NCBI GenBank assembly: GCA_021399345.1
Contig: JAAFKI010000022.1
Span: 1 to 50,608, forward strand
Length of the DNA: 50,608 nt
Source of the DNA: Candidatus Heimdallarchaeota archaeon
Lineage (GTDB): Archaea; Asgardarchaeota; Heimdallarchaeia; Heimdallarchaeales; Heimdallarchaeaceae
Direction: 5' to 3'
The position numbers and the translations under genes were made by a program. The notes under the pieces were generated by a model that saw nothing but the letters and a program-made list of their open reading frames with translations, was not told the DNA's origin and did no database searches. How positions within the stretch are numbered: position 1 is the stretch's first letter; every line of letters starts with the position of its first letter. Shown here piece by piece: positions 1 through 50,608 of the stretch.

Positions 1-1095
1 GACAAACCTGACAAGCCTTTGTTTTCAGGAGATGATTTCAAATTTAATTTCGATTTTGATTGGGACTCTGATGAGTTCAAAGATAAAATGAAAACTATTA
101 TGAAGAAAGTTGAGAAGGCTTCAGAAGAGGGAATGAAAACAGCTAAGAAGGTTTCAGAAAAAATATCAAAAGATATGCATAAATTTTTGGAGAAAGAAAC
201 TGAAAAAATTACTAGAGCTGTAGAACTATCGGATGAAGATTATGCAGATATGAAACACGATGTTGACGAAGCACGAACAAGTATTGCTGAATCTCAACGA
301 GAAGTTGATGAATCTCGAAAAGGTGTTGATGAAGCTAGAAGAGGTGTTTCTTCAATCCAACGTCGTTTAGAACATGCTTACAAAGATAATGATATCAATA
401 AACAAGTAGAAACTGAGAGAGAACTCAATGAAGCAGAAAAAGAACTTATGGGTTCCATGACTCATTTGAGTAGAACACGATCAGAGCTTGCTCAAACTAG
501 AAGAGAATTTGCTAGACTTCAAAGAAGAGCAGGTAAGATACGTGCTGCTCAAAAAAGAGGTCATGGTCCTAGAGTTATCATAGGATCCAAAGATTATGAT
601 TCGGAGGGTACTATAACAGAGTATGTAGCCAAAGTTGTTAACTCTGTTGGAAAGAATTTGGAATCATCTCTCCGTTCAGCTGTTGGTGAAGGAAAAAAGG
701 GTGTTAGAAAAGTTTTAAGCATTGGAGACAAAGCAAACGATATAGATCTGATTCACTCTAACGGGAAAGTAGACATTGATGCACTTGAGAAGTTTTACGA
801 AAATGCATCAGAATTACTCTCTGCTTTAGGCGACAAGAACCGACTTAAGTTATTGAAGATTCTAGAAGATTCGCCCCAATATCAAAAGGAACTTTCTGAA
901 GATACAGGATTACGTGGAGGTACTTTCAAACACCACACAGACATCCTGCAAGATGAAGGGTTCATTACTCGTGAAGCTATTAGAGGACGTTATTTAATTA
1001 CTCAACTGGGAATCGAGGCTCTTAAACTTGCAGAGATGATTTATCTTCGTGAAAAGCAATTAGAAGAAGAAATTGACATAGATATTGAGGATTAG
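1..1095 (+). CDS. Coiled-coil protein with C-terminal ArsR-like winged helix-turn-helix (probably 5'-partial)
   Basis: Frame is open from base 1. Long E/R/K heptad region; C-terminal LSALGDKNRLKLLKILE...KELSEDTGLRGGTFKHHTDILQDEGFI...GRYLITQLG matches the ArsR/wHTH pattern. Confidence 0.7.
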   Translation, partial: DKPDKPLFSGDDFKFNFDFDWDSDEFKDKMKTIMKKVEKASEEGMKTAKKVSEKISKDMHKFLEKETEKITRAVELSDEDYADMKHDVDEARTSIAESQREVDESRKGVDEARRGVSSIQRRLEHAYKDNDINKQVETERELNEAEKELMGSMTHLSRTRSELAQTRREFARLQRRAGKIRAAQKRGHGPRVIIGSKDYDSEGTITEYVAKVVNSVGKNLESSLRSAVGEGKKGVRKVLSIGDKANDIDLIHSNGKVDIDALEKFYENASELLSALGDKNRLKLLKILEDSPQYQKELSEDTGLRGGTFKHHTDILQDEGFITREAIRGRYLITQLGIEALKLAEMIYLREKQLEEEIDIDIED

Positions 1096-1114
1096 GAAAT
1101 TAGGAGGAACTTAG

Positions 1115-1786
1115 ATGAGACTGAACATTAAAAACCGACCTTTGAAAATAACCCACAGCTTTGAATATACTTTCAATAACAAACAAGTTAAAATTTCCTT
1201 ATCTAAAAACACAATCCTTCTTCCAGTTTTCGATGAGAAGAAAAACAGACAAATAGGGTTCCTACTTGAAGGACCCATTGGAATTATCGCTGATTTACTT
1301 GTTCATTCACATGAAGGAGCAGTAGGAGAAATTGTTGAAGAAACATATTCGAATGTGCTCCTCTTTCCTGTCAAACTACCTTTTCTTAGTCCAGACCATG
1401 TAAAAGAAATTCAACCGTTGGAAGATATTTCCCCTCATGAGGAGATAATTAAAAAATATAGAGTTCAACTTGTTCATGAAGAATATATCTCCTACGAAGA
1501 AAGAGAGGGTATAATGATCCAAACCTACAAGCCTAGTTCTCTTTGGTTCATATCACAAGATTCTACTTTTCTAATAGATACAGAGGAAATAATAGGACGA
1601 AGAGGGGAAAAAAAGTTGTTTTGGCTAGTAAAGGATTCTTTTACTACAGTAAGCAATAAGGGATTAGTAAAGTCAACCAAGGATTTATTTTCTGTAAGTA
1701 AAGTTCAAAAGACTGTTCACAGAATTCTAGATACCCCCCTTGCATCAATCTTCTCTCGATTTAGTGAGATTTTTGCATCCATCTAG
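1115..1786 (+). CDS. Hypothetical protein
   Basis: 223-aa ORF with AGGAGG RBS, directly downstream of the regulator and followed by a T-run. No motif recognised. Confidence 0.7.
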   Translation: MRLNIKNRPLKITHSFEYTFNNKQVKISLSKNTILLPVFDEKKNRQIGFLLEGPIGIIADLLVHSHEGAVGEIVEETYSNVLLFPVKLPFLSPDHVKEIQPLEDISPHEEIIKKYRVQLVHEEYISYEEREGIMIQTYKPSSLWFISQDSTFLIDTEEIIGRRGEKKLFWLVKDSFTTVSNKGLVKSTKDLFSVSKVQKTVHRILDTPLASIFSRFSEIFASI

Positions 1787-1816
1787 ATTTCTTTTTTTTT
1801 TACTCACTGTTTTTTT

Positions 1817-2791
1817 CTATTTTTCTAATTTGCTTCGAATAATTTTAGCAATCTGTTTTGAGATGATAGGAGGAACGGCTTCTCCAATCTGGTTAAACAT
1901 TGCCTCAACAGAACCTGTAAAAATAAAACTATCAGGAAAACTCATCAATCTAGCTTGCTCTCTCACAGATAAGGGCCTATCCTCAAGAGGATGGATAAAC
2001 CTCGATTTACCCATTACTGTTGGAGCCAAATCTTTTTCATCCAACTTAGTCCAATTTCTGTTTTCCCGTGATGCCCCCTTGAAGTAAACAGCTGCATGTC
2101 CTTTTCGAATCCCAATTCCTTCATTCTTCACCTGTTTTGCAAAAGGAATTCTAAAATGATTAGGGACATCATTTGGATAAGAAGGTGAAGGTAAATCTAG
2201 CATAACCTCTTCAACTTTTTTCTTTCTCTGAGAAACCATTTCCAGATAAACATTTGATATGAATACTCTATTCCGATAACTTGGGCAGCCATGCTTTTCA
2301 GAAGAGAGGAAGTTGAAATGTATCTTGTTATACCCTATGGATTTAAATTCCTCTTTGATAATTTCTTTGCCTTCTGAATCTACTATTGGAACCACATTTT
2401 CGATTACAAAATAACTTGGGGAAAGGTCACCAATAATTCTTGTTGCATGAAAAATCAAATCCCCTTGAGGTGTGTCATAAAAGCGCTCTAAGGGAGACTT
2501 TCTTCTTTTGGGATTAGCAGCTGTAAAGGGTTCACAAGGAGGAGAAGCTAAAACAACGTCAACTGAATCTTTCACTTCCTCAATTATTTCTAAACCGTGA
2601 ACTGTACGAATATCTCTAACCCAAACCTTCGAATTCGGAAAGTTATGTTTATATGTTTGGGCTGCTTTTTCATCAATTTCTATCGCCAATTTATCTTCAA
2701 AACCTTCCTGAACAAAACCTAAGCTGAACCCCCCTGATCCTGAAAAAAGATCTATAAATGAGAATTGTTTCTTTTCTGAATTAAGAGCCAT
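1817..2791 (-). CDS. C5-cytosine methyltransferase (Dcm/Dnmt2 superfamily), orphan
   Basis: Motif I DLFSGSGG, catalytic motif IV SPPCEPF, motif VI ENV, motif VIII RNR, motifs IX-X REQARLMSFPDSF...QIGEAVPP. Confidence 0.9.
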   Translation of the reverse strand: MALNSEKKQFSFIDLFSGSGGFSLGFVQEGFEDKLAIEIDEKAAQTYKHNFPNSKVWVRDIRTVHGLEIIEEVKDSVDVVLASPPCEPFTAANPKRRKSPLERFYDTPQGDLIFHATRIIGDLSPSYFVIENVVPIVDSEGKEIIKEEFKSIGYNKIHFNFLSSEKHGCPSYRNRVFISNVYLEMVSQRKKKVEEVMLDLPSPSYPNDVPNHFRIPFAKQVKNEGIGIRKGHAAVYFKGASRENRNWTKLDEKDLAPTVMGKSRFIHPLEDRPLSVREQARLMSFPDSFIFTGSVEAMFNQIGEAVPPIISKQIAKIIRSKLEK

Positions 2792-2814
2792 TTTTGCAGC
2801 ACAACTTCTAGAAT

Positions 2815-2892
2815 TGGTGGGGCAGCGCGGACTTGAACCGCGGATTTTCTCGGTGTGAGCGAGACATCATAACCAGGCTAGATCACTGCCCC
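2815..2892 (-). tRNA. tRNA-Val(CAC), CCA encoded
   Basis: Reverse complement GGGGCAG...TCTCG-CTCACAC-CGAGA...GGTTCAAGTCC...CTGCCCC-ACCA forms a complete cloverleaf. Confidence 0.95.
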
Positions 2893-2956
2893 TAGTTATT
2901 AGTTGATTAATTAGTAATTATTTATTTATTCTGATTGCTTCTTAAAACAGATATAA

Positions 2957-3177
2957 TGCCCCCGAGGTTAACTCTAAACATCATTTTAAGGGATTCACCC
3001 ACATCAGTTAGCTGAGCGCCTCAGGAGCAACTGTTGTCTACCAGGGTTGACCGTGTTTCACAGTGTAGAATGTCTCACTCTACTCAACAGGAGCCCGTAT
3101 GGTAGCCTATTGCCTTTTAATTGCGCTTTCTTTCCTTGTTGGCTAATGCCATCTCTAGAAAGTCCTCGATAAAGGCA
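2957..3177 (-). ncRNA. Unidentified structured non-coding RNA (about 220 nt, rod with Y-shaped tip)
   Basis: GC-richer island in AT-rich intergenic DNA. Nested complementary segments pair end to end, with G-U pairs favouring the minus strand. Two terminal hairpins carry UGAGACA and UGAAACA loops. Confidence 0.65.
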
Positions 3178-3245
3178 GTTGTACATTATTTCAATAAGTA
3201 TTGAAGTTTTTTGTCTTATACAAAAGAAAAATAAGAAAAATTAAG

Positions 3246-4319
3246 TCAAAGACTTTTCACTTCTTCAACTAAATCTTGATGTTTATCGAAATATTCTATT
3301 GAAGGTTTTAGAATATCATTCAACATTTTAGCTAAGCTCATTTTAAGATCTAATGGGTGAATAGCTCCTTCTAAATAACTTTCCTTAAAGGATTCATATG
3401 AGTTGTATATAAGATCTCCACCAAATTTTTCGTCTCTTTCAATTTTGAATTGATTAAACATATCAAAGACAATGAATTGAACCATTTCTGTAATGGGGTT
3501 TCCTGCAACTTGTTTAGGTGGACACTGAGCTTTTTTGATTTTCCTTACAACTTCCTCTTCACTATCATGTATGAAGATACAGGTATCAGGTTTGGATTTA
3601 CTCATCTTAGCATCTATCTGATCTGCAAGATCTGGAACAGAATCCGCATCCATCTTCTTTCCTATCCCTTGTAATCCTGTTAATAGGGGTGTATGAATAC
3701 AGCTTGGTTTTGTTCTTCCAAGCTTTTCAGCGGTATCACGAGCTAGCATGTGAGCTTTTCTTTGGTCCATTCCTCCATATGCTAAGTCTATTTCCATATC
3801 ATAGATATCAGCTACTTGCATAGCTGGATAATAGATAAAACCAGATTCTATTTCACCTTCAGCTTTTCTTCCCATCACAGGAAGTGTTCTAAGAACTCTA
3901 GTAAGGGTATTAGCTTTCGCAACTCTGATAACTTTTTCCCAGTAAGTAATTTTTTCAGCTAGTTCTGAAGCCCAAATATATTTGACGTTTGGCCCTTTTA
4001 CACCAAGTGATTCAAAGGCTTTCTTAAAATATTCTCCTGCAAGTTGAATCTTCTCCATATCGGCTCCCAGTTTGTTATTAATCCAACTGTGCCAATCAGC
4101 CAAGAAAATAATTACTTCGAAACCTGCTTTCATCAAATCTTTGATTTTATTACCACAAATAATACCTGTTCCTAGATGAACGAGACCAGAAAGTTCGTAT
4201 CCAATATAAGCTCTTGGTTTTTCTTTTTCTTCCAAAATCTTTCTAATTTCTTCCTCAAGGATAACTTCTTCAGTATTTTTTGTAACTAGTTTTATTCTTT
4301 CTTCAATAGACATTGACAC
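3246..4319 (-). CDS. tyrS: Tyrosine--tRNA ligase (archaeal/eukaryotic type)
   Basis: YIGYELSGLVHLG (HIGH-like), ADWHS, YPAMQVADI, GGMDQRKAH, KMSKS, IHPLDLK. Confidence 0.95.
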   Translation of the reverse strand: MSMSIEERIKLVTKNTEEVILEEEIRKILEEKEKPRAYIGYELSGLVHLGTGIICGNKIKDLMKAGFEVIIFLADWHSWINNKLGADMEKIQLAGEYFKKAFESLGVKGPNVKYIWASELAEKITYWEKVIRVAKANTLTRVLRTLPVMGRKAEGEIESGFIYYPAMQVADIYDMEIDLAYGGMDQRKAHMLARDTAEKLGRTKPSCIHTPLLTGLQGIGKKMDADSVPDLADQIDAKMSKSKPDTCIFIHDSEEEVVRKIKKAQCPPKQVAGNPITEMVQFIVFDMFNQFKIERDEKFGGDLIYNSYESFKESYLEGAIHPLDLKMSLAKMLNDILKPSIEYFDKHQDLVEEVKSL

Positions 4320-4483
4320 TCACCAAAACTATTAGCGTATTTATTGAGAACATCTGCCCTAACGTAATTCTATTTAAAAAACTCTTGGTTTGAGTTAAAG
4401 ATATTCCAAGAACATCGTCTCATTTCTGAATTGTTTTTCAAACTCATAAACCTTATGTCAAAAAATAAAAAAAGAAGGAAGAA

Positions 4484-6064
4484 TTAAATTTGTTTAAATT
4501 CAATTATCTTCAAACTAGTTGGTTTTTTAGAAATTTCTCCTTTTCTTGCCCCAATTACAGTTTTAATTCCTTTTCCATCAGAACGGTCTATTAGTCTTTG
4601 AGTTATTATACCATCAATAACAAGAGTACTACCTTTTTCGATTTTTTCTAAGGATTCAAATATTTTTGCTGCTGAGCTTCTGAGAATTTCTTTCTGTTTT
4701 TCATCAAAAACAATGGCTTCCAGTTTTGTTTTAACTTCTTTAACTGCATTTGTTAAGTATTCAGGCAGCTCAACTTTTCGTATTTCTCTCCTAGGAGGAC
4801 GTTGACTAGTTGTCGGTCGATCACGATCATATGTTCGAGTACTAGGACGAGAACCAGATCGGGAACTAGGACGAGAACTAGGACGAGAACCAGATTGGGA
4901 ACTAGGACGAGAACTAGGACGAGAACTAGGACGAGTTCCAGAACGAGAATCATATCGAGTACGTGTTGATGCCTGCGATGGTCTTCTTGTTGTTGAAGTT
5001 GGTCTAGTGGTAGAAGGTTTTCGAGTAACTTTTTGCTCAATATCTTTTACAACTTTGGTATCTTTTCTAACGGTTTCAGTTTTTGCAGTTTTAGCTGGAG
5101 TTACCTTTTTAGTTGTAGGTTTTGGTTTCTTTACTTCAGTTTCTCTTTTGGACAATGAAAACTTCTTTAGTCTCTTTTTCTGAGGTTTTGATTTATCAAG
5201 AAACTCTTTAACTGTAACATCAGCATCTCTCCCAGTTAAGAAAACTGCTTTTTCTAATGGAACAGCTTCTTTCAAGGATTTCTTAGTTTCCGCTTCATTG
5301 AGGTCCTCGACTTCCTTTCCTTTTGGAGCTCGAGCTACAAATTCAACATGGGACACTTGGAGTAATTCTTTTAGAATTAAATCTCCACCTCTGTCACCAT
5401 CTAGAAAAGCAGTAACTGTTTTTTTTGCAATTAAATCAATTAATTGAGGAGGTATGCTTGTCCCGTTAACTGCTACTGTGTTATCAACACCAAATTTTAG
5501 AAGATTTATAACATCGGCTCTACCTTCAACAAGAATTGTTTTTTTCTGTTTTTCAAATCCAGGTCCAGCAGAAAACCCTTCATCTCCAAGACTAACAACT
5601 TGACTTGATTTTGAAGATTTTTTGATTCCCATGCTAATTGATGATGAAAAAGGACTAACATTTTGATCCCATTCACGAATGATTTCAGAAGCACGATCAA
5701 CAATAGTTTGACGCTTACTGACTCTTACATCAATGATTTCCTCTAGTTTTACACTGGAGCTGCAAGGTCCTACTCTATCAACAGTTTCGAGAGTAGCTGC
5801 TAATATTGCAGTTTCCATTCGGGATAAGCTTGATGGGATGATTATTCTCCCAGTAGTTTTTCCTTTTTTGCTACTAAGTTCAACACTAATTCTTCCAATT
5901 CTTCCAGTTTTTTGGAGTTCGCGAATATCGAGATTCTCACTCAAAAGCCCATCAGTTTGTCCATAAATCCCTCCAATTATGTCAGGCTTCTCAACGACTC
6001 CATCAATTTCAAAAGATGCTTTTATTTCATATTTTGTTGTTGAAGTATCTGTTTTTGCACCCAT
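4484..6064 (-). CDS. dnaG: Archaeal DnaG (TOPRIM primase-like, exosome-associated) with low-complexity insertion
   Basis: GVVEKPDIIGGIYGQTDGLL, ELQKTGRIGRI, VEGRADV, FLDGDRGG and C-terminal DGIITQRL. A K/T/R/S/P-rich insert precedes the C-terminal domain. Confidence 0.93.
   Translation of the reverse strand: MGAKTDTSTTKYEIKASFEIDGVVEKPDIIGGIYGQTDGLLSENLDIRELQKTGRIGRISVELSSKKGKTTGRIIIPSSLSRMETAILAATLETVDRVGPCSSSVKLEEIIDVRVSKRQTIVDRASEIIREWDQNVSPFSSSISMGIKKSSKSSQVVSLGDEGFSAGPGFEKQKKTILVEGRADVINLLKFGVDNTVAVNGTSIPPQLIDLIAKKTVTAFLDGDRGGDLILKELLQVSHVEFVARAPKGKEVEDLNEAETKKSLKEAVPLEKAVFLTGRDADVTVKEFLDKSKPQKKRLKKFSLSKRETEVKKPKPTTKKVTPAKTAKTETVRKDTKVVKDIEQKVTRKPSTTRPTSTTRRPSQASTRTRYDSRSGTRPSSRPSSRPSSQSGSRPSSRPSSRSGSRPSTRTYDRDRPTTSQRPPRREIRKVELPEYLTNAVKEVKTKLEAIVFDEKQKEILRSSAAKIFESLEKIEKGSTLVIDGIITQRLIDRSDGKGIKTVIGARKGEISKKPTSLKIIEFKQI
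4839..4949. repeat. 12-bp tandem repeat (GAACTAGGACGA and variants) encoding SRPS/SGSR units in DnaG
   Basis: About six copies of ACTAGGACGA interspersed with GAACCAGATCGG and GAACCAGATTGG variant units, all in frame. Confidence 0.9.
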
Positions 6065-6521
6065 TTAATTTCACCTATTATTTTACTTTGTTGCATAGTT
6101 GCATAAGATTACAAGAAAAAAGATGGATTCTTACTGTCCCTTACCCTACTACCGTTATTTCTCAAACTCATTGAGAGTATTTTTCCGACGCATGTAATAC
6201 ACTTTTGTGTGATAATGATATGACTTAGAAGTCATTTAATATTATGATCATGATAGGATGTGTGAGTTTTAATCCATCCAAGTTTTCTTGCAAACTTGAA
6301 CTCACATTATTATTGCAGGCGTATTTTTTACCTGTAATTTCTAAATGCTGAACTATTCGTTCTTCAGTTCAAGTAAACATAAAAGTGTTAGAATTAAAAA
6401 AGTTCCCATATAACACAAACTTTCTACATAGAACTTTCTGGAGTTGAATCATAAGCAAGGTTGCGAAGATATTTTTGCTTAAGTTTAAATAAGTACAAAT
6501 GTAGTCATATAATGTAGAAAA

Positions 6522-6968
6522 ATGAACTTGGGATTAAATATTGGATTGGGAGTAGGATTTGGGTGCTTGCTCATATTAGTTATTGTAGTCATTTTACTAA
6601 AGAGTAAGAAGAAGGAAAAGAATCCCCTGATTTCTAGATCTAAAGATACCATTGTTATGATTAATCAAAGAATTTTATCAATAAATTCTCGAATACAGAA
6701 GTTTGATGAAGAAATTACTAAATTAGTAGCAGCCAAGGAAGAAGGACACATTTCTCTTTCTGATAATAGTATTTCATTTGATGACATACCTCATGAAATT
6801 GAAACCAAAAAAATTTCTATTAATGGATATATTGCTGATATTAAAGACCTTGAGGACTACAAGAGAGAAATAGAAGAAATATTGTTGAAAAAAGACGAAA
6901 ATAAATGGAACGAATTAGAAGCTCTTCTGAGTCAAACAAAAGAGAAAATGAAATATAGATTCATTTAG
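6522..6968 (+). CDS. Hypothetical single-pass membrane protein with coiled coil
   Basis: N-terminal hydrophobic helix followed by KSKKKEK, then heptad-rich soluble part. Confidence 0.7.
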   Translation: MNLGLNIGLGVGFGCLLILVIVVILLKSKKKEKNPLISRSKDTIVMINQRILSINSRIQKFDEEITKLVAAKEEGHISLSDNSISFDDIPHEIETKKISINGYIADIKDLEDYKREIEEILLKKDENKWNELEALLSQTKEKMKYRFI

Positions 6969-7070
6969 TAATAATCTTTAAACTAGAAATAAAAGTAGCT
7001 TTTGCGAGTAATAGAAATGCTTTTATTCGAATGTTAGGAGCAAAGAACAGAATAATTGAGGTGGGCCTTA

Positions 7071-7229
7071 ATGCCAGTTACAAATCCGGAATACAGAGCT
7101 ATCGCACGAGCACATATTATGGAGAAAAAAGTTTGTCGAAAGTGTTATGCAACCAACCCTGTAAACGCTACAAAATGCCGTAAATGCAGGTCAAAAGAGC
7201 TCAGAATGAAAAGATCCAATAAGAAATAG
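7071..7229 (+). CDS. rpl40e: 50S ribosomal protein eL40 (L40e); missing from the supplied ORF track
   Basis: MPVTNPEYRAIARAHIMEKKVCRKCYATNPVNATKCRKCRSKELRMKRSNKK with CRKC..NP..A.KCRKC zinc ribbon; GAGGTG RBS upstream. Confidence 0.93.
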   Translation: MPVTNPEYRAIARAHIMEKKVCRKCYATNPVNATKCRKCRSKELRMKRSNKK

Positions 7230-7366
7230 ATACAATTCAGGCACTCAATTCTGTAATAAAAGTCCATACTGTGTTGTCATAAGATTTAAATGCAATTTAT
7301 AATCTCTGTAGATAAATCAAGTACAAAAAGTAGGAAACACTTTGATTCATTTAATGTGATATACTA

Positions 7367-8266
7367 ATGAGCACCGAAAGCGAAGAAATTAGCCTTGATG
7401 AAAAGAGAACAAATCTTACTTCTCTTAGACGAAAACGAAAAGAGCTAATTGACAAACTTCATGAGCTGAACAATAAACGAAATGAATTGCGCAGTCAGAG
7501 AGACAAAAATAACAAATTAGCTAGAGAACTCTTTGATGAAGCTCGCACATCAAAAGAGAAGAGAGATCAGATCAATGAAGAAGTCCAAGTTCGTAAGCAA
7601 ATGCGAGATATTTTACGTGAAGATGCTGATAAAATTGGGAAAAGAATTGTAGAATTAGGCTCCCAAATGAAAAATATAAGTGTCCCTAAAAACAGACGTG
7701 TGGGCGATAGAATTCGCAAACTTGAAAGACAACTTGAAACAACACCATTTTTAACAAAAGAGATGGAGAAACAAACACTTACTCAACTTGAAGAGCTGAG
7801 TTCAGAGTTTGAAAAACTGGAGCAATTTAAAGATTTAAGAAGTGAGTTTCGAGATATTAAAAACAAGTTAAGACATATGCAAACTGAAATCAAAACTTAT
7901 CATACTAGTGTTACAACCTTAGCCCAAGAATCGCAAATCCATCAAGAAAAAATGATTGCAGCTACAAAAAATGCTAGGAAAGTCAAAGTTGAATCTGATG
8001 AATCTCATGCTGAAGTTATTGCTTTAAGTTCTGCTATCAGCGGAATAAGAAAAGAGCTTGATGGCTTAACAGGTGAAGTTAAGAAACTATCAAATGAACT
8101 TGGAGCTGAAATTCAAGCTGCAAGAAAAGCTAGAAAATCAGAAGTTAGGAGAGCCAGAGATCACATACTTGATACCAAAGCTGAAGAAATTTTAGTTAAG
8201 TATAAAGATGGTAACTCATTAACTTTGGATGAGTTTAAAGTTCTCATGGAGAGAGGATTAATCTAA
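7367..8266 (+). CDS. Conserved archaeal coiled-coil protein (COG1340-like)
   Basis: Fully coiled-coil; RDKNN/RDQINEEV repeats, LERQLETT, and the C-terminal KYKDGNSLTLDEF motif typical of the family. Confidence 0.75.
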   Translation: MSTESEEISLDEKRTNLTSLRRKRKELIDKLHELNNKRNELRSQRDKNNKLARELFDEARTSKEKRDQINEEVQVRKQMRDILREDADKIGKRIVELGSQMKNISVPKNRRVGDRIRKLERQLETTPFLTKEMEKQTLTQLEELSSEFEKLEQFKDLRSEFRDIKNKLRHMQTEIKTYHTSVTTLAQESQIHQEKMIAATKNARKVKVESDESHAEVIALSSAISGIRKELDGLTGEVKKLSNELGAEIQAARKARKSEVRRARDHILDTKAEEILVKYKDGNSLTLDEFKVLMERGLI

Positions 8267-8387
8267 TTTTTTACTCAGATTCTATTCTTATTAAAAATCT
8301 AGTAACTTACACAATAATACGCATTATTCACAAGTCTTAAAACAATGATATTTGACTGTAATAAAATCAATAATTGGTGTTCTCTAA

Positions 8388-8891
8388 GTGAAACTACCTA
8401 TTTGTGTTATCGATGCACAGACTAATACATTGTGTAGAAAATGTAAACAACTTTACAGAGATGGGAAAATCTCAGATATTGACATTGAAATTTCAAAGAT
8501 TATAATTGATGCATCTAAATCAAATAAAAATCTGAAAAATATCTCTTTCTACTCATCATATGAACTCTCAGATGTTGTCATGATAATAACAAGAAAACAG
8601 GATATTGATATTTTATCCTCTCCTGAAATAGTGGACAAAATAAAACAAAATACACACAAAGAAGTTCGCTTTCTTGAAAAAACAAATAATCCTAAAAAAT
8701 TAATTGAAAGCTTACTAGATCCGATTCCAATAGTCAATTTGTCAACTTTATATATTCCACCTCACAGTGATAAAGAATACAAAATTGAAATAGGAAAGCA
8801 GTTTAAGGATAAACTTCCTATACCTGAGGAAGTTATTGTCCAAACAGTTACTTCTGTTTTGGGCACAGAAGCTTACATTGAATTTGTATAA
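8388..8891 (+). CDS. Archaeal NusA-like KH-fold protein with N-terminal Cys motif
   Basis: MKLPIC..D....LCRKC N-terminus, then VRFLEK...KKLIESLLDPIP. Confidence 0.65.
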   Translation: MKLPICVIDAQTNTLCRKCKQLYRDGKISDIDIEISKIIIDASKSNKNLKNISFYSSYELSDVVMIITRKQDIDILSSPEIVDKIKQNTHKEVRFLEKTNNPKKLIESLLDPIPIVNLSTLYIPPHSDKEYKIEIGKQFKDKLPIPEEVIVQTVTSVLGTEAYIEFV

Positions 8892-9025
8892 TATGCAACA
8901 GAAAAAAAGAGTAAAATGAGAGCATTAGATGAAATTAGGATTTTTTTCCTACTTAAACAAGAAAAAATCTATTTTTGGAATATAAATCGCTAATATTTTA
9001 TACTCAAATTATATATATCATTCGC

Positions 9026-9385
9026 ATGAGTTTCAAGTACAAGCAAGTTATAGCTGTTCGAACTGATTTGAAAATGTCTAAAGGAAAAACAGCTGTTCAA
9101 GTAGCCCACGGATCAGTATCTGCTTACGTAAAAACTAAAAAATATTATCCGGATTGGGCGGATAATTGGTTAAGAGAAGGACAAAAGAAAATCACAGTTA
9201 AAGTAAGTTCTCAAGAAGATATACACAAACTAGCAGAACTTGCGAGAAAATCAGATTTACCATATGCAATAATCAATGATGCGGGGCTCACACAATTACC
9301 ACCAGGTACAACAACAGTAATCAGTATTGGTCCTTCAAGACAAGAGCTAATTGATAAAATATCAGCAGATTTATCATTACTTTAG
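9026..9385 (+). CDS. pth2: Peptidyl-tRNA hydrolase Pth2
   Basis: KQVIAVRTDLKMSKGK.AVQVAH, W..EGQKKI, DAGLTQLPPGT.T...IGP. ATG at 9026 preferred over TTG at 8975. Confidence 0.95.
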   Translation: MSFKYKQVIAVRTDLKMSKGKTAVQVAHGSVSAYVKTKKYYPDWADNWLREGQKKITVKVSSQEDIHKLAELARKSDLPYAIINDAGLTQLPPGTTTVISIGPSRQELIDKISADLSLL

Positions 9386-9408
9386 ATTAAAACAAGGAGT
9401 GCGGAATC

Positions 9409-10647
9409 TTGAACTCTGACAACTTACTCGTTCCAACAATAACAAGGAAAAAAGGAATAAACGGTCAGATTAAACAACGTTCTGAAGATTTTATTGTATG
9501 CGAAAAAATTGATGAAACTCACACACTAGATCCTAGAATTGAAACCCATAAGCTTCCTGGAAAGAAAGGATTATTCCTTCATTTTGTTCTCATAAAAAAT
9601 AATATTGATACTTCTGCAGCTTTAGATTGGATAGCCAATTTATGGAAGGTCAAGCGCAATGATTTGAGTATTGCAGGAACAAAAGATAAACGAGCTTTTA
9701 CTGCACAAAGAGTTTCTCTATGGGGTGTGAAGAAAAAATATGAGGAAGGAAAACTGAAAGAGATTAATCTTCCCAAAATCAAAACAAAATCACTATGTTT
9801 TAGGATCAATGAGATTAGACTCGGAAATTCATGGGGAAATGCATTTCACATCACTATTAGAGACATACTTACAGATATGGCACAAACTAAAATTAAACTA
9901 GAAGATAAAATTAGTGAAATTAATGATTTAGGGTATTTACTGAATAGTTTTGGTCAACAAAGATTTGGAACAATCAGACCAATAACCCATTTAGTTGGAG
10001 AAAAGCTAATTTTGGGGAATATCAAAGAAGCGCTGAAAGTTTATATTGGAAAGTGCTATGAAGACGAATCTCAAGAAGCACTTGAAGCAAGAAGATTGTA
10101 TTTGGAAACAGAAAATCCTCAAGAGGTTCTTAAAATTATTCCAGAACACATGCATATTGAAAGGAAAATGCTAAGAGAACTTCAAAAGCATAAAAACCAT
10201 AAACAAGCTTTTTTTTCTCTGCCATTACAATTCCAAAAGTTGTTCATTCATGCATATCAATCCTATATTTTCAATAAGTATCTGAAAATCAGATATGAAA
10301 AATACTCAAAAGATCTTAGTGAACCTATAGATGGAGAAAAAGCTGCTGATAATACAGTATTAGCTCCCCTAATTGGTAATAAAACTAAATTATCTGGACA
10401 AACAGAAGAGATTCATTCTAAAATTCTTAAACATGAAGAAGTTTCAATGCAAGACTTCAATAGACCCATAGTAATGAAATTAGGTGGAGGGGGCTCATAT
10501 CGAGCACTAGGAATGAAAGTATACAATCTGAAAATCGATGAAATTGCAGAAGATGAGATAAATACAGGAAAAACTAAGGCAATCTTAAGTTTTGAATTAA
10601 AAAAGGGGTCATATGCAACAGAGGTTTTAAAGGAAATAATTAGGTAA
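9409..10647 (+). CDS. truD: tRNA pseudouridine(13) synthase TruD/Pus7
   Basis: EDFIV.E, AGTKDKRAFTAQ (catalytic Asp), GNAF.I.IR, NSFGQQRFG, HAYQSYIFN, LKKGSYAT. Confidence 0.93.
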   Translation: MNSDNLLVPTITRKKGINGQIKQRSEDFIVCEKIDETHTLDPRIETHKLPGKKGLFLHFVLIKNNIDTSAALDWIANLWKVKRNDLSIAGTKDKRAFTAQRVSLWGVKKKYEEGKLKEINLPKIKTKSLCFRINEIRLGNSWGNAFHITIRDILTDMAQTKIKLEDKISEINDLGYLLNSFGQQRFGTIRPITHLVGEKLILGNIKEALKVYIGKCYEDESQEALEARRLYLETENPQEVLKIIPEHMHIERKMLRELQKHKNHKQAFFSLPLQFQKLFIHAYQSYIFNKYLKIRYEKYSKDLSEPIDGEKAADNTVLAPLIGNKTKLSGQTEEIHSKILKHEEVSMQDFNRPIVMKLGGGGSYRALGMKVYNLKIDEIAEDEINTGKTKAILSFELKKGSYATEVLKEIIR

Positions 10648-10683
10648 CCAAGCTTCGAAAATATCCGAGGATTCTGAAGAAAT

Positions 10684-11148
10684 TCATTCAGTTTTTCTAA
10701 TCATTAAAAATGCATCAGAATTATCTTGATAGTATTTTCTAATTCGAGATACAATCTCAAACCCTAGTTCCTCATATAACTTAATGGCTCCTGCGTTATC
10801 AACACTAACCTCTAGTTTTGTATTTGGATATCCCAATAAAGAGGATCGCTCAAGAAAATGTAATAGAATTTTCTTTCCAAAACCCGTTCCGCGATAATTT
10901 TCTAGAATAGCTATTGAAAATATGTGTGTTTGTTTTTCAACGGGGATATATCCTCCTAGCAAAAATCCCACGATTTCTTGATCATATTCAATTACAAAGC
11001 ACAATTCAGGAGCACCAAAATAGATATTGTGAATTAGAACCTCACCAAATGGGTATGGAAAGCTCTTTCTTTCTATTTCGTATACCTTTAAGATATCATT
11101 TTCTCTCATGTGTCTTATGTGGGACGAATTTTCATTCATTCTTATCAC
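10684..11148 (-). CDS. rimI: RimI/Ard1-type GNAT N-acetyltransferase
   Basis: IE..SFP.P, HIFSIAI...YRGTGFG, LEV.V.N..AIKLYEELGF, YYQD..DA..M. Confidence 0.85.
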   Translation of the reverse strand: MIRMNENSSHIRHMRENDILKVYEIERKSFPYPFGEVLIHNIYFGAPELCFVIEYDQEIVGFLLGGYIPVEKQTHIFSIAILENYRGTGFGKKILLHFLERSSLLGYPNTKLEVSVDNAGAIKLYEELGFEIVSRIRKYYQDNSDAFLMIRKTE

Positions 11149-11307
11149 AAGTTTTTTTTGTTGTACAACTAATCAAGATTAAACTTAGGGAAATTCTAGG
11201 TTTTATTGAATTAATCTAATTAGTTTTTTTACTTTTCTGAACAACCTTTTCAGAAACAAGTTTTAAAATGGACATGTTGTAGTATTCATATTCATAGATA
11301 TATTGAG

Positions 11308-11745
11308 ATGAAGAATTTGAGTAAAAAAAGAGCTGCGGATTATGAAAGAGTATTGGTGAATAGATTCTGGGATTATGGATTTGCAGTTATGAGGGCCCCT
11401 TCTTCATCAGGAACAAGTAAAATGCCTAGACCTGACGTTTTCGCAGGTTCTGCTGAAAAGGGAATGTTGTTGGCTATTGAAATCAAAACAAGTCGTCAAG
11501 AAGTTTTTTACATCCAAGAGGAGCAGATACAAGGTTTAGTAGAATTTGCAGACAGACTAGGAGCTGAACCATATGTTGCTGTCAAATTCGTAGGTAAGCG
11601 AATGGATTTCATCTTTCTATCTGTACCAGAATCTCTAACTCAAAGCAAGGGGGGTAGCTATCGAATAACTGTCGAAAATCTTACATCAAAAGGAACAGAT
11701 TTCTACGCTCTTATAGGTGAAGAAAAACATAAAGATCAAAAATAA
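11308..11745 (+). CDS. hjc: Archaeal Holliday junction resolvase Hjc
   Basis: ERVLV...GFAVMRAPSS, PDVFAG, IEIK (PD-(D/E)xK), L.EFA..LG..P..AVKF. Confidence 0.9.
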   Translation: MKNLSKKRAADYERVLVNRFWDYGFAVMRAPSSSGTSKMPRPDVFAGSAEKGMLLAIEIKTSRQEVFYIQEEQIQGLVEFADRLGAEPYVAVKFVGKRMDFIFLSVPESLTQSKGGSYRITVENLTSKGTDFYALIGEEKHKDQK

Positions 11746-11794
11746 AGAAAACAAGAAATGGTGAGTCTAGAATCAATTTGAAGTTGATGATGAA

Positions 11795-12883
11795 ATGAAG
11801 ATACTAAAAAAGGACTATAAGCATGGAATAATTGAGCTTATCCCTGAAAACATTGATGATTTATATGGTATTTATAGAATCTTAAAGCAAGGCGATAAGG
11901 TCAGAGCTTCCACATCTAGAAGATTGAGAAGAAAGGATGACGGGGTGAGAGCAGATACTGGTGAAAGAGTCAAAATGACACTTGAAGTAGAAGTAGAAGA
12001 ACTTGCTTTTCATGGTTTTGGAGATAATTTAAGATTCAAGGGGACAGTAATTGATGGTCCTGATGACCTAATATCTCTAGGAAGTTATCATACTATTTCA
12101 TTATCTTTGATGGAAAAAGTTCGCATTGAAAAGACAAATTGGACCCATATGGAGAAAAAAGTTATAGAGGATATAGAAAAGGCATCAATGTTAGCTAAAC
12201 TTGTAATTGTGACAATCGAAGATAATAGTGTCTGTATTGCTCTAGTTACACAATTTTCAACTAAAATTATTTCTGAATTTAGTTCTCCAGTCACAAGGAA
12301 GTTTAGTGATGTTAAGCAACATTCCAGTGAAATGGGTCAGTTCTTTGCTGATGTTCTTCAATTAATACAAGATACAGTCAAACAATATGAATCACAAATC
12401 ATAATTCTAGCAGGTCCAGGATTTACTCCTGAAAACTTCTATGAATTTATTAAAACTAGAGATCAAGTTTTGTTCGAGAAAGTTACCCGAGTTCATGTAA
12501 GTACAGGAGGTAGAGTTGGGTTAAAGGAAGTACTTTCCACAAAACTTCCAGAAAAAATTGCTAATGAACAACGTGTTGCTTATGAAACCAGATTAATTGA
12601 AGAAGTACTAAAAAGATTAGGCCAGGATACAGGAACTGTAACTTATGGATTAGATAATGTGAAGAGAGCTTTAGATATGGGGGCAATTGAAACTTTACTT
12701 ATTAGTGATGATCAGATCAGTATAGAAGACCTTGAAAAAAGAAGAATTATTGATGAAATGGTTGATACTAATTCACAAAAGCGTGGAAAAACTGTTATTA
12801 TGTCAATTAATCATGAATCCGGAGAACAACTTTCCAAATTAGGTGGACTAGCAGCTCTTCTCAGATACCAACTACGAGATTGA
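11795..12883 (+). CDS. pelA: mRNA surveillance protein Pelota (aDom34)
   Basis: PENIDDL, G.YHTI, LAGPGF, YGLDNV..A..MGAIETLL, HESGEQL..LGGLAALLRY. Confidence 0.93.
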   Translation: MKILKKDYKHGIIELIPENIDDLYGIYRILKQGDKVRASTSRRLRRKDDGVRADTGERVKMTLEVEVEELAFHGFGDNLRFKGTVIDGPDDLISLGSYHTISLSLMEKVRIEKTNWTHMEKKVIEDIEKASMLAKLVIVTIEDNSVCIALVTQFSTKIISEFSSPVTRKFSDVKQHSSEMGQFFADVLQLIQDTVKQYESQIIILAGPGFTPENFYEFIKTRDQVLFEKVTRVHVSTGGRVGLKEVLSTKLPEKIANEQRVAYETRLIEEVLKRLGQDTGTVTYGLDNVKRALDMGAIETLLISDDQISIEDLEKRRIIDEMVDTNSQKRGKTVIMSINHESGEQLSKLGGLAALLRYQLRD

Positions 12884-12888
12884 TTTTA

Positions 12889-13980
12889 TCACAATGGTTC
12901 TAAGTAAGTAATAATCCCTTCTGGATAAGGATATTGGTGAATAATTTCAATACTTGAAATGACTTTAGCAAACTTTGTCTTTAGCTCCTCACTTATCCGT
13001 TTTGTATCCAACCAGTTCAGAAATATTGTATTGGTTTTTTCGTCTATATCATAATCTTCTTCTCTGAAACCATATTCTGAATTAAGTGAATTTATGATCA
13101 AATTAATAGAATTGATATTATCAACTACGATTTTGGCTCGAACTATCAGTCCTTCTTCTGTAATATCATCAAAATGTTTAGAATAGTTGTTAGCTCTTCG
13201 TACTAATCTGTTTTTAAGCTGTGTTTTATCCTTATATCTTGAAGAACAATAATGAATAGAAATTGGGGATTTTTTGAATTTTTGTAAAATATCCATAGCT
13301 AATTCTTTACTACCTTCTACTGCAGCGCTTACACTGTCTTTTGCAATATAATTCATTTCTGTAAGAATTTCAATATTTGCATCTGTTATCTCTAACTCAT
13401 TTAGGTTAACAAAATCTAGATTAATATCAATTGCGAAATTTATTATTTCAATAATTTTTTGCCTATAATCAGGAATTACAGGAATTTCTACTCCCACACT
13501 CCAATCAAAAGATTTAGCTATTTTTAATGATTTTTTTATCTTCTCAGAAAGAATCAAACGTGGTGGGTGAAATCTTATTTCATCCAATCCTGAACTTAAA
13601 AGAATCTTCATTTGATTTGAACTAAGAGAATGGGAAGTATAAAGATGACAATGAAAATCTTCTCCAAAATGCTTTTTGAATCCACTTATGTATTCATTAA
13701 CCCTTTCAAGAGTAACAGCGGGATCACCCCCTGTGATTCCGGCTCCTAAAGCTGACATAATCTCTGCTTCTGCTATTGCTTGATTAATTGTAGTGATTTG
13801 TTGTTCATTTGCGAAAGTTATATCCTGTCTTCTTTCTTTCATTATAGGACAGTAAAAGCAATTTGAATGACATTCTCCTGTGATATATAAGACTAATTTT
13901 GCGCCTAAGGAACAAAGTTGGCATCCTTTGGTTGGTTTCCCTACAACCTTATTTTCATGCCATTTGGAGATTTTTCTCAT
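12889..13980 (-). CDS. Radical SAM protein (COG2108-like)
   Basis: GCQLC..GAKLVLYITGECHSNCFYCP (CxxxCxxC), ITGGDP, GLDEIRFHP, NLNELE. Confidence 0.85.
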   Translation of the reverse strand: MRKISKWHENKVVGKPTKGCQLCSLGAKLVLYITGECHSNCFYCPIMKERRQDITFANEQQITTINQAIAEAEIMSALGAGITGGDPAVTLERVNEYISGFKKHFGEDFHCHLYTSHSLSSNQMKILLSSGLDEIRFHPPRLILSEKIKKSLKIAKSFDWSVGVEIPVIPDYRQKIIEIINFAIDINLDFVNLNELEITDANIEILTEMNYIAKDSVSAAVEGSKELAMDILQKFKKSPISIHYCSSRYKDKTQLKNRLVRRANNYSKHFDDITEEGLIVRAKIVVDNINSINLIINSLNSEYGFREEDYDIDEKTNTIFLNWLDTKRISEELKTKFAKVISSIEIIHQYPYPEGIITYLEPL

Positions 13981-14043
13981 CTTGAAAAAGTAAAAATGTC
14001 ATAATAAAAAGTATCAGTTTTGGTAGAAGTTTACTAATTAATT

Positions 14044-15288
14044 ATGAAAGAACAGTTTTTTATAACTAAACCATCAACCATAGCGAAAGGGTCAATTATG
14101 CTTACAACTTTCCAAATCGTTCTATTTGTTATAATAGGTTTTTTGCTGTTGTCCTATTTAGCTAAAGTCTTAAATTTACAGAAATATGGCATACATATAT
14201 TACCTATTGGAATAATATTCAGAACAGAGTTTTTCAATAAAATATTGGAAAAGATGGGAGAGAAAGGAAAAAGATTTTGGAAAATCCTTTATGATATTGG
14301 TAAGATATTAACAGGAATTATCACTCTAGGATTACTTGGATTCTTTATAGTGAACCCATTCTTAATTATATTCAATTCACCTGCTGGTTTAGGTTTTCAG
14401 CTTATAATTCCTGGTGTAACGATAGATTTCAAAATGGCTTTGTTGTTTATTTTACCAATATTATTAGTTCTTATTCCTCATGAAATAGCTCATGCAGTGA
14501 TGGCACATAGAGAAGGAATTAAGATTAAATCTTCAGGAATTTTTATTGTGCTTGTATTCTTCGGAGGGTTTGTTGAGTTAGTAAGAGAACAGGTTGAGAA
14601 AGCTAATCTGAAAAGCAAAATTAGAGTTTTTCTTAATGGATCTGCTATTAATGCAGTTTTTTCAGTCTTTTTTGTAGCATTATACCTTCTATCACCACTA
14701 ATAGTATCTATAGGTTACACTGATCCTAGCGGGGCGCTAATCACTAATGTATATGATGGTTACCCAGCTGATATGGTTGGAATAGTTCGAGGAGATGTTA
14801 TCACAACTATTGGAGCCTATAATTCCTCAACACAACAGGTCATCTATTACCAGATAAATAATGTTGAAGATTACCATAGAGCTATTGCAGAGAATTTAGG
14901 GGTTGGTTTGTTTTTCGTAAGTTTACTCGATAAACCTACAAGAGCTCTTATCCCTACATCAGACAATCCGTCTTCCAGTAAAAATAGTACAGACAGAATC
15001 TTCCTTGGTATAAACATTTACAATTATTATCCCCCTAAATCGGGAAGACAATCAATTTGGTTCCCCTATTATTGGAACATGCAAATTTTATATACCTTAA
15101 ATATCGGTATAATGGCTGTATTTTTGAATACACTACCCTTATTTTTGACAGATGGGGACAAGATTTTGCAAGCTTATCTTATGAACAAATATCCTGATAA
15201 ACCTAAAGGGAAAAAGTTGTTAAATGTTGCAAGAATTATTTCTATTTGTTTAATAGCTGTGAATCTCATACTATCAATGGTATTTTAG
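14044..15288 (+). CDS. Site-2 protease (M50 membrane metalloprotease) with PDZ-like insert
   Basis: HEIAH zinc motif, NTLPLFLTDG motif, multiple TM helices, YPA...GI..GDVI PDZ-like segment. True start may be 14098. Confidence 0.88.
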   Translation: MKEQFFITKPSTIAKGSIMLTTFQIVLFVIIGFLLLSYLAKVLNLQKYGIHILPIGIIFRTEFFNKILEKMGEKGKRFWKILYDIGKILTGIITLGLLGFFIVNPFLIIFNSPAGLGFQLIIPGVTIDFKMALLFILPILLVLIPHEIAHAVMAHREGIKIKSSGIFIVLVFFGGFVELVREQVEKANLKSKIRVFLNGSAINAVFSVFFVALYLLSPLIVSIGYTDPSGALITNVYDGYPADMVGIVRGDVITTIGAYNSSTQQVIYYQINNVEDYHRAIAENLGVGLFFVSLLDKPTRALIPTSDNPSSSKNSTDRIFLGINIYNYYPPKSGRQSIWFPYYWNMQILYTLNIGIMAVFLNTLPLFLTDGDKILQAYLMNKYPDKPKGKKLLNVARIISICLIAVNLILSMVF

Positions 15289-16245
15289 GTGAAAAATATG
15301 AAATGCACTCTTTGTGGAGAACAAACAGTTTATGTTAGGCAGTACGATAAACTAGCTCTTTGCATTAGACATTTCAATGAACAAATGAGAAAACGAGTTC
15401 AGAAGACCATTACCCGATATAAGATGTTGGGAAGAAAAGATAGGATTGCCATAGGTGTTTCAGGGGGTAAAGATAGTATAGCTCTTTTAGATATCATGTC
15501 TAGAATTGAGAAAGATTTTCCTGAAAGTAATCTTGTAGCTATTATTATTGATGAAGGTATAGAAAACTATCGTGATGAAGGTTTACACTTCGCTAAAATG
15601 AATGCTAAAAGACTAAATATTGAACATCATGTTTTCTCCTTCAAACATGATTTTGGTTATGATCTTGATAATATAATCGAGATTTTGGGTGAGAGAGGAA
15701 AAGATAGAGAGTATGGTGCTTGTTCATATTGTGGTATTCTAAGAAGAAAAATTCTGAACAAAGCTGCAAAAGAAGTAGGAGCAGATGTCTTACTAACCGG
15801 GCATAATCTTGAGGATGAAGCTGAAACTGTACTTCTTAACATTATCAGAGGAGATATTCAAAGACTAGTAAGGTTAGATCCAAAACCAAGAAAAATACAT
15901 CACAGCTTAGTTCCCAGAGCAAAACCTTTTCGCACAACTCCTCAAGCTGAGATTGTCATGTATTGCTATTTAAATGACTTAGAATATCAAGAAATTCCTT
16001 GCCCTTATGCAGTTGAAGCATATAGAGGAGATGTTAGAGATTTCATTTTTAAAACTCAAGAAAAGCAACCCATGTTATCCTTCAATATTGTTAGGGGTTT
16101 AGATAAGTTATTGAAATTGGTTAATGATATTCCAACAAGTAAAAAAATGCAGGATTGCACAAAATGTGGTGAAGCAACAGCCAGTGACTTATGTAGGGGT
16201 TGCTGGTTGAAGGATAAAGTTCAATCCATTAAAGAACTAAAATAA
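15289..16245 (+). CDS. tRNA 2-thiolation protein Ncs6/TtuA family
   Basis: N-terminal CxxC...CxxH zinc finger, PP-loop SGGKDS, CSYCG..RR, GHNLEDEAET, CPY, C-terminal CxxC...CxxC. Confidence 0.88.
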   Translation: MKNMKCTLCGEQTVYVRQYDKLALCIRHFNEQMRKRVQKTITRYKMLGRKDRIAIGVSGGKDSIALLDIMSRIEKDFPESNLVAIIIDEGIENYRDEGLHFAKMNAKRLNIEHHVFSFKHDFGYDLDNIIEILGERGKDREYGACSYCGILRRKILNKAAKEVGADVLLTGHNLEDEAETVLLNIIRGDIQRLVRLDPKPRKIHHSLVPRAKPFRTTPQAEIVMYCYLNDLEYQEIPCPYAVEAYRGDVRDFIFKTQEKQPMLSFNIVRGLDKLLKLVNDIPTSKKMQDCTKCGEATASDLCRGCWLKDKVQSIKELK

Positions 16246-16345
16246 TTTTCACTTTTTCTGAAGTATAACAACAAGAAAAAGAAATATAAACTGAATCTTT
16301 TTCCGTACTATAGTTACTCAAACTATTGTTTATGAGGAAATCAAA

Positions 16346-16930
16346 ATGAGTGAGACATTAAAGAATCTAGCTAAAGCATTCATTGGAGAAAGTCAAGCAA
16401 GAAACCGATACACCATGTATGCAAAAATAGCACGTAAAGAGGGATATGAGCAAATCGCAAATCTATTCCTTATAACAGCTGATAACGAAAGAGAACATGC
16501 CAAATGGAACTTCCGTATGATTCAAGAAGTTAAAAAGAAATTAAAATTCTCAAAAGAAGCTATTACAGTTGATGCTGAAGCACCGTTGGTTTTAGATAAC
16601 ACCATTGCTAATCTTAAAGCAGCAATTGCTGGGGAACATTATGAATATGAAACTATGTACCCTGAATTTGCTGATGTTGCAGAGAAGGAAGGTTTTTCAA
16701 AAATAGCAGATAGATTAAGAGCTATTGGTGATGCAGAAAAGCATCATGAAGAACGCTACAAGAAGCTTTTAGCACAAATTGAAGGTAAAACTGTTTTCAA
16801 AAAAGCTGAGAAGGTTACATGGGTTTGTCAGAAATGTGGTCACGTTCACGAAGGAGAACATCCACCAGACAATTGTCCAAGTTGCAGCCATCCAAGCAAA
16901 TACTATGAAATTTTATGTGAAACTTATTAG
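16346..16930 (+). CDS. rbr: Rubrerythrin
   Basis: NLAKAFIGESQARNRY, EREHAK, GEHYE..MYP.FA..A..EG, EKHHE, C-terminal rubredoxin WVCQKCG...CPSC. Confidence 0.93.
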   Translation: MSETLKNLAKAFIGESQARNRYTMYAKIARKEGYEQIANLFLITADNEREHAKWNFRMIQEVKKKLKFSKEAITVDAEAPLVLDNTIANLKAAIAGEHYEYETMYPEFADVAEKEGFSKIADRLRAIGDAEKHHEERYKKLLAQIEGKTVFKKAEKVTWVCQKCGHVHEGEHPPDNCPSCSHPSKYYEILCETY

Positions 16931-16951
16931 TTTCACTGCTAATTTTTTTTT

Positions 16952-18895
16952 TCATTCCAAAAACATCTTCTGTAAATATGTTGAAAGTTGAATGCGGTCA
17001 TCAAGTACCAATTGCTGTTTGCTCTCAAATTTTGGTAGTAGGTTCCTCCAAACTTCAGAGTAGCTCTGAACTTCACTTACTAATTTTCGAAATTTTCTTG
17101 AAGCTAAAAAGGACTTTCCAACAAAAATATAACTAAAAATGAAAGTTCCATGTTTCACTTTGATAATAGTATAACCATTGTATCTAACTCTCTCGAATAT
17201 GGGGACAGTACATACATGTTTGATTTCTTCATTTTGAATTTTTGATATAATGGGGCCTATTTGGTTAGGATCAAAGGAATCTTCGTTGAGAATCTCTGAA
17301 AATAAAATAGTACCTTCTTGACCTAATATGAGAAATGCATTTGGTTTTTCCTCTTCTTTATTAACATCTTTGTAGATTAATTTATTCCTAACTAGATCAT
17401 ACAGCAAATCTTCAATATGTGTTAATTCCAATCTTTCAGAGAGATCAGGGAGCAACAAAGAAGCATTTTCCCATTGATCAAGGTTTTCAATAATTTTGTC
17501 ATGAGCATTTGAAATCAAATTAGCAAGTCTATGGATACCTTTTTCCTCTGCTATTTTTTGTGCATCATTCAATAATAGCTTGGCTTCTTCAGTGTCTAGT
17601 TCAAGCAAAGAAAGTTGAGATTCGAATAATAAAGCCTCAGCAAGAATAACGAAAGAATCTTGCTCTCTAGCTAACTTTTCTAAATCATTAATCTTCAATT
17701 TGATATAACTTAAAATTTCAAAATCGTTTGACTTTACTAATTTATTAAAGTACAAATCACACAAATGAAATAGAGCTATTTTATTCATTTCATTATGAAT
17801 GAGAGAATCATATGCAACTTCATTGAGTAGATCAACTATTTCATTTAAATCATTTTCATATGAAATTGCTTTAAGAATAATCGCTTTACTTAATTTGTAG
17901 ATTTTATGACTAAGGTGTTGCTTTCTGTAACTCTGGAAATCAGATATTGCTTTTATTTTTTCTAGATTTTCTTTAGCTTTTTTAAACTTATTTTGTTCTA
18001 GTAAAACGAGAATCAATCGAAAAAGTATCCAAGAATATCTCCGATGGTGTGAGTTTCCTGTTTCTAGAAGCATTTGAGTACACTTAGTATAATATTCTAC
18101 AGCTTCATCTAAATCGTGTTTTTGCCAGTGTATGAAACCGATATCCCCAAGAATAAATGATAACGCGTATGCTGATTCCATTTTTTCAGCAAAAGGTAGA
18201 CTTTTCATTAAATAGTCAAGCGATGTTTCTAATTCACCCATGTCAAGATAAATTGTTCCCAAGCTTGATAAACAACCCATTTTTTGTTCAAAAACATCAA
18301 ATTCCTCAGCAAGTTCTAAGCAAATTTCAAACTGCGTGATAGCTTGGGAATATTTTCCATACCACTGATAAAGACAAGCTAACTCATACTGAATATTTAC
18401 TCTTCCATAATCCCATTCTATTTCTTCTACTATTTTTAATGCTTGAGTCATTTTCTCCAACAGAAAATCAAAACCATCTCTCCACCCCTTACAATGACTT
18501 TGCAATATGGCTTTCCTTTTGAGGTATTCTTGTGTTTCTTGATCAATAATTGAATCAAGGGTTTTTTGGGCTAGTTCTAAATTCTCAGCTCCATCTTTAA
18601 TATTCCCGGTAAGGCATAAAGATCTACCAAGATGAAAAGCTGAATCAATAATAAGGAATTTATTACCAATTTTCACACTCTTTTTAACAGCTTTTTCACC
18701 AAATTCTATTGCCTTAGTAAATGGTTGAAAAATACTATACAATTGCGTTTTTAATTTATAACAAAAGACTCTATCCTCAGACGTAACATCGCTTCTTCGT
18801 TCTATAGAATCTATTTCTTTTAGTGCCTCATAATATCTGCCAGTAAGAAATATATTCTCAATTGCTTCAAATTTCTCGTCTGAAACAGTCTTCAT
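16952..18895 (-). CDS. Tetratricopeptide-repeat protein with possible C-terminal longin-like alpha/beta domain
   Basis: Repeated LG.IY...G....A..Y...L TPR units; C-terminal FLILGQEGTILFS...FIFSYIFVG segment. Confidence 0.75.
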   Translation of the reverse strand: MKTVSDEKFEAIENIFLTGRYYEALKEIDSIERRSDVTSEDRVFCYKLKTQLYSIFQPFTKAIEFGEKAVKKSVKIGNKFLIIDSAFHLGRSLCLTGNIKDGAENLELAQKTLDSIIDQETQEYLKRKAILQSHCKGWRDGFDFLLEKMTQALKIVEEIEWDYGRVNIQYELACLYQWYGKYSQAITQFEICLELAEEFDVFEQKMGCLSSLGTIYLDMGELETSLDYLMKSLPFAEKMESAYALSFILGDIGFIHWQKHDLDEAVEYYTKCTQMLLETGNSHHRRYSWILFRLILVLLEQNKFKKAKENLEKIKAISDFQSYRKQHLSHKIYKLSKAIILKAISYENDLNEIVDLLNEVAYDSLIHNEMNKIALFHLCDLYFNKLVKSNDFEILSYIKLKINDLEKLAREQDSFVILAEALLFESQLSLLELDTEEAKLLLNDAQKIAEEKGIHRLANLISNAHDKIIENLDQWENASLLLPDLSERLELTHIEDLLYDLVRNKLIYKDVNKEEEKPNAFLILGQEGTILFSEILNEDSFDPNQIGPIISKIQNEEIKHVCTVPIFERVRYNGYTIIKVKHGTFIFSYIFVGKSFLASRKFRKLVSEVQSYSEVWRNLLPKFESKQQLVLDDRIQLSTYLQKMFLE

Positions 18896-18985
18896 TATGG
18901 CACTTCTATGAAATTATAAATCTCTTCAAGAAGAGAATGGTCATTAATAGGTTTTTCGGGAAAAATAATAGACAACTGAGCCGAA

Positions 18986-19287
18986 CATAGCGACCTGTTG
19001 TTCGACGCCATTTCAGAAGCCGTTTCTTAATCATAAGCTCCACGCCGCTTGCTATGGGCACCACATATCAATCTTAGAGCTGCTTACTTCCGTACCTGGC
19101 TCATTTTGACTTCAACCTTTCTAACGATTTCCTCCGAAATCGCCTCCAGTGTACACAGTCTCATAGGGCAGCGCTTCGACGCCATCCGATTAAGGCGTAT
19201 CAACCTCAACGAAGCCTCAGCAACAGCATTCACCCCAGCATATAGAGCGCTTCTGGTACAAGGACGCCCTAGGTCCCCGGCTAGTCG
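18986..19287 (-). ncRNA. ffs: Archaeal SRP RNA (7S RNA); precursor stem spans 18974-19304
   Basis: Minus strand has Alu-domain start GACTAGCCGGGGACCTAGGGCGTCCTTGTACC, helix 6 with GGAG loop (CGATTTCGGAGGAAATCG) and helix 8 GCCAGGTACGGAAGTAAGCAGC; about 300 nt. Confidence 0.93.
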
Positions 19288-19393
19288 TTGCTATCGACTC
19301 AGTTTCTAGTAAGCAAAAGATGTAAGACCAATTTAAACATTGCTATTTTTGGTTAATACACCACTTTTTGTTTATTTACCTAAAGAAGAACTT

Positions 19394-19963
19394 ATGAACG
19401 ATTATTTTGGTTTAGCTTTAATGCCTGAATCAGCTGATGATAATCAATTTACTGAAGAATTTATTCAAGCTATTGATGATTTCCTAAAGGATGCTACTAA
19501 GCTTGCAATTCTTGGTATTGGAAATGAAGATAATGGAGACGATGCAGTAGGATTGTATATCCTTACTATTCTTCAAGAAGCAAACCTACCAGATTGGGTA
19601 ACAAATTTTTATTGTGAAAAAGTGCCTGAACATTTTCTTGGGAAATTTAGAAAATTAGAGCCAGACAGAATCATTATTTTAGATGCTGCAGATATGAAAG
19701 AAATACCAGGAGCTATTGCAATCTTTCCCAAAGAAGCTGTTTCTAGTGGTTTTCATCTTTCAACTCACACATTGTCTTTAACAATGCTTGAAGAGTTTCT
19801 CAAACCAGTTGTTCCAGATCTAATTACAATGTATGTGGGTATTCAACCAAAGGATCTATATTTTGACACCCCTCTTTCAAAGGAGTGTAAGGATGCAGCT
19901 GAAGAATTTGCAGAACTATTAATAGAGAGAATAAATCTTACAAACAAAAATAGAACAAAATAA
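19394..19963 (+). CDS. hycI: Hydrogenase maturation endopeptidase HycI
   Basis: ILGIGNE..GDDAVG, VPEHF, IILDAADM...PG, STHTLSL, GIQP. Start uncertain (19394 or 19421). Confidence 0.88.
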   Translation: MNDYFGLALMPESADDNQFTEEFIQAIDDFLKDATKLAILGIGNEDNGDDAVGLYILTILQEANLPDWVTNFYCEKVPEHFLGKFRKLEPDRIIILDAADMKEIPGAIAIFPKEAVSSGFHLSTHTLSLTMLEEFLKPVVPDLITMYVGIQPKDLYFDTPLSKECKDAAEEFAELLIERINLTNKNRTK

Positions 19964-20052
19964 GTTGAGAATTCTTATTATTGGAGTGTAAATTTACAGT
20001 TCATATACCAGAAGAATTTCAAAATTAGAGACATTTCATTATATTAATCTAA

Positions 20053-20556
20053 TCATTTTTTTTTCTTAACCTTGCTAAGTAAAAATGAAATTATCCCCCA
20101 TAGTACATTTAGATTCGGTACTCGTCCCATATATTCTGTATAATCATCTCCAAACTTTGCAATTAATGCTTTATTAGCACTTAGAGAATCAACATATGTT
20201 GCTATTATCACAGGTACACATAGAATGTCTACTACCCAATGTTGTGAGATAAATACTAATGCAAGACTCCAAAAAATTCCTGCTAAAAATTGTGGATGTC
20301 TAACAATCGCATAAATTCCTGTATCCACTATTTTAGTAGTTTTAATGTAACTGGATTTTTTTGGTACTCCTCCCAGCTTTCTAAATGTTAGAATAGGGAG
20401 AACACCAAAAATGATGGAAAAACCCCATAATATATATCCAAAGATGACAAGACCATATTTATCATAGTAATTTGGCCAAAGAGCAAAAGTTAGTATAATC
20501 TGTGCCAATATTGCTACCCAAGTTATCGTTACAGGAAGGAATTCTTGTACTTTCAT
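20053..20556 (-). CDS. PEMT/isoprenylcysteine carboxyl methyltransferase-family membrane protein
   Basis: TTKIVDTGIYAIVRHPQ, FGDDY.EY..RVP, several TM helices. Confidence 0.75.
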   Translation of the reverse strand: MKVQEFLPVTITWVAILAQIILTFALWPNYYDKYGLVIFGYILWGFSIIFGVLPILTFRKLGGVPKKSSYIKTTKIVDTGIYAIVRHPQFLAGIFWSLALVFISQHWVVDILCVPVIIATYVDSLSANKALIAKFGDDYTEYMGRVPNLNVLWGIISFLLSKVKKKK

Positions 20557-20711
20557 ATATTAAACCTCTTCAATTTCCAAACAAAGTGATTCACATTAAA
20601 GTTAATAAAGAATGTTATTTGATTTTCCTTACTTTCCATATTTCTTTAATCAAAAAAAATTAAAGCATAAATTCTCTGTGTATATCCCCTAAGAGTATCA
20701 AAGAATTTAAT

Positions 20712-21263
20712 TTAATCAATCTGTCCCAGAATGGCCCTAGCAAATTCTCTAGCATTTGCTAAATCGTTCTCATCAGGGTGCTTTTTGATGATTTCCAAAT
20801 ATATTGACCATTGTTCCTTATCTGTAACAATTTGATCATGAATGAACTTCTCTATAGGTGGCGAAGGTATTCCCATACAATTGAAGAACCCTAAGAATTT
20901 AATATTGTTATTATGAGCAAAACTCTCAAAAGATTTAATGCATTTTCCAGCCCATTGTTCATACATACTCTTCTCATATTCTCCTGCTTCAGAAGTATAT
21001 GATGCATGTGTAACAAAACCAGCAAGTTTAAACCCTGATGCAGATGGAGTTTGTTCAAGCAGTTGCAAAACAGGAAGAGCTAAATCAGAATCATGGCATG
21101 CTGAACCTAAGAAAACTAAATCATAATTTGCAAAATCCTTCATTGATATATCATTCATATCCTTCAAGTCAGCTTCATGATTTTCAGATGAAGTTTCATA
21201 AATTGCTTCTGCGATTTTTTTTGTGTTCCCTGTTACACTATGATATGTTACTAGTATTTTCAT
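20712..21263 (-). CDS. Flavodoxin-family protein
   Basis: ILVTYHSVTGNTKKIAEAI FMN loop, YDLVFLGS, HPDENDL..A..FA. Confidence 0.85.
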   Translation of the reverse strand: MKILVTYHSVTGNTKKIAEAIYETSSENHEADLKDMNDISMKDFANYDLVFLGSACHDSDLALPVLQLLEQTPSASGFKLAGFVTHASYTSEAGEYEKSMYEQWAGKCIKSFESFAHNNNIKFLGFFNCMGIPSPPIEKFIHDQIVTDKEQWSIYLEIIKKHPDENDLANAREFARAILGQID

Positions 21264-21362
21264 AGTATAATTTGAAACTCTAGCTTATTTAATAATAACC
21301 ATTCTCTAAAGTTAAATATAGAAATTTTCCAGAAGCACTCAACAATTTAAAAATAGTTAGTT

Positions 21363-22850
21363 TCAGCTTCTTGAAGGATTTAACAAGGGATAGAAATCAT
21401 ATAAGTCCCCATCTGGACAATCAATCTTATAGTATCCAGTACCACTCCAGTCTGACCAATAATTTCCCTCATTTGACAATATATCATACCAAAAATTAGG
21501 ATAATCAAGTTCCCATTGTATAGCTTGAGAACTCTCAAAATAATGAATAACCTCTTGATGATTTCCGACAAATGTGTTATGATGTACGCTATTGTTTTTT
21601 GAATTCATATTAATATACACCCCATACCTAGTATTCTCGACTAACAAATTGTATGTCATGTTACATAGGCTAGAATACCACAAATAAATTCCATATCCAT
21701 TATTCTTGCAGTCATTATAGTCTATAAATATAGAAGAACAATAATAATCTAGAAATATGCCTGCAATAGAGTTGCTATTACAAATGTTATAAGTAAAACT
21801 TGAATTGGATGTAAAAATGGAGTAAATTCCATTTCCACAATTGATAAATTGATTCTGAGTTATACAAAGCCCAGTAGAATTAATCAAGGATATACCTGCT
21901 TGAAGATTCTCAAAAACCTGATTTTTAACTGTTACATCTGTACATTCACAGAGAATGATTTGACCATAGTCTGAATCTTCTATAACACTAGATGTTAAAT
22001 TATAGAAGAACCCCAATTTTTTTCCATTTATCGTATTGTCGAACACTTGCAATGTGGAAAAATCATAACCAGACTGCCACATATCATTTAATGTAAAGCC
22101 ATTGTTCTTGAAATTATTTTCTGCAATTATGATAAATTCATTATTAGCTGACCCAATTCCGGCAACTATATTGTTCTTCACCAAATTATTTGTAATTGTT
22201 ACATTAAAAGACCTAGAAGCATAAATTCCATACCCAGCTACATCTTCACAAGTATTTTCTACAACTATCATTTCATTGCAAGATTCCATGAATATACCAA
22301 AATCATACATCTGAAGACAAGAATTTTTAGAAACTGTGGTATTTGTGTTTTTGTACAAGTAAATCCCCCCAAATTGCATCCCAAACCACCAAATATAATT
22401 ACCTTCCTTTTCCTTTTTACATACATTATCTGAAACAATTGTTCCTGTAGTATTGTATAGGTAAATTCCATAATACGAACTAATACAAGTATTGTCTGTT
22501 ATTGAGACAGTTTCTTTTGCGGTGCTAGATATAAGGATTCCATATGCATTAACATCAATGTAACAATTTGTAATTATGAAATATTTTGTTGTTCCAGAAA
22601 TTCGAATTCCAAAATCTTCACTGGAGACAATCTTATACCTTTCAATCTTGAATGGATCATCTTTTGTTCCAGAACCACTAACTGAATAATCTTTCAGTTC
22701 TGAGTCTGATTCGATTTTAATAGGATCTATAGAAGTGTAATTGGGTGAGAGAGTTAAGAATACAACAGTTATTACTGAAGAGCTAATCAGAATTACTAAG
22801 AAAAAATAGAACAGAACTTTTTTACTAAGAAGTAATGCCTTTAAACTCAA
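21363..22850 (-). CDS. Secreted/anchored right-handed parallel beta-helix (NosD/PbH1) protein
   Basis: N-terminal TM, GSGT.DDPF.IE, many N...GI.L..S....I..N repeats, GNYWSD and D.YPL end motif. Confidence 0.85.
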   Translation of the reverse strand: MSLKALLLSKKVLFYFFLVILISSSVITVVFLTLSPNYTSIDPIKIESDSELKDYSVSGSGTKDDPFKIERYKIVSSEDFGIRISGTTKYFIITNCYIDVNAYGILISSTAKETVSITDNTCISSYYGIYLYNTTGTIVSDNVCKKEKEGNYIWWFGMQFGGIYLYKNTNTTVSKNSCLQMYDFGIFMESCNEMIVVENTCEDVAGYGIYASRSFNVTITNNLVKNNIVAGIGSANNEFIIIAENNFKNNGFTLNDMWQSGYDFSTLQVFDNTINGKKLGFFYNLTSSVIEDSDYGQIILCECTDVTVKNQVFENLQAGISLINSTGLCITQNQFINCGNGIYSIFTSNSSFTYNICNSNSIAGIFLDYYCSSIFIDYNDCKNNGYGIYLWYSSLCNMTYNLLVENTRYGVYINMNSKNNSVHHNTFVGNHQEVIHYFESSQAIQWELDYPNFWYDILSNEGNYWSDWSGTGYYKIDCPDGDLYDFYPLLNPSRS

Positions 22851-22995
22851 GGTAACCAGTCTCTCAAATTATTTGTCTACTAATCATAAATTATTCTATA
22901 AGATTAAAAAGATTCTTGATTATTTTGTCAAATAAAAGAACTCTTTTATTTGTATTATTTTTGCATTCTTAAAGAGCATTGAGGAGCTATAAAAA

Positions 22996-23115
22996 TTGTC
23001 AGAGCCAACGCAAAAATATAGAGATAAAGAAATGGTTAATGCAATAATAAAAAAAATCAAACAGTTAACAGAACAGATTGGTGAGAAAGTACGCATCATG
23101 CATGTTTGTGGGTAA
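22996..23115 (+). pseudogene. hypD: Truncated hypD 5' fragment (39 codons)
   Basis: GAGGAG RBS, TTG start, translates to MSEPTQKYRDKEMVNAIIKKIKQLTEQIGEKVRIMHVCG*, the HypD N-terminus, stopping inside the HVCGTHE motif. Confidence 0.75.
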
Positions 23116-23159
23116 ACTCCTATTTGATATTAATTTAACGATAGGAGGTTGTTAAAATA

Positions 23160-24740
23160 ATGAACATTTCATTGTCGAAAAAGACCAGAAAATTGCTTGT
23201 GATTGTTCTGGTGAGTTTAATAATCATTGTGTATCCAACAACATTTCTTCAACATGCAGAAGCTGCTGATAGTGGGTACGTTATTATCTATTCCCCTACA
23301 GCCTATGAAAGATATCCTTATTGGGAAAGTGTGAACGTCTATTATCGAGTAGTAGTTCGTTCTGGTTGGTTACTAGAATCTTCGAGGATTTTTATTGATG
23401 GCCATTATAAAGGCATGTATTCCCAATCATTTGTCAATGTCAATATCCATGGTTTAGCTTCGAAAATACATACATTGAAAATAGAAGTTAATTGTTTTAG
23501 AGCTAGACCTTTTGATTATGACCAATACAACACCTTTAGAACCTTTTATACCTATTCAGCAACTGATCAAGATGACATAAATGACCTGAGAATCGATAAA
23601 CTGCATGATCTTGGGAAAGCTGGACAAGGAGCGACTATTTGCGTGATGATTGATGGTCTAGGGTATAATGACGTCATTAACTCCAACTATCACCCGTCCA
23701 TCTATAAGGAATATTCTAATGTTATCAGAGATGTAGAGTACTTTATATTTGATAGAGACTCGGAAGGAGATAATCCAAGTTTTATGAAACTTACTTCCAA
23801 TTGGGATCAACTAAGTGCATCTGCAAAATGGGATGCGATTAGAAATGAAGAGGATGGTTATAGACTTAAAAATGCTGGAAACACGGATAATATACACGGT
23901 ACAAGTGTTTTAAGTGTTTTAGTTCAAATTGCTCCTCATGCAAAGTATATGTTTGTTGAGCATCGAGGGAATCCTTTGAAAGAGTTAGCTGCAATAAGAT
24001 GGATCTCTGAAAATGATATTCATATAAATTATGATATAGAAGTAATCAGTTTATTTTGGGGAGACTCCAAGGTTTACGTAGAGGGTTACTTAGGTATTGT
24101 GCATTCTTGGTTTTGGGGTACAACATATGATTTTGATGACTACGAAGCTTGGTTTGATGATATCGCCAATGGTGGTGGAAGGAATAACAAAGTAATTACG
24201 GTTGCTCCTTCAACTAATCAAGCAATGACATTTTCACAAAAAATTTATGCTCGCTTTCCAGCGTCTCTATCAACAGTTATAGGAGTTACAGGAGTCTATG
24301 ATAGAGATAATGGTGATTCTTCTTGGAAGTTAAAAACAGGTGATGAAGGAGATGCTGCAGGAGACTGCAATGGATACGGTATCGATATAGCGGCTATCGA
24401 TTATTATACTACTATTCCTTGGGAACCAGATACAGGTATTTATGCAATTGCTGGCTCTTGTAATGCTGCCACTTTTGTTTCTGGGATTACTGCTATCTTG
24501 AAACAATACTGTGATCCTTTAACTATTTCTCAACTTCAAGATGTATTGAAATATACTGGTGATGCAGAAGGAGACTCTCCCAAGAATTATGGTACAGAAA
24601 GTGGAGGGGCATACGAATCCTTGGATCCTTATGACGAATCTACTAGCTTTGGTTATTATCCTGGCAATTATAGAGTAGCTTGGGGAATAATCGATTCCTA
24701 TGAAACCTATTTATATATAAAAGATAACATTATGCCCTAA
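23160..24740 (+). CDS. Secreted subtilase (S8)-like protein with Cys at the catalytic Ser position
   Basis: Signal peptide; G.G.TICVMIDG (Asp165), HGTSV (His246), VAPSTN, FPAS...VIGV, IDIAA, AGSCNAATFVSG (cf. GTSMAxPxVAG). Confidence 0.7.
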   Translation: MNISLSKKTRKLLVIVLVSLIIIVYPTTFLQHAEAADSGYVIIYSPTAYERYPYWESVNVYYRVVVRSGWLLESSRIFIDGHYKGMYSQSFVNVNIHGLASKIHTLKIEVNCFRARPFDYDQYNTFRTFYTYSATDQDDINDLRIDKLHDLGKAGQGATICVMIDGLGYNDVINSNYHPSIYKEYSNVIRDVEYFIFDRDSEGDNPSFMKLTSNWDQLSASAKWDAIRNEEDGYRLKNAGNTDNIHGTSVLSVLVQIAPHAKYMFVEHRGNPLKELAAIRWISENDIHINYDIEVISLFWGDSKVYVEGYLGIVHSWFWGTTYDFDDYEAWFDDIANGGGRNNKVITVAPSTNQAMTFSQKIYARFPASLSTVIGVTGVYDRDNGDSSWKLKTGDEGDAAGDCNGYGIDIAAIDYYTTIPWEPDTGIYAIAGSCNAATFVSGITAILKQYCDPLTISQLQDVLKYTGDAEGDSPKNYGTESGGAYESLDPYDESTSFGYYPGNYRVAWGIIDSYETYLYIKDNIMP

Positions 24741-24808
24741 TTAATTCAAATTCATAGATAATTTGTGTAGAAGAAGGAACGTTAAAACAAAATAAGGAGA
24801 ACATCCAC

Positions 24809-25756
24809 ATGGGAAGAAAAAAAAGAGTAATTTCAATTTCAATAATAGTGCTAACTATTTTTATGATTTGTTCTTCTTCTTTTATTTTAAGGCAAGAAGC
24901 TTCAAATATTTACCAACTGGGAGCTTTGAGCCATTCAAGTTCTTCTGGAAAAGTCAAAACAGATGAAAAATCTTTAACAAATGAACTAACTGATGATTTT
25001 CAATTAATAATAAATGCTCCAGTAATAGCACAAAATACTACTTATTTAACAGTGATGAATCTGAATATTACATTCTCTAATGATACAGCGATAATTGATG
25101 CAAGTGCAGAAGATAATGTAACATTAATAATTTTCAATGATAAGGGTTTTTCAAGCAATTATACAATGGATTACGACTTGAATCGATTTAATGGCTGGGG
25201 AAAGGACATATTTATTTTATATTATGAATATCCAGGGACATATTATATCGATTTAATCGTATCAACAGGATTGTATTATTATAATAATACTCTTGACTCA
25301 TTTGAAATAGGTTTCAGTGTCTCTTTTAGAATACCTCTACTTGGCTTAAGTAATGAAAGTAGTATAATGCAAATATCTGTTTCTATCACTATAAAACCAA
25401 ATATTTATCTTGATTATGTTCTGTTTAGTAGTACTATCTATGGGTGTATCTTCAATTCTTCTAATTATAATGTCAAAACAGTCATACTAACTTGGGGAGG
25501 ATTTAGTTTTTGGTGGTACCGTTGGAATTCTATTCTCAATATTGATGATTTGGAAACGGGGTATTATTATGCAATAGGATTTGTTGTTTATGAGGAAGAA
25601 TTGTTCATTTCTCCTCCTTCAAATATACTCTTTTATATGCCTGATCAACCTACAGAAACACCAACAACGAGTGGGGATAAGACGGTGTTGATTATCATTT
25701 CAATCAGTCTTATAAGTTTCGTGCATCTATTAAGGAAGAAAAAATATAAGCAATAG
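24809..25756 (+). CDS. Secreted surface protein with C-terminal TM and basic tail; paralog of 26022..26996
   Basis: Signal peptide, many N-x-S/T sequons, PTETPTT linker, TM and RKKK. Confidence 0.75.
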   Translation: MGRKKRVISISIIVLTIFMICSSSFILRQEASNIYQLGALSHSSSSGKVKTDEKSLTNELTDDFQLIINAPVIAQNTTYLTVMNLNITFSNDTAIIDASAEDNVTLIIFNDKGFSSNYTMDYDLNRFNGWGKDIFILYYEYPGTYYIDLIVSTGLYYYNNTLDSFEIGFSVSFRIPLLGLSNESSIMQISVSITIKPNIYLDYVLFSSTIYGCIFNSSNYNVKTVILTWGGFSFWWYRWNSILNIDDLETGYYYAIGFVVYEEELFISPPSNILFYMPDQPTETPTTSGDKTVLIIISISLISFVHLLRKKKYKQ

Positions 25757-26021
25757 ATTAGACAACTTTTTTGAAATTTATTGGAGTATTGACAAAACAG
25801 ATTCTGAAATGTAGCATTAAAAAATATAAAACTATGATAGCAAAATCAAACTACAGTTTGTACAAGAATTTGAAGATATTTTAGTTATTGAATTGCAGGG
25901 AAATTATTTATGTCTATGAATCTTATTTGTATGTCCTTGACAATATAATGCCATAGTATAATTTATTTATATTAAAACTTCAGATAAACATGAAAACTAA
26001 TAATACCAAAATGAAAAGAAG

Positions 26022-26996
26022 ATGAAAACAGCAACTAAAAGAGGTGAAAACAAAGTGAGAAGAAAATATGGTAAGAACTTGTGGATCAGCTATATATTAC
26101 TTGTTCTCTTATTGACAAGTTCATTTCTTGTCACTTCTGCTCAATATACTCTTATCAAAAAACAGAAAAATACTCCTCCAACTCCTCTCTCCTTTACAGT
26201 TACTGAGAGTGGAGAACAGCAAATACCCCCTAGTACTAACGCTGATCCTTTTCAATTACTTATCAACAACTTAACCATAGTTTATAATTGGACACATTTG
26301 ACACTAACTAATCTAACAATTACTTTTACCAATGGAACAGATATAACTCAAGTTAGCGCAGAAGATAATGTTACTCTTTTAGTCTACAACAGTATTGGCT
26401 TTTCTCGAGAGTATACAATGATCTATGAAAATGATATCTACCAAGGTTGGGGGAATCTCATTAATGTTGATAGTGGTTATAGCCCTAGAAGATATTATGT
26501 TGATTTACTAATCACCACAGAAGATTACTATTATAACGGGAATGTTTACTCTTTTAAAAAATACTTTAAGATAAAGTTTGGAAACCATTACTTTGATATG
26601 GATGTAGAAGGAATGTTTACTGTTGCTACTTCTATTTCTGTTGAACCACATGATTATAATGACTATATTTTAATCCTCAACAGTGAGATTTATGCTAGCA
26701 TTTTCAATTCTTCTGATCATAATGTTAAGAATGTACTAGCACAATATCAGGGGTTTAGTGCGTGGTGGTATTTTTATCGCACTGAAGAATTTAGTTTGGA
26801 AGACTTTGCACCAGGATATTATTATGCGTATATGATCGTAATCTATGACGAAGAATTGTATTTTTCTCCACCTTCTAACATAATCAACACTGGGGAAGAA
26901 GAACCTACAAAAAGCAGTATTAATTTGTTCTGGTTACTTGGCTTTTTTGTAGTAATTACTCTTGTTCGTCTATCAAGAGCTAGAAAAAAAATATAG
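26022..26996 (+). CDS. Secreted surface protein with C-terminal TM and basic tail; paralog of 24809..25756
   Basis: Shares FQL.IN, SAEDNVTL, GWG, YY.DL, IFNSS..NVK, WWY, GYYYA, Y.EEL..SPPSNI with the upstream gene. Confidence 0.75.
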   Translation: MKTATKRGENKVRRKYGKNLWISYILLVLLLTSSFLVTSAQYTLIKKQKNTPPTPLSFTVTESGEQQIPPSTNADPFQLLINNLTIVYNWTHLTLTNLTITFTNGTDITQVSAEDNVTLLVYNSIGFSREYTMIYENDIYQGWGNLINVDSGYSPRRYYVDLLITTEDYYYNGNVYSFKKYFKIKFGNHYFDMDVEGMFTVATSISVEPHDYNDYILILNSEIYASIFNSSDHNVKNVLAQYQGFSAWWYFYRTEEFSLEDFAPGYYYAYMIVIYDEELYFSPPSNIINTGEEEPTKSSINLFWLLGFFVVITLVRLSRARKKI

Positions 26997-27272
26997 AAGA
27001 TTATATGAGACTGTTTCTGAAGGGATGAATAAATATGTTCACACGTATATTTCTAGACTCCTTGACCTATATGAGTATAAAGAGATACATGAATGGTTAA
27101 CACCATATCTTTAATGAATAAATCTCACCTTATTTATGTTCAATTATTATCTAATTCATAGTCTTCTTCAATTTCATCTCTTACATTTTTCCGAAAATCG
27201 GAATCAACTATTACATGAAGTTCATTTTCAGATTGTAATTCAAATTGATGATTGAGATGTATATCAAATAGA

Positions 27273-27533
27273 ATGAGCTTAATTGGCACATTTTTCTACT
27301 GATTGGATCAAGTGTTTTACTGTTCGTCCTGATAATATCTTCAATCGATTTAATTATGTCTTTCTCCAGTTATTGTCCTTAGTTCTTCTGTTCTTTCTTA
27401 TTTCCTTTTCACTCACTATCTGAAAGAACACAAATTTTACAAAAGATGGGTTAAATCTCCTATTTGTCCTGACTGTAACTTTCAGTTTGACCCAGATTCC
27501 AAATTCTGCCCTAATTGTGCAAGAAAATTATAA
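27273..27533 (+). pseudogene. Degraded membrane protein with C-terminal zinc ribbon
   Basis: Last frame reads ...KSPICPDCNFQFDPDSKFCPNCARKL*; upstream hydrophobic segments are split across frames with stops. Confidence 0.5.
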
Positions 27534-28934
27534 ACTTTCAATGATTTCTTTGATACTATTATCATTCGTTACTTCATAAGCTTTCGCTAAACCATTACTT
27601 ATTTGTTCAATGACTAATTTCTTTATGTTTTCTTCTTGTACTTGTAATAATTTCTCAATTATTTTTTCAATCCAATCTTGTTTTACTTCTTCTTTAAAAC
27701 CTATAATATAGAAAACATCATTTATCACACCCAATTCTAACAGCATCTCAAGATTTCTAGATGAAACTTTTTCAATAATCCCTATAGCATGATGTATTGT
27801 ATAACTCTTTGAAGTAAATCTCTTCTCCTCTTTTTCTTCCTCTCGTATAATTTCACAAAGTAATTTATATGCAAGTGCAATTGATTTTACTTCTTCTTCC
27901 TTTAATGTTCTTTCAATTATCCCTACAGTATCCGCTAGATTTGAAAATATTTCTCGTGTAAATTTAAAAATTGAATAGTTTTTCAATAATCTTCCATAGT
28001 GAATAATTCTGTCATTTATCATCTTAGCAAGTTTTACTGCTCTTTCTCCTTCATCTTTCTCCCAATAATAACTTTGAGCGAAAATCAGCTCATAAATACT
28101 GCTTATATAGAGATGCTCTGTTTCTTTAGCTACTTTTTTTGTATCTGTTTCCCTCTTTCTATTCTGATTTAATTCCTCTGCTAAATTAAATAATGCTCCA
28201 GATCTTAATGTTCTTACTCCTCCTCTATCTATCTGATAACTGAATATCATATCTTGAAATGTTGTGCTTATGATGATTTTCTTGTAGAAATATGTAATTG
28301 TTTCTCTATCTTCTCCGAATTCCAGTAGTTGTTCATAAAATCTACTCTCTGTTTTTAATAACATTAATAATCCCTTATATTTTGATAGCTTATAGTATTG
28401 TTTCTTTATCCAGAATAAAGCTAAAGTACTTAATACGATATTTGCAAATTTTTCACCTGTAATTATTCCTCCAAGAGTATTGAAGAAATTCATAGCTATT
28501 TTTTCTAGTTTTTTATCTGTCTCTATTTTGTTTTCTATTCCATAATATTCACCTAGTTCTTCTGGGCATTCATCCGAAAATAGCAGTTTTATTGTAGGAT
28601 AATAATCAAGATTACTTACTATCTCATTTTCAAAATAATTAATTTCAATCCCATATATTTTCTTCTTTAATTCTTCAATGAATTTCTCTTTCTCTTCTTT
28701 TTCCTCTTTATTTATCTTACCAATTTCTATTTCCGGTGCATCTGTTTTCTCTATCTTCTTTCCGCAGGAATAACATTTCTCATCCTCTATTTCTACTAGT
28801 TCCTCACATCCTGAACATAGATATTCATGTCTAATTATTACTATCCCACATTCCTTGCAAAACATGCTTTCATAATGGTTTATTTCTCTACAACTAATAC
28901 ATCTACAAACTAGTTCAACTACTTCTTCACTCAT
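27528..28934 (-). CDS. Hypothetical protein with N-terminal double zinc ribbon
   Basis: CISC, CKEC, CSGC, CYSC pairs, then an E/K/I-rich helical region. Confidence 0.7.
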   Translation of the reverse strand: MSEEVVELVCRCISCREINHYESMFCKECGIVIIRHEYLCSGCEELVEIEDEKCYSCGKKIEKTDAPEIEIGKINKEEKEEKEKFIEELKKKIYGIEINYFENEIVSNLDYYPTIKLLFSDECPEELGEYYGIENKIETDKKLEKIAMNFFNTLGGIITGEKFANIVLSTLALFWIKKQYYKLSKYKGLLMLLKTESRFYEQLLEFGEDRETITYFYKKIIISTTFQDMIFSYQIDRGGVRTLRSGALFNLAEELNQNRKRETDTKKVAKETEHLYISSIYELIFAQSYYWEKDEGERAVKLAKMINDRIIHYGRLLKNYSIFKFTREIFSNLADTVGIIERTLKEEEVKSIALAYKLLCEIIREEEKEEKRFTSKSYTIHHAIGIIEKVSSRNLEMLLELGVINDVFYIIGFKEEVKQDWIEKIIEKLLQVQEENIKKLVIEQISNGLAKAYEVTNDNSIKEIIESL

Positions 28935-29156
28935 TTTTCATTCATAACGTTCACAACAGTACATTTAAGCTTTCTGTGGCAAATATACCTTACCAATGTG
29001 AAAGTAAAGATTTCATCACTTTCAGAGTTCTTCTTCCACTTAGCAAAATAATTATCTGAAAATAATGCTTTTTTCTCGTAACTAGTTATTCTGCACTTGA
29101 CTCACCATTAAGATGTAGTGCTAGCTCCTATAGTTCTTAGGTAAATTTATTGCGTA

Positions 29157-30296
29157 ATGGAATGGTTTAAGAAGTTGTTTGAAACGCGGAAAATGATGAG
29201 CTCAAAAGCTGCATTTCAAAGCAAAGAACTTTCAGATAAACTAATTCTTAAAATTCGTGAATTAATGAAACAACTAAATAGAGAGATCCATATTCAACAT
29301 GTATGCGGAACACATGAATATGCAATAATGAAACATGGTTTAAGGTCACTATTACCCGAAAATCTAGTTGTTTCAGCTGGCGTTGGTTGTCCCGTCTGTG
29401 TCTCTAGTGCTCAAGATGTTGATGAAGTTCTTTGGATTGCTGATAATCATAATGTCATTATTGCCACTTTTGGTGATATGATGCGTGTTCCTGGTTCTAA
29501 GGAGTCTCTCTATCAAGCTCAAGGAAGGGGTGTTGACGTTCGCATAGTTTATGGTGTATCTGATGCTATCAAACTTGCAGAACAAACTCCTGATAGAGAT
29601 GTTCTTTTCTTTAGTGTTGGTTTTGAAACTACTTCTTGTGTTACAGCTGCTGAAGTTATTCGTACCACTCTTCCCAATTTCAGTATCTACTCTTCTCACA
29701 AGCTTGTGCCCCCAGCAATGGAACTCTTACTGCAAAGAGATGATTTGGAATTTCAAGGATTTTTAGCTCCGGGTCATGTTTCTACAATTATTGGCGCTAA
29801 GCCTTATGATTTCATTCCTGAAAAATACAATTTTCCTGTAGCAGTTGCTGGTTTTGAACCAGTTGATATTCTTGTAGGTATTTATGCCCTGCTAAAACAA
29901 TTCAATGAAAACACCTCAAGAGTTGATAATATGTACAAACGTTATGTTAGATACGAAGGTAATGTTGCAGCTCTGAAAGCATTGGAAGAAGCTTATGTTG
30001 TTTCTGATGCAAGGTGGAGAGGTTTAGGTGTTTGGCCAGATACAGGTCATGAGATAGCTGATAAATATAGTCATATTGATGCTAAGAAGAAATATGAAAT
30101 CCCTGAGCTTGAGGTTACAGATCTCCATGGTGGTTGTATTTGTGACGAGATATTAGTTGGTAAGTCTAAACCCCATCAATGTAAATTATTTAACAAAGCT
30201 TGTAGACCTGATCATCCAATCGGGGCATGTATGGTTAGTCATGAAGGCACATGTAATGTTGCAGCTACTTACGAAGAGATAATTTGGGAAGATTAG
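29157..30296 (+). CDS. hypD: Hydrogenase formation protein HypD
   Basis: HVCGTHE, GVGCPVCV, TFGDMMRVPG, GFETT, PGHVS, GFEP, GACMVSHEGTC. Start may be 29193. Confidence 0.95.
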   Translation: MEWFKKLFETRKMMSSKAAFQSKELSDKLILKIRELMKQLNREIHIQHVCGTHEYAIMKHGLRSLLPENLVVSAGVGCPVCVSSAQDVDEVLWIADNHNVIIATFGDMMRVPGSKESLYQAQGRGVDVRIVYGVSDAIKLAEQTPDRDVLFFSVGFETTSCVTAAEVIRTTLPNFSIYSSHKLVPPAMELLLQRDDLEFQGFLAPGHVSTIIGAKPYDFIPEKYNFPVAVAGFEPVDILVGIYALLKQFNENTSRVDNMYKRYVRYEGNVAALKALEEAYVVSDARWRGLGVWPDTGHEIADKYSHIDAKKKYEIPELEVTDLHGGCICDEILVGKSKPHQCKLFNKACRPDHPIGACMVSHEGTCNVAATYEEIIWED

Positions 30297-30348
30297 ATGT
30301 TAGATGAAAACAGTTAATTAATGAAGTAAAAATGATGATGTGAGACTT

Positions 30349-30570
30349 ATGTGTTTGGCAATTCCTGGATTGGTCTGTGAGATACTGAATGATAAGAGAG
30401 TAATGGTTGACATTACTGGTGTTAGACGCGAAGCTGATACTACTCTTCTTGAAGAATCTCTAGATATAGGTGATTATGTCTTAGTTCACACAGGCTTCAT
30501 AATTCAGAAACTTGATCCAGAACAAGCTAAAGAAGATTTGAAACTCTGGGATGAGATACTCAGTAGTTGA
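30349..30570 (+). CDS. hypC: Hydrogenase maturation chaperone HypC
   Basis: MCLAIPG...GDYVLVHTGF; start set at the MC dipeptide. Confidence 0.95.
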   Translation: MCLAIPGLVCEILNDKRVMVDITGVRREADTTLLEESLDIGDYVLVHTGFIIQKLDPEQAKEDLKLWDEILSS

Positions 30571-30638
30571 TTTTTCTAAGCATCCTCAAAGGAATAACGA
30601 ATAAGTTAAATAGATTATTGCGGTTATTTTTTATTAGT

Positions 30639-31322
30639 ATGCTGCTCAGAGAAAATGATGCTAATGCACTAATTTTGAGAAATTTCATAGACTTTTCCAA
30701 TAAGACAAATCAGTTCTTTTTAACAAATCTAATGCGAACTAGCCCTGACATTTTTGATGACCACGAATGCATGGGAGAAGCTAAAAGTAAAGTTAATGTT
30801 GTAGAAGGGTTAAAGCTAGTTAAGAGAAGATATAAAATCAACAATATTGATATTGCATATATTATCATTTTAGCTGCAAGAGGATATAAGTTTAGAAATA
30901 TTACTGAAAGAGTTTTTCTCTGTGAAGAAAAAGCCATATTTCCATCTATTGAACACTTTCCACCAATAAAACCCAAGATGGCACATGACTTTGAGATTAA
31001 GACTGCAGTACTAAAAGGAATAATTGATGTTCTTGAAAATGAGAGTGATGACATAGCTGAAAACATAATTGAGTCGGTTCCAGAAATGTTAGAAAAATCC
31101 TATGGAGTTCGATATACAGGAAGATTTCTTTCTATCAATGAATGGATTGATCTCAAAGAAAAAGAAGGAAAATGGGTTTCAGAGGATAGTTTCAGAGTGG
31201 GAAATCAAAGTTTAACACCAATGGTGTTTGGAAGTCTTCTAGTTTTACAAGCTAGAGGATGGCATTTGCAAGAAATTCCCGAAAAATTCAAAGGAAACGA
31301 TTATCTCCTTATCAAAGCTTAA
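30639..31322 (+). CDS. Hypothetical protein within the hydrogenase locus
   Basis: Long ORF between hypC and the hydrogenase genes; no motif recognised; ATG at 30639 preferred. Confidence 0.6.
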   Translation: MLLRENDANALILRNFIDFSNKTNQFFLTNLMRTSPDIFDDHECMGEAKSKVNVVEGLKLVKRRYKINNIDIAYIIILAARGYKFRNITERVFLCEEKAIFPSIEHFPPIKPKMAHDFEIKTAVLKGIIDVLENESDDIAENIIESVPEMLEKSYGVRYTGRFLSINEWIDLKEKEGKWVSEDSFRVGNQSLTPMVFGSLLVLQARGWHLQEIPEKFKGNDYLLIKA

Positions 31323-31437
31323 TCATTTATTGAAGCTTAATTATTGAAGCACTTACTTATAATATTCGCACCTATGCAACACAACCTTTTTTTATGACTG
31401 ATTCTTGATTAACTAAAATGCGATGTGAGGATTTCTT

Positions 31438-31962
31438 ATGAGTGATGTACTCAAAGAACTAGAAGGAATTTTAAATGTAGCTTTACCTGGAAACCTTGTT
31501 GAAGAAGTGATAAAAGTTGAAGAAGGTCATTTTGATGTTATGAGTAATGTGACAAATGCCTTTGAGCTTATGAAAATACTGCGTGAAGATGCAGGTATAT
31601 ATCACCTATCAACAATATCAGGTGTTGAGAAAGATGATGAATTTAATGTTTGTTATCATATTCAACACAGAATAGAAGATGAATTTAGGGAAGTACCGAT
31701 AAATCTCATTATAACTAAAATCGACAAAAACAAACCAAAAACTCCAAGTATGATAGAATTTTTTGTTGCTGCCGATTATTATGAAAGAGAAATTTATGAT
31801 TTTTATGGTATTTACTTTGAAAACCACCCATTCCTGCAAAGGTTAATCTTACCTGAAAGATGGCCAGATGATGTAAAACCAATGCGAAAAGAGTATGGTT
31901 GGGAACAAATCAAGGAAATTACGATGAAAATTACAAAAGAAGGTTTGGAGGAGGCAAAATAA
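31438..31962 (+). CDS. Group 4 [NiFe]-hydrogenase NuoC-like subunit (MbhK/EchD-like)
   Basis: HLSTISGV, TPSM...AADYYEREIYDFYGIYFENHP..RLILPE.WP....PMRK. Confidence 0.88.
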   Translation: MSDVLKELEGILNVALPGNLVEEVIKVEEGHFDVMSNVTNAFELMKILREDAGIYHLSTISGVEKDDEFNVCYHIQHRIEDEFREVPINLIITKIDKNKPKTPSMIEFFVAADYYEREIYDFYGIYFENHPFLQRLILPERWPDDVKPMRKEYGWEQIKEITMKITKEGLEEAK

Positions 31963-33218
31963 TGACAGAACAATACCGATCCAGATTTAGAACCTTAACT
32001 GATGGTAGCGATGCACCACCTGGCGCCGACCATCACATATTTATCGGACCACAACACCCCTGGGCAGAAGAACCAGCTCACTTTATTATCCATTTGAAAG
32101 GAGAAAGAGTGGTTGAAGCTGATATCAGAATAGGTTTCAATCTCAGAGGGATTGAAAAAGCAATGGAAAATAAAACATGGAGACAAAACACCATGTTAAT
32201 TCCTAGAGCTTGTGGTATCTGCAGTGCCGTCCATCAAAATGTTTACGTTCGATTAGCTGAAAAGCTTGCAGGTATTGAAGATCAAATATCTGAAAGAGCA
32301 AAATTAATCCGTATGTTCAGCTTAGAAGCAGAACGTATTCATTCACACATACTTTGGTATGGAATACTTGCTCATGATGCAGGATTCGATACAATGTTAC
32401 ACGTTACATGGAGAGACCGTGAAATTATCTTGGACATTGTAGAAGATTTTAGTGGAAATAGAGTCAATCCAGCTTTGATGCTTATTGGTGGTGTAAAAAG
32501 AGACATTCCAAAGGAAAAAGCAGATAGAGCACAACCTATGTTGGACAAACTAATAAAGCAAGTTGAGTACCATAAGAAAGTATTCACAGAGGAAGCTTCA
32601 ATTAGAAATCGTTTAGAAGATGTAGGTATCTTAATTAAAGAGGATGCAAAGAAAGTAACCCCCAATGGACCTACTGGAAGAGGTTCAGGATTGCCTTTTG
32701 ATGTAAGAAAAGCAACTCCATATGAATTATACGATAAAATTGATTGGAATTTGGTTTATTATACTGAAGGAGACATTTTAGCAACTACTTTGGTTAGGCT
32801 TGATGAAACTTTAGAATCTCTACAAATGTGTAAACAGATTTTGTATCAACTTGAATCTACTCAAGGCGAATTATTAGCAAGAGTTAAACAAAAAATCCCA
32901 GAAGGAAGCTATTTTGCAAGAGGTGAAGCACCAAGAGGTGAGGATGTTCATTATGGTATAGCTAATGGTACAGATACACCAGAAAGATACAAAATAAGAG
33001 CACCATCGCTAGGCAATATTGACGCTACCCTTAAGAGGATGGATGGAGAATATGTGGCTGATATGCCAGTAATTCTTAGAAGCTACGATCCATGTTTCTC
33101 CTGTACAAACAGAGTTATGATAATTAACGAAGTAACAGGAGAAAAAATGATACTGAATCAAGACGAATTTGCTAGAAAAGTCATAAAGGCCAAGAAATAT
33201 AATAGGCCATTTTTCTGA
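31962..33218 (+). CDS. Group 4 [NiFe]-hydrogenase large catalytic subunit (MbhL/EchE-like)
   Basis: GPQHP..EEP, RGIEK, L1 RACGICS..H, EAPRGE, KIRAPS, L2 DPCFSCTNR followed by a cleavable C-terminal extension. Confidence 0.92.
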   Translation: MTEQYRSRFRTLTDGSDAPPGADHHIFIGPQHPWAEEPAHFIIHLKGERVVEADIRIGFNLRGIEKAMENKTWRQNTMLIPRACGICSAVHQNVYVRLAEKLAGIEDQISERAKLIRMFSLEAERIHSHILWYGILAHDAGFDTMLHVTWRDREIILDIVEDFSGNRVNPALMLIGGVKRDIPKEKADRAQPMLDKLIKQVEYHKKVFTEEASIRNRLEDVGILIKEDAKKVTPNGPTGRGSGLPFDVRKATPYELYDKIDWNLVYYTEGDILATTLVRLDETLESLQMCKQILYQLESTQGELLARVKQKIPEGSYFARGEAPRGEDVHYGIANGTDTPERYKIRAPSLGNIDATLKRMDGEYVADMPVILRSYDPCFSCTNRVMIINEVTGEKMILNQDEFARKVIKAKKYNRPFF

Positions 33219-33230
33219 GGTGAAAAGAAG

Positions 33231-33698
33231 ATGAAAAAAATATTAGTAATGGGCAGAGAAGCCCTAAAAAACCACGCAAAAGGACCTGTGACAAAACATG
33301 TTCTAAAGAGGATTGCGGAAAATCCACCACCAGAAGATATCAGAACAATTCCAAGAATTATCGAGGATAGATGTATAATGTGTGGAACATGTGTGAAAGT
33401 TTGTCCAACACATTGTATAGAAATTGAGAAAGATAACAAAGATAATGGAATGATATGGCTATTAAAACCACAATGCATGTGGTGTGGGCATTGCCAAACC
33501 TATTGTCCCGTCGACGCAATTCATATTGATCGAGATCCTAACTTATCTGTTTCACTATTCTCATTCAACATTCATCAAGACTATGAAATGCTTGTTGCCA
33601 AAGGTAGTTACAAAGGTGATGTAGCTGATAAGAAACTAAGTGATCTTATCGAAGCAGGTGGCAAGAAGATCAAAGAAGTAGAGGAATTCCGAGGTTGA
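33231..33698 (+). CDS. NuoI-like 2x[4Fe-4S] subunit (MbhN/EchF-like)
   Basis: CIMCGTCVKVCP and CMWCGHCQTYCP. Confidence 0.88.
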   Translation: MKKILVMGREALKNHAKGPVTKHVLKRIAENPPPEDIRTIPRIIEDRCIMCGTCVKVCPTHCIEIEKDNKDNGMIWLLKPQCMWCGHCQTYCPVDAIHIDRDPNLSVSLFSFNIHQDYEMLVAKGSYKGDVADKKLSDLIEAGGKKIKEVEEFRG

Positions 33699-33703
33699 TT
33701 AAA

Positions 33704-34171
33704 ATGGGTTGGTTAAAAAAATTTGGTGTTAATTGCGCTGTAAGATCTCCATGGATTATCCACATGAATGCAGGTGGATGCAATGGATGTGATATTGAAA
33801 TTGTTGATGCTTTAACTCCGCGTCATGACCTAGAACAATATGGTATCACCCTTCGTGGTACTCCACGTCAAGCTGATGTTCTTGTTATTACAGGACCCGT
33901 TACAGCTCAAGTTGCTGAGAGAGTTAAACGTGTCTATGAACAGATGCCCTTACCTAAATTTGTAGTTGCTGTAGGAAACTGCTGTACTACAGGTGGTGTA
34001 TTCCAAGAATGTCCATTTATTTTAGGTGGAATCGATCATATTCTTCCTATAGACGCTTGGGTTTATGGTTGTCCTCCAAGACCCGAGAATATTGTTGCAG
34101 CTATTGCTACCTTACTAGGTAAGTTAAAAGAAGATCTTATTGGTGTCGAGAAAAAAGAAGTTCCTGCATAG
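33704..34171 (+). CDS. Group 4 [NiFe]-hydrogenase small subunit (NuoB/MbhJ/EchC-like)
   Basis: GGCNGCDIEI, PRQADVL..TGPV, VYEQMP.PK.V.AVGNC, GCPPRPE. Confidence 0.92.
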   Translation: MGWLKKFGVNCAVRSPWIIHMNAGGCNGCDIEIVDALTPRHDLEQYGITLRGTPRQADVLVITGPVTAQVAERVKRVYEQMPLPKFVVAVGNCCTTGGVFQECPFILGGIDHILPIDAWVYGCPPRPENIVAAIATLLGKLKEDLIGVEKKEVPA

Positions 34172-34179
34172 GAATAATC

Positions 34180-34206
34180 TTCCTTTCTTTTTATTTTTAT
34201 TTTGTT
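34180..34206 (+). terminator. Oligo-T archaeal terminator after the hydrogenase operon
   Basis: Several T-runs immediately after the stop codon; the next gene is convergent. Confidence 0.5.
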
Positions 34207-34339
34207 TCTATTTACCCCTAATCTTATTTTCTAATTCCTTTGTATCATAAGAAGGTTCAGTCTTCATTGTTTTTCAGATTAAATTGATATCAAATAAACT
34301 ATTTTGATTTATGTATAGTCAATGATTTTTGTTTCTTGC

Positions 34340-37300
34340 TTACTTTTTTTTACCAAATATCATTTGTTTCTTAATTAAGATTACAACTAATGCCCCTACT
34401 AGAGTAGTCCCTACTAGAGCAATTGAGAAGTACTTTATGAAATGTAAAGAGAATGATAAAACCTCTATAGTAAGAGTGTTCCTATTTGTATTCCCAAAAG
34501 CGTCAAAGAGTATTAAAGCAACAGACATTATTCCAGTTGAATTTACTGGAACTGAGCAAACTATCATACTTCCATTCCATTCTCCGAATGTGTAGAGTTC
34601 ATTATTAATAGTTATAGAATAATTCAAAGGATTACTATCAAAAACATCCCAAAGTGTGATAACCTCTTTCACTGTACTCCATATTTGCAAATCATGCTGA
34701 GCGAGTATAATAGGGGAAACATCATCCCATGTTGGTTTATTGTAGTATAAAGCCTCAATTGCATCTAGTTGAGTGTATTCATTTCCCGCATATTGAATCC
34801 TTATATATCGTGCTTGATCCATTGAAACAGAAGCAAGGTTAAAACTTAGATTACCATTTCCTTCTCCTAAATAAATAAAGGGTGCATCTATATCGTTACT
34901 GAGCCAAACGAAGTAGTCTCCTCCCTTTGCATGAATAATAAAATCATCACCATTTCGATTGAGAATTTCTTCTTGAAAACCCATATCTAATGTTACATAA
35001 CCATTTGTATAACCTTGTACAATCGAAGTAAAATGACCATCTGGTGCACCAAGAGCATTTTCACCGTTTAAATACATTGCTGACCTCTGAACTATCAGAA
35101 AATCAGCATGAGCATCAGCCAAATTCATCCATATCATAACCCAAACTAGTGAAGTAGTAACTCCTGAATTTGCATCTATAACCTCTAAAGTAACATTATG
35201 CTTTCCTGGACCCCACACTTTTGGATCCCAATTACTAATCACGAATTCCAGCAAATTGCCTTGTTTATCACCTTGTAATATTAACTGATCATTATTCCAT
35301 AAAAACCAAGAACATTCCCCATGAATTATCCAAGACAAAGTAATATTACCAATACCATATTGAAAATCGGTTTTCTGATTAACAAAATAAACTACTGGTG
35401 GGGAAGGAGATATGATTAATAGATGCACTTCAGATGAAGCAGTAAAACCTGCATTATCATATGTTTTCAAAGTTATATTATAGAAAGCTTCATCATAATT
35501 AGGTATCAACCAATTTATCTCAATATTCTTCGCTTCCCACTCATTAGATTTATATAAGCTTCCGTTTACATATATTTCCCACTGTTTTGGTGTATTATCA
35601 AAAATATTCCATTGAATGAATGCAACATCACCCCATTCTATCATTATATTTGTTAAAGTGGTGATTATTTGAGGTGGTTCTAGAAGATAAACAGCTGCAA
35701 AAAAAGTTTCATTGTAAATTAAATTTGTATTATTGAAAAGATGCAATTCTACAAGATGTTCTCCCAGTCCTAGGGAATTTAAATCTAGAGCTATATCACT
35801 AGAAATCCAGGATGTTGAGTTAAATAGAACCCCACCTATTGTTAGATTTAGATGTAAAGAAGTTTCGGCTTCTCCATTCCATATTAGAAAAGATTCTGCT
35901 TGTCCAAACTCGATATTTTGTGATCCATTCCGTCTAATATAGAATGGTTTGACATCAATTATAACTGTGCTTTTTGCAGAATGATTAGAATCATTTTCAA
36001 TAATAAGTGTAAGGTTGTAGACCCCTGAGCTAAGAATTCCTAAATTCGCTTCTAAGGAGGTTTTTCTCCAAAATGACGAGAAAAACTGAGTAGCTTCTTT
36101 GAACAATGTACCATTTAGATACAAGCGATAGTGGCATAGTTCTTCAGTTCTACTTCGGAAGTTTGACCATATATCCCATTGAATTTCAGTTTCTTCAATG
36201 GAGTTACTCTCGATATTTCCAACATCTTCAATAAGAGGTGTAAAGGAAAATCTTTCTACTCTGTAGATACTATAATAATAAAAATCACTGTCATAAAATC
36301 CTAGTTGCCAAACAACCTCTCCAGCACTGTTTACTTCAAGAATTTCAGCATTGTGACTGCTTGCAGAATGATGCATCTCTCCAAAAGTTCCTAAACGATT
36401 ACCATTTGGTAATCTATCAGCATCGCCCCAAATGCTTGAGTAAAATTCTTCTGGAGCTGAATAAGACCAGCTCTCATTAGCTGTCTTTTTCTCTTCATTA
36501 ATTGTTATTTCCACAATTCGTGAAATTGGAATGTCTGGATTTGTTTGATTGTGAAAATCATTATCAAATAAAATTATAGTTTCTTCATCAACCCATTCAG
36601 AAGCATGTGAATGATAAAACAAAGATGTTTTTAATTGACCATGTCTATCATATAAATCAAAATCACCATATTCCCCAAGCGCCCAAATAACTTCAGAACT
36701 AGTATGGTTTATTTTATAGATAGTGTTTAAATTCCTACAAGATAATAGAAGGGTGTCATCTTTGGGATTATAGTTAATAGAATTACAGTGAGTAACAGAA
36801 CGAGCATTCCAATTGATATCCTGGAAAGGACACCATTGAGTGTGTGAAACAAATGATTGGGTAGAAACTGACCATACAATGTTACCTTCTAGATCATATT
36901 CTACAATTTCATCAAAAAGATATTCGAATCCGTCAATTTCACTAACAACATGTTTCAGTGTGAAAAAGGTGTTGGAATTACTATTATACTCATAATCGTG
37001 ATGACCATTGAAACTCAATGATTGGGTTGTATTTCTAAAAAAATTCCACAGAAAAGGTGTGTGTATTCCGCCGATAACAGCTGTAGTTGAGTTGATGAAT
37101 TTAGCAACGGAGTAAACCAATGCTGAAGCGGATCCCAGAAACATTTTTGAGATTATATTGCCTTCCATATCTATAACAACTAGATGTATTTCTTGAACAT
37201 GAGTAACCCTATTGGTTTTATCAAGAACCATTAAATTATAACTATCATAATAATCTCCAGAAGATGAAACATTAAATTCACTTTCATCTAAAGAACCTAT

Positions 37301-37522
37301 GGGTGGTATTTGAGAACTTAATTCATTGCTGTTGTAATCTATGTCTACAATACTTGAAGTTTTAATTTTAGTATCTCTAAAAGAGAGGGGAAGGTTTTCT
37401 AGATGCATTTTTGATAGAAAGTATGAATTAAAGAGAGAAATCAGAATTATCACTATAACAAGAATACCAATAAGTTGGTGCAATTTGTTTCTATTTCCAA
37501 TGATAATTCTATCTCCTCGCAT
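34340..37522 (-). CDS. Large surface arylsulfate sulfotransferase (ASST)-like protein with Ig-like repeats and C-terminal TM
   Basis: HHDY, THCNSI, LSCRN, HSHA, LFDN, WGDADRLPNGNRL propeller motifs; repeated W.I.D..P..W.I..NG....G.YN.TL modules; TM plus KKK tail. Confidence 0.78.
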   Translation of the reverse strand: MRGDRIIIGNRNKLHQLIGILVIVIILISLFNSYFLSKMHLENLPLSFRDTKIKTSSIVDIDYNSNELSSQIPPIGSLDESEFNVSSSGDYYDSYNLMVLDKTNRVTHVQEIHLVVIDMEGNIISKMFLGSASALVYSVAKFINSTTAVIGGIHTPFLWNFFRNTTQSLSFNGHHDYEYNSNSNTFFTLKHVVSEIDGFEYLFDEIVEYDLEGNIVWSVSTQSFVSHTQWCPFQDINWNARSVTHCNSINYNPKDDTLLLSCRNLNTIYKINHTSSEVIWALGEYGDFDLYDRHGQLKTSLFYHSHASEWVDEETIILFDNDFHNQTNPDIPISRIVEITINEEKKTANESWSYSAPEEFYSSIWGDADRLPNGNRLGTFGEMHHSASSHNAEILEVNSAGEVVWQLGFYDSDFYYYSIYRVERFSFTPLIEDVGNIESNSIEETEIQWDIWSNFRSRTEELCHYRLYLNGTLFKEATQFFSSFWRKTSLEANLGILSSGVYNLTLIIENDSNHSAKSTVIIDVKPFYIRRNGSQNIEFGQAESFLIWNGEAETSLHLNLTIGGVLFNSTSWISSDIALDLNSLGLGEHLVELHLFNNTNLIYNETFFAAVYLLEPPQIITTLTNIMIEWGDVAFIQWNIFDNTPKQWEIYVNGSLYKSNEWEAKNIEINWLIPNYDEAFYNITLKTYDNAGFTASSEVHLLIISPSPPVVYFVNQKTDFQYGIGNITLSWIIHGECSWFLWNNDQLILQGDKQGNLLEFVISNWDPKVWGPGKHNVTLEVIDANSGVTTSLVWVMIWMNLADAHADFLIVQRSAMYLNGENALGAPDGHFTSIVQGYTNGYVTLDMGFQEEILNRNGDDFIIHAKGGDYFVWLSNDIDAPFIYLGEGNGNLSFNLASVSMDQARYIRIQYAGNEYTQLDAIEALYYNKPTWDDVSPIILAQHDLQIWSTVKEVITLWDVFDSNPLNYSITINNELYTFGEWNGSMIVCSVPVNSTGIMSVALILFDAFGNTNRNTLTIEVLSFSLHFIKYFSIALVGTTLVGALVVILIKKQMIFGKKK

Positions 37523-37580
37523 TGCTAAAAAATGAAATAAAGGAATATTTAACTTTTTGTGAAAAAAATATGTGAGAAGG

Positions 37581-38453
37581 TTATCTCTTTTTTCTTCTCA
37601 GTAATACAATCAAAGCTATGAAAGACAATCCCAGTACATTATAACTCCAATTATATGGAATTAAAGAGCCTTTCAATTCTAGTAAGAAATGGAAATAACC
37701 TATTTCCTCTTCGATTACTACCTCACTTACTCTTTCAAAATACTCATAATCTATGAAGAATTTACTCTCCACTAACAATCCTGTATCGATATCTACTGAA
37801 TTTTTAATCGTAGCTTCGAGGTATTCAAGATCTTTATCAGTTCCTGGTCCTTCCACAAGGTTGCGTTCATACATATACAATTCTGAATAAAAAATATCTT
37901 CTTCTAGTGTAAAACCTACACTATAAACATAATCATACATATATGTTGTATCACCATAGCTATATGTTTCATGATCTTCTCCACTATATCCATAATCTCC
38001 TATCTCCTCATAGAGAGATTCGTAAAGACCATAAGTACCAGTAGCGTTTGTGTAATCTACAGGGGAAATAAAGGGCATTTCATGACCGTATATACCGTAG
38101 ATCCAAAAAACAAGCGAAATATCCGAAGGATCTGTTACATTAACATCATTAACATAGACATTATACCATATTTCTCCTATTCCTGCTTCATCTGGATCTT
38201 TCATAATTAATACTTCAATTTTATCTCCTTGCACAAGATCGATATCACCTATATGCATGTAATTTGCATAATAAAGATAGGATTCTCCTTGTTCTTCCAA
38301 AGTGGTAACTTTCCATTTGAACGTTTTACCTTGTTTGACTTCATCAGAATAAATCAGAGTCCCTGAAGGGTAATCGGCGAAATTTGTAATTGGGCAGAAT
38401 ACAAGAGAGACCAATAAAAGTAAGTCGATTAATAAAATATTTTTCTTTTTCAT
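37581..38453 (-). CDS. Secreted surface protein with C-terminal TM and RRKKR tail
   Basis: Signal peptide, acidic/Tyr-rich body, C-terminal IPYNW..VLGLSFIALIVLLRRKKR. Confidence 0.75.
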   Translation of the reverse strand: MKKKNILLIDLLLLVSLVFCPITNFADYPSGTLIYSDEVKQGKTFKWKVTTLEEQGESYLYYANYMHIGDIDLVQGDKIEVLIMKDPDEAGIGEIWYNVYVNDVNVTDPSDISLVFWIYGIYGHEMPFISPVDYTNATGTYGLYESLYEEIGDYGYSGEDHETYSYGDTTYMYDYVYSVGFTLEEDIFYSELYMYERNLVEGPGTDKDLEYLEATIKNSVDIDTGLLVESKFFIDYEYFERVSEVVIEEEIGYFHFLLELKGSLIPYNWSYNVLGLSFIALIVLLRRKKR

Positions 38454-38655
38454 TCTTTCACCTTTTAAGACAAATTTAAAGCTAAACTAAGCCATACTAG
38501 TATCACATCTAGGATTATAAGTATTTTCCAGATAAAACGACACTTTATTCTATTAGAAGAACTAATTCTTTCTTCTAGATATGAATAAGTATTAGATAAT
38601 TATTTTTTTCTTCTTTTTATTTCCATAACTTATCAAAAAAACTATTCTGAATGTT

Positions 38656-40023
38656 TTAAGTTTCAGTTTTATTCTTTCTATTGTTTCTGTTTCCTATGAG
38701 ATAATAAACTGAATAGACTATAATTACTGCTGCAACTATAATTATTGAAGTTGTAATAAATACTGCTTCAATTCCAAATTTGTCCCAAACTGGAGATAAG
38801 CTTAATGTGGATACAGATCGAGAGAGAGACACATAGAATCCTAGTGCTCCAAGAGCCATTCCACGTTGAGTATTTTTTGATACCATGGAAGTTCCTGTAT
38901 TTACACCTATATAACTTGTTAAACTACTTGCACTATATACCATGTATACAACAATCAACCAAGACAAGGAATTCACAAATACCATTAGGATAAGCATACT
39001 TGAAGAAAGAAAGAGTGTAACAAATATTGGTCCCTTGTACCCGAATCTATCAACTAATCGTCCTAGGTAAGGTTTGAAGAAAATCAACACACAAGATGAT
39101 ATCCAAGCTATTTGTGCAACTACATCGTAAGAGAATCCCTTTGATACAATTAGGAATGGAAAAAAAGCCGTAACCATATATTCTAGAAAAGCTATCGCTA
39201 ATTGTATAACATAAATGAAACTTAGTTTTTTCTGCTTTGTAACTATGAATAATGACCGAAACATAGAAACAAAAGCATCACCCAAAGCTTTCAATTTGGA
39301 ATCTACTTGTAGTCGGTCTTCCTTTTTCAGTACTTCAGGCATGAAAAAAGCTAACGCAATCACTCCAATAAGAGAAATACCTGCTCCCCAAAAGAAAAGA
39401 ATACGTAGTTGAGACAGGTGATATGTTATTTCAGGCATATTGAGGATATTCATATTTGATGATGGCAAAATTGTAGAAATAGTTATTTTTGATCTTTTTA
39501 ACTGAAGAAAAGCTAGCAAAGCGCCTAATATGGCCCCCAAATCTGTTCCTTGGAACAATCTCCCTTGTACCTTACCTAGATTCTTACTTTCTTCTACATC
39601 AGAGATATATGCGAATATTACTGGCCAGAAGCAAGACATTCCTATAGCTAAGAATGTTATTGCTACAATTACTAAACTCCAGTGAGACGATATAGCAAGA
39701 AAGAACAAGCTTATTGTGTAAAATCCAGTTCCAGCAATTAACAAAGGTTTTCTACCAATCATTTGTGAAAAGTGTCCTAGAGGAACTCTTAGAAATATCT
39801 GGTAGATATTTCTTAATGCAAGAATGAGTGTTATCATCCAGACTACAGTATTAATGTCTTTCAAGTGTAAACCAACATAGGACATGAAAATTGTCAATGA
39901 AAAACTACCAACTATTCCCAGCAATATTGGAGAGAGTCGACGACGATCATCTAGATACAACCTTATTTTAACTTCATTTAGTGTTTTTGATAAAAGGTTG
40001 TTATCGTGACTCAATATTTTCAA
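38656..40023 (-). CDS. MFS transporter
   Basis: About 12 TM helices; motif A-like G.FSQMIGRK and GRLVDRFGYK. Confidence 0.88.
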   Translation of the reverse strand: MKILSHDNNLLSKTLNEVKIRLYLDDRRRLSPILLGIVGSFSLTIFMSYVGLHLKDINTVVWMITLILALRNIYQIFLRVPLGHFSQMIGRKPLLIAGTGFYTISLFFLAISSHWSLVIVAITFLAIGMSCFWPVIFAYISDVEESKNLGKVQGRLFQGTDLGAILGALLAFLQLKRSKITISTILPSSNMNILNMPEITYHLSQLRILFFWGAGISLIGVIALAFFMPEVLKKEDRLQVDSKLKALGDAFVSMFRSLFIVTKQKKLSFIYVIQLAIAFLEYMVTAFFPFLIVSKGFSYDVVAQIAWISSCVLIFFKPYLGRLVDRFGYKGPIFVTLFLSSSMLILMVFVNSLSWLIVVYMVYSASSLTSYIGVNTGTSMVSKNTQRGMALGALGFYVSLSRSVSTLSLSPVWDKFGIEAVFITTSIIIVAAVIIVYSVYYLIGNRNNRKNKTET

Positions 40024-40255
40024 GCCCCTTCTCTTGTGGTAGTTTATAGTTGTATTTTAAACATAGTGGATTTACCAGATGAAAAATGAAGAATTCTTTC
40101 TTATCCTTCTAAATCTAATTAGTAGGAACAAATTTCTTTATTATTGAGATTCTAAGGTTTATACATTTAAATTCAGTGCGTTAGCAATTTCCAAAATCCC
40201 TTTTCCTTTTCCACAATTTTAAAATAATCTCTTGATATTAGTGATATAGATTTAT

Positions 40256-40921
40256 ATGTTTCCACACTCACCACAATCGGCAGTACCTCCTGATAAACTT
40301 GTCCAACAACTAATAGTTCAAGCTATACAAGCATTCTATATTCAAGATTATGAAACAGGTATATATTTTCTTCAACAGATTAAATCTAATTTACCTCGTT
40401 ACATGTATCAATTGAATCCACAGATGAGATCTCTAGCTAAAGAAGTTGTTAAGCTTCTGCAAGATGGGAGCTTAGTTCCAGATAGATCAGCTGATTCTGT
40501 AGCAGAAGCTGCCGCTGATACTCACCCAGGATTATCTGGCAGTTCTCCTGAATATACTCACCCAGTTGAATCTGTTACTCAAGAATTTCAACAACAGCAA
40601 TCAGAATTAGTTGAAGCTCCTCAATTAACAGAAACTGAGATAGAAGGACCAACTGTTGATACTTCACAAGATGTTGTTTTTGAACCACAAACTGAATCTG
40701 TTGGTGAACCAGCTGAGGAGGTTCCAACAGCTCAACAAACAGAAACACCAATAACAGAACCTCCATATGAGGAAACTGAAGCTCCAAGAGGCACATTACC
40801 TAGTGATTTCATCTCGGAGTTATCAACAGCAGTAAGTTCTGTAAGAGACAAAAAGAAGAAGAAGAAAAAGGATGAAAAACTTGTTGGTTCAATGGATGAA
40901 CTAGAAGATTTCGATTTCTAA
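40256..40921 (+). CDS. Hypothetical protein: helical N-domain, acidic Pro/Thr/Glu-rich linker, amphipathic helix, basic and acidic tail
   Basis: Composition of the translated ORF. Confidence 0.65.
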   Translation: MFPHSPQSAVPPDKLVQQLIVQAIQAFYIQDYETGIYFLQQIKSNLPRYMYQLNPQMRSLAKEVVKLLQDGSLVPDRSADSVAEAAADTHPGLSGSSPEYTHPVESVTQEFQQQQSELVEAPQLTETEIEGPTVDTSQDVVFEPQTESVGEPAEEVPTAQQTETPITEPPYEETEAPRGTLPSDFISELSTAVSSVRDKKKKKKKDEKLVGSMDELEDFDF

Positions 40922-41376
40922 TTTTTCTGGTTAATTACTTTAACAACTGTCCAATCATGTCTAATTAAGCTTGTAACTGCAATTTCCAAATCTTGCATTG
41001 TTTCTTTCAGTTTTTCCTTTAAGACCTCCTGAGGAATTGATGAATAAATATTCTTTATCCCTCCATTTTCTAGAGTTTCTGTTTCTTTGCTAATTAAACC
41101 TTGCTTAATCATGCTTTGAACAAGACGAACTGCTGTGGTACGATCTTTCTTTACTCTATCAGCAATATCCATTATGGATCTTTTTTCTTGTAAAGTATAA
41201 AAATAAATATTCACATGAATGCATTTTAATCCGAATAAAAATTCAAAAATGGGGCAGACTTTGTAACTACATTCTAGAAATTCACATCGACAATGCCCAT
41301 GTTCTAAACTTTTGAATATTGTGTCTGGCAAATCTACTAAGCAAGGTTGAACTCGCTTCTCTTTTTTCGTGGACAT
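40918..41376 (-). CDS. TrmB/COG3355-like HTH transcriptional regulator with Cys/His-rich N-terminus
   Basis: FLFGL, SIMDIADRVKKDRTTAVRLVQSMIKQGLISK..GG.K.IY. ATG at 41376 avoids overlap with thioredoxin. Confidence 0.75.
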   Translation of the reverse strand: MSTKKEKRVQPCLVDLPDTIFKSLEHGHCRCEFLECSYKVCPIFEFLFGLKCIHVNIYFYTLQEKRSIMDIADRVKKDRTTAVRLVQSMIKQGLISKETETLENGGIKNIYSSIPQEVLKEKLKETMQDLEIAVTSLIRHDWTVVKVINQKN

Positions 41377-41512
41377 AAATGCATCCCTTCGTATGTGTAT
41401 TAAAATCACACAGATAATAAATCTTGTGTTTTTACGAAATGGCAAAACAGAATAGTTTATATGGTGTGCAAAAAGGATACACACTAGAGAATCTTTTTGC
41501 CGGTGCTCGATT

Positions 41513-44457
<2,945 letters not shown>

Positions 44458-44461
44458 CTAT

Positions 44462-46588
<2,127 letters not shown>

Positions 46589-46807
46589 TTATCCAAAAAT
46601 GGATACCAGATTTCTGCCGCTTTGGGATTATTGTCGGGTATTTCTCCGAAAATAATCTACTATTAAAAAATAAATTTTACCATTTAAAAATACATTGGTT
46701 GGCACTACTAAAAGGGCACAAAGCATCAAGAAAAGTCGAATTTAAAGCGTTCAACTAGACAGAAATCTAATTCAACAAACAACAGAATATTTTTTTAGAT
46801 AACTACT

Positions 46808-47025
46808 CTAGTTTCCACCTCACGTTTTTTGGCTGAAATTGCGTTTTCTGGGGTGGTAATTATAGCAATTCCTGGGTTTCTTTTACAAAACGTATATAGG
46901 CTTCAACTTTTGGACCCATACTTCCTTTTATGAAGTGTCCATCTTGATGATATTGCAATGCCAAACGAGCTTACCTCAGCAAGAGATTCTGAGTTTTCCT
47001 TGTTATAGTTCATATAAAGAACAAT
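46808..47025 (-). pseudogene. arcC: Frameshifted C-terminal remnant of carbamate kinase
   Basis: Minus-strand pieces YMNYNKENSESLAEVS / LQYHQDGHFIKGSMGPKVEAYIRFV / IAIITTPENA, separated by frameshifts; GHF..GSMGPKVEA..RF is the carbamate kinase signature. Confidence 0.75.
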
Positions 47026-47033
47026 AAAAACGC

Positions 47034-48397
<1,364 letters not shown>

Positions 48398-48455
48398 CAG
48401 AACAAATCAAAAAATAGCATCAAGGATGATTATCATTCATGATGAAATCTAACTA

Positions 48456-48488
<33 letters not shown>

Positions 48489-48515
48489 TAAAAATTTACA
48501 GCTAATAAAATATGA

Positions 48516-49178
<663 letters not shown>

Positions 49179-49186
49179 ACTATCAT

Positions 49187-49581
<395 letters not shown>

Positions 49582-49729
49582 ATTAAGTTTTATGTTCAAT
49601 AAAACGAGTAAAATCATCTTTTTGTCAATTTATAAAGAGTAGATTTGCTTAAAATACCCGATTCTTCCTTAATGTATCACAAAAACTTAAAACTATTGTT
49701 GTGAAACTGCTAATAATTTCATACTATAA

Positions 49730-50128
<399 letters not shown>

Positions 50129-50153
50129 GATTCAATATCCAAACAAAAATATC

Positions 50154-50432
<279 letters not shown>

Positions 50433-50445
50433 ACTTAAGTTTTTT

Positions 50446-50501
<56 letters not shown>

Positions 50502-50507
50502 TACGTC

Positions 50508-50591
<84 letters not shown>

Positions 50592-50608
50592 ACTATTAAG
50601 TTTATTAA

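Follow-up and report, generated by a model that had tools for sequence, protein, structure and literature searches.

The closest described relatives of the RNA treated here are HgcG/Pab40/Pf7/Pho40 of Thermococcales and Afu4 of Archaeoglobus, among which Pab40, Pf7 and Afu4 each have three H/ACA motifs (PMC2377435; PMC4652768). Motifs 1 and 3 of Pab40 guide ψ2588 and ψ2016 of P. abyssi 23S rRNA, as shown experimentally for 2588 and in vitro for 2016, and ψ2016 is one of the two conserved pseudouridines of helix 69 (PMC2377435). Motif 2 of Pab40 is weakly active in P. abyssi, where its target has changed (PMC2377435). Active H/ACA motifs of Pyrococcus obey a 14–15-nt rule for the ANA box and have an upper stem of 6 bp (PMC2377435; PMC4652768). 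In Rfam, Pab40 is represented by RF00064 (PMC4652768).

No relevant paper on H/ACA RNAs of Asgard archaea came up in a literature search. Eukaryotic H/ACA snoRNAs are two-hairpin RNAs that carry H and ACA boxes and lack a kink-turn. In yeast, we take snR191, snR46 and snR10 to be the guides for helix 69, ψ2865 and A-loop ψ2923, respectively, and sR-h45 of Haloferax volcanii is presumably a two-hairpin H/ACA RNA that guides the helix 69 and E. coli 2586-equivalent sites.

The window (the whole stretch of 50,608 nucleotides analyzed here, from Candidatus Heimdallarchaeota archaeon) carries on its minus strand an element that is very probably a three-motif box H/ACA guide sRNA, the Heimdallarchaeial orthologue of Pab40/Pf7/Pho40/Afu4 (RF00064), and that most likely guides pseudouridylation of 23S rRNA. 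This sRNA is a real, conserved and unannotated RNA gene of a kind that is already known; it does not form a new class. Its recognition fills an annotation gap, namely an RNA missed in Asgard genomes by the Rfam cut-off, and removes a false lead toward a new class of tRNA-binding RNA, with no new principle involved. A three-motif guide for pseudouridines of helix 69 and the peptidyl-transferase center would be common to Thermococcales, Archaeoglobus and the archaeal group most closely related to eukaryotes, which fits with rRNA modification sites and an RNA-guided mechanism that predate eukaryotes. The evolutionary interest of the sRNA is modest and derives from its Asgard host.

The sRNA Gene, Its Homologues, and RF00064

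The gene is about 230 nt long (window 2946–3179, minus strand), single-copy and conserved, and lies in an ORF-free spacer between the tyrS stop codon and tRNA-Val(CAC), also on the minus strand, with a G+C content above that of its flanks. The elements that delimit it are as follows.

3199..3215, minus strand: putative BRE/TATA-like promoter (a run of purines followed by TTCAATA), kept at an unchanged distance in 21 homologous loci
2944..2947, minus strand: oligo-T run, a likely archaeal terminator; the T-run is conserved
2815..2892, minus strand: tRNA-Val(CAC) (ARAGORN and Rfam), a neighboring gene outside the sRNA

An earlier note on this DNA, made from its letters and open reading frames, had pointed to a discrete, structured and unannotated non-coding RNA gene with its own promoter. 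This is borne out, with transcription itself presumed, by conservation in 30 of 30 genomes of the family and by a folding z-score of −2.46 for a 261-nt stretch against dinucleotide shuffles (3 of 200 shuffles were as good). The A-run and TTCAATA that the note had seen upstream correspond to the conserved BRE/TATA-like box at 3199–3215. The purine run and TATA-like box occupy the interval 22–37 nt upstream of hairpin 1. A distance of 29 nt separates the first nucleotide of the TATA box from the G at 3176 near the base of hairpin 1, where transcription of the sRNA would be expected to start. A run of 4–8 T follows 10–14 nt past hairpin 3 in most homologues. About 30 nt upstream of the tRNA-Val(CAC) gene, within 2893–2945, is a separate A-rich/TATA-like box that is kept in relatives, and the gene encodes its 3′ CCA. 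Given a conserved promoter box and T-run of its own, and a separate box for tRNA-Val, the sRNA is most likely an independent transcription unit.

BLASTN found one homologue in each of the 30 genomes of the same family (f1), at identities from 98% down to 69%, with a conserved core at 2959–3177. Twenty-four full-length homologues were aligned, and this alignment is the basis for all pair counts, for RNAalifold and for a covariance model that was run class-wide. The model found exactly one copy per genome, in 28 of 30 f1 genomes, 20 of 22 genomes of family f5 and one of two of f7; the two f1 genomes that it missed hold contig-end fragments, which are visible by BLASTN. Under strict filters, the model gave nothing convincing in families f2, f3, f4, and f6. 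In the two f5 copies examined, motifs 1 and 2 keep both of their guide strands and motif 3 keeps its 3′ guide, and the 5′ guide of motif 3 differs from that of the window sRNA.

At gathering thresholds, Rfam returned two tRNAs only and nothing at the sRNA. The HgcG model RF00064 aligns with it from end to end (model positions 1–276; E 1.2e-11, 46.9 bits, below the cut-off of 77), and this is the sole RF00064 match in the 3.27-Mb assembly. Asgard orthologues score 44.9–51.9 bits (E about 1e-11 to 1e-13), all under the 77-bit gathering score. Standard annotation therefore overlooks the sRNA, and because it fails the formal cut-off it is filed as a divergent orthologue and not as a member that Rfam can annotate. 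The RF00064 seed is presumably confined to Thermococcales; a broader seed would annotate the Asgard orthologues. The earlier note had recognized no H/ACA pattern, a view contradicted by this match to the whole model and by covariation, which supports three H/ACA hairpins (see below). Its claim of novelty also lapses, as a match to a known family, named beforehand as what would remove that novelty, was found in substance, at a score below the gathering cut-off.

Three-Hairpin Fold and H/ACA Hallmarks

In the alignment of 24 homologues, a fold of three successive hairpins has 90.1% of its cells paired, with compensatory double changes in 27 of 56 pairs and a covariation score of 0.280, compared with at most 0.10 for controls with slid partners. 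None of 500 shuffles reached the values for pairing, double changes or covariation. With the alignment as its only input, RNAalifold returned three local hairpins and no long-range helix. The parts of the hairpins are listed below (RNA position k is window 3180−k); their assignment as H/ACA elements is a prediction throughout.

3108..3177, minus strand: H/ACA motif 1 (covariation and RNAalifold)
3171–3177/3111–3117, minus strand: motif 1, lower stem
3163–3170, minus strand: motif 1, 5′ guide
3118–3125, minus strand: motif 1, 3′ guide
3157–3162/3126–3131, minus strand: motif 1, upper stem
3154–3155, minus strand: motif 1, GA
3132–3137, minus strand: motif 1, bulge and GA
3138–3153, minus strand: motif 1, C-stem hairpin
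3108–3110, minus strand: motif 1, box AUA, with 15 nt between upper stem and box
3032..3107, minus strand: H/ACA motif 2 (covariation)
3100–3107/3036–3043, minus strand: motif 2, lower stem
3092–3099, minus strand: motif 2, 5′ guide
3044–3050, minus strand: motif 2, 3′ guide
3086–3091/3051–3057, minus strand: motif 2, upper stem with one bulged C
3084–3085, minus strand: motif 2, GA
3058–3064, minus strand: motif 2, 5-nt bulge and GA
3065–3083, minus strand: motif 2, C-stem hairpin
3032–3034, minus strand: motif 2, ACA box
2955..3029, minus strand: H/ACA motif 3 (covariation)
3019–3029/2957–2967, minus strand: motif 3, lower stem (11 bp)
3012–3018, minus strand: motif 3, 5′ guide
2968–2973, minus strand: motif 3, 3′ guide
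3007–3011/2974–2979, minus strand: motif 3, upper stem with one bulged U
3004–3006, minus strand: motif 3, U-GA
2980–2986, minus strand: motif 3, bulge and GA
2987–3003, minus strand: motif 3, apical element
2955–2957, minus strand: motif 3, degenerate box AUU

Each hairpin is supported by changes of its own. The upper stem of motif 1 is 99.3% paired, with double changes at four of its six pairs, and its lower stem also shows compensatory changes. The motif 2 hairpin is 94% paired in the 24 homologues and has double changes at five of the eight pairs of its lower stem; in its upper stem, alignment columns 105–139 are occupied by AU (13), CG (6), and GC (4), and columns 106–138 by CG (9), UA (8), and UG (7). 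The lower stem of motif 3 is 97.3% paired and includes five pairs with double changes, and its upper stem covaries strongly (AU12/GC8, GC12/AU10, and CG13/UA8).

In all three hairpins, covarying lower (7, 8, and 11 bp) and upper stems enclose unpaired strands that are invariant or nearly so in family f1. Across the 24 homologues these pocket strands stay invariant while the stems vary, and the predicted guide strands of motif 2, ACGGGC and CAACCC, are invariant in all 24 sequences. About six layers above each pocket, GA is conserved on both strands, with a short bulge ahead of the 3′ GA; this is the signature of a kink-turn and a predicted L7Ae site. In motifs 1 and 3, the bulge is 3 nt long and ends in U or G. 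The kink-turn of motif 2 is deviant: its bulge measures 5 nt, and the non-bulged strand reads UA or AA in some relatives. The small apical hairpins correspond to kink-turn C-stems.

The box after hairpin 1 is AUA in the window and ACA or AAA in relatives, 15 nt from the upper stem, and that after hairpin 2 is ACA, at 15–16 nt. In motifs 1 and 2, the box lies 14–15 nt past the first guide nucleotide that would pair with the target; this spacing and the upper stem of about six layers agree with active Pyrococcus motifs. Behind hairpin 3, the window has AUU at 16 nt, where some relatives carry AUA or ACA and f5 carries ACA. The host genome encodes the proteins of an H/ACA RNP, all above curated cut-offs: Cbf5 (TIGR00425, 414 bits), Nop10 (PF04135, 53.5 bits), Gar1 (PF04410, 38.8 bits), and two proteins of the L7Ae family (PF01248, 90.4 and 57.4 bits).

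The sRNA shares with HgcG/Pab40/Pf7/Pho40 of Thermococcales and Afu4 of Archaeoglobus the same hairpin order, the arrangement of three hairpins in tandem and a similar length (PMC2377435; PMC4652768). When compared with Pab40, it has similar pocket sequences in all three motifs, a transcript that would likewise start at hairpin 1, the same targets for motifs 1 and 3 (predicted for the Heimdall sRNA, established for Pab40), and a motif 2 that is the structurally irregular one in both RNAs. It differs from Pab40 in its AT-rich stems, in a host that is an Asgard archaeon and not a euryarchaeon, and in motif 3, the lower stem of which is about 1–2 bp longer and the ACA of which is degenerate (AUU) in the genus of the window. 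With sR-h45 of Haloferax it would share the guidance of the helix 69 and E. coli 2586-equivalent sites. With eukaryotic H/ACA snoRNAs it would have in common the chemistry, the protein core (Cbf5/dyskerin, Nop10, Gar1, and L7Ae/Nhp2), and overlapping targets.

Predicted Targets in 23S rRNA

A mechanism for the sRNA can be proposed from these features and from what is known of its relatives. An RNA of about 230 nt would be transcribed from its own BRE/TATA promoter, and each hairpin would be bound by L7Ae at the kink-turn and by Cbf5–Nop10–Gar1 at the lower stem and ANA box. The two pocket strands would then pair with 23S rRNA on both sides of an unpaired U-N dinucleotide, and Cbf5 would isomerize the exposed U to pseudouridine. 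In E. coli numbering, the predicted targets are 2496 for motif 1, U1915 for motif 3, and either U2586 (favored) or U2554 for motif 2.

In the metagenome-assembled genome (MAG) to which the window belongs (88.6% complete), no 16S or 23S rRNA gene was detected, so targets were read from the rRNAs of relatives. The 23S and 16S sequences of three of them (G025, G027, and G030) were searched, each with its own guide sequence, and sites were numbered by alignment to E. coli 23S rRNA.

For motif 1, both genomes tested give as their best site the U that stands two nucleotides 5′ of the conserved CCUCGAUG, with a 3′ arm of 4 bp and a 5′ arm of 7–8 bp. This site is E. coli 23S position 2496, a U in these archaea, beside the peptidyl-transferase center. 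Motif 1 is the only motif with a significant result against shuffled guides, of which 3 in 200 score as well. Its predicted target precedes the U in GGCUC by 15 nt, a distance equal to the 2588/2603 spacing of P. abyssi; on this ground, we infer that 2496 is the ψ2588 site of Pab40 motif 1. Another site for motif 1, with an 8-bp 3′ arm in the 23S rRNA of G025, was deemed a chance match: its segment is absent from G027 and G030, and it pairs with a non-conserved part of the guide.

The best or joint-best site of motif 3 is the U in the loop of helix 69 that corresponds to E. coli U1915 (arms of 4–6 and 5–7 bp); with the short arms of the window sRNA and no mismatches allowed, 52–57 of 200 shuffled guides score as well. 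This predicted helix 69 site is the ψ2016 site of Pab40 motif 3. Among f5 genomes, G068, G066, and G067 gave no 23S match and the 23S rRNA of G073 is fragmented, with no helix 69 sequence recovered for a comparison with the motif 3 guide. If motif 3 is active with AUU, Cbf5 of this lineage would tolerate a box other than ANA.

For motif 2, the three or four best-scoring 23S sites of all three genomes include two neighboring sites of domain V, U2554 (A loop) and U2586, with about 10 bp each; when limited to the short arms of the window sRNA, with no mismatch allowed, the motif does not score above shuffled guides. Pairing at U2586 would use the whole invariant ACGGGC and would include an internal G-A mismatch; pairing at U2554 would be contiguous in the GGGC and CAACCC arms (4 + 6 bp). 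U2586 is the site that was predicted by Muller et al. for Pf7 and Afu4 and is modified in haloarchaea (H. marismortui/H. halobium) (PMC2377435). In f5, the A loop changes at a guide-paired position with no compensation in the guide; at 2586, the target sequence stays the same and one G-C pair is added. On the strength of the Pf7/Afu4 prediction and haloarchaeal modification, of the use of the whole ACGGGC and of the uncompensated A-loop change, U2586 is the favored candidate over U2554. A high-scoring site at 23S index 1221 was set aside because it occurs in genus g4 only. Since complementarity statistics are weak for motifs 2 and 3, their targets rest mainly on homology and on the invariance of the guide strands.

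The GGGC of the Heimdall motif 2, in place of the Pyrococcus consensus GGUC, produces the mismatch at U2586 and matches the A loop perfectly over 4 bp. Motif 2 might have been retargeted to A-loop U2554 in this Heimdall family, or have two targets, with the ancestral U2586 mismatched; we regard this as possible but doubtful. The A-loop position is presumably the one that is pseudouridylated by snR10 in yeast, and retargeting would mean that an Asgard archaeon shares a eukaryote-type A-loop pseudouridine.

Clearly less probable is a more radical departure, in which the RNA forms an H/ACA-type RNP with at least one hairpin, motif 2 or 3 being the candidates, that no longer guides rRNA modification and acts on another RNA or as a chaperone of rRNA folding. 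The AUU box of motif 3 in the window would be in keeping with such a loss, as would the ambiguous target of motif 2, which does not stand above shuffled guides, its atypical kink-turn and its imperfect fit, and the weak activity and retargeting of Pab40 motif 2 in P. abyssi (PMC2377435). However, family divergence to about 70% identity and beyond has left the guides of motifs 1 and 2 and the motif 3 3′ guide invariant, which argues for a conserved pairing partner, and the best partners found are known pseudouridylation sites. A guide function of all three motifs in 23S rRNA is the reading retained here.

Two features of the rRNA genes themselves were noted in the course of the search. On contig G073:C8 (f5; minus strand, about 130–440), an extra segment of about 320 nt separates the A loop from GGGUUUAG (E. 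coli 2582) in domain V of 23S rRNA; this insertion is probably an rRNA intron, and the same contig carries two copies of the 23S 3′ end. With 4136 nt, the 23S gene of G030 exceeds that of its congener G027 (3424 nt) by about 700 nt; the extra length lies upstream of helix 69 and is probably an rRNA intron or an expansion.

The Nested Fold and the Neighboring Genes

All the complementary segments listed in the earlier note are present on the minus strand of 2957–3177, and every one of its helices can be drawn in the window sequence alone. The note had joined them into one long nested fold that ends in a three-way junction with twin hairpins, the 7-nt loops of which both begin with UGA and were read as T-loops. 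A new tRNA-binding or regulatory RNA, in which the twin T-loops grip the tRNA elbow, was suggested, and the position of the gene beside those for a tRNA and a tRNA synthetase would suit such a role. The homologues make this highly improbable. In the 24 sequences, the nested fold has 77.7% of cells paired, compared with 90.1% for the three hairpins, and RNAalifold predicts none of its long-range helices; columns 15–240 pair in 6 of 24 sequences and columns 60–182 in 7 of 24, and two of the listed helices each share a nucleotide with a neighboring helix. The long-range and junction helices are broken in many homologues, with no covariation, and the junction helix GUUGA/UCAAC has 55% of cells paired. 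In the second twin hairpin, 58% of cells pair. From the list of helices, only CUACCA/UGGUAG, as the lower stem of the middle hairpin, and GUAGAG/UUCUAC, as the first twin, hold up.

The proposed T-loops fare no better. The first, in hairpin 1, varies in sequence and in length (5–7 nt), and the second is the conserved UGA of a kink-turn strand. A repeated GCUCCUG and an alternative CUGUUG/CAACAG pairing, taken as signs of a second fold, are not conserved. The resemblance to RNAs that bind the tRNA elbow by paired T-loops (the RNase P S-domain, T-box, and L1 stalk) is thus confined to size, structure and the proximity of a tRNA gene, with loops that are here unconserved. This proximity is itself not maintained: the sRNA adjoins tRNA-Val in family f1, but the 1.5 kb around the two f5 loci checked are free of tRNA genes, and in f5 the linkage to tyrS is also lost. 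At the more distant tyrS loci searched, no copy of the sRNA is present. The separation from tyrS and tRNA-Val in more distant loci argues against a cis-regulatory tie to either.

Least credible of all is the earlier suggestion of a very divergent RNase P RNA or component, which a highly structured RNA of about 220 nt near a tRNA gene might bring to mind, since the genome has a canonical archaeal RNase P RNA gene on a separate contig (G000:C169:209206–209525; 151.8 bits, cut-off 84), no RNase P model matches the locus even at E up to 10, and only size, structure and tRNA-gene proximity are shared with archaeal RNase P RNA (RF00373).

The gene upstream of the sRNA encodes a class I tRNA synthetase of the Tyr/Trp type (3246–4319, minus strand; Pfam PF00579), relatives of which at 92–97% identity come from Candidatus Heimdallarchaeota MAGs such as AB_125. 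Upstream of tyrS, a gene at window 4484–6064 (minus strand) encodes a protein of 526 aa that contains a Toprim domain (DnaG-type, primase-like). On the other side, about 25 nt beyond the downstream end of tRNA-Val, is the start of a C-5 cytosine DNA methyltransferase gene (window 1817–2791, minus strand; PF00145, 166.7 bits).

Follow-up and report, generated by a model that had tools for sequence, protein, structure and literature searches.

The SRP (7S) RNA occurs universally, and as a rule the start of transcription and simple trimming fix its ends. RtcB, the ligase that acts once the splicing endonuclease EndA has released its products, joins exons and introns alike. EndA cleaves bulge-helix-bulge (BHB) motifs, defined by a 4-bp helix separating two 3-nt bulges, in pre-tRNA, pre-rRNA and pre-mRNA (PMC5829648). 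In Thermoproteus tenax and T. uzoniensis the leader and trailer of the SRP RNA form a BHB at which the RNA is circularised, and recombinant endonuclease cleaves this motif (Plagens et al. 2015, eLife, PMC4731332). The Thermoproteus gene is circularly permuted, and ligation is thus needed to restore the SRP RNA. Leader/trailer BHB stems also excise the archaeal 16S and 23S pre-rRNAs, which RtcB circularises; these rings carry spacer and are usually re-opened and trimmed, with some 23S rRNAs staying circular (PMC12918454). Circular SRP RNA junctions appear in circRNA surveys of Sulfolobus, Halobacterium and Thermococcus (PMC3326292; 10.64898/2026.03.23.713588). As far as the available text of these surveys goes, they are minor species or segments and no BHB is described for them, whereas the Heimdallarchaeal gene studied here has a conserved canonical BHB. 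Our literature search found no paper linking SRP RNA with Heimdallarchaeia or describing a BHB around an Asgard SRP RNA.

The Heimdallarchaeal locus resembles that of Thermoproteus in its leader/trailer BHB, in the involvement of the splicing endonuclease (in vitro there), in RtcB as the proposed ligase and in a closed SRP RNA, although here the ring is a prediction only. The sequence-only reading had likened it to the circular SRP RNA of crenarchaea; the comparison is apt as regards the BHB frame and fails as regards gene order, which is permuted in Thermoproteus and collinear here (PMC4731332). Thermoproteus is a hyperthermophile, unlike the Heimdallarchaeal hosts, which are low-GC (33%) Asgard archaea known from environmental metagenome assemblies. 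Because the host is not a hyperthermophile, heat protection is an unlikely rationale for the arrangement. The two systems would also differ in the place of the junction: it falls in SRP helix 1 in the Heimdallarchaeal RNA, while in Thermoproteus it reportedly lies at a different, internal site. Unlike in the pre-rRNAs, the predicted cuts are within the terminal helix of the SRP RNA itself and would leave no spacer.

The gene lies on the minus strand of the window (the whole stretch of 50,608 nt that was analysed). The archaeal SRP RNA model RF01857 matches positions 18987-19294 (-) over its full length (model positions 1-317, in order and not permuted) with 94 bits and an E-value of 1e-21, and this is the only match in the genome (3.27 Mb, 88.6% complete). 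The score is 2.5 bits below the gathering score of 96.5, and for this reason a default Rfam scan does not list the gene; the SRP RNAs of close relatives score 96-133 bits. The helix 8 core, CCAGGUACGGAAGUAAGCAGCUC (19077-19099, -), has the expected GNAR tetraloop, here GGAA (19091-19088), and the AGCAG loop (19084-19080), as placed by the RF01857 alignment, and is near-invariant in the genus. A regular helix 1 made by free 5′ and 3′ ends was not found. The 9-bp helix 1 of the model falls on AUAGCAACG/GGUCGCUAU with several non-pairs, and this region is divided instead into the inner helix, a bulge and the central helix of a BHB. Two open reading frames over the gene are spurious, namely 18906-19064 (-) and the antisense frame 19049-19309 (+). 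The latter, of 86 aa, has a single near-identical match among 5.8 billion proteins. CRISPR-DR24 also gives a match nearby, at 18864-18886 (E 0.62), which we take as chance. A 207-aa ORF contains weak C/D-box snoRNA-like Rfam matches (19424-19519, +, E 0.2-8), which are most likely chance UGAUGA/CUGA words.

The SRP RNA appears to be a transcription unit of its own. A TATA box, TTTAAAT (19331-19337, -), precedes the outer helix of the BHB at a constant distance throughout the genus alignment. Archaeal TATA boxes have a usual spacing to the start of transcription, and this value places the predicted start near 19308, with a leader of ~21 nt. Directly after the outer helix follows a U-rich stretch, UAUUAUUUUU (18961-18970, -), which is likely the transcription terminator; a T-run is found at the same place in relatives. 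With the start near 19308 and the U-run after the outer helix, the leader and the trailer (~25 nt) would therefore contain little beyond the strands of the BHB. A separate TTTATAAT box stands ~20 nt before the ATG of the downstream 647-aa ORF. We considered the SRP RNA as an intron in the 5′ UTR of this gene; the U-run and the ORF's own box exclude such an arrangement.

The BHB is built as follows, all on the minus strand. Its outer helix pairs AACUGAGUCGA (19294-19304), the part of the leader that would be lost on cleavage, with UCGGCUCAGUU (18974-18984) of the trailer over 11 bp, including one U.G. The central helix pairs UAGC (19290-19293) with GCUA (18988-18991). The 5′ bulge AAC (19287-19289) and the 3′ bulge UGU (18985-18987) each lie 3′ of the central helix on their own strand. 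The inner helix, GACU (19283-19286) with GGUC (18992-18995), is 4 bp long, includes one U.G and represents the remnant of SRP helix 1. That a canonical BHB encloses the SRP RNA had been claimed from the letters of the window, and the claim was right to the base: the same geometry was obtained from the sequence and from our script, with the RF01857 match inside. A genome-wide scan returned 1151 BHB-like matches (outer helix of at least 7 bp) among ~2.7e9 position pairs, and the SRP motif has the top score among those with GC-rich inserts. It is also conserved and covarying in relatives, and it is not a chance match. The minimum-energy fold of the whole precursor (351 nt) is no more stable than shuffles (z = -0.65) and draws the motif slightly differently. 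The BHB of the SRP RNA is real and conserved, and it is almost certainly functional.

SRP loci were gathered from 83 genomes of the class and 151 across the phylum, and the flanks were inspected by eye and by script. Public records with the helix 8 sequence of the genus are labelled Heimdallarchaeota and include AB_125 and two complete genomes of Ca. Heimdallarchaeum. A 3-4-3 BHB stands at the SRP termini in all 38 loci of the order for which both flanks are available (families f1, f3 and f4). It is weaker in three of them: the outer helix is 4 bp long in G030 and bulged in G041, and in G044 the inner helix has 1 bp. Of the cells in 28 distinct BHB sequences, 93% hold canonical pairs; a shift of the 3′ partner by 1-3 positions lowers this share to 29-39%. 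Anchoring of the alignment on the motif forces pairing in the central helix, at outer positions 1-2 and at inner position 0. It leaves outer positions 3-10 unconstrained, and each of these shows 4-6 canonical pair types. The families have unrelated helix sequences, while all three retain the bulge sizes and the spacing of 4 bp. This can be seen from the 5′ strands alone, written as outer helix, central helix, bulge and inner helix: aactgagtcga-UAGC-aac-GACU in this genome, gatgctgagctga-UAGC-aac-AGCU in Ca. Heimdallarchaeum, and gtgctaaatca-GUAG-uua-GUCU, tgcttgtgtgcttg-GGGC-aac-UGCGC, cctctcctat-GAGC-aac-AC and tcccctcaccc-GGGA-aaa-AC in other relatives in the order.

Outside the order the picture is different. 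A terminal BHB is absent from 24 loci of the sister families f5 and f7 of the same class (one labelled Hodarchaeota, the other including the JABLTI01 records) and from 50 loci of 21 other Asgard families. Chance matches in these loci have outer helices of 2-5 bp at best, plus one of 7 and one of 10 in AT-rich flanks. In f12 and f17 an uninterrupted G/C-rich helix 1 mimics a BHB (GGUGG-GUCU-agg...). The sister families have an AT-rich TATA-like box ~25-30 nt upstream of the SRP 5′ end, there is no leader, and both ends form a plain helix 1. The counterpart of the TTTAAAT box is ~26 nt from that 5′ end. Most of the other Asgard loci, inspected by eye, likewise have a TATA-like box and no leader. 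Covariation of the BHB in other Asgard SRP loci had been proposed as a check; the BHB, with compensatory changes, was found in 38 of 38 loci within the order, and no BHB was found in the 74 outside it. Leader and trailer are present only where the BHB is present, which points to a single gain of the motif at the base of the order. A separate observation concerns G022, where a second, 5′-truncated SRP copy (C152:1360-1657, BPTM01000152.1) lies ~270 nt downstream of the complete one. It has kept the 3′ strand of the BHB without the 5′ strand and is probably a pseudogene or an assembly chimera.

The position of the cuts was predicted with the rule that each strand is cut after the second nucleotide of its 3-nt bulge. 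We calibrated the rule on the intron-containing tRNAs that ARAGORN finds in this genome. In five of the eight tested it agrees exactly with ARAGORN on where the intron starts and how long it is, and position 37 is the last of the 5′ exon; no strict BHB is present in the remaining three. The rule, which the sequence-only reading had stated, thereby reproduces the 37/38 boundaries of five tRNAs of the host itself. For the SRP RNA it predicts cuts at 19288/19287 and 18986/18985 and an excised RNA of 302 nt (18986-19287, -).

However, pairing in the central helix can extend to 5 bp (AUAGC/GCUAU), which gives a 3-5-3 structure, and a second 3-4-3 register exists one base over, with AUAG/CUAU and the bulges CAA and GUU. 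In a mini-substrate made of leader and trailer the calculated energies are -21.0 kcal/mol for the first register, -20.2 for the 3-5-3 structure and -19.2 for the second register, with a minimum of -21.9. The second register is thus less stable than the first by 1.8 kcal/mol. These values favour the first register, which would be preferred and not exclusive, and because the two compete within 1.8 kcal/mol the exact junction is uncertain. Excision of 19287-18986, as proposed from the sequence, follows from the cut rule in the first register, and the second would release 304 nt instead (18985-19288, -). When all sizes of bulges and helices are compared, 3-3-3, 3-4-3 and 3-5-3 score alike in the genus; owing to the 5-bp AUAGC/GCUAU helix, this comparison is unable to single out 3-4-3 there. 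The matter is settled by lineages in which the register is unique. Only the first is possible in Ca. Heimdallarchaeum (Ca. H. aukensis and endolithica, CP084166 and CP084167), in f4 and in part of f3, and only the second in one subgroup of the genus and in genera g10-g12. Both are possible in most of the genus, this genome included.

With ligation in the first register the ring would be joined as ...GGUCGCUAUG to CGACU..., the 5′ strand of the central helix being gone with the leader and GCUA and UG of the 3′ side being retained in the excised RNA. Two new pairs, G-C and C-G, would then lengthen the inner helix, with UAU as a triloop. The resulting hairpin GUCGC-UAU-GCGAC, foreseen in the sequence-only reading, is present in the circular minimum-energy fold. 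In lineages with only the second register the predicted ring has a 7-nt loop. The first new pair, between the 5′-terminal base and the first base of the retained central-helix strand, covaries: it is mostly G-C, A-U in G034 and U-A in G036, and neither of these two has an alternative precursor register able to use it. In the second new pair the C and the bulge G, which would become the 3′ end, are invariant in the lineages of the first register. The covarying pair lends modest support to a selected structure after cleavage, given that just two lineages show it and that the base change also improves central-helix pairing in the precursor.

The genome encodes the enzymes that such processing would use. 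The EndA family (PF01974) has two members, at C182:18859-19410 and C89:2402-2944, with scores of 99.5 and 57.7 bits and lengths of 183 and 180 aa. RtcB (PF01139, 549 bits) is encoded once, at C55:70799-72127. The exact geometry, the motif with compensatory change in 38 of 38 loci and in none of 74 outside the order, the genes for EndA and RtcB and the cut rule reproduced on tRNAs together give strong support to the SRP BHB being a canonical substrate of the splicing endonuclease, as had been supposed.

Hence, we suggest that the SRP RNA is excised by EndA and circularised by RtcB, and that the ring is its working form; we put the probability of this reading at roughly 60%. We infer cleavage, ligation and persistence of the ring from what EndA and RtcB do to tRNA introns, pre-rRNA, the cbf5 mRNA intron and the Thermoproteus SRP RNA (PMC4731332, PMC5829648).

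In the first step a precursor of ~345 nt would be transcribed from its own TATA promoter. Base-pairing of its leader with its trailer, and of both with the distal half of SRP helix 1, would form a helix-bulge-helix-bulge-helix structure.

In the second step EndA would cut both 3-nt bulges between their second and third nucleotides. The inner helix would keep the two ends of the excised RNA together, and RtcB would join the 2′,3′-cyclic phosphate to the 5′-OH.

In the third step the SRP RNA would emerge as a covalently closed ring of 302 nt (19287-18986; 304 nt in the alternative register). The stump of helix 1 in the ring would be capped by the small hairpin described above, and the ring would serve as the working SRP RNA.

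The ring may instead be transient, that is, formed at the BHB and then re-opened or trimmed, with a linear working SRP RNA. Circular pre-rRNAs made at BHBs are indeed re-linearised in several archaea (PMC12918454; 10.64898/2026.03.23.713588), and a later nick would be compatible with the SRP sequence. However, the cut sites lie inside SRP helix 1 and the excised RNA has no spacer to be trimmed, the junction hairpin is compact and has one covarying pair, and the SRP ring of Thermoproteus is the mature form (PMC4731332). We therefore consider a transient ring unlikely.

Still less probable, in our view, is that EndA only sets the ends and the SRP RNA stays unligated and linear, ending in a 3′ tail of 6 nt. 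The comparative data point to recognition and cleavage of the BHB but do not extend to ligation, which agrees with such an outcome. Against it, RtcB is encoded and the inner helix would hold the ends side by side. The invariance of the bulge G and its partner C in the lineages of the first register is moreover hard to explain for a dangling tail.

The least probable reading is an uncleaved motif (an extended terminal helix of a linear SRP RNA of ~345 nt, the stem of another nuclease, or an incidental or protein-binding 3-4-3 structure), since, although both ends form a terminal helix 1 in many archaeal SRP RNAs (RF01857 consensus), here the bulge sizes and the 4-bp spacing persist over three families despite full turnover of the helix sequences, leaders are missing where the BHB is missing, canonical BHBs are cut in pre-tRNA, pre-rRNA and pre-mRNA (PMC5829648), and the same geometry is found at real tRNA introns of this genome.

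The processing by EndA and RtcB that we favour predicts defined sequences. In the first register the junction would read ...CAGGTCGCTATG joined to CGACTAGCCGGGG..., and in the second ...CAGGTCGCTATGT joined to ACGACTAGCCGGGG...; GGTCGCTATG followed by CGACTAGCC, or alternatively GGTCGCTATGT followed by ACGACTAGCC, is diagnostic of the ring. The unprocessed precursor would have ...GAGTCGATAGCAACGACTAG... at the 5′ boundary and ...GGTCGCTATGTTCGGCTCAG... at the 3′ boundary. The ligated product of leader and trailer would contain ...GTCGATAGCAA joined to TTCGGCTCAG... A search pattern tolerant of every junction of 0-8 nt and of the variation within the genus gave no match in the metagenome collection, where only genome-like contigs matched internally. 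There the helix 8 pattern of the genus was found in 13 contigs of 1-83 kb, none of the size of a transcript; because all are long, they look like genome assemblies and not transcripts. On a contig derived from the ring the antisense ORF would reach 124 aa; the matched protein has 86 aa and comes from a 1129-nt JGI contig. No product of an antisense ORF spanning the junction was found among the 5.8 billion proteins.

The SRP RNA is not the only stable RNA of this genome with BHB-like flanks. A 5S rRNA gene in the window (50190-50374, -) gives a weak, scrambled match to RF00001 (19.8 bits, E 0.13). It consists of the 3′ half, UACG and the 5′ half, in this order, between the complementary BHB-like flanks CCUAGUAAGGU and ACCUUAUUAGG. 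Like the SRP RNA it is a stable RNA in the position of an intron, and the same EndA/RtcB route is predicted for it. A parallel between the two genes had been drawn before, and it agrees with the order and the flanks of the 5S gene. It does not extend to permutation: the permuted 5S makes ligation obligatory, whereas the SRP gene is collinear. The RNase P RNA (RF00373, 151.8 bits; C169:209206-209525, +) has an ordinary P1 helix, and no BHB was found at its ends in this genome. This rules out that all stable RNAs are circularised; the BHB route would serve some of them and not all, as the RNase P RNA has ordinary ends.

Some further loci of the genome deserve mention in their own right. A BHB-like motif, acgcacg-TGAG-ggg-AC ... 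GT-TTCA-taa-cgtgcgt, occurs three times around a GC-richer insert of 54 nt (C16:3037-3090, C104:42-95 and C109:21940-21993), the copies on C104 and C109 being near contig ends. The insert has no Rfam or tRNA match and may be an intron in a repeated element. A 292-nt segment at C195:27725-28016 (-), with 51% GC against 33% in the genome, lies in a weaker 3-4-3 structure, ggtgtt-TCTC-cag-GTGC ... GCAC-GAGA-tga-aacgcc. It has no Rfam match and may be chance or another excised RNA. A GC-richer segment of 247 nt at C41:110058-110304 (+) has a short BHB, ctctat-GCTG-aag-GT ... AT-CAGC-gcg-atagag. ARAGORN also reports a tRNA-Ser(GCU) with a 431-nt intron (C169:23408-23932) and a tRNA-Arg(UCG) with a 778-nt intron (C182:620-1488). 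Introns of this length are unusual for archaea, and these two may be artefacts.

The SRP gene is of a kind that annotation pipelines overlook or bound wrongly, since it scores below the Rfam cut-off and has spurious ORFs on top. RNA analyses that assume linear reads will mis-map its ends. If our reading is true, circularisation of the SRP RNA at a BHB goes beyond two hyperthermophilic Thermoproteus species with permuted genes to a collinear gene in hosts known from environmental metagenomes. As these hosts show no sign of life in extreme heat, heat protection would then not be the whole reason for a circular SRP RNA.

Last, we consider it about an even chance that the ring made by EndA and RtcB is the only mature SRP RNA across the order (f1-f4, including Ca. 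Heimdallarchaeum), with a single origin at its base; together with the permuted 5S rRNA, this would mean that a mesophilic Asgard lineage has come to depend on EndA and RtcB for maturing its core stable RNAs. In an entire Asgard order the SRP RNA gene appears to have been rebuilt for release by the enzymes of tRNA splicing, most likely as a ring.
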